This document shows, piece by piece, positions 1-64,000 of a DNA stretch of 64,000 nucleotides. Source of the DNA: Methanobacteriota archaeon (GTDB taxonomy: Archaea; Thermoplasmatota; Poseidoniia; Poseidoniales; Thalassarchaeaceae); assembly GCA_004195715.1 (NCBI GenBank), contig PSPX01000003.1, positions 5,232 to 69,231 on the forward strand. Direction: 5' to 3'. A program made the position numbers and the translations under genes. The notes beneath the pieces are model-generated. The model was not told where the DNA came from. It made no database searches and was given only the letters and a program-made list of their open reading frames with translations. How positions within the stretch are numbered: position 1 is the stretch's first letter; every line of letters starts with the position of its first letter.

Positions 1-1386
1 CTCGTCGACTGCCTCGACGTATGGAACGCCGAGACTGTCCAGTATGTTCCTGAGATAGTTCTCGGTGGCAGCCCAGTTCTCGGGCTGGTCGATGTACTTC
101 TCGGAGTTGGCAGGGTCCCAAAGAGAGAGCCGGAAGTGGTAACTCTCGAAGCCGAAGGCAGCATAGTAGTCTTGCACCATTCTGATATTGTCAGCGAATT
201 CTTGCGCCACTTGATCGAGGGTGCAGTAGATGTGAGCGTCGTTCATTGACAGCATCCTGACGCGCAGTAGCCCGGTGAGAGTTCCAGAGAGTTCGTTGCG
301 GTAGACAGTACCGTACTCGGCGATGCGCAGAGGAAGATCGCGGTAGGAACGTTTCTTGTTGCGGTATACGAGGTGATGCATCGGGCAATTCATTGCCTTC
401 AGGTAGTACGTCCCATCGTCCATTTCCATCGGAGGATACATTGAGTCGGCGTAGTGCGGCAGGTGCCCACTGGCCTCAAACAGCTGCTGCTTGGCGAGAA
501 CGGGGGTAGTCACCCTGACGTAGCCGTAGGCTTCCTCGGTCTCGACCGCGAAACGCTCAATCTCAGACTTGATGGTTTCACCGTTCGGTAACCACACCGG
601 TAACCCCTTGCCGATGAGTTCGTCAATCATATAGAGATCCATTTCCTTGCCAATTTTCTTGTGGTCGCGCTTGGCCGCCTCTTCCAGTTGGCGCACCCTC
701 TCCTGCAACGCCTCTTTGTTCGGGTAGCACATACCGTAGATCCGAACGAGGGACTCGCGCTTGCTGTCGGCCCTCCAGTAGGCTTGACTGGTGCTGGACA
801 ACCTGAACCAGCGCAGATGCGAGGTGCTGGGTACGTGCGGGCCACGGCACAAATCGACGAAGTCGCCCTGACGGTAAGCAGACGAACCTACGTCGTGACC
901 AATCTTGTCGTCCATTATCTCAAGTTTGAACGGGTTCGATGCGAACATCTCGCGCAACACGTCGTTGCCGTGATCTTCACGGATGATTGCATGGTTGGCC
1001 CGAACGTGCTCACTCATCTTCTTCTCAATCGCCCTGAGTTCCTCGTCACCAATCGGGTCCATGTGGAAGTCGTAGTAGAAGCCAGTCTCAATCGGTGGGC
1101 CAATGGTCGGCTTGGCATCAGGAAACAGTTCAGTCACGGCCTGGGCTAGCAGGTGAGCGCAAGAGTGACGCAGGATGTACAGGCCCTCATCGGAGGTCCC
1201 GGCGATGGTCTCGACTCCACAATTGGAATCGAGGATATGTGAAAAGTCCCGCTCGCTGCCGTCGACCAGGGCGGCAACGGCACCGGACTTCTTGCCGTGG
1301 ACATTCACGACGACCTCGCCGACTGTGACTCCTGAGGCGTACTCATGGACGCCCGCAGCGCCGACATCAACCGAAATCATCGCCAT
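1..1386 (-). CDS. thrS: Threonyl-tRNA synthetase, bacterial-type. Partial: the 3' end lies beyond window position 1.
   Basis: I translated the minus strand by hand from ATG at 1386 (complement). The product starts MAMISVDVGAAGV...GVTVGEV (TGS-like N-terminus), then RHSCAHLLAQAV (HxxxH of the ThrRS/AlaRS second additional domain), then a class II core (YGTVYRNELSG, RVRMLSMNDAHIY). The ORF track omits it because it runs off the window edge. Confidence 0.85.
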   Translation of the reverse strand, partial: MAMISVDVGAAGVHEYASGVTVGEVVVNVHGKKSGAVAALVDGSERDFSHILDSNCGVETIAGTSDEGLYILRHSCAHLLAQAVTELFPDAKPTIGPPIETGFYYDFHMDPIGDEELRAIEKKMSEHVRANHAIIREDHGNDVLREMFASNPFKLEIMDDKIGHDVGSSAYRQGDFVDLCRGPHVPSTSHLRWFRLSSTSQAYWRADSKRESLVRIYGMCYPNKEALQERVRQLEEAAKRDHKKIGKEMDLYMIDELIGKGLPVWLPNGETIKSEIERFAVETEEAYGYVRVTTPVLAKQQLFEASGHLPHYADSMYPPMEMDDGTYYLKAMNCPMHHLVYRNKKRSYRDLPLRIAEYGTVYRNELSGTLTGLLRVRMLSMNDAHIYCTLDQVAQEFADNIRMVQDYYAAFGFESYHFRLSLWDPANSEKYIDQPENWAATENYLRNILDSLGVPYVEAVDE

Positions 1387-1461
1387 CTAAGGTGTCCTCA
1401 GCGTGTTGGCGAAGCACATTGGATATGAAGCCAATCGCGAAAAACAGGCCGTAGGCCTGAA

Positions 1462-2370
1462 TCATTCGAGTACGAATTGAGTACCAGCGGTGCCAGCGAC
1501 CATGCCCTGCATGTCCGTGAGGGACCCTATCACCGCTCTGCCACCTGAGCGGCGCACGAAGCCGCAGGCAGCCTCCACCTTGGGCCTCATCGAACCCTCT
1601 TCAAACTCGTACTGCTCTATCTGCTCGGGTGTAACCCTCTCGATCCTGCGAGCATCTTCAGTCCCCCAGTCGAGGTAGACGCCATCGGTGTCAGTAGCGA
1701 GGATGAGCAGACCCGCGTCGAGCTCGAAGGCGAGCAGCGCGCTGGCCCTGTCCTTGTCAACCACCACCTCGACACCCTCTAGCGTCCCGTCCGGCTTGTA
1801 CACAGTCGGTATGCCACCGCCGCCAGCGCAAATTACGGTGGTGCCGTTCTCGAGCAGCCAGTGAATCGGTCTCATCTCGAAGATCCTCTGAGGCTCAGGG
1901 GATGCCACCACTCTCCTCCAATACTCGCCGTCGGGAGCAACGCTCCACCCCTTCTGTTTGGCCAGTGTCTTAGCCTCCTGCTCGCTGTAAACTGGACCTA
2001 TCGGCTTGGTCGGGTTGTCGAAGGCAGGATCCTCAGGATCGACTTCCACCATGGTCAGGATGGTCGCTAACGGCTCTTCCATCGGAAGCAGGTTGCCGAG
2101 TTCTTGTTCAATCATGTAGCCAATCATCCCCTCGGTCTGGGCCCCTAGGATGTCGAGCGGATACTCCTCGACTTCCTCGTAGGCCGCCGACTGCAATGAC
2201 AGCAGCCCGACCTGTGGGCCGTTGCCGTGAGAGATGACAAGCTGGTAGTCGTGTGCCAGTGGAGCTAACGCCTCGGCGGCTATCGCTACGTTGCGGCGCT
2301 GGTTCTCAGCCGTCAGTGGCTGACCGCGCTTCAGAAGTGCATTGCCTCCAAGCGCCACTACGACCCTCAT
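1462..2370 (-). CDS. arcC: Carbamate kinase
   Basis: 302 aa. N-terminus [13 protein letters not shown]...HGNGPQVG and the C-terminal half match the carbamate kinase / amino-acid kinase fold. Confidence 0.85.
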
Positions 2371-2417
2371 GAGTCCGGCGCGGAAGCGTGAAGCGATAAG
2401 AACACACGCCCTTTGGC

Positions 2418-3572
2418 ATGTCCATGGTGCGTCTTGGGCTGTTGGTTAATCCCGACGCCGGCCTCGGCGGCAGGCTGGGTCTGAAGGGCTCAGACGGTCA
2501 GGCCGAGTTGGCACGATCCATGGGGGCCGAGGACCGCTCAGGACCTCGACTGACCTTGATGCTTGAGCACTTCTCCAAGCTCCACAGAGCCAGCTTCGAT
2601 GACATCGAATGGCTGACTAGTGAGGGCAGTATGGGCACCGATTGGCTCCCTAAGGGAGCCAAAATCGGCTCTATCAGCACAGTTCACTCGGCTTCAGGTG
2701 GCACTTCCGCGTCCGACACCACCGCAGCGGTGGCGGCTCTTCTCGAGGGCGACATCGACCTGCTGGTCTACGCTGGCGGCGACGGCACCACGCGCGACAT
2801 CGTCGCCGCATTGGAGTCGACCGGTCATTCGAAGACCCCCGTAATCGGGGTCCCAACCGGAGTCAAGATGCACTCCGGCTGCTTTGCCGCCTCCCCGAGG
2901 GCCGCTGCAGAGGTACTTTCTGCATGGCTCAACGACGATTTGCTGCTGGCTAGTACCGAGGTGTTGGACCTCGACGAGGAGCGCTATCGGAAGGGCGAGT
3001 GGGTAGTGCAGTTGTACGCCGAGGCGATGACACCCGCCAGCCCGCGCTGGATGCAGGGTTCTAAGCAACGGATCGAGGCTACCGGTGAGGAGGACACCAC
3101 AGAAGGTCTGGCCGACCACATTGGAGAACTCATCATCAATGACGAGAGACTCGTCATCTGGGGATCGGGAGGGACATTACGGGCCATCGGAGAGATGAAC
3201 GGCTTTGAGATGACCAATCTCGGTATCGACGCTACTAGAGGCACAGAACAGGTCGGGATCGACCTAGATGAAGCAGGTCTGCTGAAGATTCTCTCATCAC
3301 ACACAGGATCGATCAAACTACTGCTTTCCCCTATGGGAGGCCAAGGGTTCCTGATTGGCAGAGGTAACCTGCAACTTTCCCCGGAGGTCCTGCGTGCGAT
3401 CGGCATAGACAATATACTCGGGGTTGTGACTCCAGCCAAACTGTTGACTGTCAGGAAACTACGCATCGAAACCGGTGATGCCGAACTCGATGAGGAGTTC
3501 GCGGCTAAGCGCTACATGAAGGTCCTACAGGGTTACAGGACCACCAGAGTCCTGCCGGTGTCAGTTGACTAG
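2418..3572 (+). CDS. ATP-NAD kinase family protein (COG3199-like, GGDGT motif)
   Basis: 384 aa. Contains [15 protein letters not shown], the GGDG motif of the NAD kinase / diacylglycerol kinase catalytic fold. The short antisense ORFs in this span are spurious. Confidence 0.55.
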
Positions 3573-5224
3573 ATTTCCAGTCCACATGCCGCCTTCATCA
3601 GACCGAGGAAAGGCGGGCTGGGTCTGCCCGGGCGCGATTTGAACTCGGGATGGTACTGGGTCCCGACAAAATAGGGGTGCTCGTCGAGTTCCATTATCTC
3701 GCAGCGCTGTCCAGTCTCGTCCTTGCCCACATACCTCAGGCCGGCACTTTCAATCTGCTCGATTAGTTCGGGATTGACCTCGTAGCGGTGGCGGTGGCGC
3801 TCATCTACGTGATCGGCGCCGCCATACAGCCGACGCATCTTGCAGTCATCAACGAGGAACGGAGTGGGTTTTGTCCCCAGACGCATGGTGCCTCCCATAT
3901 GGGTCTTGGAAATCTCCGGCATGAAAACTACAGCCTGGTGAGGGGTGTCTTCGTCAAACTCTGTTGAGTTCGCTCCTTCCATCCCGAGGACGTTGCGGCA
4001 GAACTCGATGGTAGCTACCTGTAGACCTAGGCAGACTCCGAGGTACGGCACCAAGTTCTTCCTTGCGAACTCGGCGGCCTTGATCTTGCCTTCTATCCCT
4101 CTGACTCCGAACCCCCCGGGGACAAGAATGCCGTTTGCACCTCTGAGGAGTTCCCATGCCCCCGCGTGGGCCCTGGGGTCGGAGGCAGCAGTTGCATCAT
4201 CTAGGTCGGCTGATTCTATCCAGTCGATGACGAGCTTTCGATTGACTGCATAGGAAGAGTGCTGCAGGGCCTTGATGACGCTCAGGTACGAGTCCGACAG
4301 GCCGGTGTATTTCCCCACCATAGCGATGTGAACCTCCTCCTCGACGTTGTCAACGCGGTCTGCCATCGCCTTCCACTCAGCGAGCAGAGGACGTTCTGCG
4401 ACTAACTCGAAGCCGAAGCACTCGGCTAATACTTCACTGACACCCTGTTCCTCAAACATGAGAGGAACTCGGTAAATGTTCGAGGAGTCGTGAGCGGACA
4501 CCACTGCCTCTTTGGAGACATGACAGAACTCGGCGAGTTTCGAACGCGTATCATCGTGCAGTGGGTTTGCCGATCTGCAAACGAGTATGTCGGGGATGAT
4601 TCCTAGCCCGCGCAATTCCTTCACGGTGTGCTGAGTCGGTTTGGTTTTCTGTTCACCGACCGGCCCCATCACAGGGACCAGACTGACATGGACGAAGCAG
4701 ATGTTATCCCTGCCAACTCTGAACTGAAACTGTCTGAGAGCTTCGATGAAAGGAGCACTTTCGATGTCGCCAACAGTCCCCCCTAACTCTATCACACAGG
4801 CGTCGGGAGTACCGTTGTTACCATCACTAGACTGGTGCGCGACCCTCTCAATCCACTCCTGAATCTCATCGGTGATGTGGGGGATAACTTGTACGGTCTT
4901 GCCGAGATAGTCGCCCCTCCGTTCGCGCTCGATTACGGTGGAGTACACCTTACCTGTGGTGATGTTGTTGTCCCTTGTCAGAGCTATGTCTAGGAATCTC
5001 TCGTAGTTACCTAGGTCTAAGTCAACTTCTCCCCCGTCATCGAGCACGAATACCTCCCCGTGCTCGAACGGACTCATGGTCCCAGCATCGATATTGAGAT
5101 AGGGATCTATCTTCACCGAAGTGACGCGCAGTCCAGCGGATTTGAGCAGGACGCCTATGCTGCTCGCAGTGACTCCCTTACCGAGTCCTGACAGCACACC
5201 TCCCGTGACCACGACATATTTCAT
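3569..5224 (-). CDS. pyrG: CTP synthase
   Basis: 551 aa. [25 protein letters not shown]-terminal synthetase domain, and a C-terminal glutamine amidotransferase with GVCLGLQ. Confidence 0.95.
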
Positions 5225-5332
5225 GCAATCAACGGGGTTTGAAGCCGTTGAGCCTCACATATCAAGGTTGGCTATGCGACTCGGTGGCCCGAACTACTCC
5301 ATGTTCAAGTATCGTCTGAATAACCGGAGTGC

Positions 5333-6292
5333 ATGGCCGAACCCCCCGGAGACAGAATTCTGGTAACCGGTGCTCTGGGGCAAATCGGAACTGATCTGGT
5401 TGGGGCCTTGAGGGATCGGCACGGTAGTGACTCGGTGATCGCCTCGGATGTTCGCGAGGTGCCTAGGCACCCATTGCTTGAGGACGGTCCGTTCCGATTA
5501 CTCAGCGTACTAGACGGAGATGGCATGGACTCGATGGTAAGGGAGGAGGAAGTCGGTGAGATATACCACCTCGCTGCGATTCTTTCGGCCACCGGAGAGA
5601 AGAAACCTGAACTGTGCCAGAGGGTCAACGTCGGCGGCACCATCACCGTGTTGGAGACCGCCAAGGAACACGGCCTGAGAGTATTCTCACCGTCTTCGAT
5701 AGCGGTCTTCGGCCCCGACGCTCCGAGAACCGCTCCGCAAGTGACGCCACTCAATCCTACCACCACCTACGGCATGACCAAAGTCACTGGGGAGATGATG
5801 GCACTGAACTACTGGAAGCAGTACGGCGTGGACGCCCGAGGAATTCGGTACCCAGGTTTGATTTCTTGGAAATCACCACCTGGAGGGGGGACTACCGATT
5901 ATGCAGTAGAGATCTTCCATGCCGCACTCAATGAGAGGCATTACGACTGCTTCGTTGGCCCCGATACGAGACTTCCCATGATGTACATCGACGATGCCAT
6001 CAGGGGTACGATAGAACTGATGGAGGCCCCCACTGAATCTATTGGACCGTCTAGGGGCGGATACAACCTCTCTGGGATGTCTTTCACCGCTGGGGATCTG
6101 GCTAATGCGATATCGGAGAGAGTGGATGGCTTCACCTGCGAGTTCAAGCCCGACGAGCGCCAACAGTACGCCGACTCATGGCCCGATGATGTTGACGATT
6201 CGACAGCCCGTGAGGATTGGGGCTGGAAAGCTGAATACGACTTGGGTCGAATGGTCAACGAGATGTTGGACAGACTGAATGATCAGTCCTGA
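5333..6292 (+). CDS. tdh: SDR-type NAD-dependent L-threonine 3-dehydrogenase (UDP-glucose-4-epimerase-like family)
   Basis: 319 aa. GALGQIG Rossmann motif, YGMTK catalytic YxxxK, and a C-terminal ...ADSWPDDVDDSTAREDWGW motif typical of short-chain TDH. Confidence 0.6.
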   Translation: MAEPPGDRILVTGALGQIGTDLVGALRDRHGSDSVIASDVREVPRHPLLEDGPFRLLSVLDGDGMDSMVREEEVGEIYHLAAILSATGEKKPELCQRVNVGGTITVLETAKEHGLRVFSPSSIAVFGPDAPRTAPQVTPLNPTTTYGMTKVTGEMMALNYWKQYGVDARGIRYPGLISWKSPPGGGTTDYAVEIFHAALNERHYDCFVGPDTRLPMMYIDDAIRGTIELMEAPTESIGPSRGGYNLSGMSFTAGDLANAISERVDGFTCEFKPDERQQYADSWPDDVDDSTAREDWGWKAEYDLGRMVNEMLDRLNDQS

Positions 6293-7896
6293 TCCTCCAT
6301 CTCACTCTGCCAGTCAGGAGTCTGAGCGTCTTGCTTGGCCCAGAGCACATCATCAATCCTCAGCACGCTGTTGGCAGCCTCGGTGGCTCCCGCAAGAGCA
6401 TGGTGAGCGACGAACAGTGGGTCGAATACTCCGACCTTATCCATTCTCACCTTATTCCCTGACGCCACATCCATCCCTATCCACGCACCTTCCTCAGCGG
6501 ATTCAGTCTGGGCTGCAGACAACTCGAGAATCTCATCTATTGGGTCGAGTCCGGAGTTCTCGGCGAGAGTTCTAGGCACAATCTCGAGAGCAGCCGCGAA
6601 AGCCTCTATGGCTAACTGTTCACGACCGGCCTGACTTGGAGCGAAGGCTCGCAGATGCCGAGCTAAGTGTGTCTGAGTAGCACCTCCTCCAGGTAGCATG
6701 CGTGAGTCGATTGAGAGTCTGTGGGCAACCCCTAGGGCGTCGTCAAAGGTACGCTTGACCTCTTCTCTGACAGAAGGAGAGGAACCCCGTATCAGAATCG
6801 TAACCGCTCCTCCTTCGGGACCTTCGATGTGAGTGTGCTTGACTCCAGAGTAGGAACACTCCGAGCGGGAACTGTAAGTGCCGATGTCCTTGTCTTTTAC
6901 CCTCTTGGCGTCGCGGACCATCACAGAGCCGGTGATTCTTGCCAATCTCTCAAGGTCCTCGCGATCGTAACGCCGGTACGCCGTGATACCGGCATCGGTC
7001 AGCATGGTCGTAGCGTCTTCGGCGATACCGTCGCGGACTATTAGAAGGTCGACACCGAGTGAGACCAGAAGATCGACCTGCTCACGCATGCGCTCCCTAG
7101 CCCGCTCGTGAAATCCTCTCAATGCATCCGTACTGGTGACTTCGATTGAGGCCTCGAAATCAAGTTTGGGACTCTCCATACCTCCATCGATGATGGCTAT
7201 CCGGCCTCCGTCGGATTCGGCCACTGATGCCATGTCCATCCTTGATTTAGGTAGAACGAGGCCGTGTATGACCTCAGAGTCCAACACACCACCGTCCTTG
7301 ATTAGTAGACGTTTCACCCGTAACCTCTCGAGATCTTGGCCACCGTTTTCGCCGGCGAGTGCCTCAGCGGCCTCGATAGCCAACTCCGTCAGGTGTCGAC
7401 TGACAGATGAGTCGACCTTCCCCGAAATCGAAGTGGCTACAGCTGCACGCATCTCGAAACCATCCTTGGGAATGCGTGAGATTCTCTCCATCTCATCGAG
7501 CGCCTCTGCCAGAGCAATCTGATACCCGTTCATAATAATTGACGGGTGCACACCGGAGCGAACCAGCTCAAGTGCGTTCTGCAGCAACTCGGAGGTCAGG
7601 ATTACCGTGGTCGTGGTGCCATCGCGAGCAGCACGATCCTGAGCCGACGCGGTTGAAATCAACAGTCGAGCAGTAGGATGCTCCACTTTGGCAGTCTCCA
7701 GCACGGTGACGCCATCGTTGGTTATCGTCGTCGAACCACCGTCCTCCACCAACATCTTGTCCAGGCCGCGCGGACCGAGCGTCGAACGGACCGCTTCTGC
7801 AAGCGCAGATGCGGCCTTGACGTTGTCGACCAGAGCTGAGCGCCCGTGCAGGCGGTCGGTGTCCTCTAGGGTCACATCATGCTCTGACTCGACCAT
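6283..7896 (-). CDS. ths: Thermosome subunit (group II chaperonin)
   Basis: The ORF runs to 8037, but the conserved N-terminus (MVESEHD...NVKAASALAEAVRSTLGPRGLDKML) begins at Met48 (ATG complement at 7896). The length upstream of the ...RTTLGP motif matches Thermoplasma thermosome. Equatorial and apical domain motifs are present throughout. Confidence 0.9.
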   Translation of the reverse strand: MVESEHDVTLEDTDRLHGRSALVDNVKAASALAEAVRSTLGPRGLDKMLVEDGGSTTITNDGVTVLETAKVEHPTARLLISTASAQDRAARDGTTTTVILTSELLQNALELVRSGVHPSIIMNGYQIALAEALDEMERISRIPKDGFEMRAAVATSISGKVDSSVSRHLTELAIEAAEALAGENGGQDLERLRVKRLLIKDGGVLDSEVIHGLVLPKSRMDMASVAESDGGRIAIIDGGMESPKLDFEASIEVTSTDALRGFHERARERMREQVDLLVSLGVDLLIVRDGIAEDATTMLTDAGITAYRRYDREDLERLARITGSVMVRDAKRVKDKDIGTYSSRSECSYSGVKHTHIEGPEGGAVTILIRGSSPSVREEVKRTFDDALGVAHRLSIDSRMLPGGGATQTHLARHLRAFAPSQAGREQLAIEAFAAALEIVPRTLAENSGLDPIDEILELSAAQTESAEEGAWIGMDVASGNKVRMDKVGVFDPLFVAHHALAGATEAANSVLRIDDVLWAKQDAQTPDWQSEMEDQD

Positions 7897-8027
7897 GCTG
7901 AGTCGCCGAATGACAGTCTTGCTTTGAACCCGTCCGTTCGGCGCGACATAGCCCGATTCTCGTGCATGCGTGACCGTGCGGTTCATATACGGCAGTACTG
8001 TCGTACTATACAACCTCAGGTTGAGTA

Positions 8028-8636
8028 GTGGTATCAATGGCTGACAGCGAGCGTGATGAGTGGGCTGACGACATGTTCGCCGAGATGGCGAGGATGTTCG
8101 AGCAAATGGGGATGCCCATCGACGTCAAGGCGCTTGAGGAGATGATGAAGAAGGTCATGGATCAGTTTGAGCAGATGGGCATTGACCCTACCAAGATCTC
8201 TCACTCACAATTCAAGGTCGAATCCAACACTGATCCCGAAGAACTGCGTCGGATGATGGATTCGATGATGAACAGCCCTGGGGGATTCTCAGACTTGTTC
8301 AAGAAGATGGGCGTCAATATCGAGGTAGAGAGTTCAGTCGAGCAGGCGGAGGCAGAGGTAGAGGAGCCCGAAGAGCACGAGGTCTCAGATCTGCCTGACG
8401 AGGATGTCTATGTGCATGGCAACACAATGGCTGTCACCATAGACATCTCTAGGATCCTCGACGTCAGGTCCGAGGACATCGAACTTGTACTCAGTAGTGG
8501 CGGCGAGGTGCTGCAACTGATGAGGCGAACCCAAACACGGCCTCTCAAGCGCTTCATACTCCCAGATGCAGCGAACCAGATTCGTGAGTGGCAACTGAAC
8601 AACGGCATCCTAGACATTACATTCGATTTGGCATAG
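8028..8636 (+). CDS. Small heat-shock protein-like: Met-rich N-terminal region plus Hsp20/alpha-crystallin-like C-terminal domain
   Basis: 202 aa. The C-terminus ...VHGNTMAVTIDISRILDVRSEDIELVLSSGGEVLQLMRRTQTRPLKRFILPDAANQIREWQLNNGILDITFDL fits the Hsp20 ACD beta-strand pattern. The N-terminus is methionine-rich and amphipathic (MFAEMARMFEQMGMP...EEMMKKVMDQFEQMG...RRMMDSMMNS). It sits 15 bp upstream of dnaK. Confidence 0.55.
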   Translation: MVSMADSERDEWADDMFAEMARMFEQMGMPIDVKALEEMMKKVMDQFEQMGIDPTKISHSQFKVESNTDPEELRRMMDSMMNSPGGFSDLFKKMGVNIEVESSVEQAEAEVEEPEEHEVSDLPDEDVYVHGNTMAVTIDISRILDVRSEDIELVLSSGGEVLQLMRRTQTRPLKRFILPDAANQIREWQLNNGILDITFDLA

Positions 8637-8666
8637 AGCCGAACGGAATCATTGGAGGAATTGAAA

Positions 8667-10544
8667 ATGAGCGAACCAGTAATCGGAATTGACCTTGGAA
8701 CAACTAACAGCTGCGTTGCTACCCTTGAAGGCGGACAAGCAGTGATAATTCCGAACTCGGAGGGTTCCCGAACCACCCCCAGCGTTGTGGCCTTCACCAA
8801 GGATGGCGAGCGTCTGGTTGGCATCATCGCGAAGCGCCAAGCAGTCACCAACTCCGACAGGACCATACTCTCCGTCAAGAGGGAGATGGGGACTAAGTGG
8901 AATAAGAAAATCGATAATGACAAATACACACCTCAGGAGATCTCCGCATTCGTGCTTCAGAAGTTAAAGTCCGATGCTGAGGAGTACCTAGGCAAGGAAG
9001 TGAAACAGGCAGTTATCACCTGTCCGGCTTACTTCAATGACGCACAGAGGAAGGCCACTCAAGACGCTGGTAGAATCGCCGGCCTCGAGGTACTAAGAAT
9101 CATCAACGAGCCTACTGCGGCGGCACTCGCCTATGGTGTCGACAAGGAAGAGGACCAGACCATCCTTGTGTTCGACCTCGGAGGCGGTACCTTCGACGTG
9201 TCCATCCTCGAGATCTATCAGGTCGATGGACAACCCCAGATCGAGGTCAAGGCAACCAACGGTGACCCCAAACTCGGAGGGGACGACTTCGACAAGAAGG
9301 TGATTGACTGGATTGTCTCGGAATTCAAGAAGTCCTCAGGAATCGACCTCTCAAAGGACCTGCAGGCCATGAGCCGGCTGCGAGAAGCGGCCGAGAAGGC
9401 CAAGATAGAACTCTCAGGAACCAACTCGACACAGGTCAACCTGCCTTTCATCACCATGAGGGACGGTCAGCCGGAGCACCTCGACATGGCCCTTTCACGG
9501 GCCAAGTTCGATGACCTCACCGCCGACCTCATCAGGAAGACGATGGAGCCAACGCGTCTAGCTATGAAAGACGCTGGCGTCAAGGCCGGCGACATCGACA
9601 AAATCCTCCTAGTTGGTGGCAGCACTCGTATTCCCGCGGTCCAAGACGCCGTCGAGAAGGAGACCGGCAAACCCTCGTTCAAGGGAATCAACCCAGATGA
9701 GGCCGTCGCTGCTGGGGCTGCCCTACAGGCTGGAATCATCGTCGGCGACGAGGGAGTCACAGATGTCCTACTGCTGGATGTCTCTCCATTGACTCTTGGA
9801 ATCGAGACGCTTGGTGGTGTAATGACTACGATGATCGAGCGCAACACCACGATTCCAACACGTCGCTCGGAGACCTTCTCCACCGCTGCTGACAATCAGC
9901 CAGCAGTAGAGGTCCATGTGCTACAGGGTGAGCGCGAGTTCGCCAAGGACAACGCTACTCTCGGGCGCTTCCACTTGATGGGCATCCCATCGGCACCACG
10001 TGGTATCCCCCAGATCGAAGTTACCTTCGACATAGACGCCAATGGCATTGTCGATGTTTCCGCCAAAGACCTAGGAACGGGTACAGAGCAGTCAATCAAG
10101 ATTGAGAGTCAGACCTCTTTGTCCGAAGACGATATCAAGCAGAAGATCGATGAAGCATCACAGTTCGCCAAGCAGGATAAGCTGCGAAGGGCTGGCATTG
10201 AACTCATCAACTCGGCCGACAGTATTGTCTACCAAACCAAGCGGATGCTCGAGGACGCTGCTGAGAAAGTCAGCGACCTCGATGCCGATCCAGTCCACTC
10301 TAAACTCGATGAATTGAGGGCGCTGATAACCAAGGAGGACGGCGAGACTACCATAGATGTCGAGGACCTCGACGAGGCTGCTGTTCAAACCAAAATTAGT
10401 GAACTCGAGCAGGAGATGCACGGTATCTCGACCAAGCTGTACGAGGCTGCAGCCGCCGAGATGGCCGAGCAGCAGGACGGGGAAAGCGACGATGATATCG
10501 TCGAGGCCGACTTTGAGGTCGTTGATTCGGACGAAGACGAGTGA
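8667..10544 (+). CDS. dnaK: Hsp70 chaperone DnaK
   Basis: The ORF starts at 8652, but the canonical N-terminus [18 protein letters not shown] starts at ATG 8667, preceded by GGAGG at -8. Full NBD, SBD and acidic C-terminal tail are present. Confidence 0.95.
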
Positions 10545-10545
10545 C

Positions 10546-12071
10546 TCAGTCATCTGTGATGAGCCGGTGCAGGGTCCTTACATGGACTCCTGAAACTCCG
10601 AACTCGAACAGCGGATTTGCACCCTCGGAGCGAGCCTTAGAACCCGGGCCCCAAGCAGTCCCGGCGATGTCGAGGTGCACCCAAGGGATCTTGTCTGCGT
10701 CCTCATCATAGCCACGGTGCGGCACGAAGTACTCGAGGAACGAGGCCGGTTGCGTATGTCGGCGAACGCCGAGTCAGTCATGTATTTCCTGAACTGGGCA
10801 TTCAGTGGCATTCTCCAGACTGACTCGCCCGACCTATTGGCAGCCTTCCTGACACGCTTTCCGATGCCTTCGTCGTTTGCCCACATGCCTGTAATCTGGT
10901 TGCCCAGTGCGACTACGACAGCACCTGTCAGGGTCGCAAGGTCGACGATGTACTCGGGATCGAATTCGCCAGCCTTCCATAGTCCATCAGCGAGTACGTT
11001 GCGCCCCTCGGCGTCGGTGCTGAACACCTCAATGGTCTTCCCCGAATATGTTTCGAACACGTCACCGGGGCGGTATGCTCCCGACCCGGGCATGTTCTCT
11101 GCTAGGCAGGCCAGTCCGTTCACACGACGCTCGTAACCAGTCGCGTGCAGGGCCTCCATGAGACCGAACACTGTGGCTGCCCCGCACATGTCGTACTTCA
11201 TGTCCCACATTCCGCTCGAGGGCTTGATTGAGATTCCACCAGTGTCGAAGGTGATTCCCTTGCCGACTATGCAGGGTCTCTGGACATTATCGTCGGCGTC
11301 AGGATTGAGTGTGAACAGCACCATGCAGGGCTTCCTGTCACTGCCCTTGCCTACGTTGATCAGACCGCCCATCCCGAGATCTCGTAGCTTGTCCCAGTCG
11401 TAGACCTCGACCACGACGTTGTCTTTGTTCTCTGCCCACTCGACAGCCCTGCGGGCGTATTCCATCGGGTACAGCACGTTTGCTGGTTCGTTGCCGAGGT
11501 CGCGAGCGAGATGGACCCCGCCTACAACCGAGTGGATTCTGGAGAGCCCGTCTGCGAGCGCATCCTGATGGCGTACGCTGGCTTGAAAGTCAGTCGACCA
11601 CGGCTCGGTGACATGCTCGTCATCGACCCCCTGGTGCGCGAGGAACTCGTAGTCGCGCAGCATCATGCCCTCAGCGAAGTCGAGCATGCGCTCGCTTGAC
11701 CAGCCTGAGGTGAAGCGTACAGTCAGTGCTAGCCCATTCTTCTTAGAGAGAGCAGCCATAACCCGAGCACCGATGTTCCGGGCCTTCCTGTGCCCGAAAT
11801 CAGTCTTCTTTCCCATGCCTACCAACAGCACCCTGCACCCGGGAGTCCAGACCGCCATCCGCTGACCTTTCTTTCCCTCAAAGTCGTCAGAGGCTATCGC
11901 CTCCCGGACTAGGCTTCGCTGACTCCGACTCAGCCCCGAAAGGGCGTTATTCGGAGCCTTACCGACACCCTCAAAGAGAGGTAGTAGCAGTTGTTTTCCG
12001 ACTTCTTCGAATTCGCTGTTGTTCCATTCCATGAATATTGCCAAAGCCTCTGATTCGGTAGTGATATACAA
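10546..12071 (-). CDS. Leucyl aminopeptidase (M17 family) with an apparent frameshift near 10745
   Basis: The ORF-track frame (10578..12071) carries the M17 core (GKGITFDTGGISIKP, NTDAEGR-like STDAEGRNVLADG). After ...ADIRNRP the conserved C-terminus continues in another frame (ASFLEYFVPHRGYDEDADKIPWVHLDIAGTAW...) to a stop at 10546. Confidence 0.75.
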
Positions 12072-12127
12072 AGAATTGCTTTTGAAAGATGAAGTTTCAA
12101 GGTCATTTTCAAAAAGAAAATATGTAA

Positions 12128-13468
12128 TTATTGCTCAAACTTGCGATTTCGGCTGTTTATCGCTGCAAGTGCGATGGAGATGATTACCATGAGTATTGAG
12201 GGAGCAGGTAGCAGCCATCCTGAATCCTCCTCCTGCAGCTTCACCATACTGTTGTTGATTGGCTCGTTGACCCATAGGGCAGCGTCAATCACACGCTTTT
12301 GGTAATGCAGTTCGAAGTATCCCCCATCCACCATGCTCAGCTCGCTCGCATCGAGCTTAGCCTTGGTGTGGTTGCTAGCGTTGACGCTGAAGTTTCCTGA
12401 GTGCCACTGCACTTCGCCCGCCCCGTCGATATAGTGAAGGGTGGCATTTGCTGTACTAGCCCGTCCTAGATTGCTCACGCTTAGGTCTACGAAATTACCA
12501 CCGAACTCCAGCGAATCAACACTGAGTCGGGCACGCCAGTACCAGACATTTGAGATCAAGTAGCGCATCACCTCGAGTTCAAGCGCCAACCGGTCGCTGA
12601 CCTCCTGGAGGCTGCCGAGCAAGAACTGCTCGTCGTCAGTCTCGAAGGTGAAGCACGGATACCCCATCACCCCGTAGCCGTAGTCGCGGCTGGTGCCGTG
12701 AGTAGGATATATGCCGGCGTTGGCGTTGCGGATTGGTAACTCTCCATCGATATTCTCGTGGATGTCGTCGCGGATGAACTCGAAGAGTTCGTAGTCCGAG
12801 GGCATGTTGGGAGTGAAGCCCCACGGATAGGCGAGAATCCACGTCCCGGTATGCATGGTGACATAGAGGTCGGCATCGGTAACCCACTCATGCATGTAGG
12901 CGGCATTGTTACTGGTCTCGGGCTCACTGAAAGGACCGTCACCACTTGCCGTTTCGTCGGTGGTCCAGTGATGGTCATAATTTCGATTCAGATCGACTTG
13001 GTTCATATTCCAACGCGAGTCGACATCATTGCCGTCCGCATTGAGCAGAATCATGATGTGTAATTCGGTGTTCTGCAGCACCTCGATAGCCACGGGGTCG
13101 CTTTCACTCCAGCCCTCGATGTAGAACTCGGCGGTAAGGAAAGCAAGTTCTGTCCCGAGGTGTTCATTGCCGTGGTGGCCACCGTCGATGTACACTTTCT
13201 CCTTGGGTGACCCGTCACTCTTGTTCTCGACGGACCAGTCGGAGATTTGCACGACCCACTGCTGCCTACCGTACAGGGTCGTGCCCGCACTGACCAAACG
13301 GACGACCTCAGGGTAGTCATCCTCCCAGGCCTGGACATCGATTGTGAGTGTTGCATAGGAGTGGTACCAGTGCTCTTGGGTGAAGTCGGGCTGCTGGGCT
13401 GTTGCTATCGGAGCGGCTCCAGCAACGAGCAGAACGACGACAAGCGCCAGTGCAGACGTGCCTCTCAT
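12128..13468 (-). CDS. Secreted zinc carboxypeptidase (M14 family) with C-terminal membrane anchor
   Basis: 446 aa. Signal peptide MRGTSALALVVVLLVAGAAPIATAQQ. IDGGHHGNEH (HxxE zinc site), NADGNDVDSRWNMNQVDLNRNY. C-terminal hydrophobic helix plus basic tail LLPAPSILMVIISIALAAINSRNRKFEQ. Several N-x-S/T sequons. Confidence 0.8.
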   Translation of the reverse strand: MRGTSALALVVVLLVAGAAPIATAQQPDFTQEHWYHSYATLTIDVQAWEDDYPEVVRLVSAGTTLYGRQQWVVQISDWSVENKSDGSPKEKVYIDGGHHGNEHLGTELAFLTAEFYIEGWSESDPVAIEVLQNTELHIMILLNADGNDVDSRWNMNQVDLNRNYDHHWTTDETASGDGPFSEPETSNNAAYMHEWVTDADLYVTMHTGTWILAYPWGFTPNMPSDYELFEFIRDDIHENIDGELPIRNANAGIYPTHGTSRDYGYGVMGYPCFTFETDDEQFLLGSLQEVSDRLALELEVMRYLISNVWYWRARLSVDSLEFGGNFVDLSVSNLGRASTANATLHYIDGAGEVQWHSGNFSVNASNHTKAKLDASELSMVDGGYFELHYQKRVIDAALWVNEPINNSMVKLQEEDSGWLLPAPSILMVIISIALAAINSRNRKFEQ

Positions 13469-13493
13469 AACAATCGGAGCGGGCGAAGCCCGT

Positions 13494-14429
13494 TCAATCC
13501 TTCTGATTCAGGCGTGTTGCGGTGTGACTAGCTACTATCTTTGTAGCAATCAGGGCTGCGTTGAACTGGGTGACCGAATCACTCTGACCAGGAACGATTT
13601 CGTTGACATCGGCTCCAATGACATTGGTTCCAGGTGCTAGGAACAGGCACTCGATGAGCTCGACTGCGGCCCAGTGGTACAACCCTCCCGGCACGGGCGT
13701 ACCGGTTGACGGGACCTGCGAACCATCCAACCCGTCGACATCGAAGGTGAGCCATACTGGGCCTTCGAGTTCATTGACTCTCTCAATCAGTCTAGCCCAT
13801 CCGGCCTGACCGTCGCAAACTCCCATGAAGTCGCGGGCGAACCAGGTCTCCACCCGCTCGTCGGCTTCGGCGAAGGCTGCCTCCTCGCGAGACAACGCCC
13901 GCGTGCCAATCTGTACTACTCTTCCAACACCCACATCGAGAGCCCGGCGCACAGCGGTGCCGTGCGAGAAGCGCTCCCCTCCCAACTCGTCCCTCAGGTC
14001 GGCATGGGCGTCGATCTGTACTAATGTCAGACGACCTAGGTCGCCTTCTATCTCAGGATGCTCGGCGGCGGCTTGCATCAGCGGAGGCAGGATGCCGTGC
14101 TCACCTCCAAGGAAGATTGGGAACTGAGATCCGTCGAGCCACTTTGCAGCGTAGTCACGAATCGAATCCAACTGCTCGAGCAGGGTGCCGGCTTCTGAGC
14201 CCCAAGCCACAGCGGTGTGAATATCGAGTCCGCACGGCAGGTCATAGGGAAGTATCGGGTCGTAGAGCTCGACTTGGGAACTCGCTTCTATGCAAGCTTT
14301 GGGCCCCTTCTCAGTGCCCTCGCCCCAACTTGTCGTCATCTCGTACGGCACCGGCAGGACCACCACGTCCCAAGGGCCTGAGTCGGACTCCTCCAACCCA
14401 AGAAATCTCGGTCTACTGGAGCCTTCCAT
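13494..14429 (-). CDS. Arginase/agmatinase family ureohydrolase (agmatinase-like)
   Basis: 311 aa. GGEHGI...QIDAHADLRD...SHGTAVRR...LTFDVDGLD are binuclear-Mn ureohydrolase motifs. Confidence 0.65.
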   Translation of the reverse strand: MEGSSRPRFLGLEESDSGPWDVVVLPVPYEMTTSWGEGTEKGPKACIEASSQVELYDPILPYDLPCGLDIHTAVAWGSEAGTLLEQLDSIRDYAAKWLDGSQFPIFLGGEHGILPPLMQAAAEHPEIEGDLGRLTLVQIDAHADLRDELGGERFSHGTAVRRALDVGVGRVVQIGTRALSREEAAFAEADERVETWFARDFMGVCDGQAGWARLIERVNELEGPVWLTFDVDGLDGSQVPSTGTPVPGGLYHWAAVELIECLFLAPGTNVIGADVNEIVPGQSDSVTQFNAALIATKIVASHTATRLNQKD

Positions 14430-14551
14430 GGCACTGCGAAAGTAGCGAGCAGATTAACCACTTCGGAGGGCAGAATGGCGAAAAACGAGGCTGTGCGAAG
14501 GACTGTTGAAATAGCGCGGCCTTCCATATTAGGCCACCGGGGGCGTATGCG

Positions 14552-14965
14552 ATGGGTCTGACGCTAGCACAACTCACACAGGCCATACGCCACAAGGTCG
14601 ACATCGACATGGAGACCGTTGTGGCTGAGTCGATAGCAGAGCACGCGCTGGGATTCTTCGGTTTCTCGAACCGCATCATTGACAATGCCCTAGAGCCAAC
14701 CGACCGCAACCTGTTCTACCAACTGCAGGACTACGACCTTCTGACCACCGAGTCAGAGGAGACAACGCTGTGGGACGGCAGGGAGTGGAGAATCCACTAC
14801 TGGAAATTCAAGTCTAACGCTGAGGAACTGGCTCTCCTGTGGGAGGCGAACGAGGCCTCCACCGTGGAAGAGGACCCATATGCTGGAATCTACGAAGACG
14901 TCCCGGTGTCTCTGTGGCGCGAGCGTTCCGGAGAGGATGACGACTACGAAGAGCCCCTATTCTGA
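14552..14965 (+). CDS. Hypothetical acidic protein
   Basis: 137-aa ORF with no recognizable motif. It ends 16 bp before the giant surface-protein gene and may be co-transcribed with it. Confidence 0.35.
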   Translation: MGLTLAQLTQAIRHKVDIDMETVVAESIAEHALGFFGFSNRIIDNALEPTDRNLFYQLQDYDLLTTESEETTLWDGREWRIHYWKFKSNAEELALLWEANEASTVEEDPYAGIYEDVPVSLWRERSGEDDDYEEPLF

Positions 14966-14980
14966 GTTACAACACCCCCA

Positions 14981-17900
14981 TTGGTTCATATCTTGAAGGT
15001 CGAGGCACGTTCCGTGCCTCGCGTGAGAACGGCCCTTACAGTGCTGACCGTCCTCTTGCTCAGTATCCCTGCTGCGATGGTAGTTGGAGAGGGAGACGAG
15101 CCTACGACCTGCACGGTACTGGTCGACTGGGACGTCGAGGGCTACTGGGACGGCGGATGGAATATGACCTACGACGTCCTGCACCGCTACCTCGTAGTCT
15201 TCGACCCACCGTTCATCAACGGCAGTTCGCCGAGCGCCCTCAACGTCGAGGTTCAACATCACAGAGAAGGTGAGCAGATAGCTGACACCTCCAACACCAC
15301 GGTGTTGAGCGCCGGAGGAGAGGTCGACATCACTCTCTCTACTGAGCCAGAGTTCGGCGACACGATTTCAATTTCTGTCGTTACTGGCGAGGCGTCCTGT
15401 TCTAGGATCCTCACCATCACTAACTGGAATCAGCCCATGGCCAATCACGAGATAACCCGCGAGACGACTTGGTCAATGGAAGGTGCTGAGCAAGGTAATG
15501 GAATCGACTTTGAGGGTCGAGGCTGGCAGAAGAGGACTGGCAGCATTCTCGAGTCTAACGAACTGGGTAATGGTACCCTGACTATGAACGGTACCGAGGG
15601 ACTAGTCCTTGAACTCAATCTCAATCGAATCTGGATGAACGAGACCTACGACGGTGTCGAATTGCTACGTCAAGACTTCGAGATGAGCGGCAATGGTTCG
15701 CTCTTCATCAACACCACCGAGGAGGGCGAGGGTGGTGAGGGCAGTGGTTTCTCAGTAGATGTCCAGGTCAACGACGTTTACGTCCTGCGCTCATGGGACG
15801 AAGGTAAACTCACCGAACGCTTTCTCATTGATGGCACAGGATGGCTCTCCTTCGGCGGTGGCGATAACAACAGCAACAGCGGAGGTTTCGGTCAGCTGTC
15901 ATCGTTCTACTACGAGACTTGGGATGAGGACGACCGCAGACGGCTACAACACCTGCAGTTAGAGGCCAACGCCACCCTGCGTCTGAATAACGGAGGGAGG
16001 GACTCGTTTTCATTCGATCTCGACGAGTTCAGGTTACTGGAGCGCTGGGAGGATGGTACGAGGGAGCAGCAGCACTTCCTGATACTTGGAGAGGGGGAAT
16101 TTGGCTTCGTTATCGAGGACGAGTTCTTTGAGGTCGAGGTCAATGGCACCATCCCGGTCATCCATATCGAAACTCAGGGTGGTGAGAACGTGGCGGAGAC
16201 CATACGGATCGACGGCACCTATGACGGCGACGCTGAGGGCAGTTTCGGCTTCATCAGGAGAATAGTCGATTCAGGCTCGCAAGAGAACGCGACCGGGGCT
16301 ATGTTCGAGGTTGATAAGATCGAGAACGAGTTCTGGTTCAATGTCTCTGCTACGCCGATTGGACCAATCACTGAGGAATGGGAGGCCGAGCACAACCTGA
16401 CTTACGAGTTCATCGTACCGCAGATCGACTGGGGAAACCGCACCATCCGCTATCAGTACATCGAGGACAACGGCACGATCACCAACGAGTACCCGGAGGT
16501 CTCGCCGATTATCATGCAGGCCGATGCCCCAGAGTCCCAGTTCGTGTTTGAGAACCACATCTCCAGAGAGACCGGCGCTGCCCCCGAGATCGTCGTCGCT
16601 GGCGACCGCTTCTCACTGGCCGGTAACGACGCAATGATACTGAGCATTGAGGTGACGGCCATTGTCGAGAGAGAGATGGACGGCCACATAGTCGAAGTCG
16701 CCGAGTGGCTCGGTGACTATGGCGAATACAGTCACGCCTCAGGGGGCATCGTCAATGAGGGGCCCCTCGCAGGCCTGCTCAACGAGGTTCACCGGTGGGT
16801 GGAGATCGAAATTGGCCAGAATGACTCGAGCGAGGGCATTGCCTTCGTCGAACATCAACTCGTTGACAGGGTACTGTCACCCTCAGTAGTTTCCGAGGAA
16901 GAGAATACCCCTCCCTCTCTGGTCTCGGTAGGCTTCCGTGAGGGCAGGCTGCTGACCGAGGGCGACTCAGCCCACTTAGAGGCCCTAGTCTACGACTTCG
17001 ATACAGATGTCACAGTTGTCACCATCGACCTGTCGGAGTTAGGACTTGGCACGGTCGAACTTTCTGACTCCGGTCTACAGGGCGACCACACCATCCACGA
17101 TGACATCTGGACGGCACTGATTACCTATGATGGCCTCAATCACGGAATGATGGACGCATCAGTAGTCATTGAGGACTTCTGGGTCGCAGTCGAGGAGCAG
17201 ACATCCATCGAGATCATCAATGCCGCGCCGAGGATGATTTCACTAGACTTCATGCCCGATACCGTCAGGCGCGGCGAGACAGTTGATGTCAGTGTCACCG
17301 CGCTGGACGGGCATGGCATCGACTCAGTCGGCATCGATTTGCTGAGTGCAGGCGGCGCGCTCAGCGCGCTCTCGGAGTCCGACGGAGTATGGAGTGGAAA
17401 TTTCGTGGTACCAGATGGGATTTCTCCCGGTGAACGTTCCATCCCAGTCAGAATCACGGACGGCGACGGCGAGACCGTGATGGCTGTTCATACTCACTTC
17501 GACGGCTTCCCAGTGGATGCGCCAATGCTGACCATCGAGAATGAGGCACCATCGGTCACCTCGGTCAGCTTGCTCAGATCCGGAGAGACGGCTGAGAAGA
17601 TTCACGTCCCTCACAGTGGCGACCCCATTCCTCATTCTCTTGAGGCAAGTATCGATGACCCGGACGGAATCTCGTCAGTGCAGGCTAAGATAGGCAGGCT
17701 GGCTCCGATTGGCAGCTCCGGAGCCTGGCTGTTGATGGTCGACGACGGCACCGGTGGAGACCGAGTATCAGGCGACGGAATCTACACTTTGCAGTTCGAT
17801 GTCAGGGCGAGTCTGCCCGAGGGCAACATCACCATCCAGATACGAGCTACAGACACCTACCTGTCCACTACGCCTACCCTCGAACAGCCACACATCCTCA

Positions 17901-18046
17901 AACTTGAGAAGCTAGGCGCGGGAGGAGGGAGTAACTGGTTCAGCGACAACTCGACGACCCTCGTGTTTGTGACTGTGGGCCTCTTGCTGATTGTCGGTAT
18001 CGCAGTCTTCGCGATTTCCTTGCGGAAATCAGATACCGAGTGGTGA
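14981..18046 (+). CDS. Large cell-surface glycoprotein (S-layer/adhesin-like), 1021 aa
   Basis: N-terminal signal/TM (RTALTVLTVLLLSIPAAMVVGEG). Roughly 20 or more N-x-S/T sequons. C-terminal TM anchor plus basic tail (LVFVTVGLLLIVGIAVFAISLRKSDTEW). No catalytic motifs. Confidence 0.6.
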   Translation: MVHILKVEARSVPRVRTALTVLTVLLLSIPAAMVVGEGDEPTTCTVLVDWDVEGYWDGGWNMTYDVLHRYLVVFDPPFINGSSPSALNVEVQHHREGEQIADTSNTTVLSAGGEVDITLSTEPEFGDTISISVVTGEASCSRILTITNWNQPMANHEITRETTWSMEGAEQGNGIDFEGRGWQKRTGSILESNELGNGTLTMNGTEGLVLELNLNRIWMNETYDGVELLRQDFEMSGNGSLFINTTEEGEGGEGSGFSVDVQVNDVYVLRSWDEGKLTERFLIDGTGWLSFGGGDNNSNSGGFGQLSSFYYETWDEDDRRRLQHLQLEANATLRLNNGGRDSFSFDLDEFRLLERWEDGTREQQHFLILGEGEFGFVIEDEFFEVEVNGTIPVIHIETQGGENVAETIRIDGTYDGDAEGSFGFIRRIVDSGSQENATGAMFEVDKIENEFWFNVSATPIGPITEEWEAEHNLTYEFIVPQIDWGNRTIRYQYIEDNGTITNEYPEVSPIIMQADAPESQFVFENHISRETGAAPEIVVAGDRFSLAGNDAMILSIEVTAIVEREMDGHIVEVAEWLGDYGEYSHASGGIVNEGPLAGLLNEVHRWVEIEIGQNDSSEGIAFVEHQLVDRVLSPSVVSEEENTPPSLVSVGFREGRLLTEGDSAHLEALVYDFDTDVTVVTIDLSELGLGTVELSDSGLQGDHTIHDDIWTALITYDGLNHGMMDASVVIEDFWVAVEEQTSIEIINAAPRMISLDFMPDTVRRGETVDVSVTALDGHGIDSVGIDLLSAGGALSALSESDGVWSGNFVVPDGISPGERSIPVRITDGDGETVMAVHTHFDGFPVDAPMLTIENEAPSVTSVSLLRSGETAEKIHVPHSGDPIPHSLEASIDDPDGISSVQAKIGRLAPIGSSGAWLLMVDDGTGGDRVSGDGIYTLQFDVRASLPEGNITIQIRATDTYLSTTPTLEQPHILKLEKLGAGGGSNWFSDNSTTLVFVTVGLLLIVGIAVFAISLRKSDTEW

Positions 18047-18085
18047 GGGGATGGAAGCTGTTAGCATCCTGCTGGTTGAATGCCT

Positions 18086-18547
18086 CTAGTCTAGTTCCCT
18101 AGGACATATTAAGTCCTCAATCAACCAGTCTCCTCCGGACTCTACTAGTAACGCAGCCGCCGCCGGAGGCATCGTGTGCCACTCTCCAGTAAGGTGGTTA
18201 ATCAGCACCTCCGAACCGGGATTGTGCCCGAGAATCATCGTTGTGCCTTCGCCCAACATTCCTTCTAGCTGGGTCAGCAGTGTGCTTATTCCAGCATGGT
18301 AGATTTCAGGCTTTATCTCTGTCCTCACACCTTCCATATGCTGAACCATTCCCTCCAGAGTCTCCAAAGTGCGTGTGGAACTACTCACTAGCACCAGCTG
18401 CGGCAACCACCCACGCCCGGCCAGAGCATCACCTACGAGACAAGCATCTCTCTGGCCTTGAGCGTTCAGAGGCCTGTCGTGATCGGGGAGGCCGTGGTAG
18501 TCTCTACTGCTCTCGGCGTGACGCATCACGATAAGTCGTCCAGTCAC
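18086..18547 (-). CDS. Histidine phosphatase family protein (SixA-like)
   Basis: 153 aa. LIVMRHAES plus the downstream GHNPG motif, consistent with the phosphohistidine phosphatase / PGAM branch. Confidence 0.6.
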   Translation of the reverse strand: MTGRLIVMRHAESSRDYHGLPDHDRPLNAQGQRDACLVGDALAGRGWLPQLVLVSSSTRTLETLEGMVQHMEGVRTEIKPEIYHAGISTLLTQLEGMLGEGTTMILGHNPGSEVLINHLTGEWHTMPPAAAALLVESGGDWLIEDLICPRELD

Positions 18548-18615
18548 ATATCCCTGAGGCCATCTCAGTTATTGAATTGCATGAATCTCATAAGACGCCA
18601 CGCAGTCGAGCAGGC

Positions 18616-20034
18616 ATGCACACGCGCGAGGAGTTGTACATCGGCGGCCAGTGGGTCGAACCTCTTGGCGAAGGCACGATCGAAGTGGCCAATCCAGCCA
18701 ATGATGAATTGATTGGCTCGGTGCCAGTTGGTTCGGCCGCAGACGTGGATGCCGCGGTGGCCGCAGCGCACTCCGCTTTCCCCTCTTGGTCGCAGACTCC
18801 GGTAGAAGAGCGTGCGGAGTTTCTGAACAGACTGTCCGCGGCCATAAAGGAGCAGACTGAGGAACTATCTCAATTGATTACGGCCGAGGTCGGCACTCCC
18901 ATCAACTACTGCAGGATGGCTATGGTGGGAACCCCGAAGGTGGTCTCGCGCTCATACGCAAAGATTCTCGATGGATTCGAGTGGGAGCAGGAGGTCCGCA
19001 ACTCACTTGTGGTCAAGGAGCCTATTGGCGTGGTAGCGATGATCACTCCCTGGAACTTCCCTCTTCACCAGATCATCGGTAAGGTGGCACCCGCCATCGC
19101 CGCCGGCTGCACCATGGTAGTCAAGCCATCCAAGGAGGCGCCACTGAACGCCTTCGCACTCGCAGACATCATCCACGACATCGGGTTGCCTGCTGGAGTG
19201 TTCAACCTAGTTTCTGGACACGGCAGGGAGATTGGGGAGGTTCTGAGTTGCCACCCCGATGTCGACATGGTCAGCTTCACTGGCTCCACCAGCGCTGGAG
19301 TAAGAGTCAGCGAATTGGCCTCCCCCAGCGTCAAGAGGGTCACCCTCGAGCTCGGCGGTAAGAGCGCCAACATCATCCTCGACGACGCCGACATCGCCAA
19401 GGCATCTGGCTCTGCAATATACTCCTGCTTCAGTAATTCCGGACAGGAGTGCTCGGCGCTGACGAGACTACTCATCCCCGAGTCCAAACGCGATGAGGTG
19501 ATTGAGATTATTTCCACCAAGGTGGCCAAGTACACCGTTGGTGACCCACTCGACGAATCGATGCGCTGCGGCCCTATGGTGTCAAAGCGGCAGCAACAGA
19601 GCGTGGCCTCGTACATCGCCAGTGGAATCGAGGAGGGCGCAACTCTGATTGCTGGGGGTCAGGGCATGCCCGAGGGGCTGGATTCAGGTTGCTTCGTCAG
19701 ACCCACCGTGTTCGCCGACGTTACTCCTGAGATGACTATCTTCCGAGAGGAGATATTCGGCCCCGTCCTCTCTATCACTACCTACTCGACCGAGGACGAG
19801 GCAGTTGCGCTGGCCAACGACTCCGAGTACGGACTCTCCGGAGGTGTCTGGTCGGGAGATGATGAACGGGCTATGCGGGTCGCCCGTCGGTTGCGCACCG
19901 GACAGGTAAGCATCAACGGAGGATTGTTCAACGTCTCAGCGCCATTCGGTGGTTACAAGCTCTCTGGGAACGGGCGCGAGCTCGGGGTTCACGGGCTTGA
20001 GGAATACCTCGAGATCAAGGCGATTCAACGCTGA
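18616..20034 (+). CDS. NAD(P)-dependent aldehyde dehydrogenase
   Basis: The ORF begins at 18577, but the conserved N-terminus MHTREELYIGGQWVEP begins at ATG 18616. ALDH motifs present: FTGSTSAG, ELGGKSA, catalytic Cys region GQECSA. Confidence 0.85.
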   Translation: MHTREELYIGGQWVEPLGEGTIEVANPANDELIGSVPVGSAADVDAAVAAAHSAFPSWSQTPVEERAEFLNRLSAAIKEQTEELSQLITAEVGTPINYCRMAMVGTPKVVSRSYAKILDGFEWEQEVRNSLVVKEPIGVVAMITPWNFPLHQIIGKVAPAIAAGCTMVVKPSKEAPLNAFALADIIHDIGLPAGVFNLVSGHGREIGEVLSCHPDVDMVSFTGSTSAGVRVSELASPSVKRVTLELGGKSANIILDDADIAKASGSAIYSCFSNSGQECSALTRLLIPESKRDEVIEIISTKVAKYTVGDPLDESMRCGPMVSKRQQQSVASYIASGIEEGATLIAGGQGMPEGLDSGCFVRPTVFADVTPEMTIFREEIFGPVLSITTYSTEDEAVALANDSEYGLSGGVWSGDDERAMRVARRLRTGQVSINGGLFNVSAPFGGYKLSGNGRELGVHGLEEYLEIKAIQR

Positions 20035-20042
20035 GGGCCAAT

Positions 20043-20624
20043 ATGAGTAGACCTCGACTACTGGTCATCACCGGCAGCAGCGGTGTCGGCAAGTCAACTA
20101 TCTCCGCCAGAGCAGCAGCAGCTCTGGGATTCTCCAAGAGTGCCTCCACCGATACTATTCGGGAGACTCTGAGGACCCAGTTCGATTCCGAGCAGGCACC
20201 TGCTCTGCACCGTTCTTCCTTTGAGCCTGCGGGAAGTGGGGCCATCGAGGACTGGCACGCGACCGTAGTAGTTCTCTCCAAGGCTATTCAGGCGGTTGTG
20301 AGCAGAGCGGTCTCGAAACGCTCTGACCTACTCCTAGAAGGTGTCCACATCATCCCCGGCAGCGGTATTCTCGAAGGTTGGAGGGAATCTGGGGGGGTTG
20401 CCAGTGGAGTGTTGTTACACGTGGGGGATGAAGACACCCACCGCCAGTTCATCAGGATGAGAGAGAAGCACAATGACCGCGGACTGGGCCACTATCTGGA
20501 CAATCTTGATCGCATCAGGGCGATTCAAGAAGAGATGTTGGGAAAGGCTGACGAATCCGGATGGCTCGTCCTCGATGCTAGCACCGGTGACCCGGTTGGA
20601 CAGATAGGCGATTCGTTTGAGTAA
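20043..20624 (+). CDS. 2-phosphoglycerate kinase family P-loop protein
   Basis: 193 aa. ITGSSGVGKSTISARAAAALGFSKSASTDTIRETLR...LHRSSF...LLLEGVHIIPG match the conserved blocks of the 2PGK family. Confidence 0.55.
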   Translation: MSRPRLLVITGSSGVGKSTISARAAAALGFSKSASTDTIRETLRTQFDSEQAPALHRSSFEPAGSGAIEDWHATVVVLSKAIQAVVSRAVSKRSDLLLEGVHIIPGSGILEGWRESGGVASGVLLHVGDEDTHRQFIRMREKHNDRGLGHYLDNLDRIRAIQEEMLGKADESGWLVLDASTGDPVGQIGDSFE

Positions 20625-21200
20625 TTAGAATCCCAGCGTTTCGAATATCATGTCGGACCTCTCCTCAAGTTCCTCGAGAGAACCCTCGTTGAGGATAATA
20701 GCGTGAGCCTGCTCCATCAGCATCTCAAGCCCCCATCCCCATTCGCGCTCCTCGCGTTCGGTGAACTCCGTTCCGCCGCCGTCCTCTCCTCGCCCGCGCC
20801 CCTCGAGCCATTCCGATCTCGATTGAGGCGTTGCTGACATCGCGACCACCGTGACATCGTCGACATGCTCCCTCAGTCGATCCATCTCTTCGGGCTGGCG
20901 CATTCCATCGATGAGAACATCTGACACCTCCAAGGTACTCATCAAACTCGGAATCAGCCTGTCAACAACAATCTCCTCACCATGCTCCTCGCGCATCGAG
21001 AGAGCAGTCTTACCTACGTTTGCGGGAGTCTCTGGCAAACCTTTCGAGGCCATCTCAGAGCGCACGATGTCACCCAGTGATAGGACACTCATCCCCCTCT
21101 CGGACGCTTTTCGTGCCACCACACCCTTGCCCGAGCCGGGCGGACCGCACAGCACCAACACACGCCCCGTCATGGCCTGCGGTGAAAGTTCCTCGAACAT
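20625..21200 (-). CDS. P-loop nucleoside/nucleotide kinase-like protein (adenylate/cytidylate-kinase-related)
   Basis: 191 aa. LVLCGPPGSGKG Walker A with an AK-like context. Convergent with the 2PGK-like gene and abutting its stop. Confidence 0.45.
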   Translation of the reverse strand: MFEELSPQAMTGRVLVLCGPPGSGKGVVARKASERGMSVLSLGDIVRSEMASKGLPETPANVGKTALSMREEHGEEIVVDRLIPSLMSTLEVSDVLIDGMRQPEEMDRLREHVDDVTVVAMSATPQSRSEWLEGRGRGEDGGGTEFTEREEREWGWGLEMLMEQAHAIILNEGSLEELEERSDMIFETLGF

Positions 21201-21219
21201 GACGCTTGCTGACCTTAGG

Positions 21220-22053
21220 CTATCTGCCGACCCATTCTGCGTCCTCGCGCCTGAGGAAGGCCGACACTCCGATTTCCTTATCCTCGGTGTCGAACAGAGC
21301 CACGAACTCCGAGCGCTCGGTGAGAACTCCCTCTGTGAACGGCAGATCTAGAGCGGCACGTACGGCACGCTTCGCGACCCTGACAGTGTAAGGTGACTTC
21401 CTAGCTATATTCTCCGCTAGCGCAAGCGCCTCCCTCTCGAGTTCTTCGGGCTCGACTACCTTGTTGACCAGACCAATGCTCAAGGCCTCCTCTGCCCCTA
21501 CCATTTCCCCGGTCAGAGTCATTTCCATCGCTTTGCCGTAGCCCAGCAGTCTGCACAGGCGCTGGGTCCCACCGCCACCCGGTATCAGTCCGAGGTTAAT
21601 TTCGGGCTGTCCGAACTTGGCTCGAGTAGAGGCGACTCTCAGGTCGCAGGCCAGCGCGAGTTCGGTGCCACCACCTAGTGCGAAACCATCTACCATTGCG
21701 ATAGTCGGCTTGGAAAGACCCCAGACCGCCTCCCAAGCATTGTTCGCGAAGAATTCACGTACATCGTCCGAGTTCTTGCCCGCGAACTCGGAGATATCTG
21801 CACCAGCAGCGAAGGCTGCCGGTTTGGGCCGCTTTCCTTCTTCAGGTGTTGGCGGGGCCGCACCTCGGATGACCACGGCCCTGACTGCGTCGTCCGACTC
21901 GACCCGCACGCACTGCTCCTTAATCGCCAAATGCGAGTCACGGTTCAGAGCGTTGAGCTTCTCGGGGCGGTTTAACGTCCAGACGGCCACGACTCCACCC
22001 GAGGGACTGCATCCCTCAACAGCGATGTCATCAGTAAGCAGCACCCCGCTCAT
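21220..22053 (-). CDS. Enoyl-CoA hydratase/isomerase (crotonase family)
   Basis: 277 aa. LNRPEKLNALN...AMVDGFALGGGTELALACDLRVAS...KFGQPEINLGLIPGGGGTQRL. Confidence 0.8.
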   Translation of the reverse strand: MSGVLLTDDIAVEGCSPSGGVVAVWTLNRPEKLNALNRDSHLAIKEQCVRVESDDAVRAVVIRGAAPPTPEEGKRPKPAAFAAGADISEFAGKNSDDVREFFANNAWEAVWGLSKPTIAMVDGFALGGGTELALACDLRVASTRAKFGQPEINLGLIPGGGGTQRLCRLLGYGKAMEMTLTGEMVGAEEALSIGLVNKVVEPEELEREALALAENIARKSPYTVRVAKRAVRAALDLPFTEGVLTERSEFVALFDTEDKEIGVSAFLRREDAEWVGR

Positions 22054-22097
22054 GCGACGTCCACAGTCCCCTTGCGCTTCAATTTTCAGTTACTCGA

Positions 22098-22979
22098 CTA
22101 ATTCTCTTCGCGTGTGACCGGCGGAGGCATTGGCGGCATTCCGGGAGGCGGAGGCATGCCCTCAAGAGGGGGCAAAGGCATCTTAGACACTTCCGGAGGA
22201 GCCTGTGTAGGTGTCTTCTTTACCAGCATTTCCAGAGGCAGTTTGACTTTCAGGATGCGCTCATCGTCGATTCGTATGTAGGAAACACCCTGTGGCTTGC
22301 TGGTATCTGCTTCTTCAGGCTCCTCGAGCACAGTCAGTCCATGATTTGGATCCTTCAGCAGAGCAGCGAGATCCTCGCCGTCCTCAACAGCCGACCATGC
22401 CCTCGCCTTGGACGCCCTCCTCTCTGCTAGTTCCATCCGACGCTTCCTAACTAGTTGGGAACGTATCTCGGCTCGCTTGACCCTCCTGTCGCTGACGTAC
22501 GCCTCGACTTCCGCCTCTTCCCCGGATTGCGGGTCCGATTCGGCCACGTATCTCGATGCCACAACGGTACCATCACCTGGAACGGGAGGCATAGGTGGAG
22601 TCGGCCCCCCTTCATCCTCAGTCGCTGAGACTGGCGGTGGCATAGGCATAGGTGGCGGCAGCGTCCCAGCGACGGGCTGCGCCACTTTCCCCCTGCTCCG
22701 CTTGATCTTGTCCTCGCGACGCTCGCTTGCTCCCTCGAGCTCAAGTACGGGCTCAGGCAAGTCAAATTCGGCCTGCGGCTCCTCCACAACCACAATCTCG
22801 GCCTTAGGTGGTTTGGGCACAGGAGAACGGCCTGAGAACATCAGAATCGATACCAGAGCGAGTAGTATTGTACCACCTGCGACCCTAGTAATCAGGTTCG
22901 CCTCGCCCTGCAGGATTAGAAACAGCGGAATACCTAGCAAAACCGCCGCCCAGAGGACCATACGAGTTAGCGAGACCAT
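22098..22979 (-). CDS. Membrane protein with proline-rich low-complexity region
   Basis: 293 aa. Two N-terminal TM helices, then PPPMPMPPPV / GMPPPPGMPPMPPP tracts and a charged helical segment. Confidence 0.4.
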   Translation of the reverse strand: MVSLTRMVLWAAVLLGIPLFLILQGEANLITRVAGGTILLALVSILMFSGRSPVPKPPKAEIVVVEEPQAEFDLPEPVLELEGASERREDKIKRSRGKVAQPVAGTLPPPMPMPPPVSATEDEGGPTPPMPPVPGDGTVVASRYVAESDPQSGEEAEVEAYVSDRRVKRAEIRSQLVRKRRMELAERRASKARAWSAVEDGEDLAALLKDPNHGLTVLEEPEEADTSKPQGVSYIRIDDERILKVKLPLEMLVKKTPTQAPPEVSKMPLPPLEGMPPPPGMPPMPPPVTREEN

Positions 22980-23012
22980 GCCTATCGGCCTGTCACGGAG
23001 AGCGCTCCGCCT

Positions 23013-23609
23013 TCACCTTGACGGGGAGTTGAGGAGGTCCGCGAGACGGTTCATCGCCCTCGCTCTGTGTGTGATTTCACTTCTTTTGCCTTCTCCCCAC
23101 TCTCCGAAGGTGCGCCCGTCGCCCTCGTCAGGGATGAATATAGGGTCGTAGCCGAACCCCTGAACTCCCCTCACTGTCTCGGAGATCCTGCCTCTGCAAA
23201 CACCTGTACTGCTCCACGTCACGACTCCATCGGACACAATGGCGACGGCCCTGTACTCAGCGCCCCTCTGCCGATTGTCGGTCAGCATCTCGAGCAACCC
23301 TTCCAGACCGATTTCCCTCTCGACATCCGATGATGCAGCTCCTGGCCAGTTCTCGAAGGCATCGAGGAAGATCCCTGAATCCTCGACCATGATTGCGGAT
23401 CCCTCGAACTCGGTGCCGTGTATGAGTTCGAGCGCCTGCTCGATCTTGGCCCCAGCCACAGCCTCTAGGCCGAGTTCCTTCGGCTCCTTGAAGTCAGGCG
23501 GAACGCCCTCGACCAGCAATTGCTCGACGCGGTGGCCGGATAGTTCCAGTACTATGGACGCCTCTTCCACTTTGTTGGGATTGCTGGTTGCGAACAGTAT
23601 CCTCATCAC
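23013..23609 (-). CDS. Non-canonical purine NTP pyrophosphatase (Ham1/RdgB/ITPase family)
   Basis: 198 aa. ILFATSNPNKVEE N-terminus and GFGYDPIFIP motif. Confidence 0.85.
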   Translation of the reverse strand: MMRILFATSNPNKVEEASIVLELSGHRVEQLLVEGVPPDFKEPKELGLEAVAGAKIEQALELIHGTEFEGSAIMVEDSGIFLDAFENWPGAASSDVEREIGLEGLLEMLTDNRQRGAEYRAVAIVSDGVVTWSSTGVCRGRISETVRGVQGFGYDPIFIPDEGDGRTFGEWGEGKRSEITHRARAMNRLADLLNSPSR

Positions 23610-23614
23610 ATCGC

Positions 23615-24250
23615 CTATCCGTGATACCTGACCCTGCCTCTGATAGCGTCGAACCTAGAGATGACATCACTGGCTCCGAATTCGCCCCCTCCGTCCCCGA
23701 GGTAACCCTCGACCATTGCCTCCACAGCGCCCTCAAACTCGGAGTGACTAGCCGTCAGACATTCGTTGAGGACCTGTAGATCCAGTCCCATGTGCTCGAG
23801 TTCGGGTGAAATCCTAGCGAGGCCAAAATCAATCAGACTCAGGGAACCTGAGGCATCGATTAGTATGTTGTGCGTGGTCAGGTCTCCATGGGAGAAACCT
23901 TCCTCATGCAACCTCCTGATTAGCGCCCCGGTGGACTTGACCGCGGTGAGATCTGCTGAACCGTCCCTGAGAGCATCGCACAGGGGCCTGCCATCCATGC
24001 GAGAGAGCAGCATCCAGCCCCCTTCGACATCTAAATCGTACAGAGAGGGAGAGGGAAAACTAATGAGGTGCAGTTTGCCAAGAACTCGGGCCTCCACTGA
24101 TAGGCGCTGGCGTGTCAGCCTGCGGTCTAAATCAGGGTGCCTGTAGCCTCGAGGCCTGCGCATTTTCAGGACTGCTGGCTTGCCCATCCAGGTACCAGCT
24201 GTGACAGTAGCCTCTGCACCCTCATGAAGCACTTCGAAAGGTTCCCACAT
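23615..24250 (-). CDS. Kae1-associated kinase Bud32 (KEOPS component)
   Basis: The ORF extends to 24310, but the conserved start MWEPFEVLHEGAEATV is at Met21 (complement ATG 24250). ~211 aa minimal kinase with KMRRPRGYRHPDLDRRL, HGDLTTHN, LIDFGLA. Confidence 0.7.
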   Translation of the reverse strand: MWEPFEVLHEGAEATVTAGTWMGKPAVLKMRRPRGYRHPDLDRRLTRQRLSVEARVLGKLHLISFPSPSLYDLDVEGGWMLLSRMDGRPLCDALRDGSADLTAVKSTGALIRRLHEEGFSHGDLTTHNILIDASGSLSLIDFGLARISPELEHMGLDLQVLNECLTASHSEFEGAVEAMVEGYLGDGGGEFGASDVISRFDAIRGRVRYHG

Positions 24251-24292
24251 CGATATGGTGGCGGTGTCCATGCAACTCCGAGATGAGATGCC

Positions 24293-25432
24293 TTGAAAGC
24301 GGTTGCACATAACGAAGGCCCGGGAGACATGACAATCGAGCTTCCGTCCGCTCCGATGCCCCGTGGCAGCCTGATTCCAGGTTCTTACTCAGAATTTGAG
24401 ATTGAGATGGAGGCAAGACGTTTGCAAAGCGCCATTAAGCAGCCAGTGAGGTGGAGTCTGGGCACCTGCAGGGCGATTGCACCGCTCACTCTCGAGATTA
24501 ACGATTTGAAGCGGAAGAACGACGTTTTTCTAATCGCCCACTCCTATCAGACCCCTGACATCACTTACGGCGTAGCCGACTCGGTGGCCGACAGTTACGC
24601 GCTTTCGAAGGAGGCCCGGGATGCCCCACAGCAGACTATCCTGTTCTCCAGCGTTCGTTTCATGGCCGAGACCGCTAAGATAGTCAGTCCGCACAAGATT
24701 GTACTCCACCCATCTCCCAAGGCAGGCTGCTCTTTGAGCGATGGTATCGTCGCTCAGGACATCCTCAACCTCAGGGAGAAACACCCCGGAGTCCCCGTCG
24801 TGTGCTACATCAATACCAGTGCCGAGGTCAAGGCCGAGTGTGATGTCTGCGTAACCAGCAGTAACTACATGAAAATCTGTGAGATGCTTCCGGGGGACAG
24901 TCTAATCTTCGTCCCGGATCGTTTCATGGGTAAGCACCTGCAGAACCACTTGGCAGGAAAGAAGAAAATTATCGTGTTCGATGGGGAGTGCGAGGTGCAT
25001 GCTGCATTCACCGGCGATAAGATTCGCAACTGGAGGAAGCGCACTGCTGCGGTCGGCATCGATCTGAAGGTGCTCAGTCACCCCGAGTGCGATGCCGAGG
25101 TAATAGAGGAGAGTGACTTCGTTGGTAGCAGCGAGGTGCTGATGAACGAGGCACTCCGGCTCGCCTCGGAGGGAAACAAGGATCTGATGCTAATCACCGA
25201 GTGTGGCACTGTTGACAGGGTGATGGCGGAGTCCGATTACGATTTGAACCTAATAGGAGCATGTGTGATGTGCCCTCACATGAAGACGACCCAGCTTGAG
25301 GACATTCTACAGGCACTCAGAAATCCTCGTCCCGAGCAGGTCATCGAACTCGATGCAGACGTCATAGAGAGGGCGAGAAGCAGCCTTGACGAGATGTTTC
25401 GACTCGCCGAGAATTCAGCCCCGACGTTCTGA
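24293..25432 (+). CDS. nadA: Quinolinate synthase
   Basis: ILFSSVRFMAETAKI...LHPSPKAGCSLSD...VVCYINTSAEVKAECDVCVTSSN...MCPHMKTT match NadA. The true start is probably internal, because the ORF would overlap the Bud32 ORF. Confidence 0.8.
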   Translation: MKAVAHNEGPGDMTIELPSAPMPRGSLIPGSYSEFEIEMEARRLQSAIKQPVRWSLGTCRAIAPLTLEINDLKRKNDVFLIAHSYQTPDITYGVADSVADSYALSKEARDAPQQTILFSSVRFMAETAKIVSPHKIVLHPSPKAGCSLSDGIVAQDILNLREKHPGVPVVCYINTSAEVKAECDVCVTSSNYMKICEMLPGDSLIFVPDRFMGKHLQNHLAGKKKIIVFDGECEVHAAFTGDKIRNWRKRTAAVGIDLKVLSHPECDAEVIEESDFVGSSEVLMNEALRLASEGNKDLMLITECGTVDRVMAESDYDLNLIGACVMCPHMKTTQLEDILQALRNPRPEQVIELDADVIERARSSLDEMFRLAENSAPTF

Positions 25433-27502
25433 GGCGGCTTGGTACGCCCACAGGAATAACAGCGGTATCAGCATCAGGATTGCTGCTTGCAAAATCACCG
25501 ATGAGTACGGCTGAAAAGTATCCCCCGAATATACCTTGAGAGTAGATGTCCCGTCAGAATCAACCTCGACCCAAGCTACGTCCTCCAGCAGCACCTGTGG
25601 GTCTAACTGATCGACGTCGTCGTCGTGGGTTATCGCCAGAGTGGTGTTCGCCTCGATGTCATGTAGGTAGACGTCTCTGGCTGTTGCTACTTCTTCAGGG
25701 TCCAGCGACGGGTCCCATAACGGTATCTGGAGGAATGCCACGCGCCCGTGAGCGACGCTTGGAGATGATGACTGCCACTTCGGGTCGGAGAGCAAGGTCT
25801 GCTCTCCGGTTAGTATGTCCACCAGAACAGTTCGGTTAACTGGGCCGACATCGACTACCGCGACAACCCAAGACGGATCCATGTCGATGTCGATAACCTC
25901 CGCTTCACTGTAGTTTACTGCGATGCCGGAGATTTCTTCCAAGTACTCGTCCTCGTCTTCGGAAGCCGTCACATCCAGAGTCAGACTGATGGAGATACTA
26001 CCTGAAATCGAAGTCACGTTGACAGTAGGTGAGGACGATGCCCCAACAGCCCACGCCACCAACTGCTCGGATGCGGCTACGATTGAGAATATCCCTCCGG
26101 ATACTACTGTGCCGACAGGTACTTGCTCATCATCCACGACCTCTAGGTAATCTTCGTGAACCATAATCAGCAGAGGTTGCCCTGTCGCCGACTCGGCTAT
26201 GGCGACATCGAGCAACACCTCGCTCTCGTTGCGACTGAACTTCGGAGAGAACTCGGTGCTAATTGACTCGAGTTCGTAGTAATCCAGCCTATGCGAGTCG
26301 TGAAGCACCAACGAGGAGCCCGAGATAACGACGGCCGGTGAAGACCCCCATGGCTCACCCGATATCCTACTGCCTTGCTCGACACTCACATTCCAGACGT
26401 TTATCGAGACGCTCATAGATTCAGGGTCCTCCTCGACCGAGACCAGCCACCCGTCAGAGCCGGCAGCGGACGTCGGCCACTCCACTCCCTCGACAGGGAA
26501 GTCCTGATGTGTGGCGTCCCATAGCAACACTAAGCCAGTGGAGAGGAGCAGTGCTGCGATTATCGCACTGGTCTGTTTCCTGTTCGGTTCTTTCAGTGGT
26601 CTGAACACAGAGATAATGCTGCTGACCGTGCCTCGGATTGACTTGCCCGGATCCGCGATAGTGCGCGCCAGTCTGCGGCTGAATAAACGCTCGTCTACGA
26701 CATTCCATAATGGCTGATTGGTCTTGGAGGTCATCTGGACTGCTATGATGCCTACCACCATGCCACCGATGATGTCGACTATCCAGTGAATGCCGAGGTA
26801 GATGATGGCGAAAGCAGTCAACATTGTGAACGCCATCAGGAAGTTGCGGTACTTCTCCCACCTACCGTCATCGTCCCATCTCTGCATGGTCAGCCAGATC
26901 GCGAATGGTAGCCCAATGTGTAGGCTGGGCATGCCGTTTGAGAAAGGGTCGATGCGGGTGAACCAGTTGTTGATCTCGGGAGTCAGGTCGTAAGCGATGG
27001 TCTGCATAGCCGGAATGTGGGCCCCGGTCACTCCTACGTTGAAGAACAGGTAGAATGGGATGGCTATGACGTAGACCCAGAACATCGACAGCGACACCCT
27101 GTCCGCCATGTGCCTGTCATCGAAATATATTGGGTACAGGAAGGAGGCGAAGGTGGCGGTCATGAAGCCCATGACGTAGAAGTGAGTGAGAGCTTCGTCG
27201 AGGAACGCGTTGCGGAGCCCCTGCTGTACCCACAGCACGATGTCACCCTCTACGGCGTACACATAGGGAGTCATATCGATCTGGGTGTTGGCCATCAGGG
27301 CCCTGTCTATACCATCCAGCAGATCCTTCCAGAGATAGACCGAGAAGACCACAATCATATGCGCCCAGTAGCGCCTGAACATGTCGATGAAACCGTCAAG
27401 GCTGAGTTTCGCATACTTCGGCTTGAACAGCGGCATCATCGCTATGCTGAGTATGATCGCACCTGTGACCCAGGTGATGTAGATGCCAGTGCCCGCTGCC
27501 AT
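25415..27502 (-). CDS. Multi-pass membrane protein: PAP2 (type 2 phosphatidic-acid-phosphatase superfamily)-like N-terminal domain fused to a large extracellular domain
   Basis: 695 aa. Around 6 TM helices carrying PSLHIGLPF (PSGH-like) and IHWIVDIIGG (HxxxD-like) motifs, then a ~400-aa region with N-x-S/T sequons and a C-terminal TM (ILQAAILMLIPLLFLWAY). Confidence 0.5.
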   Translation of the reverse strand: MAAGTGIYITWVTGAIILSIAMMPLFKPKYAKLSLDGFIDMFRRYWAHMIVVFSVYLWKDLLDGIDRALMANTQIDMTPYVYAVEGDIVLWVQQGLRNAFLDEALTHFYVMGFMTATFASFLYPIYFDDRHMADRVSLSMFWVYVIAIPFYLFFNVGVTGAHIPAMQTIAYDLTPEINNWFTRIDPFSNGMPSLHIGLPFAIWLTMQRWDDDGRWEKYRNFLMAFTMLTAFAIIYLGIHWIVDIIGGMVVGIIAVQMTSKTNQPLWNVVDERLFSRRLARTIADPGKSIRGTVSSIISVFRPLKEPNRKQTSAIIAALLLSTGLVLLWDATHQDFPVEGVEWPTSAAGSDGWLVSVEEDPESMSVSINVWNVSVEQGSRISGEPWGSSPAVVISGSSLVLHDSHRLDYYELESISTEFSPKFSRNESEVLLDVAIAESATGQPLLIMVHEDYLEVVDDEQVPVGTVVSGGIFSIVAASEQLVAWAVGASSSPTVNVTSISGSISISLTLDVTASEDEDEYLEEISGIAVNYSEAEVIDIDMDPSWVVAVVDVGPVNRTVLVDILTGEQTLLSDPKWQSSSPSVAHGRVAFLQIPLWDPSLDPEEVATARDVYLHDIEANTTLAITHDDDVDQLDPQVLLEDVAWVEVDSDGTSTLKVYSGDTFQPYSSVILQAAILMLIPLLFLWAYQAASERRG

Positions 27503-27562
27503 GCCCCATCCTTTTCGGGTCGTGAGCGCGTCATCAAATCGACCCCTCTGCGAGAGGCTCCG

Positions 27563-28576
27563 TCAAGTAATGCGCACCTGAGGCCCAGAACCCTCTTCGA
27601 GGGTGGCCAGAATGTTGTCCACTATCGAGTTGAACGACCTCGCCGTCTCACCGTCGGGCTCAGCAATAATCCGATGCACCCCGTCATCACCCCCTCTGAC
27701 TACCCCCGGATCGAAAGGCAGGGAGCCGAGGAACGGCACATCCAGTTCTGTGGCGGCGGAGGCACCACCTCCGGACTTGAAGATATCCAGAGTTAGCGAC
27801 CAGTCGCCTGCCTCATCAGCCAACGCCTGTAGAGGTACACCTGCTGGCCCCATTACCGAGACTTCGGTACTAGGCTCGGCTGTGCCTCGGATGGTGTAAC
27901 CGCTCATGTTCTCGACCACGCCCAGCACCGGGACAGAGAGAGTCTTGGAGAAGTTGATCGACTTGCGACTATCGAGCAGCGCTACTTCCTGAGGCGTAGT
28001 GACGATTACCATGCCGTCAATTCCTGGCAGGTTCTGGCTAACTGTAAGGGGTTCGTCGCTGGTTCCGGGGGGGAAATCGATGATGAGGGCGTCAAGTTCG
28101 CCCCAAGCCACGTCGCCAATGAACTGTTGAACGGCTCCGAGCTTGATTGGACCCCTCCATATGACCGGCTTGTCAGGGTCCTCGAGCAGGAAGGCCATCG
28201 AGATTACTTTCACCCCATGAGGGCCAAGTGCTGGATGTATCTGTCCGTCCTCGACATTCAGCTCGGCTGCCTCTATACCAAGCATCTTTGGTACATTCGG
28301 GCCGGTGATGTCGATGTCCATCAAACCGACGCTCATGCCCCTGCGTGCGAGGCACAATGCGAGCCCAGTTGCGACGGTGGACTTGCCCACTCCGCCCTTG
28401 CCGGAGAGTACCATGATCTTGTGCTTGATGTCCTCGTCCAGCTTGGTTATCCGCAACTTGCGTTGCATCTGTTGGTAGGCCTGCTCCATCTGCGCTTTCT
28501 GCTCGGGAGAGCCATCATCTTCAGCGGGCTTCTCGACCGAGCCTCCCGTATGGTGGCTGATCGGTGAATCTGTCAT
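27563..28576 (-). CDS. Mrp/NBP35 family Fe-S cluster carrier ATPase (ApbC-like)
   Basis: 337 aa. MVLSGKGGVGKSTVATGLA deviant Walker A and a C-terminal CxxC region. Confidence 0.85.
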   Translation of the reverse strand: MTDSPISHHTGGSVEKPAEDDGSPEQKAQMEQAYQQMQRKLRITKLDEDIKHKIMVLSGKGGVGKSTVATGLALCLARRGMSVGLMDIDITGPNVPKMLGIEAAELNVEDGQIHPALGPHGVKVISMAFLLEDPDKPVIWRGPIKLGAVQQFIGDVAWGELDALIIDFPPGTSDEPLTVSQNLPGIDGMVIVTTPQEVALLDSRKSINFSKTLSVPVLGVVENMSGYTIRGTAEPSTEVSVMGPAGVPLQALADEAGDWSLTLDIFKSGGGASAATELDVPFLGSLPFDPGVVRGGDDGVHRIIAEPDGETARSFNSIVDNILATLEEGSGPQVRIT

Positions 28577-28684
28577 GTCACGCTCGCGACATGAGACATA
28601 CTTGAATTCTATTCATACCGTCTCAGACTCCGTATTACGAATATTGCGGTTTAGTTCATTAAATCCGGACCGCACAGGGTTGTC

Positions 28685-29044
28685 ATGCGACTGCTGTTTA
28701 TCTGTGTCGGCAACACCTGTCGCAGTCAGATGGCTGAGGCTGTAGCCAAGCACATGGGCCACGAGGCTCAATCTGCTGGAACGAACCCCGGTTCTGCAGT
28801 GGCACAGGACGCGATTAAGGCGACCGGAGAGGCCGGCATAGAAATGAGCGGCCAGTACCCAAAATCAATCGATGATATCGACACCACATGTTTCGACCGG
28901 ATAGTCAGCATGGGCTGTGGTGTCGAATGCCCGACCCTGCCGCTGGACGACGATTGGGGACTTGAGGATCCGATGGGTCGGGGTGAGGCTTTCTACAGAA
29001 AAACTCTCGAAGAAATCAAGCAGCGGCTCCTAACGCTGGACTGA
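28685..29044 (+). CDS. LMW protein-tyrosine-phosphatase family protein, likely thioredoxin-coupled arsenate reductase
   Basis: 119 aa. LLFICVGNTCRSQMAEA (CxGNxCRS P-loop) plus downstream Cys residues (CFDRIVSMGCGVEC). Confidence 0.65.
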   Translation: MRLLFICVGNTCRSQMAEAVAKHMGHEAQSAGTNPGSAVAQDAIKATGEAGIEMSGQYPKSIDDIDTTCFDRIVSMGCGVECPTLPLDDDWGLEDPMGRGEAFYRKTLEEIKQRLLTLD

Positions 29045-29090
29045 GATAAACCGACGCTTAGAAAAGCGATTCTAGTTTCCCAGATTCCGC

Positions 29091-29165
29091 ACGAGTGTAG
29101 TGTAGTGGTTATCACCGGGCGTTGCCAACGCCTGAACCCGGGTTCAAATCCCGGCACTCGTACCA
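29091..29165 (+). tRNA. tRNA-Gly (anticodon GCC), CCA encoded
   Basis: Hand-folded. Acceptor ACGAGTG/CACTCGT, anticodon stem GGGCG/CGCCT with loop TTGCCAA, T-arm CCGGG-TTCAAAT-CCCGG, discriminator A, CCA. Confidence 0.75.
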
Positions 29166-29245
29166 TTCGATTGTTCCAGATGCCCTCGAATCGCTCGTAG
29201 AGGTGACTTCGACAGATTCAATATGTAATGCCATGACTCCACTTC

Positions 29246-29590
29246 ATGAAAGAATTCAGAATCAACATGAGTGATGAACCCGGTTCTCTAGCTGAGCTCT
29301 GCGAGACTATCGCTTCGAAAGACGTCAACATACTGACTATCGTTGCAATATCGGGAGAACCCGCATCTGCTGCAATCTTGACCGACAACGCAGATGCCAC
29401 CTCTGCGGCGCTTGATGGAATGGGTGCTAAATACTCGGTAGCAGATCTCAAGTCAGCCAAGTTGGATCACAAGCCGGGCTCACTGGCCGCCTTCACAAGA
29501 GGGATGAGCAACTCCGAAGTCAACCTCACATCGCTATACGTCATGTCAATGGATGGCGACAGCGCCACCATCGGTTACACTACTGACTGA
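29246..29590 (+). CDS. ACT-domain protein (small amino-acid-binding regulatory domain)
   Basis: 114 aa. RINMSDEPGSLAELCETIASKDVNILTIVAIS fits the ACT beta-alpha-beta-beta-alpha-beta pattern. It sits between two tRNA genes. Confidence 0.5.
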   Translation: MKEFRINMSDEPGSLAELCETIASKDVNILTIVAISGEPASAAILTDNADATSAALDGMGAKYSVADLKSAKLDHKPGSLAAFTRGMSNSEVNLTSLYVMSMDGDSATIGYTTD

Positions 29591-29595
29591 TGCAA

Positions 29596-29670
29596 GCGGA
29601 CATGGTCTAGTGGTTATGACAGTAGGTTCCCAACCTGCTAACCCGGGTTCAACTCCCGGTGTCCGCACCA
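29596..29670 (+). tRNA. tRNA-Gly (anticodon CCC), CCA encoded
   Basis: Acceptor GCGGACA/TGTCCGC, anticodon stem GTAGG/CCTGC with loop TTCCCAA, T-arm CCGGG-TTCAACT-CCCGG, discriminator A, CCA. Confidence 0.75.
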
Positions 29671-29728
29671 ATCGCACGCGTGAGGGTTTAGCAACGCTAA
29701 TGCGCGAATCTGAATTCGAACGGCCACA

Positions 29729-29806
29729 GGGCCCGTGGGTTAGCTTGGCCTATACTTGGCGCTTCGGGGGCGTTAGACCTCAGTTCAAATCTGGGCGGGC
29801 CCACCA
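29729..29806 (+). tRNA. tRNA-Pro (anticodon CGG), CCA encoded
   Basis: Acceptor GGGCCCG/CGGGCCC, anticodon stem GGCGC/GCGTT with loop TTCGGGG, T-arm CTCAG-TTCAAAT-CTGGG, discriminator A, CCA. The D-arm pairing is irregular by hand-folding and needs tRNAscan confirmation. Confidence 0.6.
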
Positions 29807-29808
29807 CT

Positions 29809-30138
29809 TCAGTAGTTGCCGATGGTCGATAGGCAGCGCTCTATCAGAGTGCCAAGCTCGCCAATCATCGCATCCTCTTCGTTTGTGAATCTGAGTGTCG
29901 CAGCTCCGGACTTCTTTGACTCAAGACTGGATGGTAGTATGTAGGGGTAGTAGTACAGCGGCAGCAGGTAGACCCCAACGTGGTGGAGCTGTATCCTGAC
30001 GCTGGCGAAGGGCCTGCCCGCTCCGGTCTCGATCCTGAGGTCTCCTGGTTCGTCCACGGTGACCGGCAGGCCTGCAGAGCCATCTCTTACTATCTCAGCC
30101 AACCTAGCCCAGAGGAACAAGTGGCCGGGGTTCTTCAT
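29809..30138 (-). CDS. Hypothetical protein (109 aa), translationally coupled to the upstream 3-hydroxyacyl-CoA dehydrogenase
   Basis: Its start overlaps the HBD stop (ATGA). No confident family assignment. Confidence 0.35.
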   Translation of the reverse strand: MKNPGHLFLWARLAEIVRDGSAGLPVTVDEPGDLRIETGAGRPFASVRIQLHHVGVYLLPLYYYPYILPSSLESKKSGAATLRFTNEEDAMIGELGTLIERCLSTIGNY

Positions 30139-31010
30139 CGCTCGACCTTCTTGCCGCTGGTCCAGTCGTAGATGCCCTCACCGGTCTTCTTGCCTAGGTC
30201 ACCTGCTTCGACCAATCGGTCAAGCAAAGGGTGCGGTCTGTAACTCTCGTCATCAAAGGCATCCGCGAGGTTGTTGAGAATGTCACGTCGCACATCCAGG
30301 CCAACGAGGTCGCTGAGTTCCAACGGCCCCATCGGATGCCTGTAACCCAGACGCATCGCTGTGTCTATGTCGCTTGCCGAGGCAACTCCGTCAGCCAGCA
30401 TGCGAATCGCCTCGTTGCCGAGCACGACCCCGAGGCGACTTGTCGCGAAACCCGGGACGTCGCGCACCACGATGGTTGTCTTTCCCATCGCAGAACCGAT
30501 TGATTGTGCGGCTGCGATGGTCTCCTCGGAGACAGTGTCGTGGCGCACCAACTCAAGCAGGCTCATCAGCGGTACTGGATTGAAGAAGTGCATCCCGATG
30601 ACCCTCTCGGGGCAGCCTGTCGATTGCGCTATCTCGGAAATCGAGAGCCCTGAGGTGTTGGTCGCGAGCATCGCGTGACTCGGTGCTAGACGCTCCAGTT
30701 TGGCGAAGATGTCCTGCTTCAACTGCATGCTCTCCGGCACCGCCTCGATAACAAGATCGGCGCCTTCGACCGCCTCAGCCAAGTCATTGACGCCCCTCAG
30801 GTTTTCCGACCACTCGGCCTTCTGAGTGGATGTGGTCTTGCCTCGCTCGATGCCTTTGTCCCAGAAAGCCTCGATTGCAACCATCCCCTTGGTAAGGCTC
30901 TCTGGAAACGCATCGTACAAACGGGTATTCCACCCAGTCTGGGCGCAAACTTGAGCTATCCCTGCACCCATAGTCCCAGCGCCGATGACGGCGACGCTTC
31001 GAACATCCAT
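30135..31010 (-). CDS. 3-hydroxyacyl-CoA dehydrogenase (3-hydroxybutyryl-CoA dehydrogenase-like)
   Basis: Conserved start MDVRSVAVIGAGTMGAGIAQV at Met22 (complement ATG 31010). NAD-binding and C-terminal dimerization domain present. Confidence 0.85.
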   Translation of the reverse strand: MDVRSVAVIGAGTMGAGIAQVCAQTGWNTRLYDAFPESLTKGMVAIEAFWDKGIERGKTTSTQKAEWSENLRGVNDLAEAVEGADLVIEAVPESMQLKQDIFAKLERLAPSHAMLATNTSGLSISEIAQSTGCPERVIGMHFFNPVPLMSLLELVRHDTVSEETIAAAQSIGSAMGKTTIVVRDVPGFATSRLGVVLGNEAIRMLADGVASASDIDTAMRLGYRHPMGPLELSDLVGLDVRRDILNNLADAFDDESYRPHPLLDRLVEAGDLGKKTGEGIYDWTSGKKVER

Positions 31011-31014
31011 CCGA

Positions 31015-31575
31015 TTACTCCCTACCATAGGCTGCAAGCGCGGCTTGGAATAGTCGCTGGCGGGGCACGTCATGCTCTAGAAAACAAGTGAATGGAGCGA
31101 CGTCCTTCAGTAATTCGATGGCGCTGACATAGGCGCCGTAGACGAATGGATCAGCTGATTCGGTTGCAGGGATTTCGATTCCGAGCTTGACCAGTCCCTT
31201 GCGGGTGTCTTCGTCCCAGATTGCGTAGGTATGGTTGGTGAAGTGGAGATAGGCAGACAGTCTGCGCAGATCCGACCTAGCCTTCTCGGTAAAACTCTCT
31301 ATCAGAAGCGTATCAGGGTACCTAATGGCGTACAACGCCAACATGACCTCTCTCTGGGTCTCTTCGCTCCAGTCACGCTCTGTTAGGCCCATCCAAGAAT
31401 CAATCATGTCGAGCATCTTGGGAGTGTACGGTCTACGAATCCTGTACAGCAGTTCCTCGTAACCCCCTGCATCTCCCTCCTCGGAGTGATGGTGCTGGTG
31501 GAAGTATTCGGTCAATCTTTCAAAGAACGGCCCGCACCGCTCCTTGTCAAATGATATCAGCGCGACGTGCTGCAT
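31015..31575 (-). CDS. Hypothetical protein (186 aa), possibly an accessory subunit of the adjacent PaaA-like oxygenase
   Basis: No diagnostic motif. It is histidine-rich near the N-terminus and sits 19 bp downstream of the PaaA-like gene in the same orientation. Confidence 0.3.
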   Translation of the reverse strand: MQHVALISFDKERCGPFFERLTEYFHQHHHSEEGDAGGYEELLYRIRRPYTPKMLDMIDSWMGLTERDWSEETQREVMLALYAIRYPDTLLIESFTEKARSDLRRLSAYLHFTNHTYAIWDEDTRKGLVKLGIEIPATESADPFVYGAYVSAIELLKDVAPFTCFLEHDVPRQRLFQAALAAYGRE

Positions 31576-31594
31576 ATCAAGGCCTCCAGCCGAG

Positions 31595-32737
31595 TCAGTC
31601 TCCCTTCCATTCTCGGTATTGAATCCATTCTTGTTGCATGTACTCGTTTACCAACTGATGCTCGTCCTCGTCTGATGGGAGGACTGACGAGAGGTACTCT
31701 TCCCAAGACTCTTCATCTCCCTCGAACTCCTCGCCGTGTACGGTGTAGCGCTTGCCGGCGAACCTACCTATGCCTCGCTCGAACTTGTCTGAGGGGATGT
31801 AGAGTTCCGGCTCCCCCTTCTTGCGAACTTTGCTGATTCTTCGCATCTCATCTCGAAGTTCTTGGAAGTACAACTCCCTACTGGCTTCGTTCAGGTGCTC
31901 CCTGTCCGCGTCCTCCCGTGCCTCACGCTCATCGTAGCGGCCCTTGACCCCGTAGACGTATGCCCACTGGGCGCTCGCCGAGTCATCGGTCCCAAACAAA
32001 TCGAGTCCGGTGCTCACCCACTTGTTGACATATTTCTGAATGAGGTCGCATGGGATGACGCCCTGCTTCACTATCCGACGCAGGCCGTTAGCTCCGGTTC
32101 CGAGGTGAAAAGACTCCTCCTTCAGCATTGGCCCCATGCTCGCAGCCAGCGGTTTGAACGACGAGGTACTAAGCATCTTGAGTTGGTACTTGCCGTCACG
32201 ATCAATGAAGTGAGTGAACATGAAGAAGTCGAGCCAGTGATCAATCGGCTCGTTGAACGAGCCCAGTATCCTCGTCCCTTCCTGAGCGTTTCTCTCGAGC
32301 AGCTTGGCGGCTTCGCGAACCCCCTGCTCGCCGAAGAATGTGCACAATAGGTAGGCCATCTGCCAACCGTGCCGCTGCTCCTCGCACATAATTCGTAGAG
32401 CGGACTTGCGGTCGTATTCAGTCGGAGCTGAGGCGAGCAGGTGATTCTGCTGCTCAACTGAGGCGAATTCGGTGTCGCCCTGAACACTGACCATATTGAT
32501 AATCGCATCGCGAATGGTCTGCTGAGGAATTTGCATCCTGCGATCCCACTTCGGTTTGCCTACGAAGTCGCCAAACTCGATTTGGTTGCCAGCTGTATCC
32601 CAATCGAACTTGATGTCGAAGCGGTAGTCGCCGAGCCATGAGGGGTCGAAGCCTATTCTGGTCTGCCACTCGCTGAAGTCGTGAATCCACGTCTCGAAGT
32701 TCTGAGTGTAGTCCTTGACAATCTCTGCGTCTGCCAT
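31595..32737 (-). CDS. Ferritin-like diiron oxygenase of the PaaA (1,2-phenylacetyl-CoA epoxidase subunit A)/BoxB family
   Basis: 380 aa. MCEEQRHGWQM (ExxH), GPMLKEESFHLGTG (the KEESFH block of PaaA), and a C-terminal ...FEGDEESWEEYL reminiscent of the PaaA C-terminus. Confidence 0.55.
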   Translation of the reverse strand: MADAEIVKDYTQNFETWIHDFSEWQTRIGFDPSWLGDYRFDIKFDWDTAGNQIEFGDFVGKPKWDRRMQIPQQTIRDAIINMVSVQGDTEFASVEQQNHLLASAPTEYDRKSALRIMCEEQRHGWQMAYLLCTFFGEQGVREAAKLLERNAQEGTRILGSFNEPIDHWLDFFMFTHFIDRDGKYQLKMLSTSSFKPLAASMGPMLKEESFHLGTGANGLRRIVKQGVIPCDLIQKYVNKWVSTGLDLFGTDDSASAQWAYVYGVKGRYDEREAREDADREHLNEASRELYFQELRDEMRRISKVRKKGEPELYIPSDKFERGIGRFAGKRYTVHGEEFEGDEESWEEYLSSVLPSDEDEHQLVNEYMQQEWIQYREWKGD

Positions 32738-32807
32738 GCAATATCGGCAGCAAGAACTGGTATATCAAACGCTGTATCAATATTCGCACTCTTTAGAGTG
32801 CGTTCAT

Positions 32808-33647
32808 TTAATTTCCATCGAATTCGGGAACTTCTCTGTTGACGTAGGCCGCAATCCCCTTCTTGGCATCGTCGCTCTGGAACAAGTCCGATTGCAACTC
32901 CCTCTCTAGGGCGAGATGGTACTCAAGAGGTATCTCCATCCCACTTTGGACGCTGCGCTTGATGTTCCCGATGGCCTTGCTGGCCGCATAGGGCAAAGTG
33001 AATTGTCCGGCGTAGTCAAGAGTGTCTTGACGAAACTCGTCGAGACTGCCGGCCCAGACGTCATGAACTAGGTCCATTTCCTTGGCTTCCTCGTACGAGA
33101 ACTTGCGTCCTGTAACCATTATCTCCATCGCCTTCGCCTTGCCGACTAGACGAGACAGTCTGGCAGTCCCGCCGGTGCCGGCGAGAACACCCAGAGATAC
33201 TTCGGGCAAACCCACCTGACCCGAGTCCTTACGGCCGATTCGGATATCGGCTGCCATGGCGATCTCAAGGCCGCCTCCTACGGCGTGTCCATTGAGAGCG
33301 GCGATTACTAGTTTGGGTGTCTGCTCTAGCCTGCTTAGAGTCTCATTGGCATGAAGGCAGAAGAAGTACTTGAAGCCGGGAGTGACTGAGTCTAGCATGC
33401 TGATGCTGGCTCCGGCAGAGAAGAACTTCTCGCCGTGCCCAGTCAGCATAATCACGGTGACGTCATCGTCGAAGCGAGCCTTAAGCACGGCTTCATCGAT
33501 GTCGCGCATCATCGAGTGGGTGTAGGTGTTCACGGGAGTCTTTCCCTCTGTGAGGGGTTCTCCAGTTGAATCCGAGCACAGTTCAATGACGGCTATCCCG
33601 TTGTCCGTCACTCCGTAGTTCACAAGGTTGTTCGTCATCGGCTCCAT
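32808..33647 (-). CDS. Enoyl-CoA hydratase/isomerase family protein
   Basis: The ORF extends to 33776, but the crotonase N-terminus (MEPMTNNLVNYGVTDNGIAVIEL) starts internally. ALNGHAVGGGLEIAMAADIRIG...GLPEVSLGVLAGTGGTARL. Confidence 0.75.
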   Translation of the reverse strand: MEPMTNNLVNYGVTDNGIAVIELCSDSTGEPLTEGKTPVNTYTHSMMRDIDEAVLKARFDDDVTVIMLTGHGEKFFSAGASISMLDSVTPGFKYFFCLHANETLSRLEQTPKLVIAALNGHAVGGGLEIAMAADIRIGRKDSGQVGLPEVSLGVLAGTGGTARLSRLVGKAKAMEIMVTGRKFSYEEAKEMDLVHDVWAGSLDEFRQDTLDYAGQFTLPYAASKAIGNIKRSVQSGMEIPLEYHLALERELQSDLFQSDDAKKGIAAYVNREVPEFDGN

Positions 33648-33718
33648 TTCGGGCCAAGAGGTCATGCTAGCGCCACAGAGGGACGCCATATCAATCAAAC
33701 GGAGTTGGAGGGACGCCT

Positions 33719-34945
33719 TTAGGCGTCGTTCTCGCTGAAAGAGGTCTTCCCCCCGCCCTTGCGAACGAGGTCCCAATGTTCTGCAATTTCATTGCCTCTG
33801 GCGCTTGGTTCCCAGACGTCCCTAGAAAGTGCCTTCCTGAATGGCATGCGACTAACCATCCTGCTGTCCGCGAGCCGTTTGCGCCTCAACATGCCGAGTC
33901 TGACTACTGGCCACAGCATTCTCCGAACTAGTCCAGGCTTGTACACCCAGCGCATGAACACGAGACCATCTCCCTTCTTGCGCTGGTCACGCATCCAGTG
34001 ATTAGCCACCATCTTGAATCCCCGATTGCCAACTCTGTTCATCAGGAAACGGTTGACGGCGCTAGCTCTGACAAGGGGAACGAGACGCCCCCTCACCTCG
34101 CTCTCGTAGTCGCACTCGCCTAGAACGGCCTTGGCGGCCATAACGCCGCTGGTGACTGCGTAACGCATCCCGAAGCCCCACATGAAGTCCTGTAGTCCAC
34201 CCGCCTCGCCAACGTAGTAGCGGCCCTCGTGTACGTACTTGTCAGGCAGCGAAAAGTCGCCTTTGCCGCCGACCCTCTTAATCGGTCTGCGATTCAGGTC
34301 GTAGTGCTGTTCGTACCACGCGATGGTTTCGTTGAGGTAGCGCGAGGTCTTCTTCTGCTGGCGCCACAGGCAGGTGCAAATCAGACCTATGCCATCGATG
34401 ATGATGAGATAGGAGTAGGCCCCCGGAGCCAGTTTGTCATTCAGTTGGAAGGTGACATGATTGGGATGGTCTGTGTGAAAGATCTCCCCGAACGCCACCG
34501 CACTGGACTCCTTTGGACCGGCGGCGATAATATGGCAGTCCTTGGGATCCCTGCGGGTATCGTAGTGGATTTCTGCGCCTGCATCGAGTGCCATCCGCTT
34601 GAAGCCCTGGTCGATGCAATGTCCAGCGGTCCCACGCTCTACGACACGGAAAGCAAGTCCTGAGGTTCGAGGTTGAGTTATTTCGTCGTCAGGGTGTACG
34701 AGGTCAATCACATCGAACCCATTGGACTTGAATTCCTCTGGGTCGAAGCCCCATTCTCGTATCTCATCGAAGAAGTCGGAGTCACTGGTCCAGTTCTCTA
34801 TGCCTTGGAAATCACCGTCGAAGCGAGCCCCACTATCTGAGCGGATCTCGTGTACATGCACCTCCCGTCCCGCATTCGCGAGATAGGTAGCTGCAGCGAG
34901 ACCCGAGAGGCCTGCCCCTAGTATGTGGACTGGCTCACTGCTCAT
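33719..34945 (-). CDS. FAD-dependent oxidoreductase, geranylgeranyl-reductase-like
   Basis: 408 aa. HILGAGLSGLAAATYLA FAD dinucleotide fold, YVGEAGGLQDFMWGFGMRYAVTSG (GGR-like GDAAG region), and an Arg-rich C-terminal extension. Confidence 0.55.
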   Translation of the reverse strand: MSSEPVHILGAGLSGLAAATYLANAGREVHVHEIRSDSGARFDGDFQGIENWTSDSDFFDEIREWGFDPEEFKSNGFDVIDLVHPDDEITQPRTSGLAFRVVERGTAGHCIDQGFKRMALDAGAEIHYDTRRDPKDCHIIAAGPKESSAVAFGEIFHTDHPNHVTFQLNDKLAPGAYSYLIIIDGIGLICTCLWRQQKKTSRYLNETIAWYEQHYDLNRRPIKRVGGKGDFSLPDKYVHEGRYYVGEAGGLQDFMWGFGMRYAVTSGVMAAKAVLGECDYESEVRGRLVPLVRASAVNRFLMNRVGNRGFKMVANHWMRDQRKKGDGLVFMRWVYKPGLVRRMLWPVVRLGMLRRKRLADSRMVSRMPFRKALSRDVWEPSARGNEIAEHWDLVRKGGGKTSFSENDA

Positions 34946-35025
34946 GTTACTTCGACTTCAGGCCCTCCGCTTGAACGGTTGGGTCGCGTCCGTCGCGTTC
35001 AAGCGCAGCACCTCGATGGCTCTGC

Positions 35026-35448
35026 ATGACTCACGTACGAGTACTCATCGAGTCCGAGCGACTCGACCCCGAGGAACTGAGGAAGATGCTCACTGCGGAT
35101 GGCTGCGGCAGCGTAGTCTCTTTCGTAGGACTCACCCGAGGGGAGGACCATGGAGTGGCTGTCGAGCGACTAGAGTTCGACGCTTGGGAGAAAAGACTCC
35201 CAGAGGTACTGAACGAGCTCGCCGAGCAGGCTCTGGGCCAGTTCGGAGTGAGTTCGGTGGTGCTGGCCCACCGCACTGGTTCGGTCGGGCCAGGCGAACC
35301 CATAGTATGCATCCACGTCGGCTCGCCCCATAGGGCCGAGGGCTTCGAAGCCTGTAGTTGGCTGATAGATGAGCTGAAGCGGCAGGCTCCATTGTGGAAG
35401 AAGGAGATCCGGGCCGATGGTGAGATCTGGAAGGCCGGTCTTGGATGA
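35026..35448 (+). CDS. moaE: Molybdopterin synthase catalytic subunit
   Basis: 140 aa. VSFVGLTRG...LEFDAWEK...VLAHRTGSVGPGEPIVCIHVGSPHRAEGFEACSWLIDELKRQAPLWKKE matches the conserved MoaE blocks. Confidence 0.75.
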   Translation: MTHVRVLIESERLDPEELRKMLTADGCGSVVSFVGLTRGEDHGVAVERLEFDAWEKRLPEVLNELAEQALGQFGVSSVVLAHRTGSVGPGEPIVCIHVGSPHRAEGFEACSWLIDELKRQAPLWKKEIRADGEIWKAGLG

Positions 35449-36795
35449 TTATATCGTGTCCATCACACCACTGACACTGGCCACTGCCTCAGGCACGTTC
35501 GATGCTATTCCTTCTACCATCATCCAGCCGTGTCCCTTGACCCCGTCGCCAACGAGACGAACTCCCTCTATGCCGACATCTGAGGGCAGTTCGGCGCCCT
35601 GTGGGGCGCGATTGCAAGGCCAGTTCCTGTGGTAGGTGTGAACACACAACTCTTCTCCATGGTCAGCGAGCCACGGGATGGCATTGTAGAGATCCTCGCG
35701 CCCCTTCGTTATCTCCGATTTCACGCTCGGGTCCGGCACATACTGGTGTGTGATCATCATGTGCTTGCCCTCAGGTGCGAGGCTCGGATCAGAAAAGGTT
35801 GGAATTACATATCCGCCAACTCTTTCCAAGCCTGGCAGCATGGTTACTCCACTGCCGCGGTGAGGAATATCGTCGTCTAGCGCGAACACGAAGCCGATGC
35901 CCCCGACTGCTTGAGTGTCACGGACCTGCTCTCTGATTCCCGTAGATACCTCAAAGTCGTCCGAGAGCGCCTTGAGCAGGTTAGGGTGTCCGCCATTGTG
36001 GATAATCGCATCAGCACCAACCCAAACCCCCTCATCCCGACCGCGCCGCCTGATGCCGATACAGAAGCGGTTTCCCTTGGTCGACTCCTCTGCGTCACCG
36101 GGCAGTATCTCGGTAATCTCGTGGGACAGCTTGACGCGGGCTCCGTTCTCCCGCAGGTCGCTTCGCAGCCCGTCGATGACCCCCTTGCACCCGCCCTTGG
36201 GGACATGAGGACGGTCGCTCCAGAACGAATTCTGAAGCATCCTCACGACTGTTGATGCAGGCATCTGCTCGAACCTCAAGCTGATGGCGAAATTGGCAAA
36301 AGCATCGACAAAGTCGATGAAGTCATTGGAGAAGTACCTCGACATCCAAGTTCTGCCGTCCTCGGTCTCGTTGCCCCATGGCTGTTTGGCGGGCTTCATC
36401 AACAACCGCGGCAGGTTCAGCGTGTCCTTGAGCGAGAACCACGGTAAGACCCCGTAGACCGAGTTGGCCCGTTGAAGTTTACCATCCTTGATCTGGCAGG
36501 CGAACTTGGTGGTTGGCAGGAAGTCGACTCCATGGCGCCCAAGGTCGAGCCCACCGCTGCTCCGTTTGCCGAGTATCAGTTTTGCGAAGGGCCCCTTCTT
36601 GCCATGCGGGATCATGTGGACCGCGCCGGTTGGAATCTGAAAACCGTCGTGGTCGTGCTGAGTGAACCTGCCCCCGGCGAAAGACATCCTCTCGTAGACT
36701 GTGACATCGTACTTCTGTGTCTGTGCGAGACTTGCAGCTGATGCCAGCCCTCCTACTCCGGCGCCGATGACCACTGCCTTTGCTCGCTCGCTCAT
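35449..36795 (-). CDS. Phytoene-desaturase-family FAD-dependent oxidoreductase (CrtI-like, COG1233)
   Basis: 448 aa. AVVIGAGVGGLASAASLA...YERMSFAGGR and overall length/architecture of amine-oxidase-fold desaturases. Confidence 0.55.
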   Translation of the reverse strand: MSERAKAVVIGAGVGGLASAASLAQTQKYDVTVYERMSFAGGRFTQHDHDGFQIPTGAVHMIPHGKKGPFAKLILGKRSSGGLDLGRHGVDFLPTTKFACQIKDGKLQRANSVYGVLPWFSLKDTLNLPRLLMKPAKQPWGNETEDGRTWMSRYFSNDFIDFVDAFANFAISLRFEQMPASTVVRMLQNSFWSDRPHVPKGGCKGVIDGLRSDLRENGARVKLSHEITEILPGDAEESTKGNRFCIGIRRRGRDEGVWVGADAIIHNGGHPNLLKALSDDFEVSTGIREQVRDTQAVGGIGFVFALDDDIPHRGSGVTMLPGLERVGGYVIPTFSDPSLAPEGKHMMITHQYVPDPSVKSEITKGREDLYNAIPWLADHGEELCVHTYHRNWPCNRAPQGAELPSDVGIEGVRLVGDGVKGHGWMMVEGIASNVPEAVASVSGVMDTI

Positions 36796-36804
36796 CCTGC
36801 CACC

Positions 36805-37065
36805 TCAGGAGTACACTAGGGCTCCTGTCGGACACCAAAGGAGGCACCTCAGGCAGTCAGTGCAGTTATCCTCGATGACCTCGCAAAGTCCCTCGACGAT
36901 TAGCGCATCGTCCTTACAGGTCATCAGACAGTAAGAGCAGCCAACACAGAGTTCGTCGATTACCTGCAGTTTCAGGCCGTCAGTGATAGGCCTGTCATGG
37001 GCGATACCAGATTCCAACTCGGGGACAGCGCCCGGAGTCGCCTTGTTTCGAAACGCCTCGGCCAC
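36805..37065 (-). CDS. 2x[4Fe-4S] ferredoxin
   Basis: 86 aa. CVGCSYCLMTC and CTDCLRCLLWCP cluster motifs. It lies 9 bp upstream of the CrtI-like gene. Confidence 0.7.
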   Translation of the reverse strand: MAEAFRNKATPGAVPELESGIAHDRPITDGLKLQVIDELCVGCSYCLMTCKDDALIVEGLCEVIEDNCTDCLRCLLWCPTGALVYS

Positions 37066-37194
37066 GCCACCCCATTGCCGCCGACTATTTCAGATGTTAT
37101 CCACCAACTCACTACAACTACGACTCCGCCGATAGGCCGGTTTGCTGAATAGTAATGATGAACTCGCAAGCACACAGGCGAGAGAGGCGATCGA

Positions 37195-37656
37195 TTGGAC
37201 GAGGAGTCGTGGACCGGGATAATCGATGTGGGATCTAAGCCCGTTGTCGCTCGCGAGGCGGTAGCCACTGGCCTGCTTGTCCTCTCCGAGAGAGGTATCG
37301 ATGTCGTGGCAAACGGTCGCTCCCCAAAGGGCGATGTCAGAGAAGCCTCGACGGTAGCCGCTATCCAAGCGGTAAAGGAGACGCCCCGAACCTTACCTCA
37401 CTGCCATCCAATTCCCATCGAGGGCTGCACGGTTGATTGGAGGATAGAGGAGAACGGTCTGCGCTGTACAGTCTCCGTGCGCACCCACTGGATCACTGGG
37501 GTGGAGATGGAGGCACTGTGCGGAGTCAACGCAGGGCTGCTGTGTGCCTGGGACATGCTCAAGTCAATTGAGAAGGACTCCGAGGGGCAGTATCCGACTT
37601 CTACGATAGAAGGAGTACGGGTCTTGCGCAAGAGCAAGGGTGACCCGCATGATTGA
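37195..37656 (+). CDS. moaC: Cyclic pyranopterin monophosphate synthase
   Basis: 153 aa. KGDVREASTVAAIQAVKETPRTLPHCHPIPIEG...TGVEMEALCGVNAGLLCAWDMLKS. Confidence 0.8.
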   Translation: MDEESWTGIIDVGSKPVVAREAVATGLLVLSERGIDVVANGRSPKGDVREASTVAAIQAVKETPRTLPHCHPIPIEGCTVDWRIEENGLRCTVSVRTHWITGVEMEALCGVNAGLLCAWDMLKSIEKDSEGQYPTSTIEGVRVLRKSKGDPHD

Positions 37657-38628
37657 ATGCTAAGGCTCGTTCGGAACAGCATGGCGACCACCGACCTCAT
37701 TGAGCACTTTCTACAGGCCACTGAGGCCGCTGCGGTAGCAGCTTCGGCTTGGAGGGGACTGGAGGACCGCAAGGCCGCAGACGGAGCAGCCGTCGAAGCC
37801 ATGCGTACCGTATTCGACAGCGTGCCCTTTGACGGGCGCGTGGCTATAGGCGAGGGCGAGCGCGATGATGCACCAATGCTTTGGATTGGCGAACCCCTAG
37901 GCTCGATGCAAGGTGTCACCGGGGCACCGACAATCGACATAGCCGTCGATCCTCTGGAGTGTACTAACCACGTCGCCCTCGACCTGCCCAATGCGATGGC
38001 AGTTCTCGCTGCAGCTCCTCGCGGTAATTTGCTGCACGCCCCCGACTGCTACATGGACAAGATAGCCGGTCCGGCCGCCCTCGCAGGCGAGGTTAGCCTT
38101 GAGGCCGACACTTCTTACAACGTTGAGGCTGCCTGCGCCGCTCTCGGAAAAACCACTTCACAGCTCCGCGTGGTGGTGATGGACCGGCCGCGACACGAAC
38201 AGCTGATACGCGAGCTGAAGCAGCACAATGTCAACATCATCCTCATTGGCGACGGCGACATCGCCGCGGCTCTGAACGCCGCCGACCCTGATTCGGACAT
38301 TGACATGCTGATGGGGATAGGGGCAGCCCCCGAGGGAGTAATCACAGCGACTGCCCTCAGGGGGCTGAAGGCTCCCTTTGAGGGACGACTAGTGTTCAAA
38401 AACGAAGGTCATCGCGAGCGCGCTGAGAGTATGATTGAGGGTGATGTGGACAGAATCTGGAATCGCGATGAGTTATGCTCGTCGGACGATTCAGTATTCA
38501 TCGGCTCCGGAGTCTGCCCAGGACGGACCCGCGGTGTCGAGGAAACCGATGACGGAAGGTACTCAGTTCACTCAGAAGTGATTGATGTTAAATCCGGTGA
38601 GCATTACTTCGTGTCCTCGGTGCGATGA
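37657..38628 (+). CDS. glpX: Fructose-1,6-bisphosphatase class II
   Basis: 323 aa. AAVEAMR...GRVAIGEGERDDAPMLWIGE...IDIAVDPLECTN match the conserved GlpX blocks. Confidence 0.85.
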   Translation: MLRLVRNSMATTDLIEHFLQATEAAAVAASAWRGLEDRKAADGAAVEAMRTVFDSVPFDGRVAIGEGERDDAPMLWIGEPLGSMQGVTGAPTIDIAVDPLECTNHVALDLPNAMAVLAAAPRGNLLHAPDCYMDKIAGPAALAGEVSLEADTSYNVEAACAALGKTTSQLRVVVMDRPRHEQLIRELKQHNVNIILIGDGDIAAALNAADPDSDIDMLMGIGAAPEGVITATALRGLKAPFEGRLVFKNEGHRERAESMIEGDVDRIWNRDELCSSDDSVFIGSGVCPGRTRGVEETDDGRYSVHSEVIDVKSGEHYFVSSVR

Positions 38629-38669
38629 GTTCTTCTCCTACTGCTCGCACGTGCTCACGAGGTCATCGG

Positions 38670-39689
38670 ATGGACATTGAACTCCTTGAGAAGACCGCAA
38701 GCGAACTGGTGGCTCCGGGCAAGGGAATACTCGCCGCTGATGAGAGCAACGGGACGATGTCGAAGCGCTTGGCTGCTGCCGGAGTCGAGCCCTCGTCTGA
38801 GTCTCGGCGCTCGTACCGAGCAAACTTGCTTGATACAGCAGGATACGAATCTGCTGTCGGAGGCGTCATATTGTTCGATGAGACAATCAGACAGAACATG
38901 GACGACGGCTCTCTCATAGCTGAGGCACTGAGTTCCAGAGGAATCCACCCAGGAATCAAGGTTGACACAGGGGCAAAGGATCTCGCCAATCACCCGGGTG
39001 AGAAAATTACAGAGGGTCTCGATGGACTTAGGGAACGCTGCATCGAGTATTTCGAGATGGGCGCGCGTTTCGCCAAGTGGCGAGCTGTCATCCGTATCTC
39101 TGAGGGGATACCTAGTCCTGCCTGCATATCTACCAACGCACACGCGCTGGCCCGATACGCTGCAATCTGCCAGGAGCAGGGGCTGGTCCCCATCATCGAG
39201 CCAGAGGTACTGATGGATGGCTCCCATGACGCGCAGCGCTGCTATGACGCCACAGCCGAGATTCTCGATGCGACCTTCGCCGCTTGCGCTGAGCAGGGCA
39301 TCCACATCCCGGGAGCACTGCTCAAACCCAACATGATCATCGCTGGCAACGACTGCCCCAACCAAATCTCGAGGGAAGAAGTGGCTAGGATGACAATCGA
39401 CTGTCTGATCAATCACGTCCCGCAAGACCTGCCGGGCATAGTCTTCCTCTCAGGAGGCCAGTCTGACAAGGATGCGACAGCCCACCTCAATCTGATGAAC
39501 CAGATGGATGTCGAGCACCCTTGGCAACTTTCTTACTCCTACGGCCGGGCACTGCAGGCACACGCCCTCACGACTTGGGCCAAAGGAGGTTCCGAGTCTG
39601 CAGCCGCTAGCCAGCGGATGTTCGCTCACCGGGCCGGCATGAACAGCCTAGCTCGAAGCGGTGATTGGGGACCCGACTTAGAGGTCTGA
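38670..39689 (+). CDS. Fructose-bisphosphate aldolase class I (bacterial/eukaryotic-type)
   Basis: Conserved start MDIELLEKTASELVAPGKGILAADES at ATG 38670. GIKVDTG, GLDGLRERC...GARFAKWR, and the Schiff-base Lys region LLKPNM. Confidence 0.85.
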   Translation: MDIELLEKTASELVAPGKGILAADESNGTMSKRLAAAGVEPSSESRRSYRANLLDTAGYESAVGGVILFDETIRQNMDDGSLIAEALSSRGIHPGIKVDTGAKDLANHPGEKITEGLDGLRERCIEYFEMGARFAKWRAVIRISEGIPSPACISTNAHALARYAAICQEQGLVPIIEPEVLMDGSHDAQRCYDATAEILDATFAACAEQGIHIPGALLKPNMIIAGNDCPNQISREEVARMTIDCLINHVPQDLPGIVFLSGGQSDKDATAHLNLMNQMDVEHPWQLSYSYGRALQAHALTTWAKGGSESAAASQRMFAHRAGMNSLARSGDWGPDLEV

Positions 39690-39941
39690 TTAGTTTTCGT
39701 CCAAGGCCCCAGGTCTCAGTTGCCAGACACAGATTTCGTAGCGACCGGAGAGGGCACCGCCACGTTTTGTCGTTGCGACCTTCATGATGTCCTTGTCTTT
39801 AGACAGGACGTTCCCCAGTTGCTGGGGAGTAGTCCCATGACGCATGGTGGAGTTCACGTGCTCAAGAATCTCTGTCGTGTTGGCTTCTCCTCTGTCATCC
39901 AAGAATTTTTTTATCTTCTGTCGTAGTCTGGTTGTCCTCAT
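39690..39941 (-). CDS. Small winged-helix DNA-binding protein (83 aa)
   Basis: Basic N-terminal helix (RLRQKIKKFL), TTEILEHV, and a putative recognition helix/wing. Paralogous to the adjacent 88-aa ORF and to the N-terminus of the 873-aa protein. Confidence 0.4.
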   Translation of the reverse strand: MRTTRLRQKIKKFLDDRGEANTTEILEHVNSTMRHGTTPQQLGNVLSKDKDIMKVATTKRGGALSGRYEICVWQLRPGALDEN

Positions 39942-39951
39942 TTAATTCCTC

Positions 39952-40218
39952 CTATTTGTTGTCGGGCTTAGCACGCTCATGGTGCTGTACCCACTCCTTG
40001 GTCGCCCATTCCGAGAGTGGGGGGGTACTGCCGGTCATTCCGCTCTTGCGAACAGTTCCGATGCGGACGATACTCGTGTCTGTCTCCATCAGTGATGCTA
40101 GATCCAAGCTTCCAGAGTAGCCTTCCTGATCACTCAGCCAAGTTGCGATCTCAGCACTGTTCCTAGGCTGCTCAGAGATGTATTTGCGAATGATAAGTCG
40201 GATTTTTTCCACTTCCAT
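39952..40218 (-). CDS. Small winged-helix DNA-binding protein (88 aa), tandem paralog
   Basis: KIRLIIRKYISEQPRNSAEIATWLS... aligns with the 83-aa neighbour. Confidence 0.4.
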   Translation of the reverse strand: MEVEKIRLIIRKYISEQPRNSAEIATWLSDQEGYSGSLDLASLMETDTSIVRIGTVRKSGMTGSTPPLSEWATKEWVQHHERAKPDNK

Positions 40219-40472
40219 CTGTCTCCCTCAAGCATACTCTCGGACCCGGCAGTCGGCCCGATGCGCATAGGATGGCGGGCGCTGATATAACCGTTCTGCA
40301 CGAAATCACACCTTTTCGTTACAAATAGTTGCTAGAAATGAGGGAGTTTTCAGGTTTGAACCAAGTGTGGAAATGAAACTGATATATTCTCCATAGGAAA
40401 TATGTAATTAACTGTAACTAAACAACATAATTTAATACATCAACTTTAGTAAGATGTATTGAGAGGTGGCGA

Positions 40473-43094
40473 GTGGTGCCAAATGAATCCCCTGAGCCAC
40501 TGAAACCCGATTATTCAGGCAGTGCTTGGAAAATCAGGAGCAAGCATCGCAGGAGACTCCTTGACCGGCTAACTGAGGGCGGTGACACCGTCAGTGTGCT
40601 GGCTAGGGATGTTGAACTCAGGGTCCCGCACGCCTCAGCAGAGATAAAACGATTGAGAAACGATGGACTGGTCTCCAGCGACCTATCTGCTGGGAGTCGT
40701 GGAGCTAGGATTCACCTGACCGAATTGGGCTGGGAGTCAGTGAGTGCTGACGAGTGGTCCAGGGCATCCGAGGCCTCTCCCTTGCCCGAAGACTCTAGCA
40801 TGTGCTGCCTGCTGTTTCGTGATGGTCCAAACCTCCTGCTTGGAGTTATGGAGCCTTGCGACTCCCCATTACTGTTGATTCCGGATCGCCCCCCTGTTTC
40901 GATTCTGGGCAATTCTGGTTCCACCGGAAGCGATGGGGTCCTTTGGAGCTGGGCGGTACTCAGGGAGAGGGAACCCCGGTGGTTCGACCTCTCGTCAATG
41001 GAGCCCAAGCCAAGCCCTCCGCCTCCTTCCGATCCGGAGAACATAGCGGCTTACTCGGGACAGCGCACTGTCGTCGGGATAATCCGCGCTAGGCTGCTTG
41101 ACGCCGAGCGACCGATTGCCATAGCGCCGGGTCAGTGGTTCGGGTCTCCGGACTTCCGGCCCGCGCCCCCGTTGCCTGAGGGCGGCTATCATCGGGGCCC
41201 GTGGGTACTTGGTGCGTGCCACGAGATGTCACCGGAGATTAGGCCGAAGGAACCAGTGGTCGCTGTGATGGAAGACAGGCTCCCCCGCTCCATGCTGCTT
41301 AGGACAGCGAGGAATAATTCTCTGGTCATCGCGGATCTCGGAGGGCTGGACACCGAGGGTGACCCGTACCCATTGGCAGCCCTTGACCCATGGATCGAAA
41401 GGGCCCACCCGCGTCTGAGCGATGCTGAGAGGAAACGGAGACTAGGTGCCCTGAAGGACAGGGTCAGCAAGGCGAGAAAGGTCAGGACCGAGGATTCCAC
41501 CTGGCGTCGATTCAGACAAGATTGGGGTGAGTCGGTGTTCACCGAGGAAGGAGATTCAATCAGGATCCTTGACCTAAGGGGGCTGGGTGACACGGCGGCT
41601 GAGGCATTAGTGAGATGGGCAATCAATGACGATGGCAAACGCCCGCTGACTATCGAAGTCGGGGTTGATATGCCCGAGGAACTAATCTCTTCAATCGCTT
41701 CTCACTCCAATCTCCGAATGGCTCTCCTCGAGGGTGAAGCATCTGCGTTCTCCAGCTTCGACATACTGGATGCTGATCCCCTGAGGCCGCTGCCTTGGCT
41801 GCGCCTGACAACTAGGGGGGGGAGGGTACTGCCAATGCGACTGGTCGATCCAGCCCAGGTCCCTGAGTTTTCAGAATCCGATGAACCGGTCGTACTAGAG
41901 TGGGAATCCCTAGGCATCGACATCGAGTTGGTCGGGAATATCGAAGAGGGCCACCTCTCAGTCATCAATTCAGCTGTAGTTCAATATCCCACAGGCAATG
42001 AGGAGTGGGCCAACCAAATGGAAGCCAGATACCCAATTGCGGCTTGGATAGCATCTCCCGCTAGGACTAGATGGCCACGCTGGCAGAGACTCAGGAACCG
42101 ACTCAGTCCGGAGTGGCTAGCACTCATGAATCTGGACGACCTCCCGCTGGAGAGGCTGTCAGAGGTCGCCGACGAGGCACCCGACTCGGTTTTGGAAGAA
42201 TTCTCCAAGAAGATTACCAACAGATTCAGACAGGATTCCGATGCAGCACTCAGAACGAGACCAGCGACGGATCCGAAGCAAGCAACCCGCGGAGCCGCTT
42301 GGGTAGCAGCTCAACTGCTGTCAAACGCCCCCTGGCTACCTGAGCACATGCACTCGGACTTGCTCCATTGGGCACTGGAGGCATGGCTCTCCGAGCCCCC
42401 AAGCGATTCGATGCCTGCACTGCAGGGAGTCGCGTGGCTTTATTCTCCGGGCCGCAGCGATGAATCCAGTTTCAGACCAATACTTGAGGGGATTCGGAGC
42501 AAGGGAAAGGAATCTCCTTCTGGCCATGACCTGCACACTTGGGCCAGCCTAGCAGACATGATGCTGGACGATTCGAAGATGAATCTCGATGAATTGGAGA
42601 GAATACTGGAACTACCTCCCGGCTGGTGGGCACCGATTTCCGTCAAGATACTCTCTGGGCTATTGGAGGAGGAGGATTCTACAGATTGGGTCATCGCCAA
42701 TACCGTCCCCTGGTGTGCGGCAGTGCTGCGTCCGATAGGCGATTGCTGTCAGGCACCCGGACTCCGTTCCTACGAGCATCCCGGATGCGACTCAGAACTG
42801 TACTCCCGCCTTTCCCGGAGGTTGAGGGGCAGGCGTGAGCGTCAGGGCATGCCCGATACCGCTGAACCACTGCTCGATTTACTCGACGCCCTAGACGCGG
42901 TGAATGATGGCAAATCTCCTTCGCCGGGAAAGACGCATCCCCTATCGGGGTGGCTCGCCCAGCCGTTGGAGAAATGGCCGGAGTTCTCTTCGTCCGAGAT
43001 CATGGACGGCGATGTTCACATCACTGAGAGGCTGCTCTTGAGGAGCTCAGGGTATCATCCAAAAATCGTCCCTTCAATCTCGATTTCGGGTTGA
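40473..43094 (+). CDS. Large orphan protein (873 aa) with N-terminal winged-helix domain
   Basis: GTG start preceded by GAGGTGG. N-terminus KIRSKHRRRLLDRLTEGGDTVSVLARDVELRVPHASAEIKRLRNDGLV is the same wHTH family as the two small upstream proteins. The remainder has no recognizable catalytic motif, with a Cys cluster near the C-terminus (WCAAVLRPIGDCCQAPG...HPGC). Confidence 0.5.
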   Translation: MVPNESPEPLKPDYSGSAWKIRSKHRRRLLDRLTEGGDTVSVLARDVELRVPHASAEIKRLRNDGLVSSDLSAGSRGARIHLTELGWESVSADEWSRASEASPLPEDSSMCCLLFRDGPNLLLGVMEPCDSPLLLIPDRPPVSILGNSGSTGSDGVLWSWAVLREREPRWFDLSSMEPKPSPPPPSDPENIAAYSGQRTVVGIIRARLLDAERPIAIAPGQWFGSPDFRPAPPLPEGGYHRGPWVLGACHEMSPEIRPKEPVVAVMEDRLPRSMLLRTARNNSLVIADLGGLDTEGDPYPLAALDPWIERAHPRLSDAERKRRLGALKDRVSKARKVRTEDSTWRRFRQDWGESVFTEEGDSIRILDLRGLGDTAAEALVRWAINDDGKRPLTIEVGVDMPEELISSIASHSNLRMALLEGEASAFSSFDILDADPLRPLPWLRLTTRGGRVLPMRLVDPAQVPEFSESDEPVVLEWESLGIDIELVGNIEEGHLSVINSAVVQYPTGNEEWANQMEARYPIAAWIASPARTRWPRWQRLRNRLSPEWLALMNLDDLPLERLSEVADEAPDSVLEEFSKKITNRFRQDSDAALRTRPATDPKQATRGAAWVAAQLLSNAPWLPEHMHSDLLHWALEAWLSEPPSDSMPALQGVAWLYSPGRSDESSFRPILEGIRSKGKESPSGHDLHTWASLADMMLDDSKMNLDELERILELPPGWWAPISVKILSGLLEEEDSTDWVIANTVPWCAAVLRPIGDCCQAPGLRSYEHPGCDSELYSRLSRRLRGRRERQGMPDTAEPLLDLLDALDAVNDGKSPSPGKTHPLSGWLAQPLEKWPEFSSSEIMDGDVHITERLLLRSSGYHPKIVPSISISG

Positions 43095-43454
43095 AAGCCA
43101 GTAAATATCTGACCGAGGGGTTCTTGACCACCCCCCATGGCCGATGTTTGCCCGAGCTGCAACACCGTGGCGACGAAGCCCCCCGCTGGAGGAATAGGAT
43201 GAATCACGGTACCAAGTTCGGGTCACCACTTGCCGAAGACCAGTGTGACCAGCTGCAACGGAATGATCACTGGAGCAAATCAAGTGGCCGGATTGTGTTA
43301 GGTCCCCCGATGACCGGAAGGAATGACTCAAGGGACTACCCCACAGTTCGACAGACGTCCCGGGGTGGGTCAGGCGCCCGAGCTTTGCTGTGAAGGACCG
43401 CCGTTACGCCCCGGGGCACACACACTCCATTTGTCCAAAAAAGGCGGGAATCTG

Positions 43455-44471
43455 ATGCACGACATCGGCCTAATCGGCGGCACCTTTGACCGCTTCCATG
43501 CCGGACACCTATCGCTGATGGAGGCCGGTCTGTCCAAATGCTCCTTCATTGAGGCCTGGCTCACCGCAGATAGCCTTGCTCACTCGAAGGATCCGCGGGT
43601 GAATTCATGGGGTACAAGGGCTCAGGAGATGAAGGAGGCGTTGGGGGACGATGCTGGCAGAGTTAGATTCCATACCCTCGAAGATAACCACGGACCCGCA
43701 CCGGCGCATGCTGATGCCACAGCGATTATTTGCACCGGCGAGACCCGCGCCGAGTGTGAGGAAATTAACCGACTAAGAGAAGGCAGCGACCTGCCACCGC
43801 TACACATCATCAGCGTAGGACACGTACTCGCATGGGACGACAAGCCGATATCCAGCTCTAGAATCAGAGCAGGAGAGATCGACCGTAACGGAAAACCATG
43901 GATTCCAAACTCGATTAGGGCGGGCAGAGTGGTCTTGACATCCCAGATCGAAGCAGAACTCAAGGAGCCCTTCGGTCAGTTGGTTTCTGGCCCGGAAGAC
44001 AATCCCTCCGTTGCAATGACAGAAGTCCTCACCCATGTCGAAGGGGAGTCGGGGCCGGTCATCGCTGTCGGCGATGTGACAGTCCGCACTCTGCAGGACC
44101 TCAATCGGCCAGCCGACATCGCCCTCATCGATGGACTCACTAGGAGGGAGCCTTGGGAGGGCGCAGACGGAATCGACTCGTCTCTGTATGACAAGACCCT
44201 GCAGTGTTCCAGCCCTGCTGGTTCCCTGACGCCTTCGTTGCTGGAGGCCTGTGAGCGGGCAATGAAATCCTGGAAGGAAGGGCGGTTAACCCATCTAATT
44301 CAGGTCGAAGGTGAGGAAGATCTAGCCCCACTTATTTTGCATCCACTGGCTCCCTTGGGTGCTGTTGTGCTATATGGCCAACCAGGAAAAGGAGTCGTAG
44401 TCAGATGGTGTGGAGAGGACGCCAAACAGCGTTGTCGCAGACTGCTCAGCGAATTCGTTCCCGCCGAATGA
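43455..44471 (+). CDS. Bifunctional CoA biosynthesis protein: archaeal-type phosphopantetheine adenylyltransferase fused to a DUF359-type GTP-dependent dephospho-CoA kinase
   Basis: Conserved start MHDIGLIGGTFDRFHAGH (nucleotidyltransferase H-x-G-H) at ATG 43455. C-terminal half has VIAVGDVTV...ALIDGLTRRE...QVEGEEDLAPL...VVLYGQP blocks of DUF359 / archaeal DPCK. Confidence 0.65.
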   Translation: MHDIGLIGGTFDRFHAGHLSLMEAGLSKCSFIEAWLTADSLAHSKDPRVNSWGTRAQEMKEALGDDAGRVRFHTLEDNHGPAPAHADATAIICTGETRAECEEINRLREGSDLPPLHIISVGHVLAWDDKPISSSRIRAGEIDRNGKPWIPNSIRAGRVVLTSQIEAELKEPFGQLVSGPEDNPSVAMTEVLTHVEGESGPVIAVGDVTVRTLQDLNRPADIALIDGLTRREPWEGADGIDSSLYDKTLQCSSPAGSLTPSLLEACERAMKSWKEGRLTHLIQVEGEEDLAPLILHPLAPLGAVVLYGQPGKGVVVRWCGEDAKQRCRRLLSEFVPAE

Positions 44472-45005
44472 TCAGGACTCGGAATCAACCATCGTGTGGA
44501 TAGCGAAGCCGAAACTCACCATCACGATCATTACAGCGTAAACCCCTGGGTCGACCCAAGTCGTGTTCATCAAGCTCCAATAGAGGTAGAATCCAACACC
44601 GAGGGCGATGAGCCAACTTGCGATGGTGCGGTTGAAGCCTCCGTCAGGGGAGAACAGACTGGATGCAATTGTCCCTTGAGGGATGCCATTGACCCAAGCC
44701 GAGAAGCCACCTTCTACAGCCTTGCCTATTCCCATGGCACCTAGGCCTAGGAGGGCTACACCTATCAGTCCGAAGACGATGTCATCTGCGACCACTTCAA
44801 ACCCGTCATGGACAACGTTCGAAGCAGCGCTGTCACCAGTGATGAATCCGATCCACAGAACCTTGAATCCTGAGGAGTAGGCCCCGGAGAAGAGGTTCAC
44901 TGCAGTCAGCAATAGCACCCAGACACCGAGCAAGACGGCGGCGCTGGACGCAGTGCTACTGGGTCTGGTCAGGGCACTGCCCCACTCGGATTCTTGCATG
45001 GACAT
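44472..45005 (-). CDS. Hypothetical integral membrane protein
   Basis: About 4-5 predicted TM helices. The likely start is internal (MSMQESEW), which avoids overlap with orc1/cdc6. Confidence 0.4.
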   Translation of the reverse strand: MSMQESEWGSALTRPSSTASSAAVLLGVWVLLLTAVNLFSGAYSSGFKVLWIGFITGDSAASNVVHDGFEVVADDIVFGLIGVALLGLGAMGIGKAVEGGFSAWVNGIPQGTIASSLFSPDGGFNRTIASWLIALGVGFYLYWSLMNTTWVDPGVYAVMIVMVSFGFAIHTMVDSES

Positions 45006-45060
45006 CGAGCCGGCGACCTTGACCTTCGGTTTAACGATTGTCTGAGGGAAGAACAGCTTC

Positions 45061-46299
45061 TCAGAGTTGACCCTGCAGGTTGTATCTGCCGAGCGCGGCC
45101 TCGGCAATCATAGGTTCACTCTCACTCATTGTAGCGATGGCGTCCACCGCCTTGGGTATGGCCGAGTTGACCTGTTTACTCCTACCGCCGCGGCCCTTGC
45201 TGACGTTCCTAGCCATAATCAGCCCGAGCGTATCGAGTTCGTTGAGCAGCGAAGATATCCTCCTAGGGGTGAGCGGCTCGACACTGATCTTCATGCATGC
45301 TTCGGCATAAGTCCGGTAAGTCTCCCCAGTGGAGATGTTCCTCAGGCCGTTATCTTCGTTCATCCTAATTGAGAATAGCAACAACTTTTGGTGCAGTGGC
45401 AGAGTCTTCAGCACAGGAGTAACTTGGTCGTACTCCAACTGACTCTGCGCCAATCTGACGTGCCTGGGGTCTACAACCTTCTGAGCTCGCTGCTCTGCCT
45501 TCTGCACTGAGATGCGTAACAGGTCGAGCGCTCTGCGCGCGTCCCCGTGCTCCTGTGCGGCCAGTGCCGAGCAGAGTTCGAGCACACCAGAATCGAGGAC
45601 CCCCTCGCGAAGACCGGTGCTAACACGCTCGGTTAGGATGTCCTGAATCTCTGGAGCCCCGTAGGGGTGGAAGACGACATCCTCCTGACTGAGCCTCGAG
45701 CTGACCCGAGGATCGAGCTGCTGAGTGAAGTGCAGATCGTTGCTGATCCCGATGAGACAGCAGCGGGCGTTTTTCAGAGAGGTATTCAAGCTGGTCAGGT
45801 TGTACAGCAAACCATCTCCAGCTCTGGCCACGAGATTGTCGATCTCGTCCAGCACTAGAATGTGCACCCCTCCTGCCCGATCCATCCTCTCAATCAGAAC
45901 TTCGAGAACCCTGTCGGTGGGCCAACCGGTGAATGGGATTGGAGTATCTCCCCGTCGAGCGAGTTGGGAGGCGATACTCTGAACGACGCGATACTTGGTG
46001 TCCACGACACGGCAGTTGATCTCGTAGGTCTCAACGCTCTGCCCCATCTCCTTGCCCTTGTCGAGAAGCTGCCCTAAGACGAATCTTGTGACCACGGTTT
46101 TGCCTGACCCGGGTACTCCATAGAGCAGCATGTTCGAAGGGATGTGGCCATTCAAGGCATCAACCATATTGCGTACCAAAGCATCCACTTCGTGTTCTCT
46201 GTGAGGCAGGGTAGATGGCTCGAAGGCGTGATCAAACGCTCGCCTGTCGACGAAGAGACTGTCTTGCCCGAGAATCTTTTCGAAAATGTTTCCTTCCAT
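45061..46299 (-). CDS. cdc6: Orc1/Cdc6 replication initiator
   Basis: 412 aa. LLYGVPGSGKT (Walker A), VLDEID (Walker B), sensor regions, and a C-terminal winged helix. Confidence 0.9.
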   Translation of the reverse strand: MEGNIFEKILGQDSLFVDRRAFDHAFEPSTLPHREHEVDALVRNMVDALNGHIPSNMLLYGVPGSGKTVVTRFVLGQLLDKGKEMGQSVETYEINCRVVDTKYRVVQSIASQLARRGDTPIPFTGWPTDRVLEVLIERMDRAGGVHILVLDEIDNLVARAGDGLLYNLTSLNTSLKNARCCLIGISNDLHFTQQLDPRVSSRLSQEDVVFHPYGAPEIQDILTERVSTGLREGVLDSGVLELCSALAAQEHGDARRALDLLRISVQKAEQRAQKVVDPRHVRLAQSQLEYDQVTPVLKTLPLHQKLLLFSIRMNEDNGLRNISTGETYRTYAEACMKISVEPLTPRRISSLLNELDTLGLIMARNVSKGRGGRSKQVNSAIPKAVDAIATMSESEPMIAEAALGRYNLQGQL

Positions 46300-46700
46300 T
46301 TTCTTTCACCAAGGGTCCAGTCGCGTATCCAGCTCCCTCTTACTCTGGTCGAGTAGGTGTCGGCGAACGCGGATTCTCAGCGAGGGTGCAGGGGGTAATA
46401 AGACTGTCCGAGAAGAACGAAATCTTGCTTGATTATCATGCCCTCTAATGCCTCAGTACCATGGCCCTCTAACATCCGCCTAAGAACTCTCTTAGTTGTA
46501 CTCAGTCAGGCTTTTTTATCAATATAATTTCAGTGTATTTATTGCATCTAATTCATTCATTCATGTATTTCTCCCGCCCCTGTCACTATGGCAAGTGATC
46601 GAACCTGCCGAGGCTTCTTCGACAGCGATATTCGACACTATCTCTGTGAACTACTCAGGGCTCCGATGTAAGCTAATATAAAACAAGATAAATTATTCAC
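46300..46700. other. Candidate replication origin (oriC): AT-rich intergenic region adjacent to orc1/cdc6
   Basis: ~400-bp non-coding region, markedly AT-rich at 46510-46575 (DUE-like). Direct repeats GCCCTCTAA x2 (46441-46473). Palindrome CTAAGAactcTCTTAG (46480-46495). ORB-like dyad TCACTatggcaAGTGA next to a C/G-string CTCCCGCCCC (46571-46598). Confidence 0.45.
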
Positions 46701-47512
46701 GAATTTCTTTGCAGAGATAGTTGGCCATCGTCGCCTATATTCAGGTAGTCACCATCCTCGAGTTGGATGATCGAATCGGGCAGATCAGGCATCCTAAAAC
46801 CCGCTTCCACTCCAGTGGCGCTCGCAAAGTTATGAGTCACTAAGACCAGCGCGTGAGGATGCCTCTGAGCGAATGTAATCGCATCCGATGGAGTATGGTG
46901 ATGGGGACTGTTCACGAAGTCTGGGATACCCATCTCGAGCAGCACGACATCGGCATTCTGGGCCCGCTGCTCGATGCCTTCGCAAGGACCCGAGTCTCCG
47001 CAGTGGAGGAACCTGAATCCACTTGAGTGAATGAACTCATAGCCATGCGGGTCGGTCTCCAGAGTGTGACTCACCGGAAACCTCTCAAAACTCCAGTCCG
47101 TTCCTGCCAGTTCACCCGACTCCGACTCCGACCAGTCGACCCCACTCTCTAGGACGCCATCGAGACTCCCTGGGAATCCCGTTCTGCACAAGTCACTGAG
47201 CAGTTCCCTGCCACCTGGCCTGAGGCAAACTCCCAACGCATTCTCAGATTTTGGGTCTGAGATGTACTTCCTCTCGAGCAGTATGAATGGGAAGCCGAAG
47301 ATGTGGTCGGCGTGCCAGTGGGTGATCAAGAGGTGCTTGAGATTAGCGGGCGAGATATCGACCCTTTGCAGTTGGACCAGCGCTGTTGGTGGCGCGTCTA
47401 CTAGCACGCTGCCGTCCAGCAGTGCCAGCGCATGCATCCTACCAGGCGGTGAGAAGGCATTCCCTGTGCCGAGGAAGTCGATACGCGCCACGAGCCGCGA
47501 TGAGGGCATCAT
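46697..47512 (-). CDS. MBL-fold metallo-hydrolase
   Basis: 271 aa. LLITHWHADHIFG (HxHxDH) and downstream His/Asp ligands. Confidence 0.65.
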   Translation of the reverse strand: MMPSSRLVARIDFLGTGNAFSPPGRMHALALLDGSVLVDAPPTALVQLQRVDISPANLKHLLITHWHADHIFGFPFILLERKYISDPKSENALGVCLRPGGRELLSDLCRTGFPGSLDGVLESGVDWSESESGELAGTDWSFERFPVSHTLETDPHGYEFIHSSGFRFLHCGDSGPCEGIEQRAQNADVVLLEMGIPDFVNSPHHHTPSDAITFAQRHPHALVLVTHNFASATGVEAGFRMPDLPDSIIQLEDGDYLNIGDDGQLSLQRNS

Positions 47513-47582
47513 GACTTGACCCCATCGCCTTACCTCTCTCGGCTCTCGCAGTACCCGTTCAGCATTTCTTCATAAACAGGTC

Positions 47583-48899
47583 GTGTCTCGCGGAGAGCGA
47601 GCATTCAGGAGGCTTGACGTGTCGGATTGGAGCGCAAAGAATCCATACTCTTCTAATCTGAATGAGAACTACGTTCTCAATGGTGAGGGATCACTCAAAG
47701 AGACCCGGCACATTGTATTCGATCTCGGCGACTCCGGTCTGCAGTACAAGGCCGGCGATGCACTTGGGGTGATTCCACGCTGTCCGCCTGAACTGGTTGA
47801 GGGGATTCTGACCACCTGTGGCTTCTCAGGTGAGGAAGAGGTCGAGACCCATCTAGGGGCTTGCAGTTTGCGCGAGGCGCTCACTGATCGATACGAGATT
47901 CACAGGATTTCGAAGAAGTGGATTAAGGGACTCGGATCAAGACTGTCGTCCGGTTCGGGCAGCATCGAGATCCGAATCGTCCATCGGCAGCGAACCTCGT
48001 CACAAGATGGTTCAGTAGTGATGGACTGGAGGGGGAGCGGAGTCGAGGATGACATTCCAGACGGCTATGTCGAAATCGGCTCAGCCAGAGATCCTGCCGA
48101 GGTACTCTGGGCTGAACTGACAGAGGACCCCAAGGCAATGGAGGACTACATCTGGTCGCGTGACTACATCGACGGTCTCGCAGACTTCGGGCACATCGGT
48201 TTCACTCCTCAGCAGCTCGTCGAGGACATGGACAGGCTCAAGCCAAGACTCTACTCTATTGCCAGCAGCCCCGACTTCGAGCCGGGCGCAATCCACCTCA
48301 CAGTCGCTATCGTCCGTTACAATCACCACGAGCGCGATCGGGCCGGGCTTTGCACCGGATTCATGGCGGACCGCTGCGAGATCGACGAAACCGAGATCGG
48401 CGTATTCATGTCTCCGACCCGGTCGTTCGTCCTGCCCGAGGATGGCTCAACAGACGTCATAATGGTAGGCCCGGGAACGGGAATCGCTCCATTCAGGGCC
48501 TTCCTGCAGCAGCGTGAGATCGACGGCGCAAGTGGGCGCAACTGGCTGTTCTTTGGCGACTGGACCGAAGAGGGAGAGTACCTGTATCGTGAAGAGATGG
48601 AGGCATGGAGGGATAGCGGATTCATCGATCGCCACGACCTAGCTTGGTCTCGTGCAGGCTCGGAGAAGGTCTACGTCCAGCATCTGATGAAGCAGAACGG
48701 TGAGCAGATTTGGAATTGGATTGACGGTGGCGGGTACTTCTACGTCTGCGGCGACAAGAACTACATGGCCAGAGACGTCCACACCACCCTCATTGAAATC
48801 TGTTCAGAGTTTGGTGGTATGTCAGAAGATGAGGCTAAGGAGTTCGTCGAGACCGGTCTGATGAAGACCGAGAAGCGATATCTCAGAGATGTCTACTGA
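47583..48899 (+). CDS. Diflavin-reductase-type FAD/NADPH-binding oxidoreductase (CysJ/CPR C-terminal module without FMN domain)
   Basis: 438 aa. RLYSIASSP (RxYS), GPGTGIAPFRAF, and C-terminal YVCGDKNYMARDVHTTL...RYLRDVY typical of sulfite reductase flavoprotein / CPR. No flavodoxin-like N-terminus. Confidence 0.7.
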   Translation: MSRGERAFRRLDVSDWSAKNPYSSNLNENYVLNGEGSLKETRHIVFDLGDSGLQYKAGDALGVIPRCPPELVEGILTTCGFSGEEEVETHLGACSLREALTDRYEIHRISKKWIKGLGSRLSSGSGSIEIRIVHRQRTSSQDGSVVMDWRGSGVEDDIPDGYVEIGSARDPAEVLWAELTEDPKAMEDYIWSRDYIDGLADFGHIGFTPQQLVEDMDRLKPRLYSIASSPDFEPGAIHLTVAIVRYNHHERDRAGLCTGFMADRCEIDETEIGVFMSPTRSFVLPEDGSTDVIMVGPGTGIAPFRAFLQQREIDGASGRNWLFFGDWTEEGEYLYREEMEAWRDSGFIDRHDLAWSRAGSEKVYVQHLMKQNGEQIWNWIDGGGYFYVCGDKNYMARDVHTTLIEICSEFGGMSEDEAKEFVETGLMKTEKRYLRDVY

Positions 48900-48949
48900 C
48901 CTCTAATGCTCCGCATTGCTCATACGGCGTACGCTAGGAGCGGTTCACC

Positions 48950-50293
48950 ATGTTCCGCCGAGTGCTCATCGCCAATCGCGGCGAAATCGCGCTTCGCATA
49001 CTCCGCTCTCTACGTTCACTGGGTGTCGAAGTCGTAGTCACTCACGGGCGCGACGACAGGCTGACACTCCCGGTCCGACTGGCCGATGAGGGTGTGTTCA
49101 TCGCACGCGATGATCCACTGGCTTCCTACCTCGACATCGAAGCCGTCGTCTCCGCTGCCAAGGAGGTCGGTGCAGATGCAGTGCATCCCGGATACGGGTT
49201 CTTAGCCGAGAATTCTACTCTAGCCGAGAGGCTAGCCGAGGAGGGTATAGCCTTCATCGGACCAAGCCCCGAGGTTCTCAGACTTCTTGGAGACAAGCTA
49301 TCCGCCAGAGATGCGATGGTGAGGGCAGGCCTGCCCGTCGCCCAAGGCTCTGGTAAGCCGATTTCGAACGAGAGGGAAGCTTGGGCCATGGCTGAAGACA
49401 TCGGCTATCCAGTGATGCTCAAGGCGGCGGCCGGCGGCGGAGGGATAGGCATGCAGATTGTAGAGTCTGCTGACGACTTCGAAACTGCACTGAGGCTGTG
49501 CCAAGGTCGCGCACTGTCGGCTTTCGGGGATGATAGGGTGTTCGTGGAGAAATACATCGAAGGGGCCCAGCACATCGAATTTCAAGTGCTTGGCGATGGT
49601 TCCAAGGCTATTCACTTCGGCGAGAGGTTTTGCTCCATCCAACGGAGGCATCAGAAAATCATCGAGGAGGGTCCTTGGCTATCTGAAGAAGTACGTGAGG
49701 AACTCGGCGCCAAGGTGGTAGCCGGTGCCGAGGCGGTGGGCTACAAGGGGTTAGCCACCTTTGAGTTCCTGCGAGATGCCGACGGTGAGTTCTACTTCCT
49801 CGAGGTGAATCCGAGGGTGCAGGTCGAGCACACGGTCACAGAGATGATAGCCGGTGTCGACCTAGTTTCTCTTGGCATCAGAGTAGCGGCAGGAGAGTCA
49901 CTCCCCATCACACAATCCGAGGTCAGTATCTCCGGCCATGCCATCCAGACTAGGATAAACGCGGAGAACCCGTTCACTCTCGAACCTTCACCCGGACGCA
50001 TTTGGGAGTGCCACTGGCCAGGCGGTCCAGGCGTGCGCGTAGATACGCATGCGCACACGGGGTATGACATGCCACCCTCCTTCGACTCCTTGTTGGCCAA
50101 GGTGATCGTATGGGCACCCACCCGCAGCGAAGCCATAGCCAAGATGGATTCGGCCTTGAAAGAGACACTAATCATTGGGGTTGACACCCTGATACCGCTT
50201 CACCGCGCAATCCTCAATGAGACCGATTTCCGAAATAGAGAAATCACAATCAGTTACCTCGACGAGCACCCGGGACTGTTGGATGGAGCGTGA
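48950..50293 (+). CDS. accC: Biotin carboxylase (ATP-grasp) subunit
   Basis: 447 aa. RVLIANRGEIALRI, ATP-grasp glycine-rich loop, biotin carboxylase C-terminal domain. No fused BCCP or carboxyltransferase, and none adjacent. Confidence 0.85.
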   Translation: MFRRVLIANRGEIALRILRSLRSLGVEVVVTHGRDDRLTLPVRLADEGVFIARDDPLASYLDIEAVVSAAKEVGADAVHPGYGFLAENSTLAERLAEEGIAFIGPSPEVLRLLGDKLSARDAMVRAGLPVAQGSGKPISNEREAWAMAEDIGYPVMLKAAAGGGGIGMQIVESADDFETALRLCQGRALSAFGDDRVFVEKYIEGAQHIEFQVLGDGSKAIHFGERFCSIQRRHQKIIEEGPWLSEEVREELGAKVVAGAEAVGYKGLATFEFLRDADGEFYFLEVNPRVQVEHTVTEMIAGVDLVSLGIRVAAGESLPITQSEVSISGHAIQTRINAENPFTLEPSPGRIWECHWPGGPGVRVDTHAHTGYDMPPSFDSLLAKVIVWAPTRSEAIAKMDSALKETLIIGVDTLIPLHRAILNETDFRNREITISYLDEHPGLLDGA

Positions 50294-51260
50294 TTACGTG
50301 GAGATGGTGATTGTCGGAAGCATCGGTTTCGATGACATTGACACCCCCGAGGCGAGTGGCTCCGACCTTCTCGGAGGTGCCGCTACCTACGCCGGTCTAG
50401 CTTCGGGATTCCACCTGCCTCCGACGCCGCGCAAGCCACCAAGAATCGGACTGGTCAGCGCGGTCGGCACTGACTTCCCAGAGGAAGCTCAAGAGATACT
50501 TGAGGACTCAGGACTAAACCTCGCAGGAGTGGTCCGAAGAGATGGACGCACGTTCCGTTGGGCGGGACGTTACGAGGGTTCTATGGAAGAGGTGCAGACC
50601 ATATCGACAGAGGTCAACGTGCTCGAGGATTTTAGCCCCGAGATCCCGCCGTCGTGGCGCACCCCCGGGGTTCTGCTCTGTGCCAACACGCACCCACGCA
50701 CTCAGGTTTTGGTACTCGATCAGTGCCCGGGTGCGGGGGTAACCGCCCTGGATACGTTCATGCTTTGGATAGACACAGAGTTTGAGTTGCTGTCGGAAGC
50801 CCTGCGCAAGGTGGACATGGCCATCCTCAACGAAGAGGAGGTGTGCTCTCTAGCCGATGAGGAGGTGCTTCACCGTGCAGTCGAGGCGATTCGCTCGGGC
50901 GCGGCGCTTTATGGAGGACAGGAGGCCGGCCCCGGGCCTCGGAGCATGGTCATCAAGCGTGGTGGCAGCGGCTCAGTAGCCTACCTGCCATGCGGTACTA
51001 TCACCCTGCCCGCCTTTCCAACTGACGATCTAGTCGACCCTACAGGTGCCGGCGACTCGTTTGCTGGGGCCCTGCTAGCCAACATAGTCGGCAGGAAGGG
51101 CGCCTTGAACCAGGCAGAGACCATGCGTAACGCGCTAGTACACGCGACAGTGACTGCGTCTTTCGCCATAGAGGGACTCGGCGCCTCTGCCCTGTACGGT
51201 CTTGAGAGAGGAAGGTACCACGCGAGGGTGGACAAATACCGGAGAATGGTCGGGCTGTAA
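50283..51260 (+). CDS. PfkB-family carbohydrate/nucleoside kinase
   Basis: The ORF runs from 50217; plausible starts are ATG 50283 or 50304. DPTGAGDSFAGALLA (GAGD anion hole) and N-terminal GG motif region. Confidence 0.75.
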   Translation: MERDYVEMVIVGSIGFDDIDTPEASGSDLLGGAATYAGLASGFHLPPTPRKPPRIGLVSAVGTDFPEEAQEILEDSGLNLAGVVRRDGRTFRWAGRYEGSMEEVQTISTEVNVLEDFSPEIPPSWRTPGVLLCANTHPRTQVLVLDQCPGAGVTALDTFMLWIDTEFELLSEALRKVDMAILNEEEVCSLADEEVLHRAVEAIRSGAALYGGQEAGPGPRSMVIKRGGSGSVAYLPCGTITLPAFPTDDLVDPTGAGDSFAGALLANIVGRKGALNQAETMRNALVHATVTASFAIEGLGASALYGLERGRYHARVDKYRRMVGL

Positions 51261-52949
51261 TCACTCGAGCCGCTTGATTCCGGGAAGCGGGTGCGGGTCG
51301 CCCTTGGATGACGTTCTCCTGAGTTGCGAGAACCTGAGTCCACCTTCCTGATTAGGAAGTTGGGTGGGCCTGCTCTCACCTCCGCTCGATACTCTGTTCA
51401 CGAGATGGTCCAATGCGTCCTGTGCTGAATGAGGGTGGGGCGCCCGCGACTCTCTCGCTCTACCAGCCACATCCGCCTGGTGATCTTGGTCACTGCGAAG
51501 ACGGATGTGCTGTGAGGATTGGAACCTAGCTCCCGACTGTACTTCCCCTCCATCTCCATCTCCGTACTCAGAAGCGTAAGAGTCGGTGGTTCTGTCAACC
51601 GCCCGAGCCGCCGGACCTAGTAGGGCACCAATCCAACTGGTTCGTCTGAGGGGTGTCTTCCTACTACTGGTTTTGACCCTGCCCGAACTCATCGAGTTGG
51701 CGATTCTGGATAGCCCCGGGAATTCCTCGAGACTCGAGGCATCGAGCGCAGGCTGGGACATCTCGCCGCTAGTCAGCAGCGCCTGCTTGGCTCGTGCCTG
51801 CTTGACGACACCGGGTCGACATTCCTCCCGTATCGCTGCCTCAGTGGGGGCCGGCAGACCGGGCCCGGCGTAGGGGCCTGAGGTCCCGAACCTATCTTGA
51901 GCCCGTCTAATCAACTGCGAGCTGGTCGGATCTCGTTTGAAAGCAGGAGGGTCTGTAGCGTTGATGTAGGTCTCAGAAGGAGCGTAACTTGCCGCAGGTG
52001 TGGCGAACTCAGAGGGAGGAGGAGTCGTGGGCGGCGAGTAACTGGTCGCAGGTTCAGCATCGAACATACCGCCCTCACTGAACATGCCCATTCCGGTAGC
52101 AGCCTCATCCAGCGCCGAGTCTATCCTGCTGCCAGCCGGCTTCTCTTCGTACCACGATGGGGACTCATTCTTCCCCCAAGCCCTCTCATAAGCCGAGCGA
52201 ACATCCTCCTGAGGAGAGGGGGGCGGCTCGTAACTTGGAAACGATTCTGTAGGAATCTTGCCTTCCCACGGGAAGATCGACTCAGCCTCAGCCATCGCAG
52301 GTGCTGGGGGAGTAGGTGACGGTGGGGCGGCGAAGCCGTCGAACAACGACTCTCCTACCGACTCTGACTCAGCACCGAGCAGCAACTCTTCCTCTGGTGC
52401 GACCAGCAGGCCCTTTGGTTCTGACAGTCCGCCTCCGGCGTCTCTGAAAGCGGGGTAGTTCGACAGTTCCGCATCGATGTGCTCAAGCCCCCTGCGGGCT
52501 TCATCTATCGAATTACCGTGGCGGACTCTATCGACCATCAGACACAACCTGAGCAGTATTCCTTCGCTGCCAGATATGATATGTCGGTCCCCAGCCTCTG
52601 TCTCGATAGCAAGGACCGAGGTCCTAGATAGCACGTATCCTAGTAGTGTCAGAGATCCTCCCGCCAGCGCCACCATGGCGTAAGGAGGCATCAGAACGTT
52701 CATGCCGAGATAGATTGCCAACAGCCCAATGGGAACGGCTCCCGAGGGAAACATCGGGACTTTCATGTGTCGCATTCTTGATATCGAACCCAGAGATAGT
52801 CGGATGCCATGTCCATCAAATCTCTCCAGCGTTAGCTGACGCTTAGTGAGGACCGCTACGAACCTACCTCCAGACCCGACCAGACTCAGATTGCCGAACA
52901 GTTCCGACTTCTCCTCATCTCGGTCGGGCGTTAGCCCGACTGAATACAT
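51261..52949 (-). CDS. Hypothetical membrane protein with long disordered Pro/Ser/Ala-rich C-terminal region
   Basis: 562 aa. N-terminal ~60-aa soluble segment, 2-3 TM helices, then a ~400-aa low-complexity tail (PPSPTPPAPA, SPPTTPPPSEF). Confidence 0.4.
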   Translation of the reverse strand: MYSVGLTPDRDEEKSELFGNLSLVGSGGRFVAVLTKRQLTLERFDGHGIRLSLGSISRMRHMKVPMFPSGAVPIGLLAIYLGMNVLMPPYAMVALAGGSLTLLGYVLSRTSVLAIETEAGDRHIISGSEGILLRLCLMVDRVRHGNSIDEARRGLEHIDAELSNYPAFRDAGGGLSEPKGLLVAPEEELLLGAESESVGESLFDGFAAPPSPTPPAPAMAEAESIFPWEGKIPTESFPSYEPPPSPQEDVRSAYERAWGKNESPSWYEEKPAGSRIDSALDEAATGMGMFSEGGMFDAEPATSYSPPTTPPPSEFATPAASYAPSETYINATDPPAFKRDPTSSQLIRRAQDRFGTSGPYAGPGLPAPTEAAIREECRPGVVKQARAKQALLTSGEMSQPALDASSLEEFPGLSRIANSMSSGRVKTSSRKTPLRRTSWIGALLGPAARAVDRTTDSYASEYGDGDGGEVQSGARFQSSQHIRLRSDQDHQADVAGRARESRAPHPHSAQDALDHLVNRVSSGGESRPTQLPNQEGGLRFSQLRRTSSKGDPHPLPGIKRLE

Positions 52950-53031
52950 CCCAATGCGTCAGCAACTCCGATTGGCTATAACTGCTCGGGGTGCTGAGTA
53001 CTCGCGCGCGCCCCTTACGCGCACGAGAGAC

Positions 53032-54018
53032 TCATGCCAAGGTCATTTCTGAGGCTATACCCATGATGCGCATCGGCACAGCATCGAGATGAACTATCAA
53101 AATGGGTTCAGTACCACGTTTTCTCAGTAAAAGAGGGGTCTCCCAATCAATCAATACAAAGTCTTCCTTAACCTCTCTGACTCTTCCGACATTGAACTGT
53201 AGGTTGACGGCAGCGTGGACTACATCGTCCAGTGATAATCCTCGCTTCTGAAACGGGGCCTCGATTAATCTGAAACGGGACGATTCATGACTTTCAATGG
53301 CATCCGAATCTTGGTGTACTATCATGCAGCCCTTGTGTAGCGACTCTTCCTTGAGATTCCGCAATGCTAGGCCGACCCTGTCACCAGTAACCGCAGTGTC
53401 CACATCATCGTCCATCACTTGTAGACTTCTGACTATGCCGAAATCTCCTGCGGGATGAGATTCGATAGCATCGTGCTTGTTGACTGAACCGGACTGTACA
53501 TATCCAATGCCCACCAGCCCTATTCCTCGAACGACGAAGTGCTGATCGATAGGAATCACCAGTGCCTCTGAAACCGAGTTTTTCTCAACGCTCAAGAATT
53601 TGAGTAAAGTCTCTCTGAGATCGTGAGAATCAGGAGTCCCTTCCAAGACGGTCCAAGGCAAACCCGCTTGAGATAAAATCACCCTGACCTGGTCTGGATC
53701 CACCCAACCACCGTCTTCTGGATTGATGACTACTATCCCATCTGTGATGCCTGCGCATCCGAAGGATACCAAAACCTCCCCAAGAGCAGCATCCACTTTA
53801 GTAATCTCGACTAATCCCGCCTTGGCGACATTCAACACCGATAACAACGGGCGGATACTATCGGGGAACTTGAGAGGACGGAGCAATGAGATGATGCGAG
53901 TTTCACCACCAGACATCTCCTTGTACACGTACGACTCGATATCACGAACGTCTCCAAGCTTAGCGATACTTCGAGCCAATTCTTTCGAACCTACGTATCC
54001 AACGTTGAGGACAGGCAT
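53032..54018 (-). CDS. EF-Tu/EF1A-like protein with degenerate GTPase motifs (SelB-like pseudo-GTPase)
   Basis: Domain 2 beta-barrel VIPIDQHFVVRGIGLVGIGYVQSGSVNKHD...GDRVGLALRN is strongly EF-Tu-like, and a domain 3-like C-terminus follows. The N-terminal domain has NVGYVGSKELARSIAKLG instead of GHVDHGKST, and other G motifs are degenerate. Likely start at Met35 (complement ATG 54018). Confidence 0.55.
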   Translation of the reverse strand: MPVLNVGYVGSKELARSIAKLGDVRDIESYVYKEMSGGETRIISLLRPLKFPDSIRPLLSVLNVAKAGLVEITKVDAALGEVLVSFGCAGITDGIVVINPEDGGWVDPDQVRVILSQAGLPWTVLEGTPDSHDLRETLLKFLSVEKNSVSEALVIPIDQHFVVRGIGLVGIGYVQSGSVNKHDAIESHPAGDFGIVRSLQVMDDDVDTAVTGDRVGLALRNLKEESLHKGCMIVHQDSDAIESHESSRFRLIEAPFQKRGLSLDDVVHAAVNLQFNVGRVREVKEDFVLIDWETPLLLRKRGTEPILIVHLDAVPMRIMGIASEMTLA

Positions 54019-54064
54019 GCGCCCGCGAATGGTCTGAACTTGTTGAACCGAACGGTCGCGAACA

Positions 54065-54541
54065 TCATCCCATGGCGTCGCGGGCGGCTTGAGCCCTAGT
54101 CCAGAGCTCTTTCTCCTCATTGGTCACAGGTGAGAACTGGGGAACCCCGGTCGGCCGCATATCTGAGTCGACCGCCACCATGAAGAAGAAACCCGAGCAG
54201 ATCTCCTCTCCCTCCCACTCCGAGCGTGACAGCCTGCACGATACCACGTGGACCCCAGTGGTGTGAGGAGAGGTCCAGACCACTCTGGAGGTGGTGCGGA
54301 TGATGTCCCCTTGGTAAGCCGGTCTGCGGAACTTGAGGGAGTCGACGGAGACGGTTACGAATTCACTGTGTGCGAACTTGCTTGAGACCATCCCGGCTGC
54401 GGTGTCCATGATTGACATCAGACGCCCTCCATACAGCGTATCCATCGAGTTGGTGTGCTCCGGGAAGACCTCATTCAGCAGCACGACGGGCTCGAGAGAG
54501 TGGGGTTCGGACATCTTTCTCATCCGCTCTCGAGAGCCCAC
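54065..54541 (-). CDS. Acyl-CoA thioesterase (hotdog fold, YciA/BFIT-like)
   Basis: 158 aa. GGRLMSIMDTAAGMVSSKF...VTVSVDSLKFRRPAYQGDII...FFFMVAVDSDMRPTGVPQ. Confidence 0.75.
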   Translation of the reverse strand: MGSRERMRKMSEPHSLEPVVLLNEVFPEHTNSMDTLYGGRLMSIMDTAAGMVSSKFAHSEFVTVSVDSLKFRRPAYQGDIIRTTSRVVWTSPHTTGVHVVSCRLSRSEWEGEEICSGFFFMVAVDSDMRPTGVPQFSPVTNEEKELWTRAQAARDAMG

Positions 54542-54720
54542 CCCCCTTCAATCCTACATTTCAGCAATCTTCTCCGAATCGGTTCTTCGACCGTTGTCTT
54601 CAATCGAGGGAGGCCGCTCGCAGAGCCGTGGAAGTGCCCCAGCTACGTTGGAATCCAACCGCCCTAGACGACCCAGACGGCGGACGCATAGTTCTGTGGC
54701 CGCACCTACCGTGCGTCCGC

Positions 54721-55428
54721 ATGCCGTCTTCACTGAGGTACAGGGACGCGTGGGACGGGCTCGCACTTTTGTTCAGTCCGAGCGATCTCAGTGGATGGCG
54801 GCAGGACGAGGAGCAGGACAGAGAGAGTCCTGGCGTACACATCGAGGCGGCCATCACTTCGGGCACTGTGCTCGGTCGGTTGATGAAAGACCTGCAAGAA
54901 TACGAGGTCGACGGACCGAAGATTCCCGACCCGGAACAGGTCCGGCTGTTGCTGCACGCCGACAACGCGAGGGGTGGGATGCCAATCTACGCAATCGAAC
55001 CGGAACTGGATGATGCCGATTGGGTAAATTGGTTCGAAAGGAGTGCTGATGAGCAGTCACGGGTAACCAATCTTCTCTCAACTTTGACCACTCCACGACG
55101 CTGGCGCAAGACTCGTTCTGCGGCTGTAGCGATGGTTGAGATGTCGAAAGGTGTGAACTCGCATATGGGCGCAGCAGCAGCATCTTGTGCGACTTGGTGG
55201 ATCGAAGAGCAGGGAGCGCTGACTACCGAACTGATATCCGAGCGCAACAGCCGCTTTGCGGCTCGTTTGCGCGGCGCCCTCGCAAATTTGAGGGACAGCA
55301 GGGTTGATGATGCGAAGGCATCTGACTGCACCTTACTGGTACCGGTCCACCAAGCCTGGTTGCCCTCCTTGGAGGCAGCAGTCAGAGCATGGCCGGACGC
55401 AGAACCGGTTAGCAAGGAGGAGCGATGA
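54721..55428 (+). CDS. Hypothetical protein
   Basis: The ORF-track entry (54412..) overlaps the thioesterase by 130 nt. An internal ATG at 54721 gives ~236 aa. No family assignment. Confidence 0.3.
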   Translation: MPSSLRYRDAWDGLALLFSPSDLSGWRQDEEQDRESPGVHIEAAITSGTVLGRLMKDLQEYEVDGPKIPDPEQVRLLLHADNARGGMPIYAIEPELDDADWVNWFERSADEQSRVTNLLSTLTTPRRWRKTRSAAVAMVEMSKGVNSHMGAAAASCATWWIEEQGALTTELISERNSRFAARLRGALANLRDSRVDDAKASDCTLLVPVHQAWLPSLEAAVRAWPDAEPVSKEER

Positions 55429-55955
55429 TGGAGGAAGGGAGGATAGTGGTCGGCATTGAGACCCAGACCTTCAGGTTCACGCCTTCTTCACCGATTAATC
55501 ATCACGATGCAGTGTCCCTAGCCGGTGGAACGGTGAGCGGCCCCTATGTCGTGGTCAGTCACGAGCAGCCTCGTGCCACCTTCGTCATCGAGCCCGACGG
55601 CTCTGTACTTGTGCATGGCATCGCAAGGACCGAAGTCGCAAGGATCGCAATGCAGGAGCTATTGTTGACCCTTGGAATGTCGGAGGAGAATCTGACAATA
55701 GAGATGGGAGGGATGCTAATCAGATTCTCAATTGGTAGGGCGGTGATGTTGAATCTCGCCGCAGATAGATTCGCTGATATCGAGTTCGATGACAGACTAG
55801 GAGCCCTGAGAATCAACGCCGCTCTACACAACGCACAGATCCTGATGTTCAACAACGGCCACGGTGTCGTACTGGGCCAGTCCTCGAAGAAGATAGCCGA
55901 GATGGCCGTGCGTCACTGGGCCGGCCTTCTCGATGAAGAGGGAGCCCTAGCGTGA
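55425..55955 (+). CDS. Divergent TBP-fold protein with two internal repeats (TBP-like)
   Basis: 176 aa. The two halves align to each other and to the two TBP repeats: PRATFVIEPDGSVLVHGIARTEVARIAMQELLLTLG vs TBP [20 protein letters not shown]...; IRFSIGR...ILMFNNGHGVVLGQSSKKIAEMAVRHWAGLL vs TBP DIGRE...[27 protein letters not shown]. Identity to canonical archaeal TBP is low. Confidence 0.45.
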   Translation: MMEEGRIVVGIETQTFRFTPSSPINHHDAVSLAGGTVSGPYVVVSHEQPRATFVIEPDGSVLVHGIARTEVARIAMQELLLTLGMSEENLTIEMGGMLIRFSIGRAVMLNLAADRFADIEFDDRLGALRINAALHNAQILMFNNGHGVVLGQSSKKIAEMAVRHWAGLLDEEGALA

Positions 55956-55959
55956 GACC

Positions 55960-56850
55960 ATGTTGCTGGACGGGCGCTGGACAGGCCCCATCCTCGACCA
56001 GCACATGCACCTCGATCGTTCCAATAGGTTCCTCGACGCAGTCTCGGAATTCACTCTCGCCGGTGGCACCGGGATTATGCTAGTCCACAAGCCTAGCTTC
56101 TCTTCGGACTTGCCTACAGATTTAGACGGCTACCGGAGAGCCTACTCGGACACACTTAGTATGGCTGAGGAAGTGAGGGCTGCATACGGAATCGAAGTGA
56201 GAGTCGTACTCGGCCCACACCCCGTCGTCTGGGAGCACCAGATCGAGCCGCTTGGCCTCAAGAGAGCGACAGAGCTCCACCTCGAAGCAGTAAACCTCGC
56301 GCTTGACCACATAGAAGCAGGAGATGCTGTCTGCCTCGGAGAGGTAGGAAGGCCGCACTACCCGGTCTCGGATGAGATTTGGAGCGCTGCCAATGAGATG
56401 CTCAGAGAGGTCATGACGATGGCTGCCGGAGCCGGCACGTCGATACAACTGCATGTCGAGGACAACGGTGAGGCTACCTGTCGAGAACTCGCAACTCTGT
56501 GTGACGAGGCGGGACTTGCTCGCAACCGAGCGATTCGTCACTACGCGCCCGCTGACGTCGGCACCAACTTCACACACGGTCTCGCCGCCACCGTGAGTGT
56601 TGGCAGAGGAAGTGTGGAAACCATCACTGCTACCGCTGCCAGTGCCAGCGCCCCTTGGGGTATGGAGACCGACTTCCTCGACGACCCGCGCAGACCGGGT
56701 GCGGTTCTCGGCCCCAAGACCGTGCCCAAGCGCACGCAGCAACTGTGTGCTGCTCTGCAGGCATCCGGTTGGGACGATGACGAGGTGAGCGAGCTGATGA
56801 GTAGCATCCACAATGATTGGCCGGCACAGCTCTACTCAGTAGGTAACTGA
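55960..56850 (+). CDS. TatD-family metal-dependent hydrolase
   Basis: 296 aa. N-terminal ILDQHMHLD (HxH) and downstream metal-ligand His/Glu/Asp pattern of TIM-barrel amidohydrolase / TatD. Confidence 0.6.
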   Translation: MLLDGRWTGPILDQHMHLDRSNRFLDAVSEFTLAGGTGIMLVHKPSFSSDLPTDLDGYRRAYSDTLSMAEEVRAAYGIEVRVVLGPHPVVWEHQIEPLGLKRATELHLEAVNLALDHIEAGDAVCLGEVGRPHYPVSDEIWSAANEMLREVMTMAAGAGTSIQLHVEDNGEATCRELATLCDEAGLARNRAIRHYAPADVGTNFTHGLAATVSVGRGSVETITATAASASAPWGMETDFLDDPRRPGAVLGPKTVPKRTQQLCAALQASGWDDDEVSELMSSIHNDWPAQLYSVGN

Positions 56851-57081
56851 AGCTTAGGGGAAATCACCATCGCGGCCCCTATCACGAATAGCAGGAGAGT
56901 CAACGCGAAACCTTGAAACTCACCCAACGGAATCTCGTACCCCAGCTCCGATAGACCCATTCTCCAGAGGGGTCCATTGATTGGCATAAACACCAGCATC
57001 AGCACGACTCCGAGCTTCTGTCGCGTCTGCACGTGAGTTCGACAGAGGTCCGGTAAATGAACTGAGCGCAGGAGGATTTGA

Positions 57082-57158
57082 TGGTGCGCTCTGGGGAATT
57101 CGAATCCCCGTGGACGGGTTGGAAACCCGTAATCATAACCAGACTAGATCAAGAGCGC
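57082..57158 (-). tRNA. tRNA-Gly (anticodon TCC), CCA encoded
   Basis: Reverse complement reads GCGCTCT...acceptor/AGAGCGC, anticodon stem ACGGG/CCCGT with loop TTTCCAA, T-arm GGGGA-TTCGAAT-TCCCC, discriminator A, CCA. Confidence 0.75.
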
Positions 57159-57251
57159 GTTGACTCTCCGAACCGAGACATCCTCTAAACCGATTCGGTG
57201 AGAAAATTACCAGAGTGAAGCATTCAAACACCTCCCTCCTACCGGGGGGAT

Positions 57252-59144
57252 GTGTCACAGGACGACGATGCTCCCGCTCCGGGTATAGCAATCAGCAAGG
57301 ATGCCTCCGACACCATCGACGAGAAACAGATAATCGGCCGCAAGATATGGCGAATAGTGCCCTATATCAAGCGTTATTGGAGGCGTGCCGTCGGAGGTTT
57401 TGCTGCTAACGCAGCGGCACGAGCATTCGATTTGATTCCATTCGTGATGATTGGGGCAGCAGCGGATTGGTACCAGAGTGAGACGTACACAAATTCCACT
57501 CTCAAGTCCCTAGTAAATTCAGAGCACCTGCCTTCGTTAGGCCCTATTGGATCCATAGAGTTTGGCTTCGGTCTGCTAATTCTAGTATCATTCGTATTCC
57601 TTGCTGTCTTCCAAGGAATCAGCGAGTACCTATGGCAGTCTACTGCATACAAGGTCCAGCACGATATCCGGATGGAGGCGACGACCAGTCTTATGGCAAT
57701 GGAGGCGTCCTACTTCGAGACTAGGCAGACAGGGAATCTGATGGCTGTTCTCTCTGCAGACGTGGCTCAGTTAGAGGACATAGTATCCGACTCATCGACC
57801 TCGATAATTCGAATTTTAATTACTTTCACCACGGCTTTCGCCATCATGTACTGGATGTCCCCTACTTTGGCGCTCATTCTCTTCATCCCACTTGTCCTAG
57901 TGATTCCCATGGTAATATGGTTCAGTACGCGCGTGCAGCGCCGCTACAGGAAACAGCGTGAGAGCACCGGTGGAATCGTCGCCATACTCGAGAACGTTCT
58001 AGCAGGAATCGTCACCGTTCAGGCCTACAATGCAGGCGATTTCGAGCGTTCTCGCGTTGAGAGAGAGAGTGCTGACTACCGCGACCAGGCCATCCATGCC
58101 GCTAATCTGCGCAACCGATTCATCCCAGGCATCTATGTGGTCGCAGGACTCTCATTCGGACTGTTGGTATCCGCAGGTGGTTGGCTCATGGAGTCCGGAG
58201 AGATCACGGTTGGTCAGTTCGTGACCTTCCTTTTGATCAGCACGCGTATGACGATGCCCATGTTCATTTTGGGGATGCTTCTAAACCAACTCCAGAGGGG
58301 AGAAGCCGCCTCCAAGCGAGTGTTTGCACTAATCGACCTCGAACCGTCTATTTTTGACAAGCCAGACGCTATCCCTCTCGCCAGCCCGATTCGCTCGATT
58401 TCGTTTGACGACGTCACCTTCGCCTATCCTACATCGAAGGCCAACGTGCTCAATGGAATCTCGTTCTCCGCATCATCGGGAGAGTTCCTCGGGGTGATGG
58501 GGCACACCGGTGCCGGCAAGAGCACCATCCTCAAGCTGGTCGAGAGATTCTATGAGCCCCAGCATGGCACAGTGAAGATCAACGGCATAGACATCAACGA
58601 CTACGCCATCGCCTCAGTACGCGACAGAATCGGCTTCGTATCTCAAGATCCCTTCATGTTCTACGGCGACGTGAAGTCCAACGTCTCCTATGCCCGTGAG
58701 GCATCAGACGACGAGATTCAGAAAGCCCTCGAGACCGCAGGTGCGTGGGAGTTCGTCTCCCGACTCCCAGACGGCGTCGACACGATGGTCGGCGATCGCG
58801 GCGTCATGCTGTCCGGGGGGCAGAGGGCCCGTATCGCTCTGGCTCGCGCCCTTCTCAAGAGCCCAGACTTGCTCATTCTCGATGAGGCCTCAGCGGCTCT
58901 TGACGCCGAGACCGAGAAGCGCATACAGATGTCTCTCTTCGACGGCTCAAACGGGGATTCGAATAGAATTACCATCGCTGTAGCCCACCGGCTTGCGACT
59001 ATACGCAAGGCCGATGAGATAGTGGCTATGGTCGATGGTGTGATTGTCGAACGAGGTATTCACCGAGAACTCTTAGACAATGAAAACGTGTACGCATCGC
59101 AGTGGATGATACAGACTGGTGAACTAGGTACGGCAGAGATCTAG
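57252..59144 (+). CDS. ABC transporter, fused permease/ATP-binding (ABCB/MsbA-like exporter)
   Basis: 630 aa. 6-TM N-terminal domain, then GHTGAGKST (Walker A), LSGGQRARIALARAL (signature), LILDEASAALD (Walker B). Confidence 0.85.
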   Translation: MSQDDDAPAPGIAISKDASDTIDEKQIIGRKIWRIVPYIKRYWRRAVGGFAANAAARAFDLIPFVMIGAAADWYQSETYTNSTLKSLVNSEHLPSLGPIGSIEFGFGLLILVSFVFLAVFQGISEYLWQSTAYKVQHDIRMEATTSLMAMEASYFETRQTGNLMAVLSADVAQLEDIVSDSSTSIIRILITFTTAFAIMYWMSPTLALILFIPLVLVIPMVIWFSTRVQRRYRKQRESTGGIVAILENVLAGIVTVQAYNAGDFERSRVERESADYRDQAIHAANLRNRFIPGIYVVAGLSFGLLVSAGGWLMESGEITVGQFVTFLLISTRMTMPMFILGMLLNQLQRGEAASKRVFALIDLEPSIFDKPDAIPLASPIRSISFDDVTFAYPTSKANVLNGISFSASSGEFLGVMGHTGAGKSTILKLVERFYEPQHGTVKINGIDINDYAIASVRDRIGFVSQDPFMFYGDVKSNVSYAREASDDEIQKALETAGAWEFVSRLPDGVDTMVGDRGVMLSGGQRARIALARALLKSPDLLILDEASAALDAETEKRIQMSLFDGSNGDSNRITIAVAHRLATIRKADEIVAMVDGVIVERGIHRELLDNENVYASQWMIQTGELGTAEI

Positions 59145-60226
59145 TCTCTAGTCCGGTCGTCTATCTGGAGGCCTGAGTTTCCAGTGAATATCCTCCACCA
59201 GCCCCGTAGCACACCCATTCCATAGTTCCAGTGCAGGACGAAAGTGGTAATCGAGGATAGGAAGACAGTCTTGGGCGTCCGGCAAGGTGAGCTGCCCTTG
59301 GCAGCGCCGTACCAGGCAATCAGGTTGTACAGCACGATGAGGCTGACCAAGGAATGAACTCCTGCCCTCGGCCAGCCCATCGGAACAGCCTCTAGCGAGA
59401 TGTCCCACCACGGCGAGCCTAGCCCGCCGTTGTCCAGCCCCCAGAAGAAGAACACGAAGGCACTGACAACAAGTGGCGGGAACATAGCTACCATGACGTG
59501 ACTCCAGGTTCTCAGTTCGTGATGCTCGTGGCTGGCCAGACTTCTGACCAGTCCGTAGTTTCGAATCTGTTTCTTGACACTCGACAGGTCGCGCCTGCGG
59601 TGCCACATCACTGCTTCCGGATCTGTCCAAAGTCGATATCCGGCCTGTCTTATCCTGTGGTCGAGAATCACATCTTCGGCCCCGATGCATCCGTCTGGGA
59701 ATCCACCAACCTCTGCGAGGACAGAACGGCGGTAGGCCGAATTGACACCGGGCAGTTGATCGACCTCTTCGAGCGCGCCCTCCCCCTTCCTACCGTAGTT
59801 GGTTCCGGCAGTGAATATCCTGCTGCAGAAGCTGACGTCGATAATCTGCTGCTGCAGCGTCGAGCTCTCTGGGGGTGCGAAGTTCGGGCCGCCTACGCCT
59901 GCGACTTCGGACTGCTCGAACCAGTGGGCCAGTTTCTCTACCCATTCCTTGGGCACGATGACATCGTCATCAGTAAACATCACCAGATCTGATTCCGTCG
60001 AATCAAGTGCGATGTTGCAGGCATCAGCGCGAGTGCGTGAGCCAGCATCGTCGATGAATCGAAGACTTCTGGATTCAGCCTGCTGTCTGCCGGAATCTCC
60101 ACTCGGTCCAACCACTACAACCTCAAGCGGGCCGTAGTAGGTCTGGGCCATCAGACCGTCCAGCGCAATGCCAAGTTCGTTTGCATTGCCAACACTCGGT
60201 ATTACAACGCAGACAGAGCGGCCCAT
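59141..60226 (-). CDS. Family 2 glycosyltransferase with C-terminal membrane domain (dolichyl-phosphate sugar synthase / AglD-like)
   Basis: 361 aa. VCVVIPSVGN...LVMFTDDDVIVP (DxD), GT-A fold, and 3-4 C-terminal TM helices. Confidence 0.8.
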   Translation of the reverse strand: MGRSVCVVIPSVGNANELGIALDGLMAQTYYGPLEVVVVGPSGDSGRQQAESRSLRFIDDAGSRTRADACNIALDSTESDLVMFTDDDVIVPKEWVEKLAHWFEQSEVAGVGGPNFAPPESSTLQQQIIDVSFCSRIFTAGTNYGRKGEGALEEVDQLPGVNSAYRRSVLAEVGGFPDGCIGAEDVILDHRIRQAGYRLWTDPEAVMWHRRRDLSSVKKQIRNYGLVRSLASHEHHELRTWSHVMVAMFPPLVVSAFVFFFWGLDNGGLGSPWWDISLEAVPMGWPRAGVHSLVSLIVLYNLIAWYGAAKGSSPCRTPKTVFLSSITTFVLHWNYGMGVLRGWWRIFTGNSGLQIDDRTRD

Positions 60227-60263
60227 GGCTCGCCGCCCTAGTCCGACCTCAAGAGTTCACGGG

Positions 60264-61010
60264 TCAGTCGTTAGTCACTCGGGGCGCTAGGAAGTACGTC
60301 CAACTCGCTCCGCCATCATTACTGTTCCAGTCCAGCCTCAATGGGTACTTGTCTTGAAACTGCATACGAATGTCTTGGGTCAATCCAGAGGCGAGTTTCC
60401 TCGTCAGAGGGTCGAGGAATTGCAGGCTGTAGGTGCCTTGGGTAGGCGAGGGGCAGACCAACTCGCTGAGTTCACCGGACTCGAAGCGTACATTGACTCC
60501 TTCGCCAGCCTCAACGGTCACGCTTATCCGCAGCTCCTTACTGTCAAGGCTTAGATCTACTAACTCACCTACAAACTTGGCCGCCCTGAGTGCTCTGGAG
60601 AGCTTCTCCGCCCCGATGGCGGCACTGCAGTCGAAATCAAGAACTGGAAGTTTAGGTTCCTGCATGGAACCGGTGTCGAGTCCGCGCAGTATTCTGTGGA
60701 CCTCGCCGACTCTTACATTGACTGCTCCGACCGCGTCATCGTAGTCAATTTCGACCAGGTCGCCCGGGCCAGCGAGAGTCAGGAGGTCACGCAGTTTGCC
60801 TAGTTCCAGTCCAATTTCGACCGGCTCGACTTCGTAGGTCTCGAAGCAGGCGTCTGAGATGGTAGCGCTAAGGAGGGCAACGTGAGAACCGTCGACAACG
60901 TTCACTGTCAGTCCTTTCTCTCCCCAGCTCAACTTCGCTTCTTCGGTCAGGACCGAGAGCAAATCGACAATCTCCCTCATCAGTTGAGTATTTGCCGTCA
61001 CTCTCAGCAT
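60264..61010 (-). CDS. pcn: DNA polymerase sliding clamp PCNA
   Basis: 248 aa. Two-domain PCNA fold with N-terminus MLRVTANTQLMREIVDLLSVLTEEAKLSWGEKGLTVNVVD. Confidence 0.9.
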   Translation of the reverse strand: MLRVTANTQLMREIVDLLSVLTEEAKLSWGEKGLTVNVVDGSHVALLSATISDACFETYEVEPVEIGLELGKLRDLLTLAGPGDLVEIDYDDAVGAVNVRVGEVHRILRGLDTGSMQEPKLPVLDFDCSAAIGAEKLSRALRAAKFVGELVDLSLDSKELRISVTVEAGEGVNVRFESGELSELVCPSPTQGTYSLQFLDPLTRKLASGLTQDIRMQFQDKYPLRLDWNSNDGGASWTYFLAPRVTND

Positions 61011-61068
61011 GGAATCACCTCGTTACATATCTCCTATAAATCGAAGGTCTTTCATTCATTCGGGACAC

Positions 61069-61449
61069 TTATTGGTATTCTCGGAAACGCTTGTCACAAT
61101 TTTTGCATTGGCAAATTTTAGTTTCTGGTTCATCACTTGACCTAGTTTGCTTGAGTTCGACGAATATCTCGTTACAATCACACACAGGGCAGCGAATGTC
61201 CCCCACTCTGAGAGTACCTCGAGCTATTTCCGGCTCAACGACTTCGGTTAAATGCTTGAGCGATTTTTCATCGCCTGTGGCAGTGGCGCTGGTCAGATCC
61301 ACCGTCTCTCCAGTCATCGGGTCGGTGAAAGTGCCTCCTGAACCGTCTCTGCCAGTCAGAGGTCCCTCGTATTTACACTGGTAATTGTCGCATCTGATGT
61401 TCCCTGAAGAATCGGGGTATGACAGTGCACCACATTCAGGACAAAACAC
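61069..61449 (-). CDS. tfs: Transcription factor S (TFS) / RNA polymerase subunit M
   Basis: 126 aa. N-terminal Zn ribbon CPECG...CDNYQC and C-terminal TFIIS-type ribbon CPVCDCNE...QTRSSDEPETKICQCKNC with the acidic hairpin. Confidence 0.9.
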   Translation of the reverse strand: MFCPECGALSYPDSSGNIRCDNYQCKYEGPLTGRDGSGGTFTDPMTGETVDLTSATATGDEKSLKHLTEVVEPEIARGTLRVGDIRCPVCDCNEIFVELKQTRSSDEPETKICQCKNCDKRFREYQ

Positions 61450-61614
61450 CGCTATCGAACACCTAGTCGGTTAAACGCCAACCGAACAGCGACATCCAAA
61501 CCATCTATTGAACTATCGCTTATGCGCACCAGTGGAAAAGCCCGAACTCAGTCCCTATTGAGCGACTTAAATGGGACCGCACCGTTGAAGCGAAGCCGGC
61601 ACTACGGAGTAATC

Positions 61615-62616
61615 ATGCGTATTCACTACGATTGGAGGCTTGCTAGAGTCGTCGATTCCGACGGCGAAGTCTTTGACGAGTTGGGTTGGTCGCCCAAAAG
61701 GTCTGTCCGCGCTTTGGCAGACCGACTGTCAGACCTGCAATCGGGCAGGATGAGCCCCGAGGCGAGAACCCTCAGTAAGAGATTCCCGGATGCTGAGGCG
61801 GATGGAATGGCGGCGATGTCGGACCCCGACTGGCCCGAGCTTGAGGCTGAGGAACAAGAGATGCTCTCTGAGGCAGCGGCTATACTGGCCAAGCGAGGAG
61901 TGGCCGATGCCGCTGCCGACCTCGACCGACGACTCGACATGCTGTCTTCGGCGGCGATTGAACTGAGGTCATCGTGGACCACCAGTGAGGCGAGATGTAT
62001 CGAATGGGCAGGGCTGTTTTTGTCCGAGGTGGATTTAGATGGGCAGAGGCGAGAAATTCCAGCAGCTGTAGCTGAGGCTGAATCGATTGATGCAGTCGCT
62101 GTCGCACTCGATGTCGCAACCCCCGCACACCAGCCCGAGCAGGCCGAGTGGGTGGCCTTGAATGGCCATGCGGTTGGCGTTGTTGCTCTGGCAGAGAGGC
62201 TGGGAGTGGCCGAGGCGGCCACGCGTGAACTCGCGCGTCAGTACGTACCCACCCTGAGTATGCTAGTCGGCCCGTTAGGAGCTGCTAGGCTAGTGGTGTT
62301 AGCAGGAGGTCGCGAGAGACTGGCCAGAATGCCGAGCGGCAGCCTACAGGTCCTCGGGACCCGTGGTGCCATGGCTGCCCATCGCAGGGGCGCTCCCTCG
62401 CCCAAGCATTCGCCCGTTCTGTTCTCTCTGCCACAGGTCTCGAGATCTCCTCGATGGGTCAGGGGAAAGATTGCCCGATACATGGCTGGTAAGTGTTCGA
62501 TTGCGGTTCGCGTCGATCACTTCGACGGCGAGTCGTGGAGTGAGGAAAGGATAGCAGAGATCAACCAAGAGTGCGAGAACATCCGCGAGAGGTTCCCAAA
62601 GCCACCAAGGAGGTGA
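61615..62616 (+). CDS. C/D box snoRNP protein Nop5 (Nop56/58 homolog)
   Basis: The ORF runs from 61522, but the conserved start MRIHYDW... is at ATG 61615. C-terminal Nop domain: LVGPLGAARLVVLAGGRERLARMPSGSLQVLGTRGAMAAHRRGAPSPKHSPVLFSLPQV...RGKIARYMAGKCSIAVRVD. Confidence 0.85.
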   Translation: MRIHYDWRLARVVDSDGEVFDELGWSPKRSVRALADRLSDLQSGRMSPEARTLSKRFPDAEADGMAAMSDPDWPELEAEEQEMLSEAAAILAKRGVADAAADLDRRLDMLSSAAIELRSSWTTSEARCIEWAGLFLSEVDLDGQRREIPAAVAEAESIDAVAVALDVATPAHQPEQAEWVALNGHAVGVVALAERLGVAEAATRELARQYVPTLSMLVGPLGAARLVVLAGGRERLARMPSGSLQVLGTRGAMAAHRRGAPSPKHSPVLFSLPQVSRSPRWVRGKIARYMAGKCSIAVRVDHFDGESWSEERIAEINQECENIRERFPKPPRR

Positions 62617-62620
62617 GAGG

Positions 62621-63334
62621 TTGGCGCGTAAGCCAGTAAAACTCGCTTGGGGGGTCCGTCGTGAGGGTCGTTCTCTGTGGACTAGGAACGCCGTTCGCGG
62701 AGTCTCAGTCAGAGGCGAGCGCAGAAAGACGGATTCTCGAATAGAATGGAGGTCTTGGGATCCCACGCGCTCCAAGGTCGCAGCAGCCCTGCTGCGAACC
62801 AACGGCGACCCCTCGAGGCTGCTTCCAGAGACAGGCTCGACATGCCTCTATCTGGGTGCGTCGTTCGGCTCTACAGTTTCACACATACACGACCAAGTCT
62901 GTGGATCTCAAAATCACCACGGAGGACAAGTCGTGGCAGTGGAGATAGCTCCTCGAGCTATGCGCGACCTGTCGGAACTGTCTTGCCGCAGGCCCGGACT
63001 CGTCCCTGTTCTCGGCGATGCTAGGCAGCCACAGACAATAGCTCCCTACATCCGCAGTCAGGCAGACTGGATGCATCAGGACCTCAGTATCGCAGATCAG
63101 GCCAAGACCTTCGTTAGAATGGCCGGTGCGTTTCTCAGACCCGGCGGCACTGGTCTGTTGTCACTGAAGGCGGCAAGCGAGAGATCTTCGGACGGCGATG
63201 ACGACAGCAGGTTCGCGAAGGCCGCGAAGATACTCCAAGAGTCCAACCTCGAAGTGGTCGAAAGAATCGACCTGAAAGGGCTCGAAGAACAGCACGTTGT
63301 TTTCCTAGTTAGGAAGACAGCCCATTCAGGTTAA
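62621..63334 (+). CDS. flpA: Fibrillarin-like rRNA/tRNA 2'-O-methyltransferase
   Basis: 237 aa. RIEWRSWDPTRSKVAAALL, CLYLGASFGSTVSHIHD, VVAVEIAPRAMRDL, VPVLGDARQP. Confidence 0.9.
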   Translation: MARKPVKLAWGVRREGRSLWTRNAVRGVSVRGERRKTDSRIEWRSWDPTRSKVAAALLRTNGDPSRLLPETGSTCLYLGASFGSTVSHIHDQVCGSQNHHGGQVVAVEIAPRAMRDLSELSCRRPGLVPVLGDARQPQTIAPYIRSQADWMHQDLSIADQAKTFVRMAGAFLRPGGTGLLSLKAASERSSDGDDDSRFAKAAKILQESNLEVVERIDLKGLEEQHVVFLVRKTAHSG

Positions 63335-63736
63335 TTCAGACCATCCAACGCCGAGTAAAGCCGCGCCGAACACCACGCCGATGACATACATAGCCAGTGA
63401 CAAATAATTCATCACTAAGCCAGCAAGGGCCTCGTTACGAGAGAGACCATTCATCTCTTTTGAGGCTTTGAAACCCATATGACCAAACACAATTCCAGCA
63501 ATGGTCGTGAATGGTGCAAGACATGCGGTGAAGCACACAAAACCGGCTGTTATATGGCAAACCCAAGTTGCAATTCCCAGCCACATTGAATATGTGGCGA
63601 AGTCGTTCGCCTGCGGGACCGGAAGCATCGGCTGTTGGTAGGCCCCGGTTCCAGCATACGGGTTGAACTCTTGAGAATTTCCAGATTCGGCACTCGGCGT
63701 GCCGGAGAGTACCACCGTCTCTGGAGCATCTTCCAT
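63326..63736 (-). CDS. Small membrane protein (DUF4190-like)
   Basis: 136 aa. Gly/Gln-rich N-terminus, then two TM helices with GIVFGHMGF and [10 protein letters not shown]. Confidence 0.4.
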
Positions 63737-63810
63737 GGACCCCGATACTGATAGTGCAATTGAAACTATCTTGGCGTCAGTATCATGGAGTCGAATGGGT
63801 TCAGCGGGTC

Positions 63811-64000
63811 ATGCCAGAGTTACCGGAGGTCGAGACTGTCAGACGAGGTCTTGAACGCCATCTCAACGGTCAGCGCATAGAAAATGTCGAACTGCGCCGA
63901 CCCGATCTTCGTTTCTCGTTTCCCGAAGGATTCGCGTCTAGACTGAAGGGCAGATTGGTCGAGCGCATAGATAGGCGCGCGAAATACCTCCTGATTAGAC
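63811..64000 (+). CDS. mutM: Formamidopyrimidine-DNA glycosylase (Fpg/MutM). Partial: runs off the window end.
   Basis: Starts [28 protein letters not shown], the canonical Fpg/Nei N-terminus with catalytic Pro2 and Glu3. Confidence 0.75.

What the first reader, a model, noticed from the sequence alone, without database searches (positions are those of the whole stretch)
53032..54018. EF1A/EF-Tu paralog with degenerate GTP-binding motifs (pseudo-GTPase; archaeal SelB-like candidate)
Domains 2 and 3 are clearly EF-Tu-like. The G domain has lost the P-loop (NVGYVGSKELARSIAKLG instead of GHVDHGKS) and other G-box residues. A family of archaeal SelB-like factors with mutated G motifs has been described, and this gene fits that pattern. 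Their function remains unknown. Candidates include aa-tRNA or tRNA-like RNA binding without GTP hydrolysis.
Basis: partly seen in the sequence, partly recalled or inferred. Interest (0 to 1): 0.55.

Follow-up and report, generated by a model that had tools for sequence, protein, structure and literature searches.

The report
GTPase-dead SelB-like factor (aSelBL)
This gene in a marine Group II archaeon encodes a well-conserved relative of the tRNA-delivery factors EF-Tu and SelB that has lost its GTP-binding motifs; it belongs to the known but functionally unsolved aSelBL family, so it is a new member rather than a new kind of protein.

Summary
The minus-strand ORF 53032..54018 (328 aa) encodes a three-domain EF-Tu/SelB-fold protein with no working G1-G5 motifs.

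A profile of 115 relatives matches MM1309, the crystallised aSelBL of Methanosarcina mazei, over its full length at E=7e-75. True aSelB scores 3e-45 and EF1A 2e-25. The protein has the 15-aa aSelBL deletion and the two further deletions of the "divergent" aSelBLs, and it lacks SelB domain IV.

The AlphaFold2 model (pLDDT 96.5) has a closed, GTP-form-like shape. Residues lining the tRNA A76 and aminoacyl pocket are almost invariant. dN/dS in the G-like domain is 0.07-0.14, the same range as in domains II and III.

The gene was found in 434 Poseidoniales species genomes. Its clade has a private signature: D23, R25, R47, Q159 and a 4-aa insert.

Most likely function (inferred): a nucleotide-independent binder or protector of aminoacyl-tRNA, by analogy with MM1309, which protects Cys-tRNACys. 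The cargo is unknown, and gene neighbourhood gives no clue.

Verdict: a new member of a known family, of moderate-to-low interest.

The parts
53032..54018 (-). aSelBL gene: 328 codons plus the stop codon at 53032-53034
   Evidence: ORF list. Start supported by homologue N-termini. Family profile against PDB gives MM1309 at E=7e-75. dN/dS is 0.12-0.13.
53599..54018 (-). Residues 1-140: degenerate G-like domain (Rossmann-like alpha/beta fold) with no canonical G1-G5 motifs
   Evidence: Model secondary structure, alignment A3, residue map. dN/dS is 0.07-0.14.
53965..54012 (-). Residues 3-18: beta1, a two-residue turn (G10, S11) and short helix alpha1. GSKELARS is a relic of Walker A, and the P-loop is collapsed.
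   Evidence: L14 and I18 are conserved hydrophobic positions, consistent with a helix face.
53941..53961 (-). Residues 20-26, KLGDVRD: the switch I / G2 equivalent. K20 is conserved across the family. D23 and R25 are specific to the Marine Group II (MGII) clade and replace the Thr/Ser that line the aminoacyl pocket of MM1309.
   Evidence: Pocket residues of MM1309 from PMC4329189.
53866..53880 (-). Residues 47-51, RPLKF: the G3 equivalent of DxPGH. The Mg-binding Asp is replaced by Arg, which is invariant in the clade, and the catalytic His by Phe.
53713..53724 (-). Residues 99-102, NPED: a 4-aa segment at the G4 (NKxD) position. It is present only in the MGII-like clade, and its fourth position is not conserved.
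53305..53562 (-). Residues 153-238: domain II beta-barrel (Pfam GTP_EFTU_D2). It carries the A76 and aminoacyl pocket residues D158, F161, V163, V169, S198, Q200 and R214.
   Evidence: Pfam hit. Near-invariance in 115 relatives.
53035..53304 (-). Residues 239-328: domain III beta-barrel. The protein ends here, with no SelB domain IV.
   Evidence: Model. Full-length matches to MM1309.
54065..54541 (-). Upstream same-strand neighbour: a YciA-like hot-dog (4HBT) acyl-CoA thioesterase, 46 nt from the aSelBL start. The adjacency is conserved in this lineage only; a functional link is unproven.
   Evidence: Synteny in 71 of 80 loci and next to relatives only 34% identical.
51261..52949 (-). Downstream same-strand neighbour: a 562-aa protein with N-terminal hydrophobic segments and a long Pro/Ser/Glu-rich tail, with no family match. 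Syntenic in this lineage.

Best explanation
**What it is.** The gene encodes a member of the archaeal SelB-like (aSelBL) family, of the 'divergent' type, in a Marine Group IIb (Thalassarchaeaceae, Poseidoniales) archaeon. It keeps the three-domain EF-Tu/SelB architecture.

**How it most likely works.** The former GTPase domain can no longer bind or hydrolyse GTP in the canonical way. It instead acts as a fixed structural lid that holds the protein permanently in the closed, 'GTP-form' shape. In that shape the domain I/II cleft forms the pocket for the 3'-terminal A76 and the esterified amino acid of an aminoacyl-tRNA. The protein therefore most likely binds a charged tRNA without any nucleotide. 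It would shield the labile ester bond and side chain, or hand the tRNA on, rather than act as a GTP-timed elongation factor.

**Cargo.** The cargo is unknown. Cys-tRNACys is the only precedent, from MM1309. The clade-specific pocket changes (Thr to Asp23, Ser to Arg25, His to Gln159, Met to Ser29) argue that the specificity may differ.

**Shown versus inferred.** Shown here: family membership, loss of the G motifs, the closed predicted fold, pocket conservation and purifying selection. Inferred: no GTP binding, and aminoacyl-tRNA binding. My confidence in membership is about 0.95, in the absence of canonical GTP binding about 0.8, in aminoacyl-tRNA binding about 0.55, and in Cys-tRNA as the specific cargo about 0.2.
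For: **Membership.**
- The family profile matches MM1309 at E=7e-75 over its full length, against 3e-45 for aSelB and 2e-25 for EF1A.
- Using the single sequence, only MM1309 also aligns within the G domain.
- Best TM-score is to 3wnb.
- The 15-aa, 5-aa and 10-aa signature deletions are present and there is no domain IV (definitions).

**Loss of the nucleotide site.**
- The MM1309 residues that contact GMPPNP are K11, G13, R14, T15, S16, D46, D103 and T136 (PMC4329189).
- Their equivalents here are E13, A15, R16, gap, gap, R47, a non-conserved D102, and P129 beside the deleted G5 loop.
- Only two residues connect beta1 to alpha1 in a model with pLDDT 96.5 and pTM 0.93.

**Closed state.** TM-scores are 0.77-0.83 to GTP-form EF-Tu, SelB and MM1309, but 0.43-0.47 to GDP-form EF-Tu and EF1A. 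MM1309 itself is closed in its GMPPNP, GDP and apo crystals.

**tRNA pocket.** D158, F161, V163, V169, S198, Q200 and R214 are each kept in at least 111 of 115 relatives. They correspond to the A76 and aminoacyl pocket residues of MM1309 and EF-Tu.

**Selection and spread.** dN/dS in the G-like domain is 0.07-0.14, similar to domains II and III. A relative is encoded in 434 species genomes.

**Functional precedent.** MM1309 lengthens the half-life of Cys-tRNACys from 80 to 300 min.
Against: - There is no biochemical data for any divergent aSelBL. The only experiment is on MM1309, which still binds GTP (Kd 0.43 uM), so the analogy crosses exactly the feature that differs.
- GSKELARS can be read as a degenerate Walker A (G-x4-A-R-S), and this particular protein keeps Asn99 and Asp102 at the G4 position. 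Non-canonical nucleotide binding is therefore not excluded.
- His192 (aSelB numbering), one of the three core pocket residues, is Gln here. Three further pocket-lining residues are changed, so the pocket may not take an amino acid of the Cys type, or any amino acid.
- The closed conformation comes from a prediction. I could not inspect the coordinates.
- Gene neighbourhood gives no translation link in this lineage.
Confidence: 0.6

Rival explanations
1. The protein is still a nucleotide-regulated switch. It would bind GTP, or another nucleotide or anionic ligand, through a remodelled site built from the Walker-A relic (G10...A15-R16-S17), K20, R25, R47 and N99/D102, as Atkinson et al. allowed ('hitherto unknown mechanism').
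For: - GSKELARS differs from the GTP-binding MM1309 loop GTEKSGRT at only one key position, Gly to Ala.
- Relative P0128 reads GSDEIGRT.
- The clade-invariant basic residues R25 and R47 sit in the switch I / G3 equivalents next to the former nucleotide site, judged by position in the sequence alignment.
- The G-like domain is under strong purifying selection.
Against: - Only two residues lie between beta1 and alpha1 in a high-confidence model.
- The first Gly is not invariant in the clade: it is Ala or Ser in P0122 and P0125.
- The conserved hydrophobic L14 fits a helix face, not a phosphate loop.
- The Mg-binding Asp is replaced by Arg, the G5 loop is deleted, and the guanine-reading Asp is not conserved (E/D/P/Q).
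Confidence: 0.12
2. The protein no longer handles tRNA at all. It would be a GTPase-dead mimic that binds the ribosome or a partner of aEF1A (for example aPelota or aRF1-type factors), or another protein, acting as a regulator, decoy or scaffold.
For: - The EF-Tu fold in a closed state is also the form in which archaeal EF1A binds Pelota; 3wxm is among the good structural matches.
- Core pocket His192 is replaced, and several pocket-lining residues have changed in this clade.
- Dead-enzyme paralogues often become regulators (general knowledge).
Against: - The most conserved residues of the whole family are exactly those lining the A76 and ester pocket: Q200 in 115 of 115 relatives, V169 in 113, F161 in 113, and D158, R214 and S198 in 111 each.
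- The one tested relative does bind an aminoacyl-tRNA.
- No partner gene is conserved across the family.
Confidence: 0.15
3. It is a genuine selenocysteine-specific elongation factor (SelB/EFSec), as JGI annotation names many of its relatives.
For: - The best NCBIfam hit is selB TIGR00475 (64.7 bits).
- JGI labels homologues 'selenocysteine-specific translation elongation factor'.
Against: - The score is far below the selB cut-off of 242 bits.
- There is no domain IV and no G motifs.
- There is no tRNA-Sec in the window.
- Selenocysteine use in archaea is reported only for Methanococcales, Methanopyrales and Asgard (PMC13188914).
Confidence: 0.01
4. It is a decaying pseudogene copy, or a divergent orthologue, of the ordinary aEF1A or aIF2-gamma.
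For: Domain II scores against EF-1-alpha models.
Against: - dN/dS is about 0.12 in all three domains.
- The ORF is intact in 434 species genomes.
- The profile scores 255 bits to MM1309 against 93 bits to EF1A.
- The fold is predicted with high confidence.
Confidence: 0.01

Closest known systems
aSelBL, 'divergent' subgroup (Atkinson, Hauryliuk & Tenson 2011, BMC Evol Biol 11:22; reported in Thermoplasmatales, Methanomicrobiales, Methanococcales, Thaumarchaeota and Sulfolobales)
   Same: - About 300-340 aa with three domains and no C-terminal extension.
- The 15-aa deletion relative to aSelB, the 5-aa shortening at G1 and the 10-aa deletion at G5.
- The G3 catalytic His is lost, and the Lys of the KGT-like motif is kept.
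- Asp191 and Arg247 of the pocket and the aromatic 'lid' (Y30) are kept.
- Function is unknown.
   Different: - The Poseidoniales clade has a fully coupled private signature: D/E23, R25, R47, Q159 and a 4-aa N-P-x-x insert. It is found in 11 of 11 clade members and in none of the 104 other relatives.
- The clade also has a 4-aa insert at residues 36-39.
- The family consensus K-G-T-x-S-D is K-x-G-D-x-R-D here, and E/D-P of G3 is R-P.
- The host is an aerobic marine heterotroph (my own knowledge), not an anaerobe.
MM1309 / 'EF-Pyl' / aEF-X of Methanosarcina mazei (PDB 2ELF, 3WNB-D; Yanagisawa et al. 2015), a 'conservative' aSelBL
   Same: - Best match by sequence profile (E=7e-75) and by TM-score (TMq 0.83).
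- Closed three-domain architecture.
- The A76 and aminoacyl pocket residues D178, F181, V183, V189, S218, Q220 and R234 are all conserved here.
   Different: - MM1309 keeps a working P-loop (GTEKSGRT), Asp46, Asp103 and the G5 loop, and binds GTP with Kd 0.43 uM. All of these are lost or altered here.
- Pocket residues T26, S28, M32 and H179 are D23, R25, S29 and Q159 here.
Archaeal SelB (aSelB/EFSec, e.g. M. maripaludis, PDB 4AC9)
   Same: Same midfamily. Domains I-III superpose (TMq 0.76-0.79), and pocket residues Asp191 and Arg247 are shared.
   Different: aSelB has intact G1-G5 motifs, 20 more residues between beta1 and the G2 Lys, and a domain IV. It also requires tRNA-Sec and the selenocysteine machinery.
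Pseudo-GTPases in general (G-domain folds that have lost nucleotide binding or hydrolysis)
   Same: A G-domain fold retained under purifying selection with degenerate G motifs, used as a structural module.
   Different: Here the dead G domain sits inside a translation-factor architecture whose other two domains still look competent to bind tRNA.

Membership tests
aSelBL (Atkinson et al. 2011) | Closer to aSelB and aSelBL than to EF1A/EF-Tu or aIF2-gamma | tested here: met
   Profile of 115 relatives: MM1309 255 bits, aSelB 158 bits, EF1A 93 bits. Single sequence: MM1309 is the best hit and the only one aligning in the G domain. No full maximum-likelihood phylogeny with aIF2-gamma or EF1A outgroups was run.
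aSelBL (Atkinson et al. 2011) | 15-aa deletion in the G domain relative to true aSelB (between alpha1 and G2) | tested here: met
   In alignment A3, MM1309 shows a 15-column gap against aSelB (whose sequence was verified against 4ac9_A). The window protein shares that gap and extends it to 20 columns.
aSelBL (Atkinson et al. 2011) | No C-terminal (domain IV) extension for SECIS recognition | tested here: met
   The protein is 328 aa and ends with the domain III barrel.
aSelBL (Atkinson et al. 2011) | Aminoacyl pocket core Asp191, His192, Arg247 (aSelB numbering) conserved | tested here: inconclusive
   D158 and R214 are present. His192 is Gln159, invariant in the clade; across the family the position is H in 53, Q in 37 and N in 11 sequences. 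Atkinson et al. already noted loss of this His in the longest-branched members.
aSelBL (Atkinson et al. 2011) | Aromatic 'lid' residue (Phe/Tyr at alignment positions 67/68) | tested here: met
   Y30 aligns with MM1309 Y33. The position is Y or F in 102 of 115 relatives.
aSelBL (Atkinson et al. 2011) | G2-like 'KGTxx' and G3-like 'E/D-P-xxx' consensus | tested here: inconclusive
   K20, G22 and P48 are present, but Thr is Asp23 and E/D is Arg47. Both are invariant in the Poseidoniales clade.
aSelBL, divergent subgroup | 4-5 aa deletion at G1 and a 10-14 aa deletion (alignment positions 140-149) | tested here: met
   There is a 5-aa shortening relative to MM1309 at G1/alpha1 and a 10-column gap at the SAK (G5) loop. 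My NJ tree did not recover monophyly of the subgroup (bootstrap 16%), so this assignment rests on the indels alone.
True SelB / EFSec | Intact G1-G5 motifs, domain IV, and co-occurrence with tRNA-Sec, SelD, PSTK and SepSecS | tested here: not met
   The G motifs are lost and there is no domain IV. The selB model scores 64.7 bits against a cut-off of 242. No tRNA-Sec is found in the window. The whole-genome machinery could not be checked; the literature limits archaeal selenocysteine use to Methanococcales, Methanopyrales and Asgard.
aEF1A / aIF2-gamma | Full-length match above the family cut-off, with a GHVDHGKS-type P-loop | tested here: not met
   EF-1-alpha models score 42-54 bits against cut-offs of 502-540, and match domain II only. 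No P-loop is present.
Canonical P-loop GTPase (functional) | Walker A GxxxxGK[ST], DxxG, [NT]KxD and SAx motifs, with nucleotide binding | tested here: not met
   At sequence and model level, none of the four motifs is intact. Actual nucleotide binding cannot be tested with these tools.

The most novel reading that the evidence does not exclude
The Poseidoniales proteins are a functionally distinct aSelBL subfamily. A coupled set of clade-invariant charged residues (D23, R25, R47, Q159, plus the N-P-x-x insert) would fill the former nucleotide/Mg site and re-line the amino-acid pocket. The protein would then be a permanently 'on', nucleotide-free carrier for a different cargo than Cys-tRNACys. 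That cargo could be another aminoacyl-tRNA, or an acyl or aminoacyl ligand used off the ribosome, possibly in concert with the YciA-like thioesterase that always precedes the gene in this lineage.
Probability: 0.12. Interest if true: 0.65.

Novelty: new member of a known kind. Interest (0 to 1): 0.3.

Why it matters
aSelBL is the only translational-GTPase paralogue that archaea added to their core set (Atkinson 2015). Fifteen years after its description it still has no known function.

This work shows that a strongly derived form with no intact G motifs is kept under tight purifying selection. It is present in hundreds of species of Marine Group II archaea, which are abundant aerobic ocean plankton (abundance and lifestyle are my own knowledge).

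Two consequences follow:
- It weakens the idea that the family is a cysteine guardian for anaerobes.
- It strengthens the view that the dead G domain is a structural element of a nucleotide-independent tRNA-end binder.

There is also a practical point. Relatives are annotated in public databases as 'selenocysteine-specific elongation factor' or 'EF-Tu/IF-2/RF-3 family GTPase'. The features found here do not support either label, and such labels could create false signals of selenocysteine use in marine metagenomes.

Tried and rejected
- **Genome scan with the full alignment.** The genome-contig scan with the 115-sequence alignment failed because no stretch was conserved enough. I repeated it with 12 close sequences, and it returned only Poseidoniales.
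- **AFDB fold search.** The afdb50 library was not available, so I could not get named AFDB relatives.
- **Names for distant relatives.** The listing of cluster members gave almost no organism names for distant representatives.
- **Gene neighbourhood as a clue to function.**
  - Within Poseidoniales, the order thioesterase, aSelBL, 540-562-aa protein, then PfkB, biotin carboxylase and an FAD/NAD reductase is kept. This is whole-block synteny, so it is weak evidence for a functional link.
  - In 85 metagenomic loci of other divergent aSelBLs, no neighbour family recurs at a fixed position in more than about 6 loci. This agrees with Atkinson et al.
  - Isolated translation-related neighbours do not recur: PTH2, Sua5/YrdC, a methionine aminopeptidase (Peptidase_M24 match) and aIF5A.
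- **NJ tree.** It gives 100% bootstrap support for the Poseidoniales-like clade but cannot resolve the conservative/divergent split (16%). I did not use it for subgroup assignment.
- **Literature.** Searches for aSelBL, MM1309, EF-Pyl, aEF-X and SelB-like found nothing on the family's function later than the 2015 MM1309 paper.
- **Readings rejected.** I rejected true SelB, ordinary EF1A or aIF2-gamma, and a pseudogene; the reasons are given under the rival explanations.
Full report
**The object**

The finding corresponds to a minus-strand ORF at 53032..54018 (stop codon included). It encodes 328 aa beginning MPVLNVGYVG. A longer reading from the ATG at 54120 would overlap the 3' end of the upstream gene at 54065..54541. 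Relatives at 44-71% identity all start M[PSV]V[LV]N, so 54018 is the probable start.

The window has about 56% G+C with no local anomaly. The closest genomic matches are Poseidoniales / Thalassarchaeaceae (Marine Group IIb) MAGs, at 96% amino-acid identity to CALDRG010000023 and 94% to a 'Candidatus Thalassarchaeum sp.' contig. In total 434 species-level genomes encode a relative.

**Checking the observation**

- Pfam finds only GTP_EFTU_D2 (residues 167-233, 33.6 bits against a cut-off of 30.3) and no GTP_EFTU G domain.
- NCBIfam's best models are selB (64.7 bits, cut-off 242) and EF-1-alpha (54 bits, cut-off 502). Both match only from about residue 132 onward.
- An AlphaFold2 model built on 115 relatives is very confident (mean pLDDT 96.5, pTM 0.93).

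I aligned the protein with MM1309 and with M. maripaludis aSelB. The MM1309 sequence was read from the tool output. My recalled aSelB sequence was verified as identical to 4ac9_A. The alignment and residue map show the following.

| Motif | aSelB | MM1309 | This protein | Note |
|---|---|---|---|---|
| G1 | GHIDHGKT | GTEKSGRT | GSKELARS | beta1-to-Lys20 stretch is 5 aa shorter than in MM1309 and 20 aa shorter than in aSelB |
| G2 | KRGITIDI | KKGTSSDI | KLGDVRDI | |
| G3 | DAPGH | DAHSY | RPLKF | |
| G4 | TKSD | TRSD | NPED | fourth position is E/D/P/Q in the clade |
| G5 | SAK loop | present | absent | lies in a 10-aa deletion |

The MM1309 residues that contact GMPPNP are K11, G13, R14, T15, S16, D46, D103 and T136. 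They map here to E13, A15, R16, gap, gap, R47, a non-conserved D102, and P129 beside the deleted G5 loop.

One nuance matters. GSKELARS can be read as a degenerate Walker A (G-x4-A-R-S), with the 5-aa deletion lying in helix alpha1 instead, and relative P0128 actually reads GSDEIGRT. Three points argue that the loop has been absorbed into a shortened alpha1:
- The model has beta1 at residues 3-9 and alpha1 at 12-18, with only two residues between them.
- L14 and I18 are conserved hydrophobic positions.
- The first Gly is not invariant in the clade.

**What it is**

A profile of 115 full-length relatives, taken from a search of 1.84 billion representative proteins (938 hits at E<=1e-3), was compared with PDB sequences:

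| PDB match | E-value | Bits | Coverage |
|---|---|---|---|
| MM1309 (3wnb) | 7e-75 | 255 | one stretch, profile positions 4-306 |
| aSelB (4ac9) | 3e-45 | 158 | profile positions 20-308 |
| EF1A (1jny) | 2e-25 | 93 | domains II-III only |

Foldseek gives its best TM-scores to 3wnb (TMq 0.83, TMt 0.76), followed by SelB structures. MM1309 is the crystallised 'conservative' aSelBL of Atkinson et al. 2011.

That paper defines aSelBL by its position next to aSelB, a 15-aa G-domain deletion, no C-terminal extension and disrupted G motifs. It defines the 'divergent' subgroup by a 4-5 aa G1 deletion and a 10-14 aa deletion. All of these indels are present here.

My NJ tree recovers the Poseidoniales-like clade with 100% bootstrap support but does not resolve the conservative/divergent split (16%). 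Subgroup assignment rests on the indels.

**Is it functional?**

Against four orthologues at 92-96% identity, dN/dS is 0.07-0.14 in the G-like domain, 0.07-0.15 in domain II and 0.12-0.29 in domain III. The degenerate domain is thus as constrained as the rest of the protein.

Within the clade, invariant residues in the G-like domain include K20, R25, R47, P48, D76, G80, E81, W105, D107 and Q110.

Across 115 relatives, the best-conserved positions are those that line the A76 and ester pocket in MM1309 and EF-Tu according to Yanagisawa et al.. Counts out of 115 are:

| Residue | Conserved in |
|---|---|
| Q200 | 115 |
| V169 | 113 |
| F161 | 113 |
| V163 | 112 |
| D158 | 111 |
| S198 | 111 |
| R214 | 111 |

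The model resembles GTP-form, closed structures (TM 0.77-0.83) and not GDP-form, open EF-Tu or EF1A (TM 0.43-0.47). MM1309 is likewise closed with GMPPNP, with GDP and without nucleotide.

**Mechanism proposed**

The former G domain is a fixed lid that keeps the protein in the tRNA-competent closed state without nucleotide. The protein binds the acceptor end of a charged tRNA and shields or transfers it.

The only experimental anchor is MM1309, which lengthens the half-life of Cys-tRNACys from 80 to 300 min. MM1309 still binds GTP, so the step from it to this protein is an inference.

The Poseidoniales clade has a coupled private signature: D/E23, R25, R47, Q159 and a 4-aa N-P-x-x insert. It occurs in 11 of 11 clade members and in none of the 104 other relatives. 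It replaces T26 and S28 beside the MM1309 pocket, H179 in the pocket, and the Mg-binding D46. The cargo may therefore differ from cysteine. This cannot be decided here.

**Rivals**

- A remodelled nucleotide site is not excluded. The evidence for it is the Walker-A relic, N99/D102 in this sequence, and the basic residues R25 and R47.
- A non-tRNA scaffold or decoy role is possible, but it fits the conservation pattern poorly.
- True SelB is rejected. There is no domain IV and there are no G motifs. No tRNA-Sec is found in the window. Selenocysteine use in archaea is reported only for Methanococcales, Methanopyrales and Asgard.
- An ordinary EF1A or aIF2-gamma, or a pseudogene, is rejected.

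**Context**

- Upstream on the same strand lies a YciA-like hot-dog thioesterase.
- Downstream lies a 562-aa protein with no family match and a low-complexity tail.
- On the other strand lie an unknown gene, a TBP-like gene and a TatD-family gene.

The thioesterase, aSelBL, long-protein order is kept in 71 of 80 MGIIb loci. It is also kept next to relatives only 34% identical, but there the whole block is syntenic.

In 85 loci of other divergent aSelBLs, no neighbour recurs at a fixed position in more than about 6 loci. This agrees with Atkinson et al. Context therefore gives no functional lead.

**Comparison, novelty and score**

This is a new lineage-specific member of a known, functionally unresolved family. 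I found no paper on the family's function later than the 2015 MM1309 study. Neither of the two aSelBL papers I read covers Marine Group II: Atkinson et al.'s distribution table does not list the group, and Yanagisawa et al. describe the MM1309 proteins as conserved among anaerobic archaea.

For a specialist the presence of an aSelBL in a Thermoplasmatota lineage is expected, since Thermoplasmatales were already listed. The clade-specific pocket signature and the aerobic host are modest new points. Interest is 0.3, and novelty is 'new member of a known kind'.

Noticed in passing
L083:4603-4986 (+) and L088:3610-3996 (+): A gene of about 127 aa with no Pfam match sits immediately upstream (15 nt and 4 nt gaps) of divergent aSelBL genes in two unrelated metagenomic contigs. 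The two small proteins are 36% identical (E=1e-33), while their aSelBLs are 40% identical. This may be a lineage-specific partner. It is absent from the window and from the MGII loci, and it did not appear among the recurrent neighbour clusters in the 85-locus survey.
   Followed up: partly
window 51261-52949 (-): A 562-aa ORF directly downstream of the aSelBL gene. It has N-terminal hydrophobic (probably membrane) segments and a long Pro/Ser/Glu/Ala-rich low-complexity tail, with no Pfam or NCBIfam match. A homologue is found at the same position in 71 of 80 MGIIb loci and, as a 540-aa protein, in L081.
   Followed up: partly
window 55425-55955 (+): A 176-aa protein with only a weak, partial match to the TATA-binding protein fold (Pfam TBP E=8e-7 with no single stretch passing; NCBIfam TBP E=0.0065). 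It may be a divergent, single-repeat TBP-like protein. It is followed by a TatD-family gene at 55960-56850, a neighbour type that Atkinson et al. noted next to aSelBL in ARMAN archaea.
   Followed up: no
window 54412-55428 (+) versus 54065-54541 (-): The mechanical 338-aa plus-strand ORF overlaps the thioesterase gene by about 130 nt, so its true start is probably further downstream. The protein has no family match but is syntenic in 48 of 80 loci.
   Followed up: no
Homologues P0007-P0094: Public annotation of this family is inconsistent and misleading. JGI names many members 'selenocysteine-specific translation elongation factor'. NCBI names them 'EF-Tu/IF-2/RF-3 family GTPase' or 'hypothetical protein'. 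The closest gene calls (P0001-P0003, 362 aa) use the upstream ATG that overlaps the neighbouring gene.
   Followed up: partly
window 29091-29806 (+) and 57082-57158 (-): A cluster of tRNA-Gly(GCC), tRNA-Gly(CCC) and tRNA-Pro(CGG), plus a separate tRNA-Gly(UCC). ARAGORN and Rfam find no tRNA-Sec and no other structured RNA family in the window.
   Followed up: yes
L088, L089, L090 (neighbours of distant aSelBLs): Individual distant aSelBL genes lie near translation-related genes: PTH2 peptidyl-tRNA hydrolase two genes upstream (L088), Sua5/YrdC and a Peptidase_M24 gene (methionine aminopeptidase family) downstream (L089), and aIF5A divergently upstream (L090). None of these recurs across loci.
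   Followed up: partly
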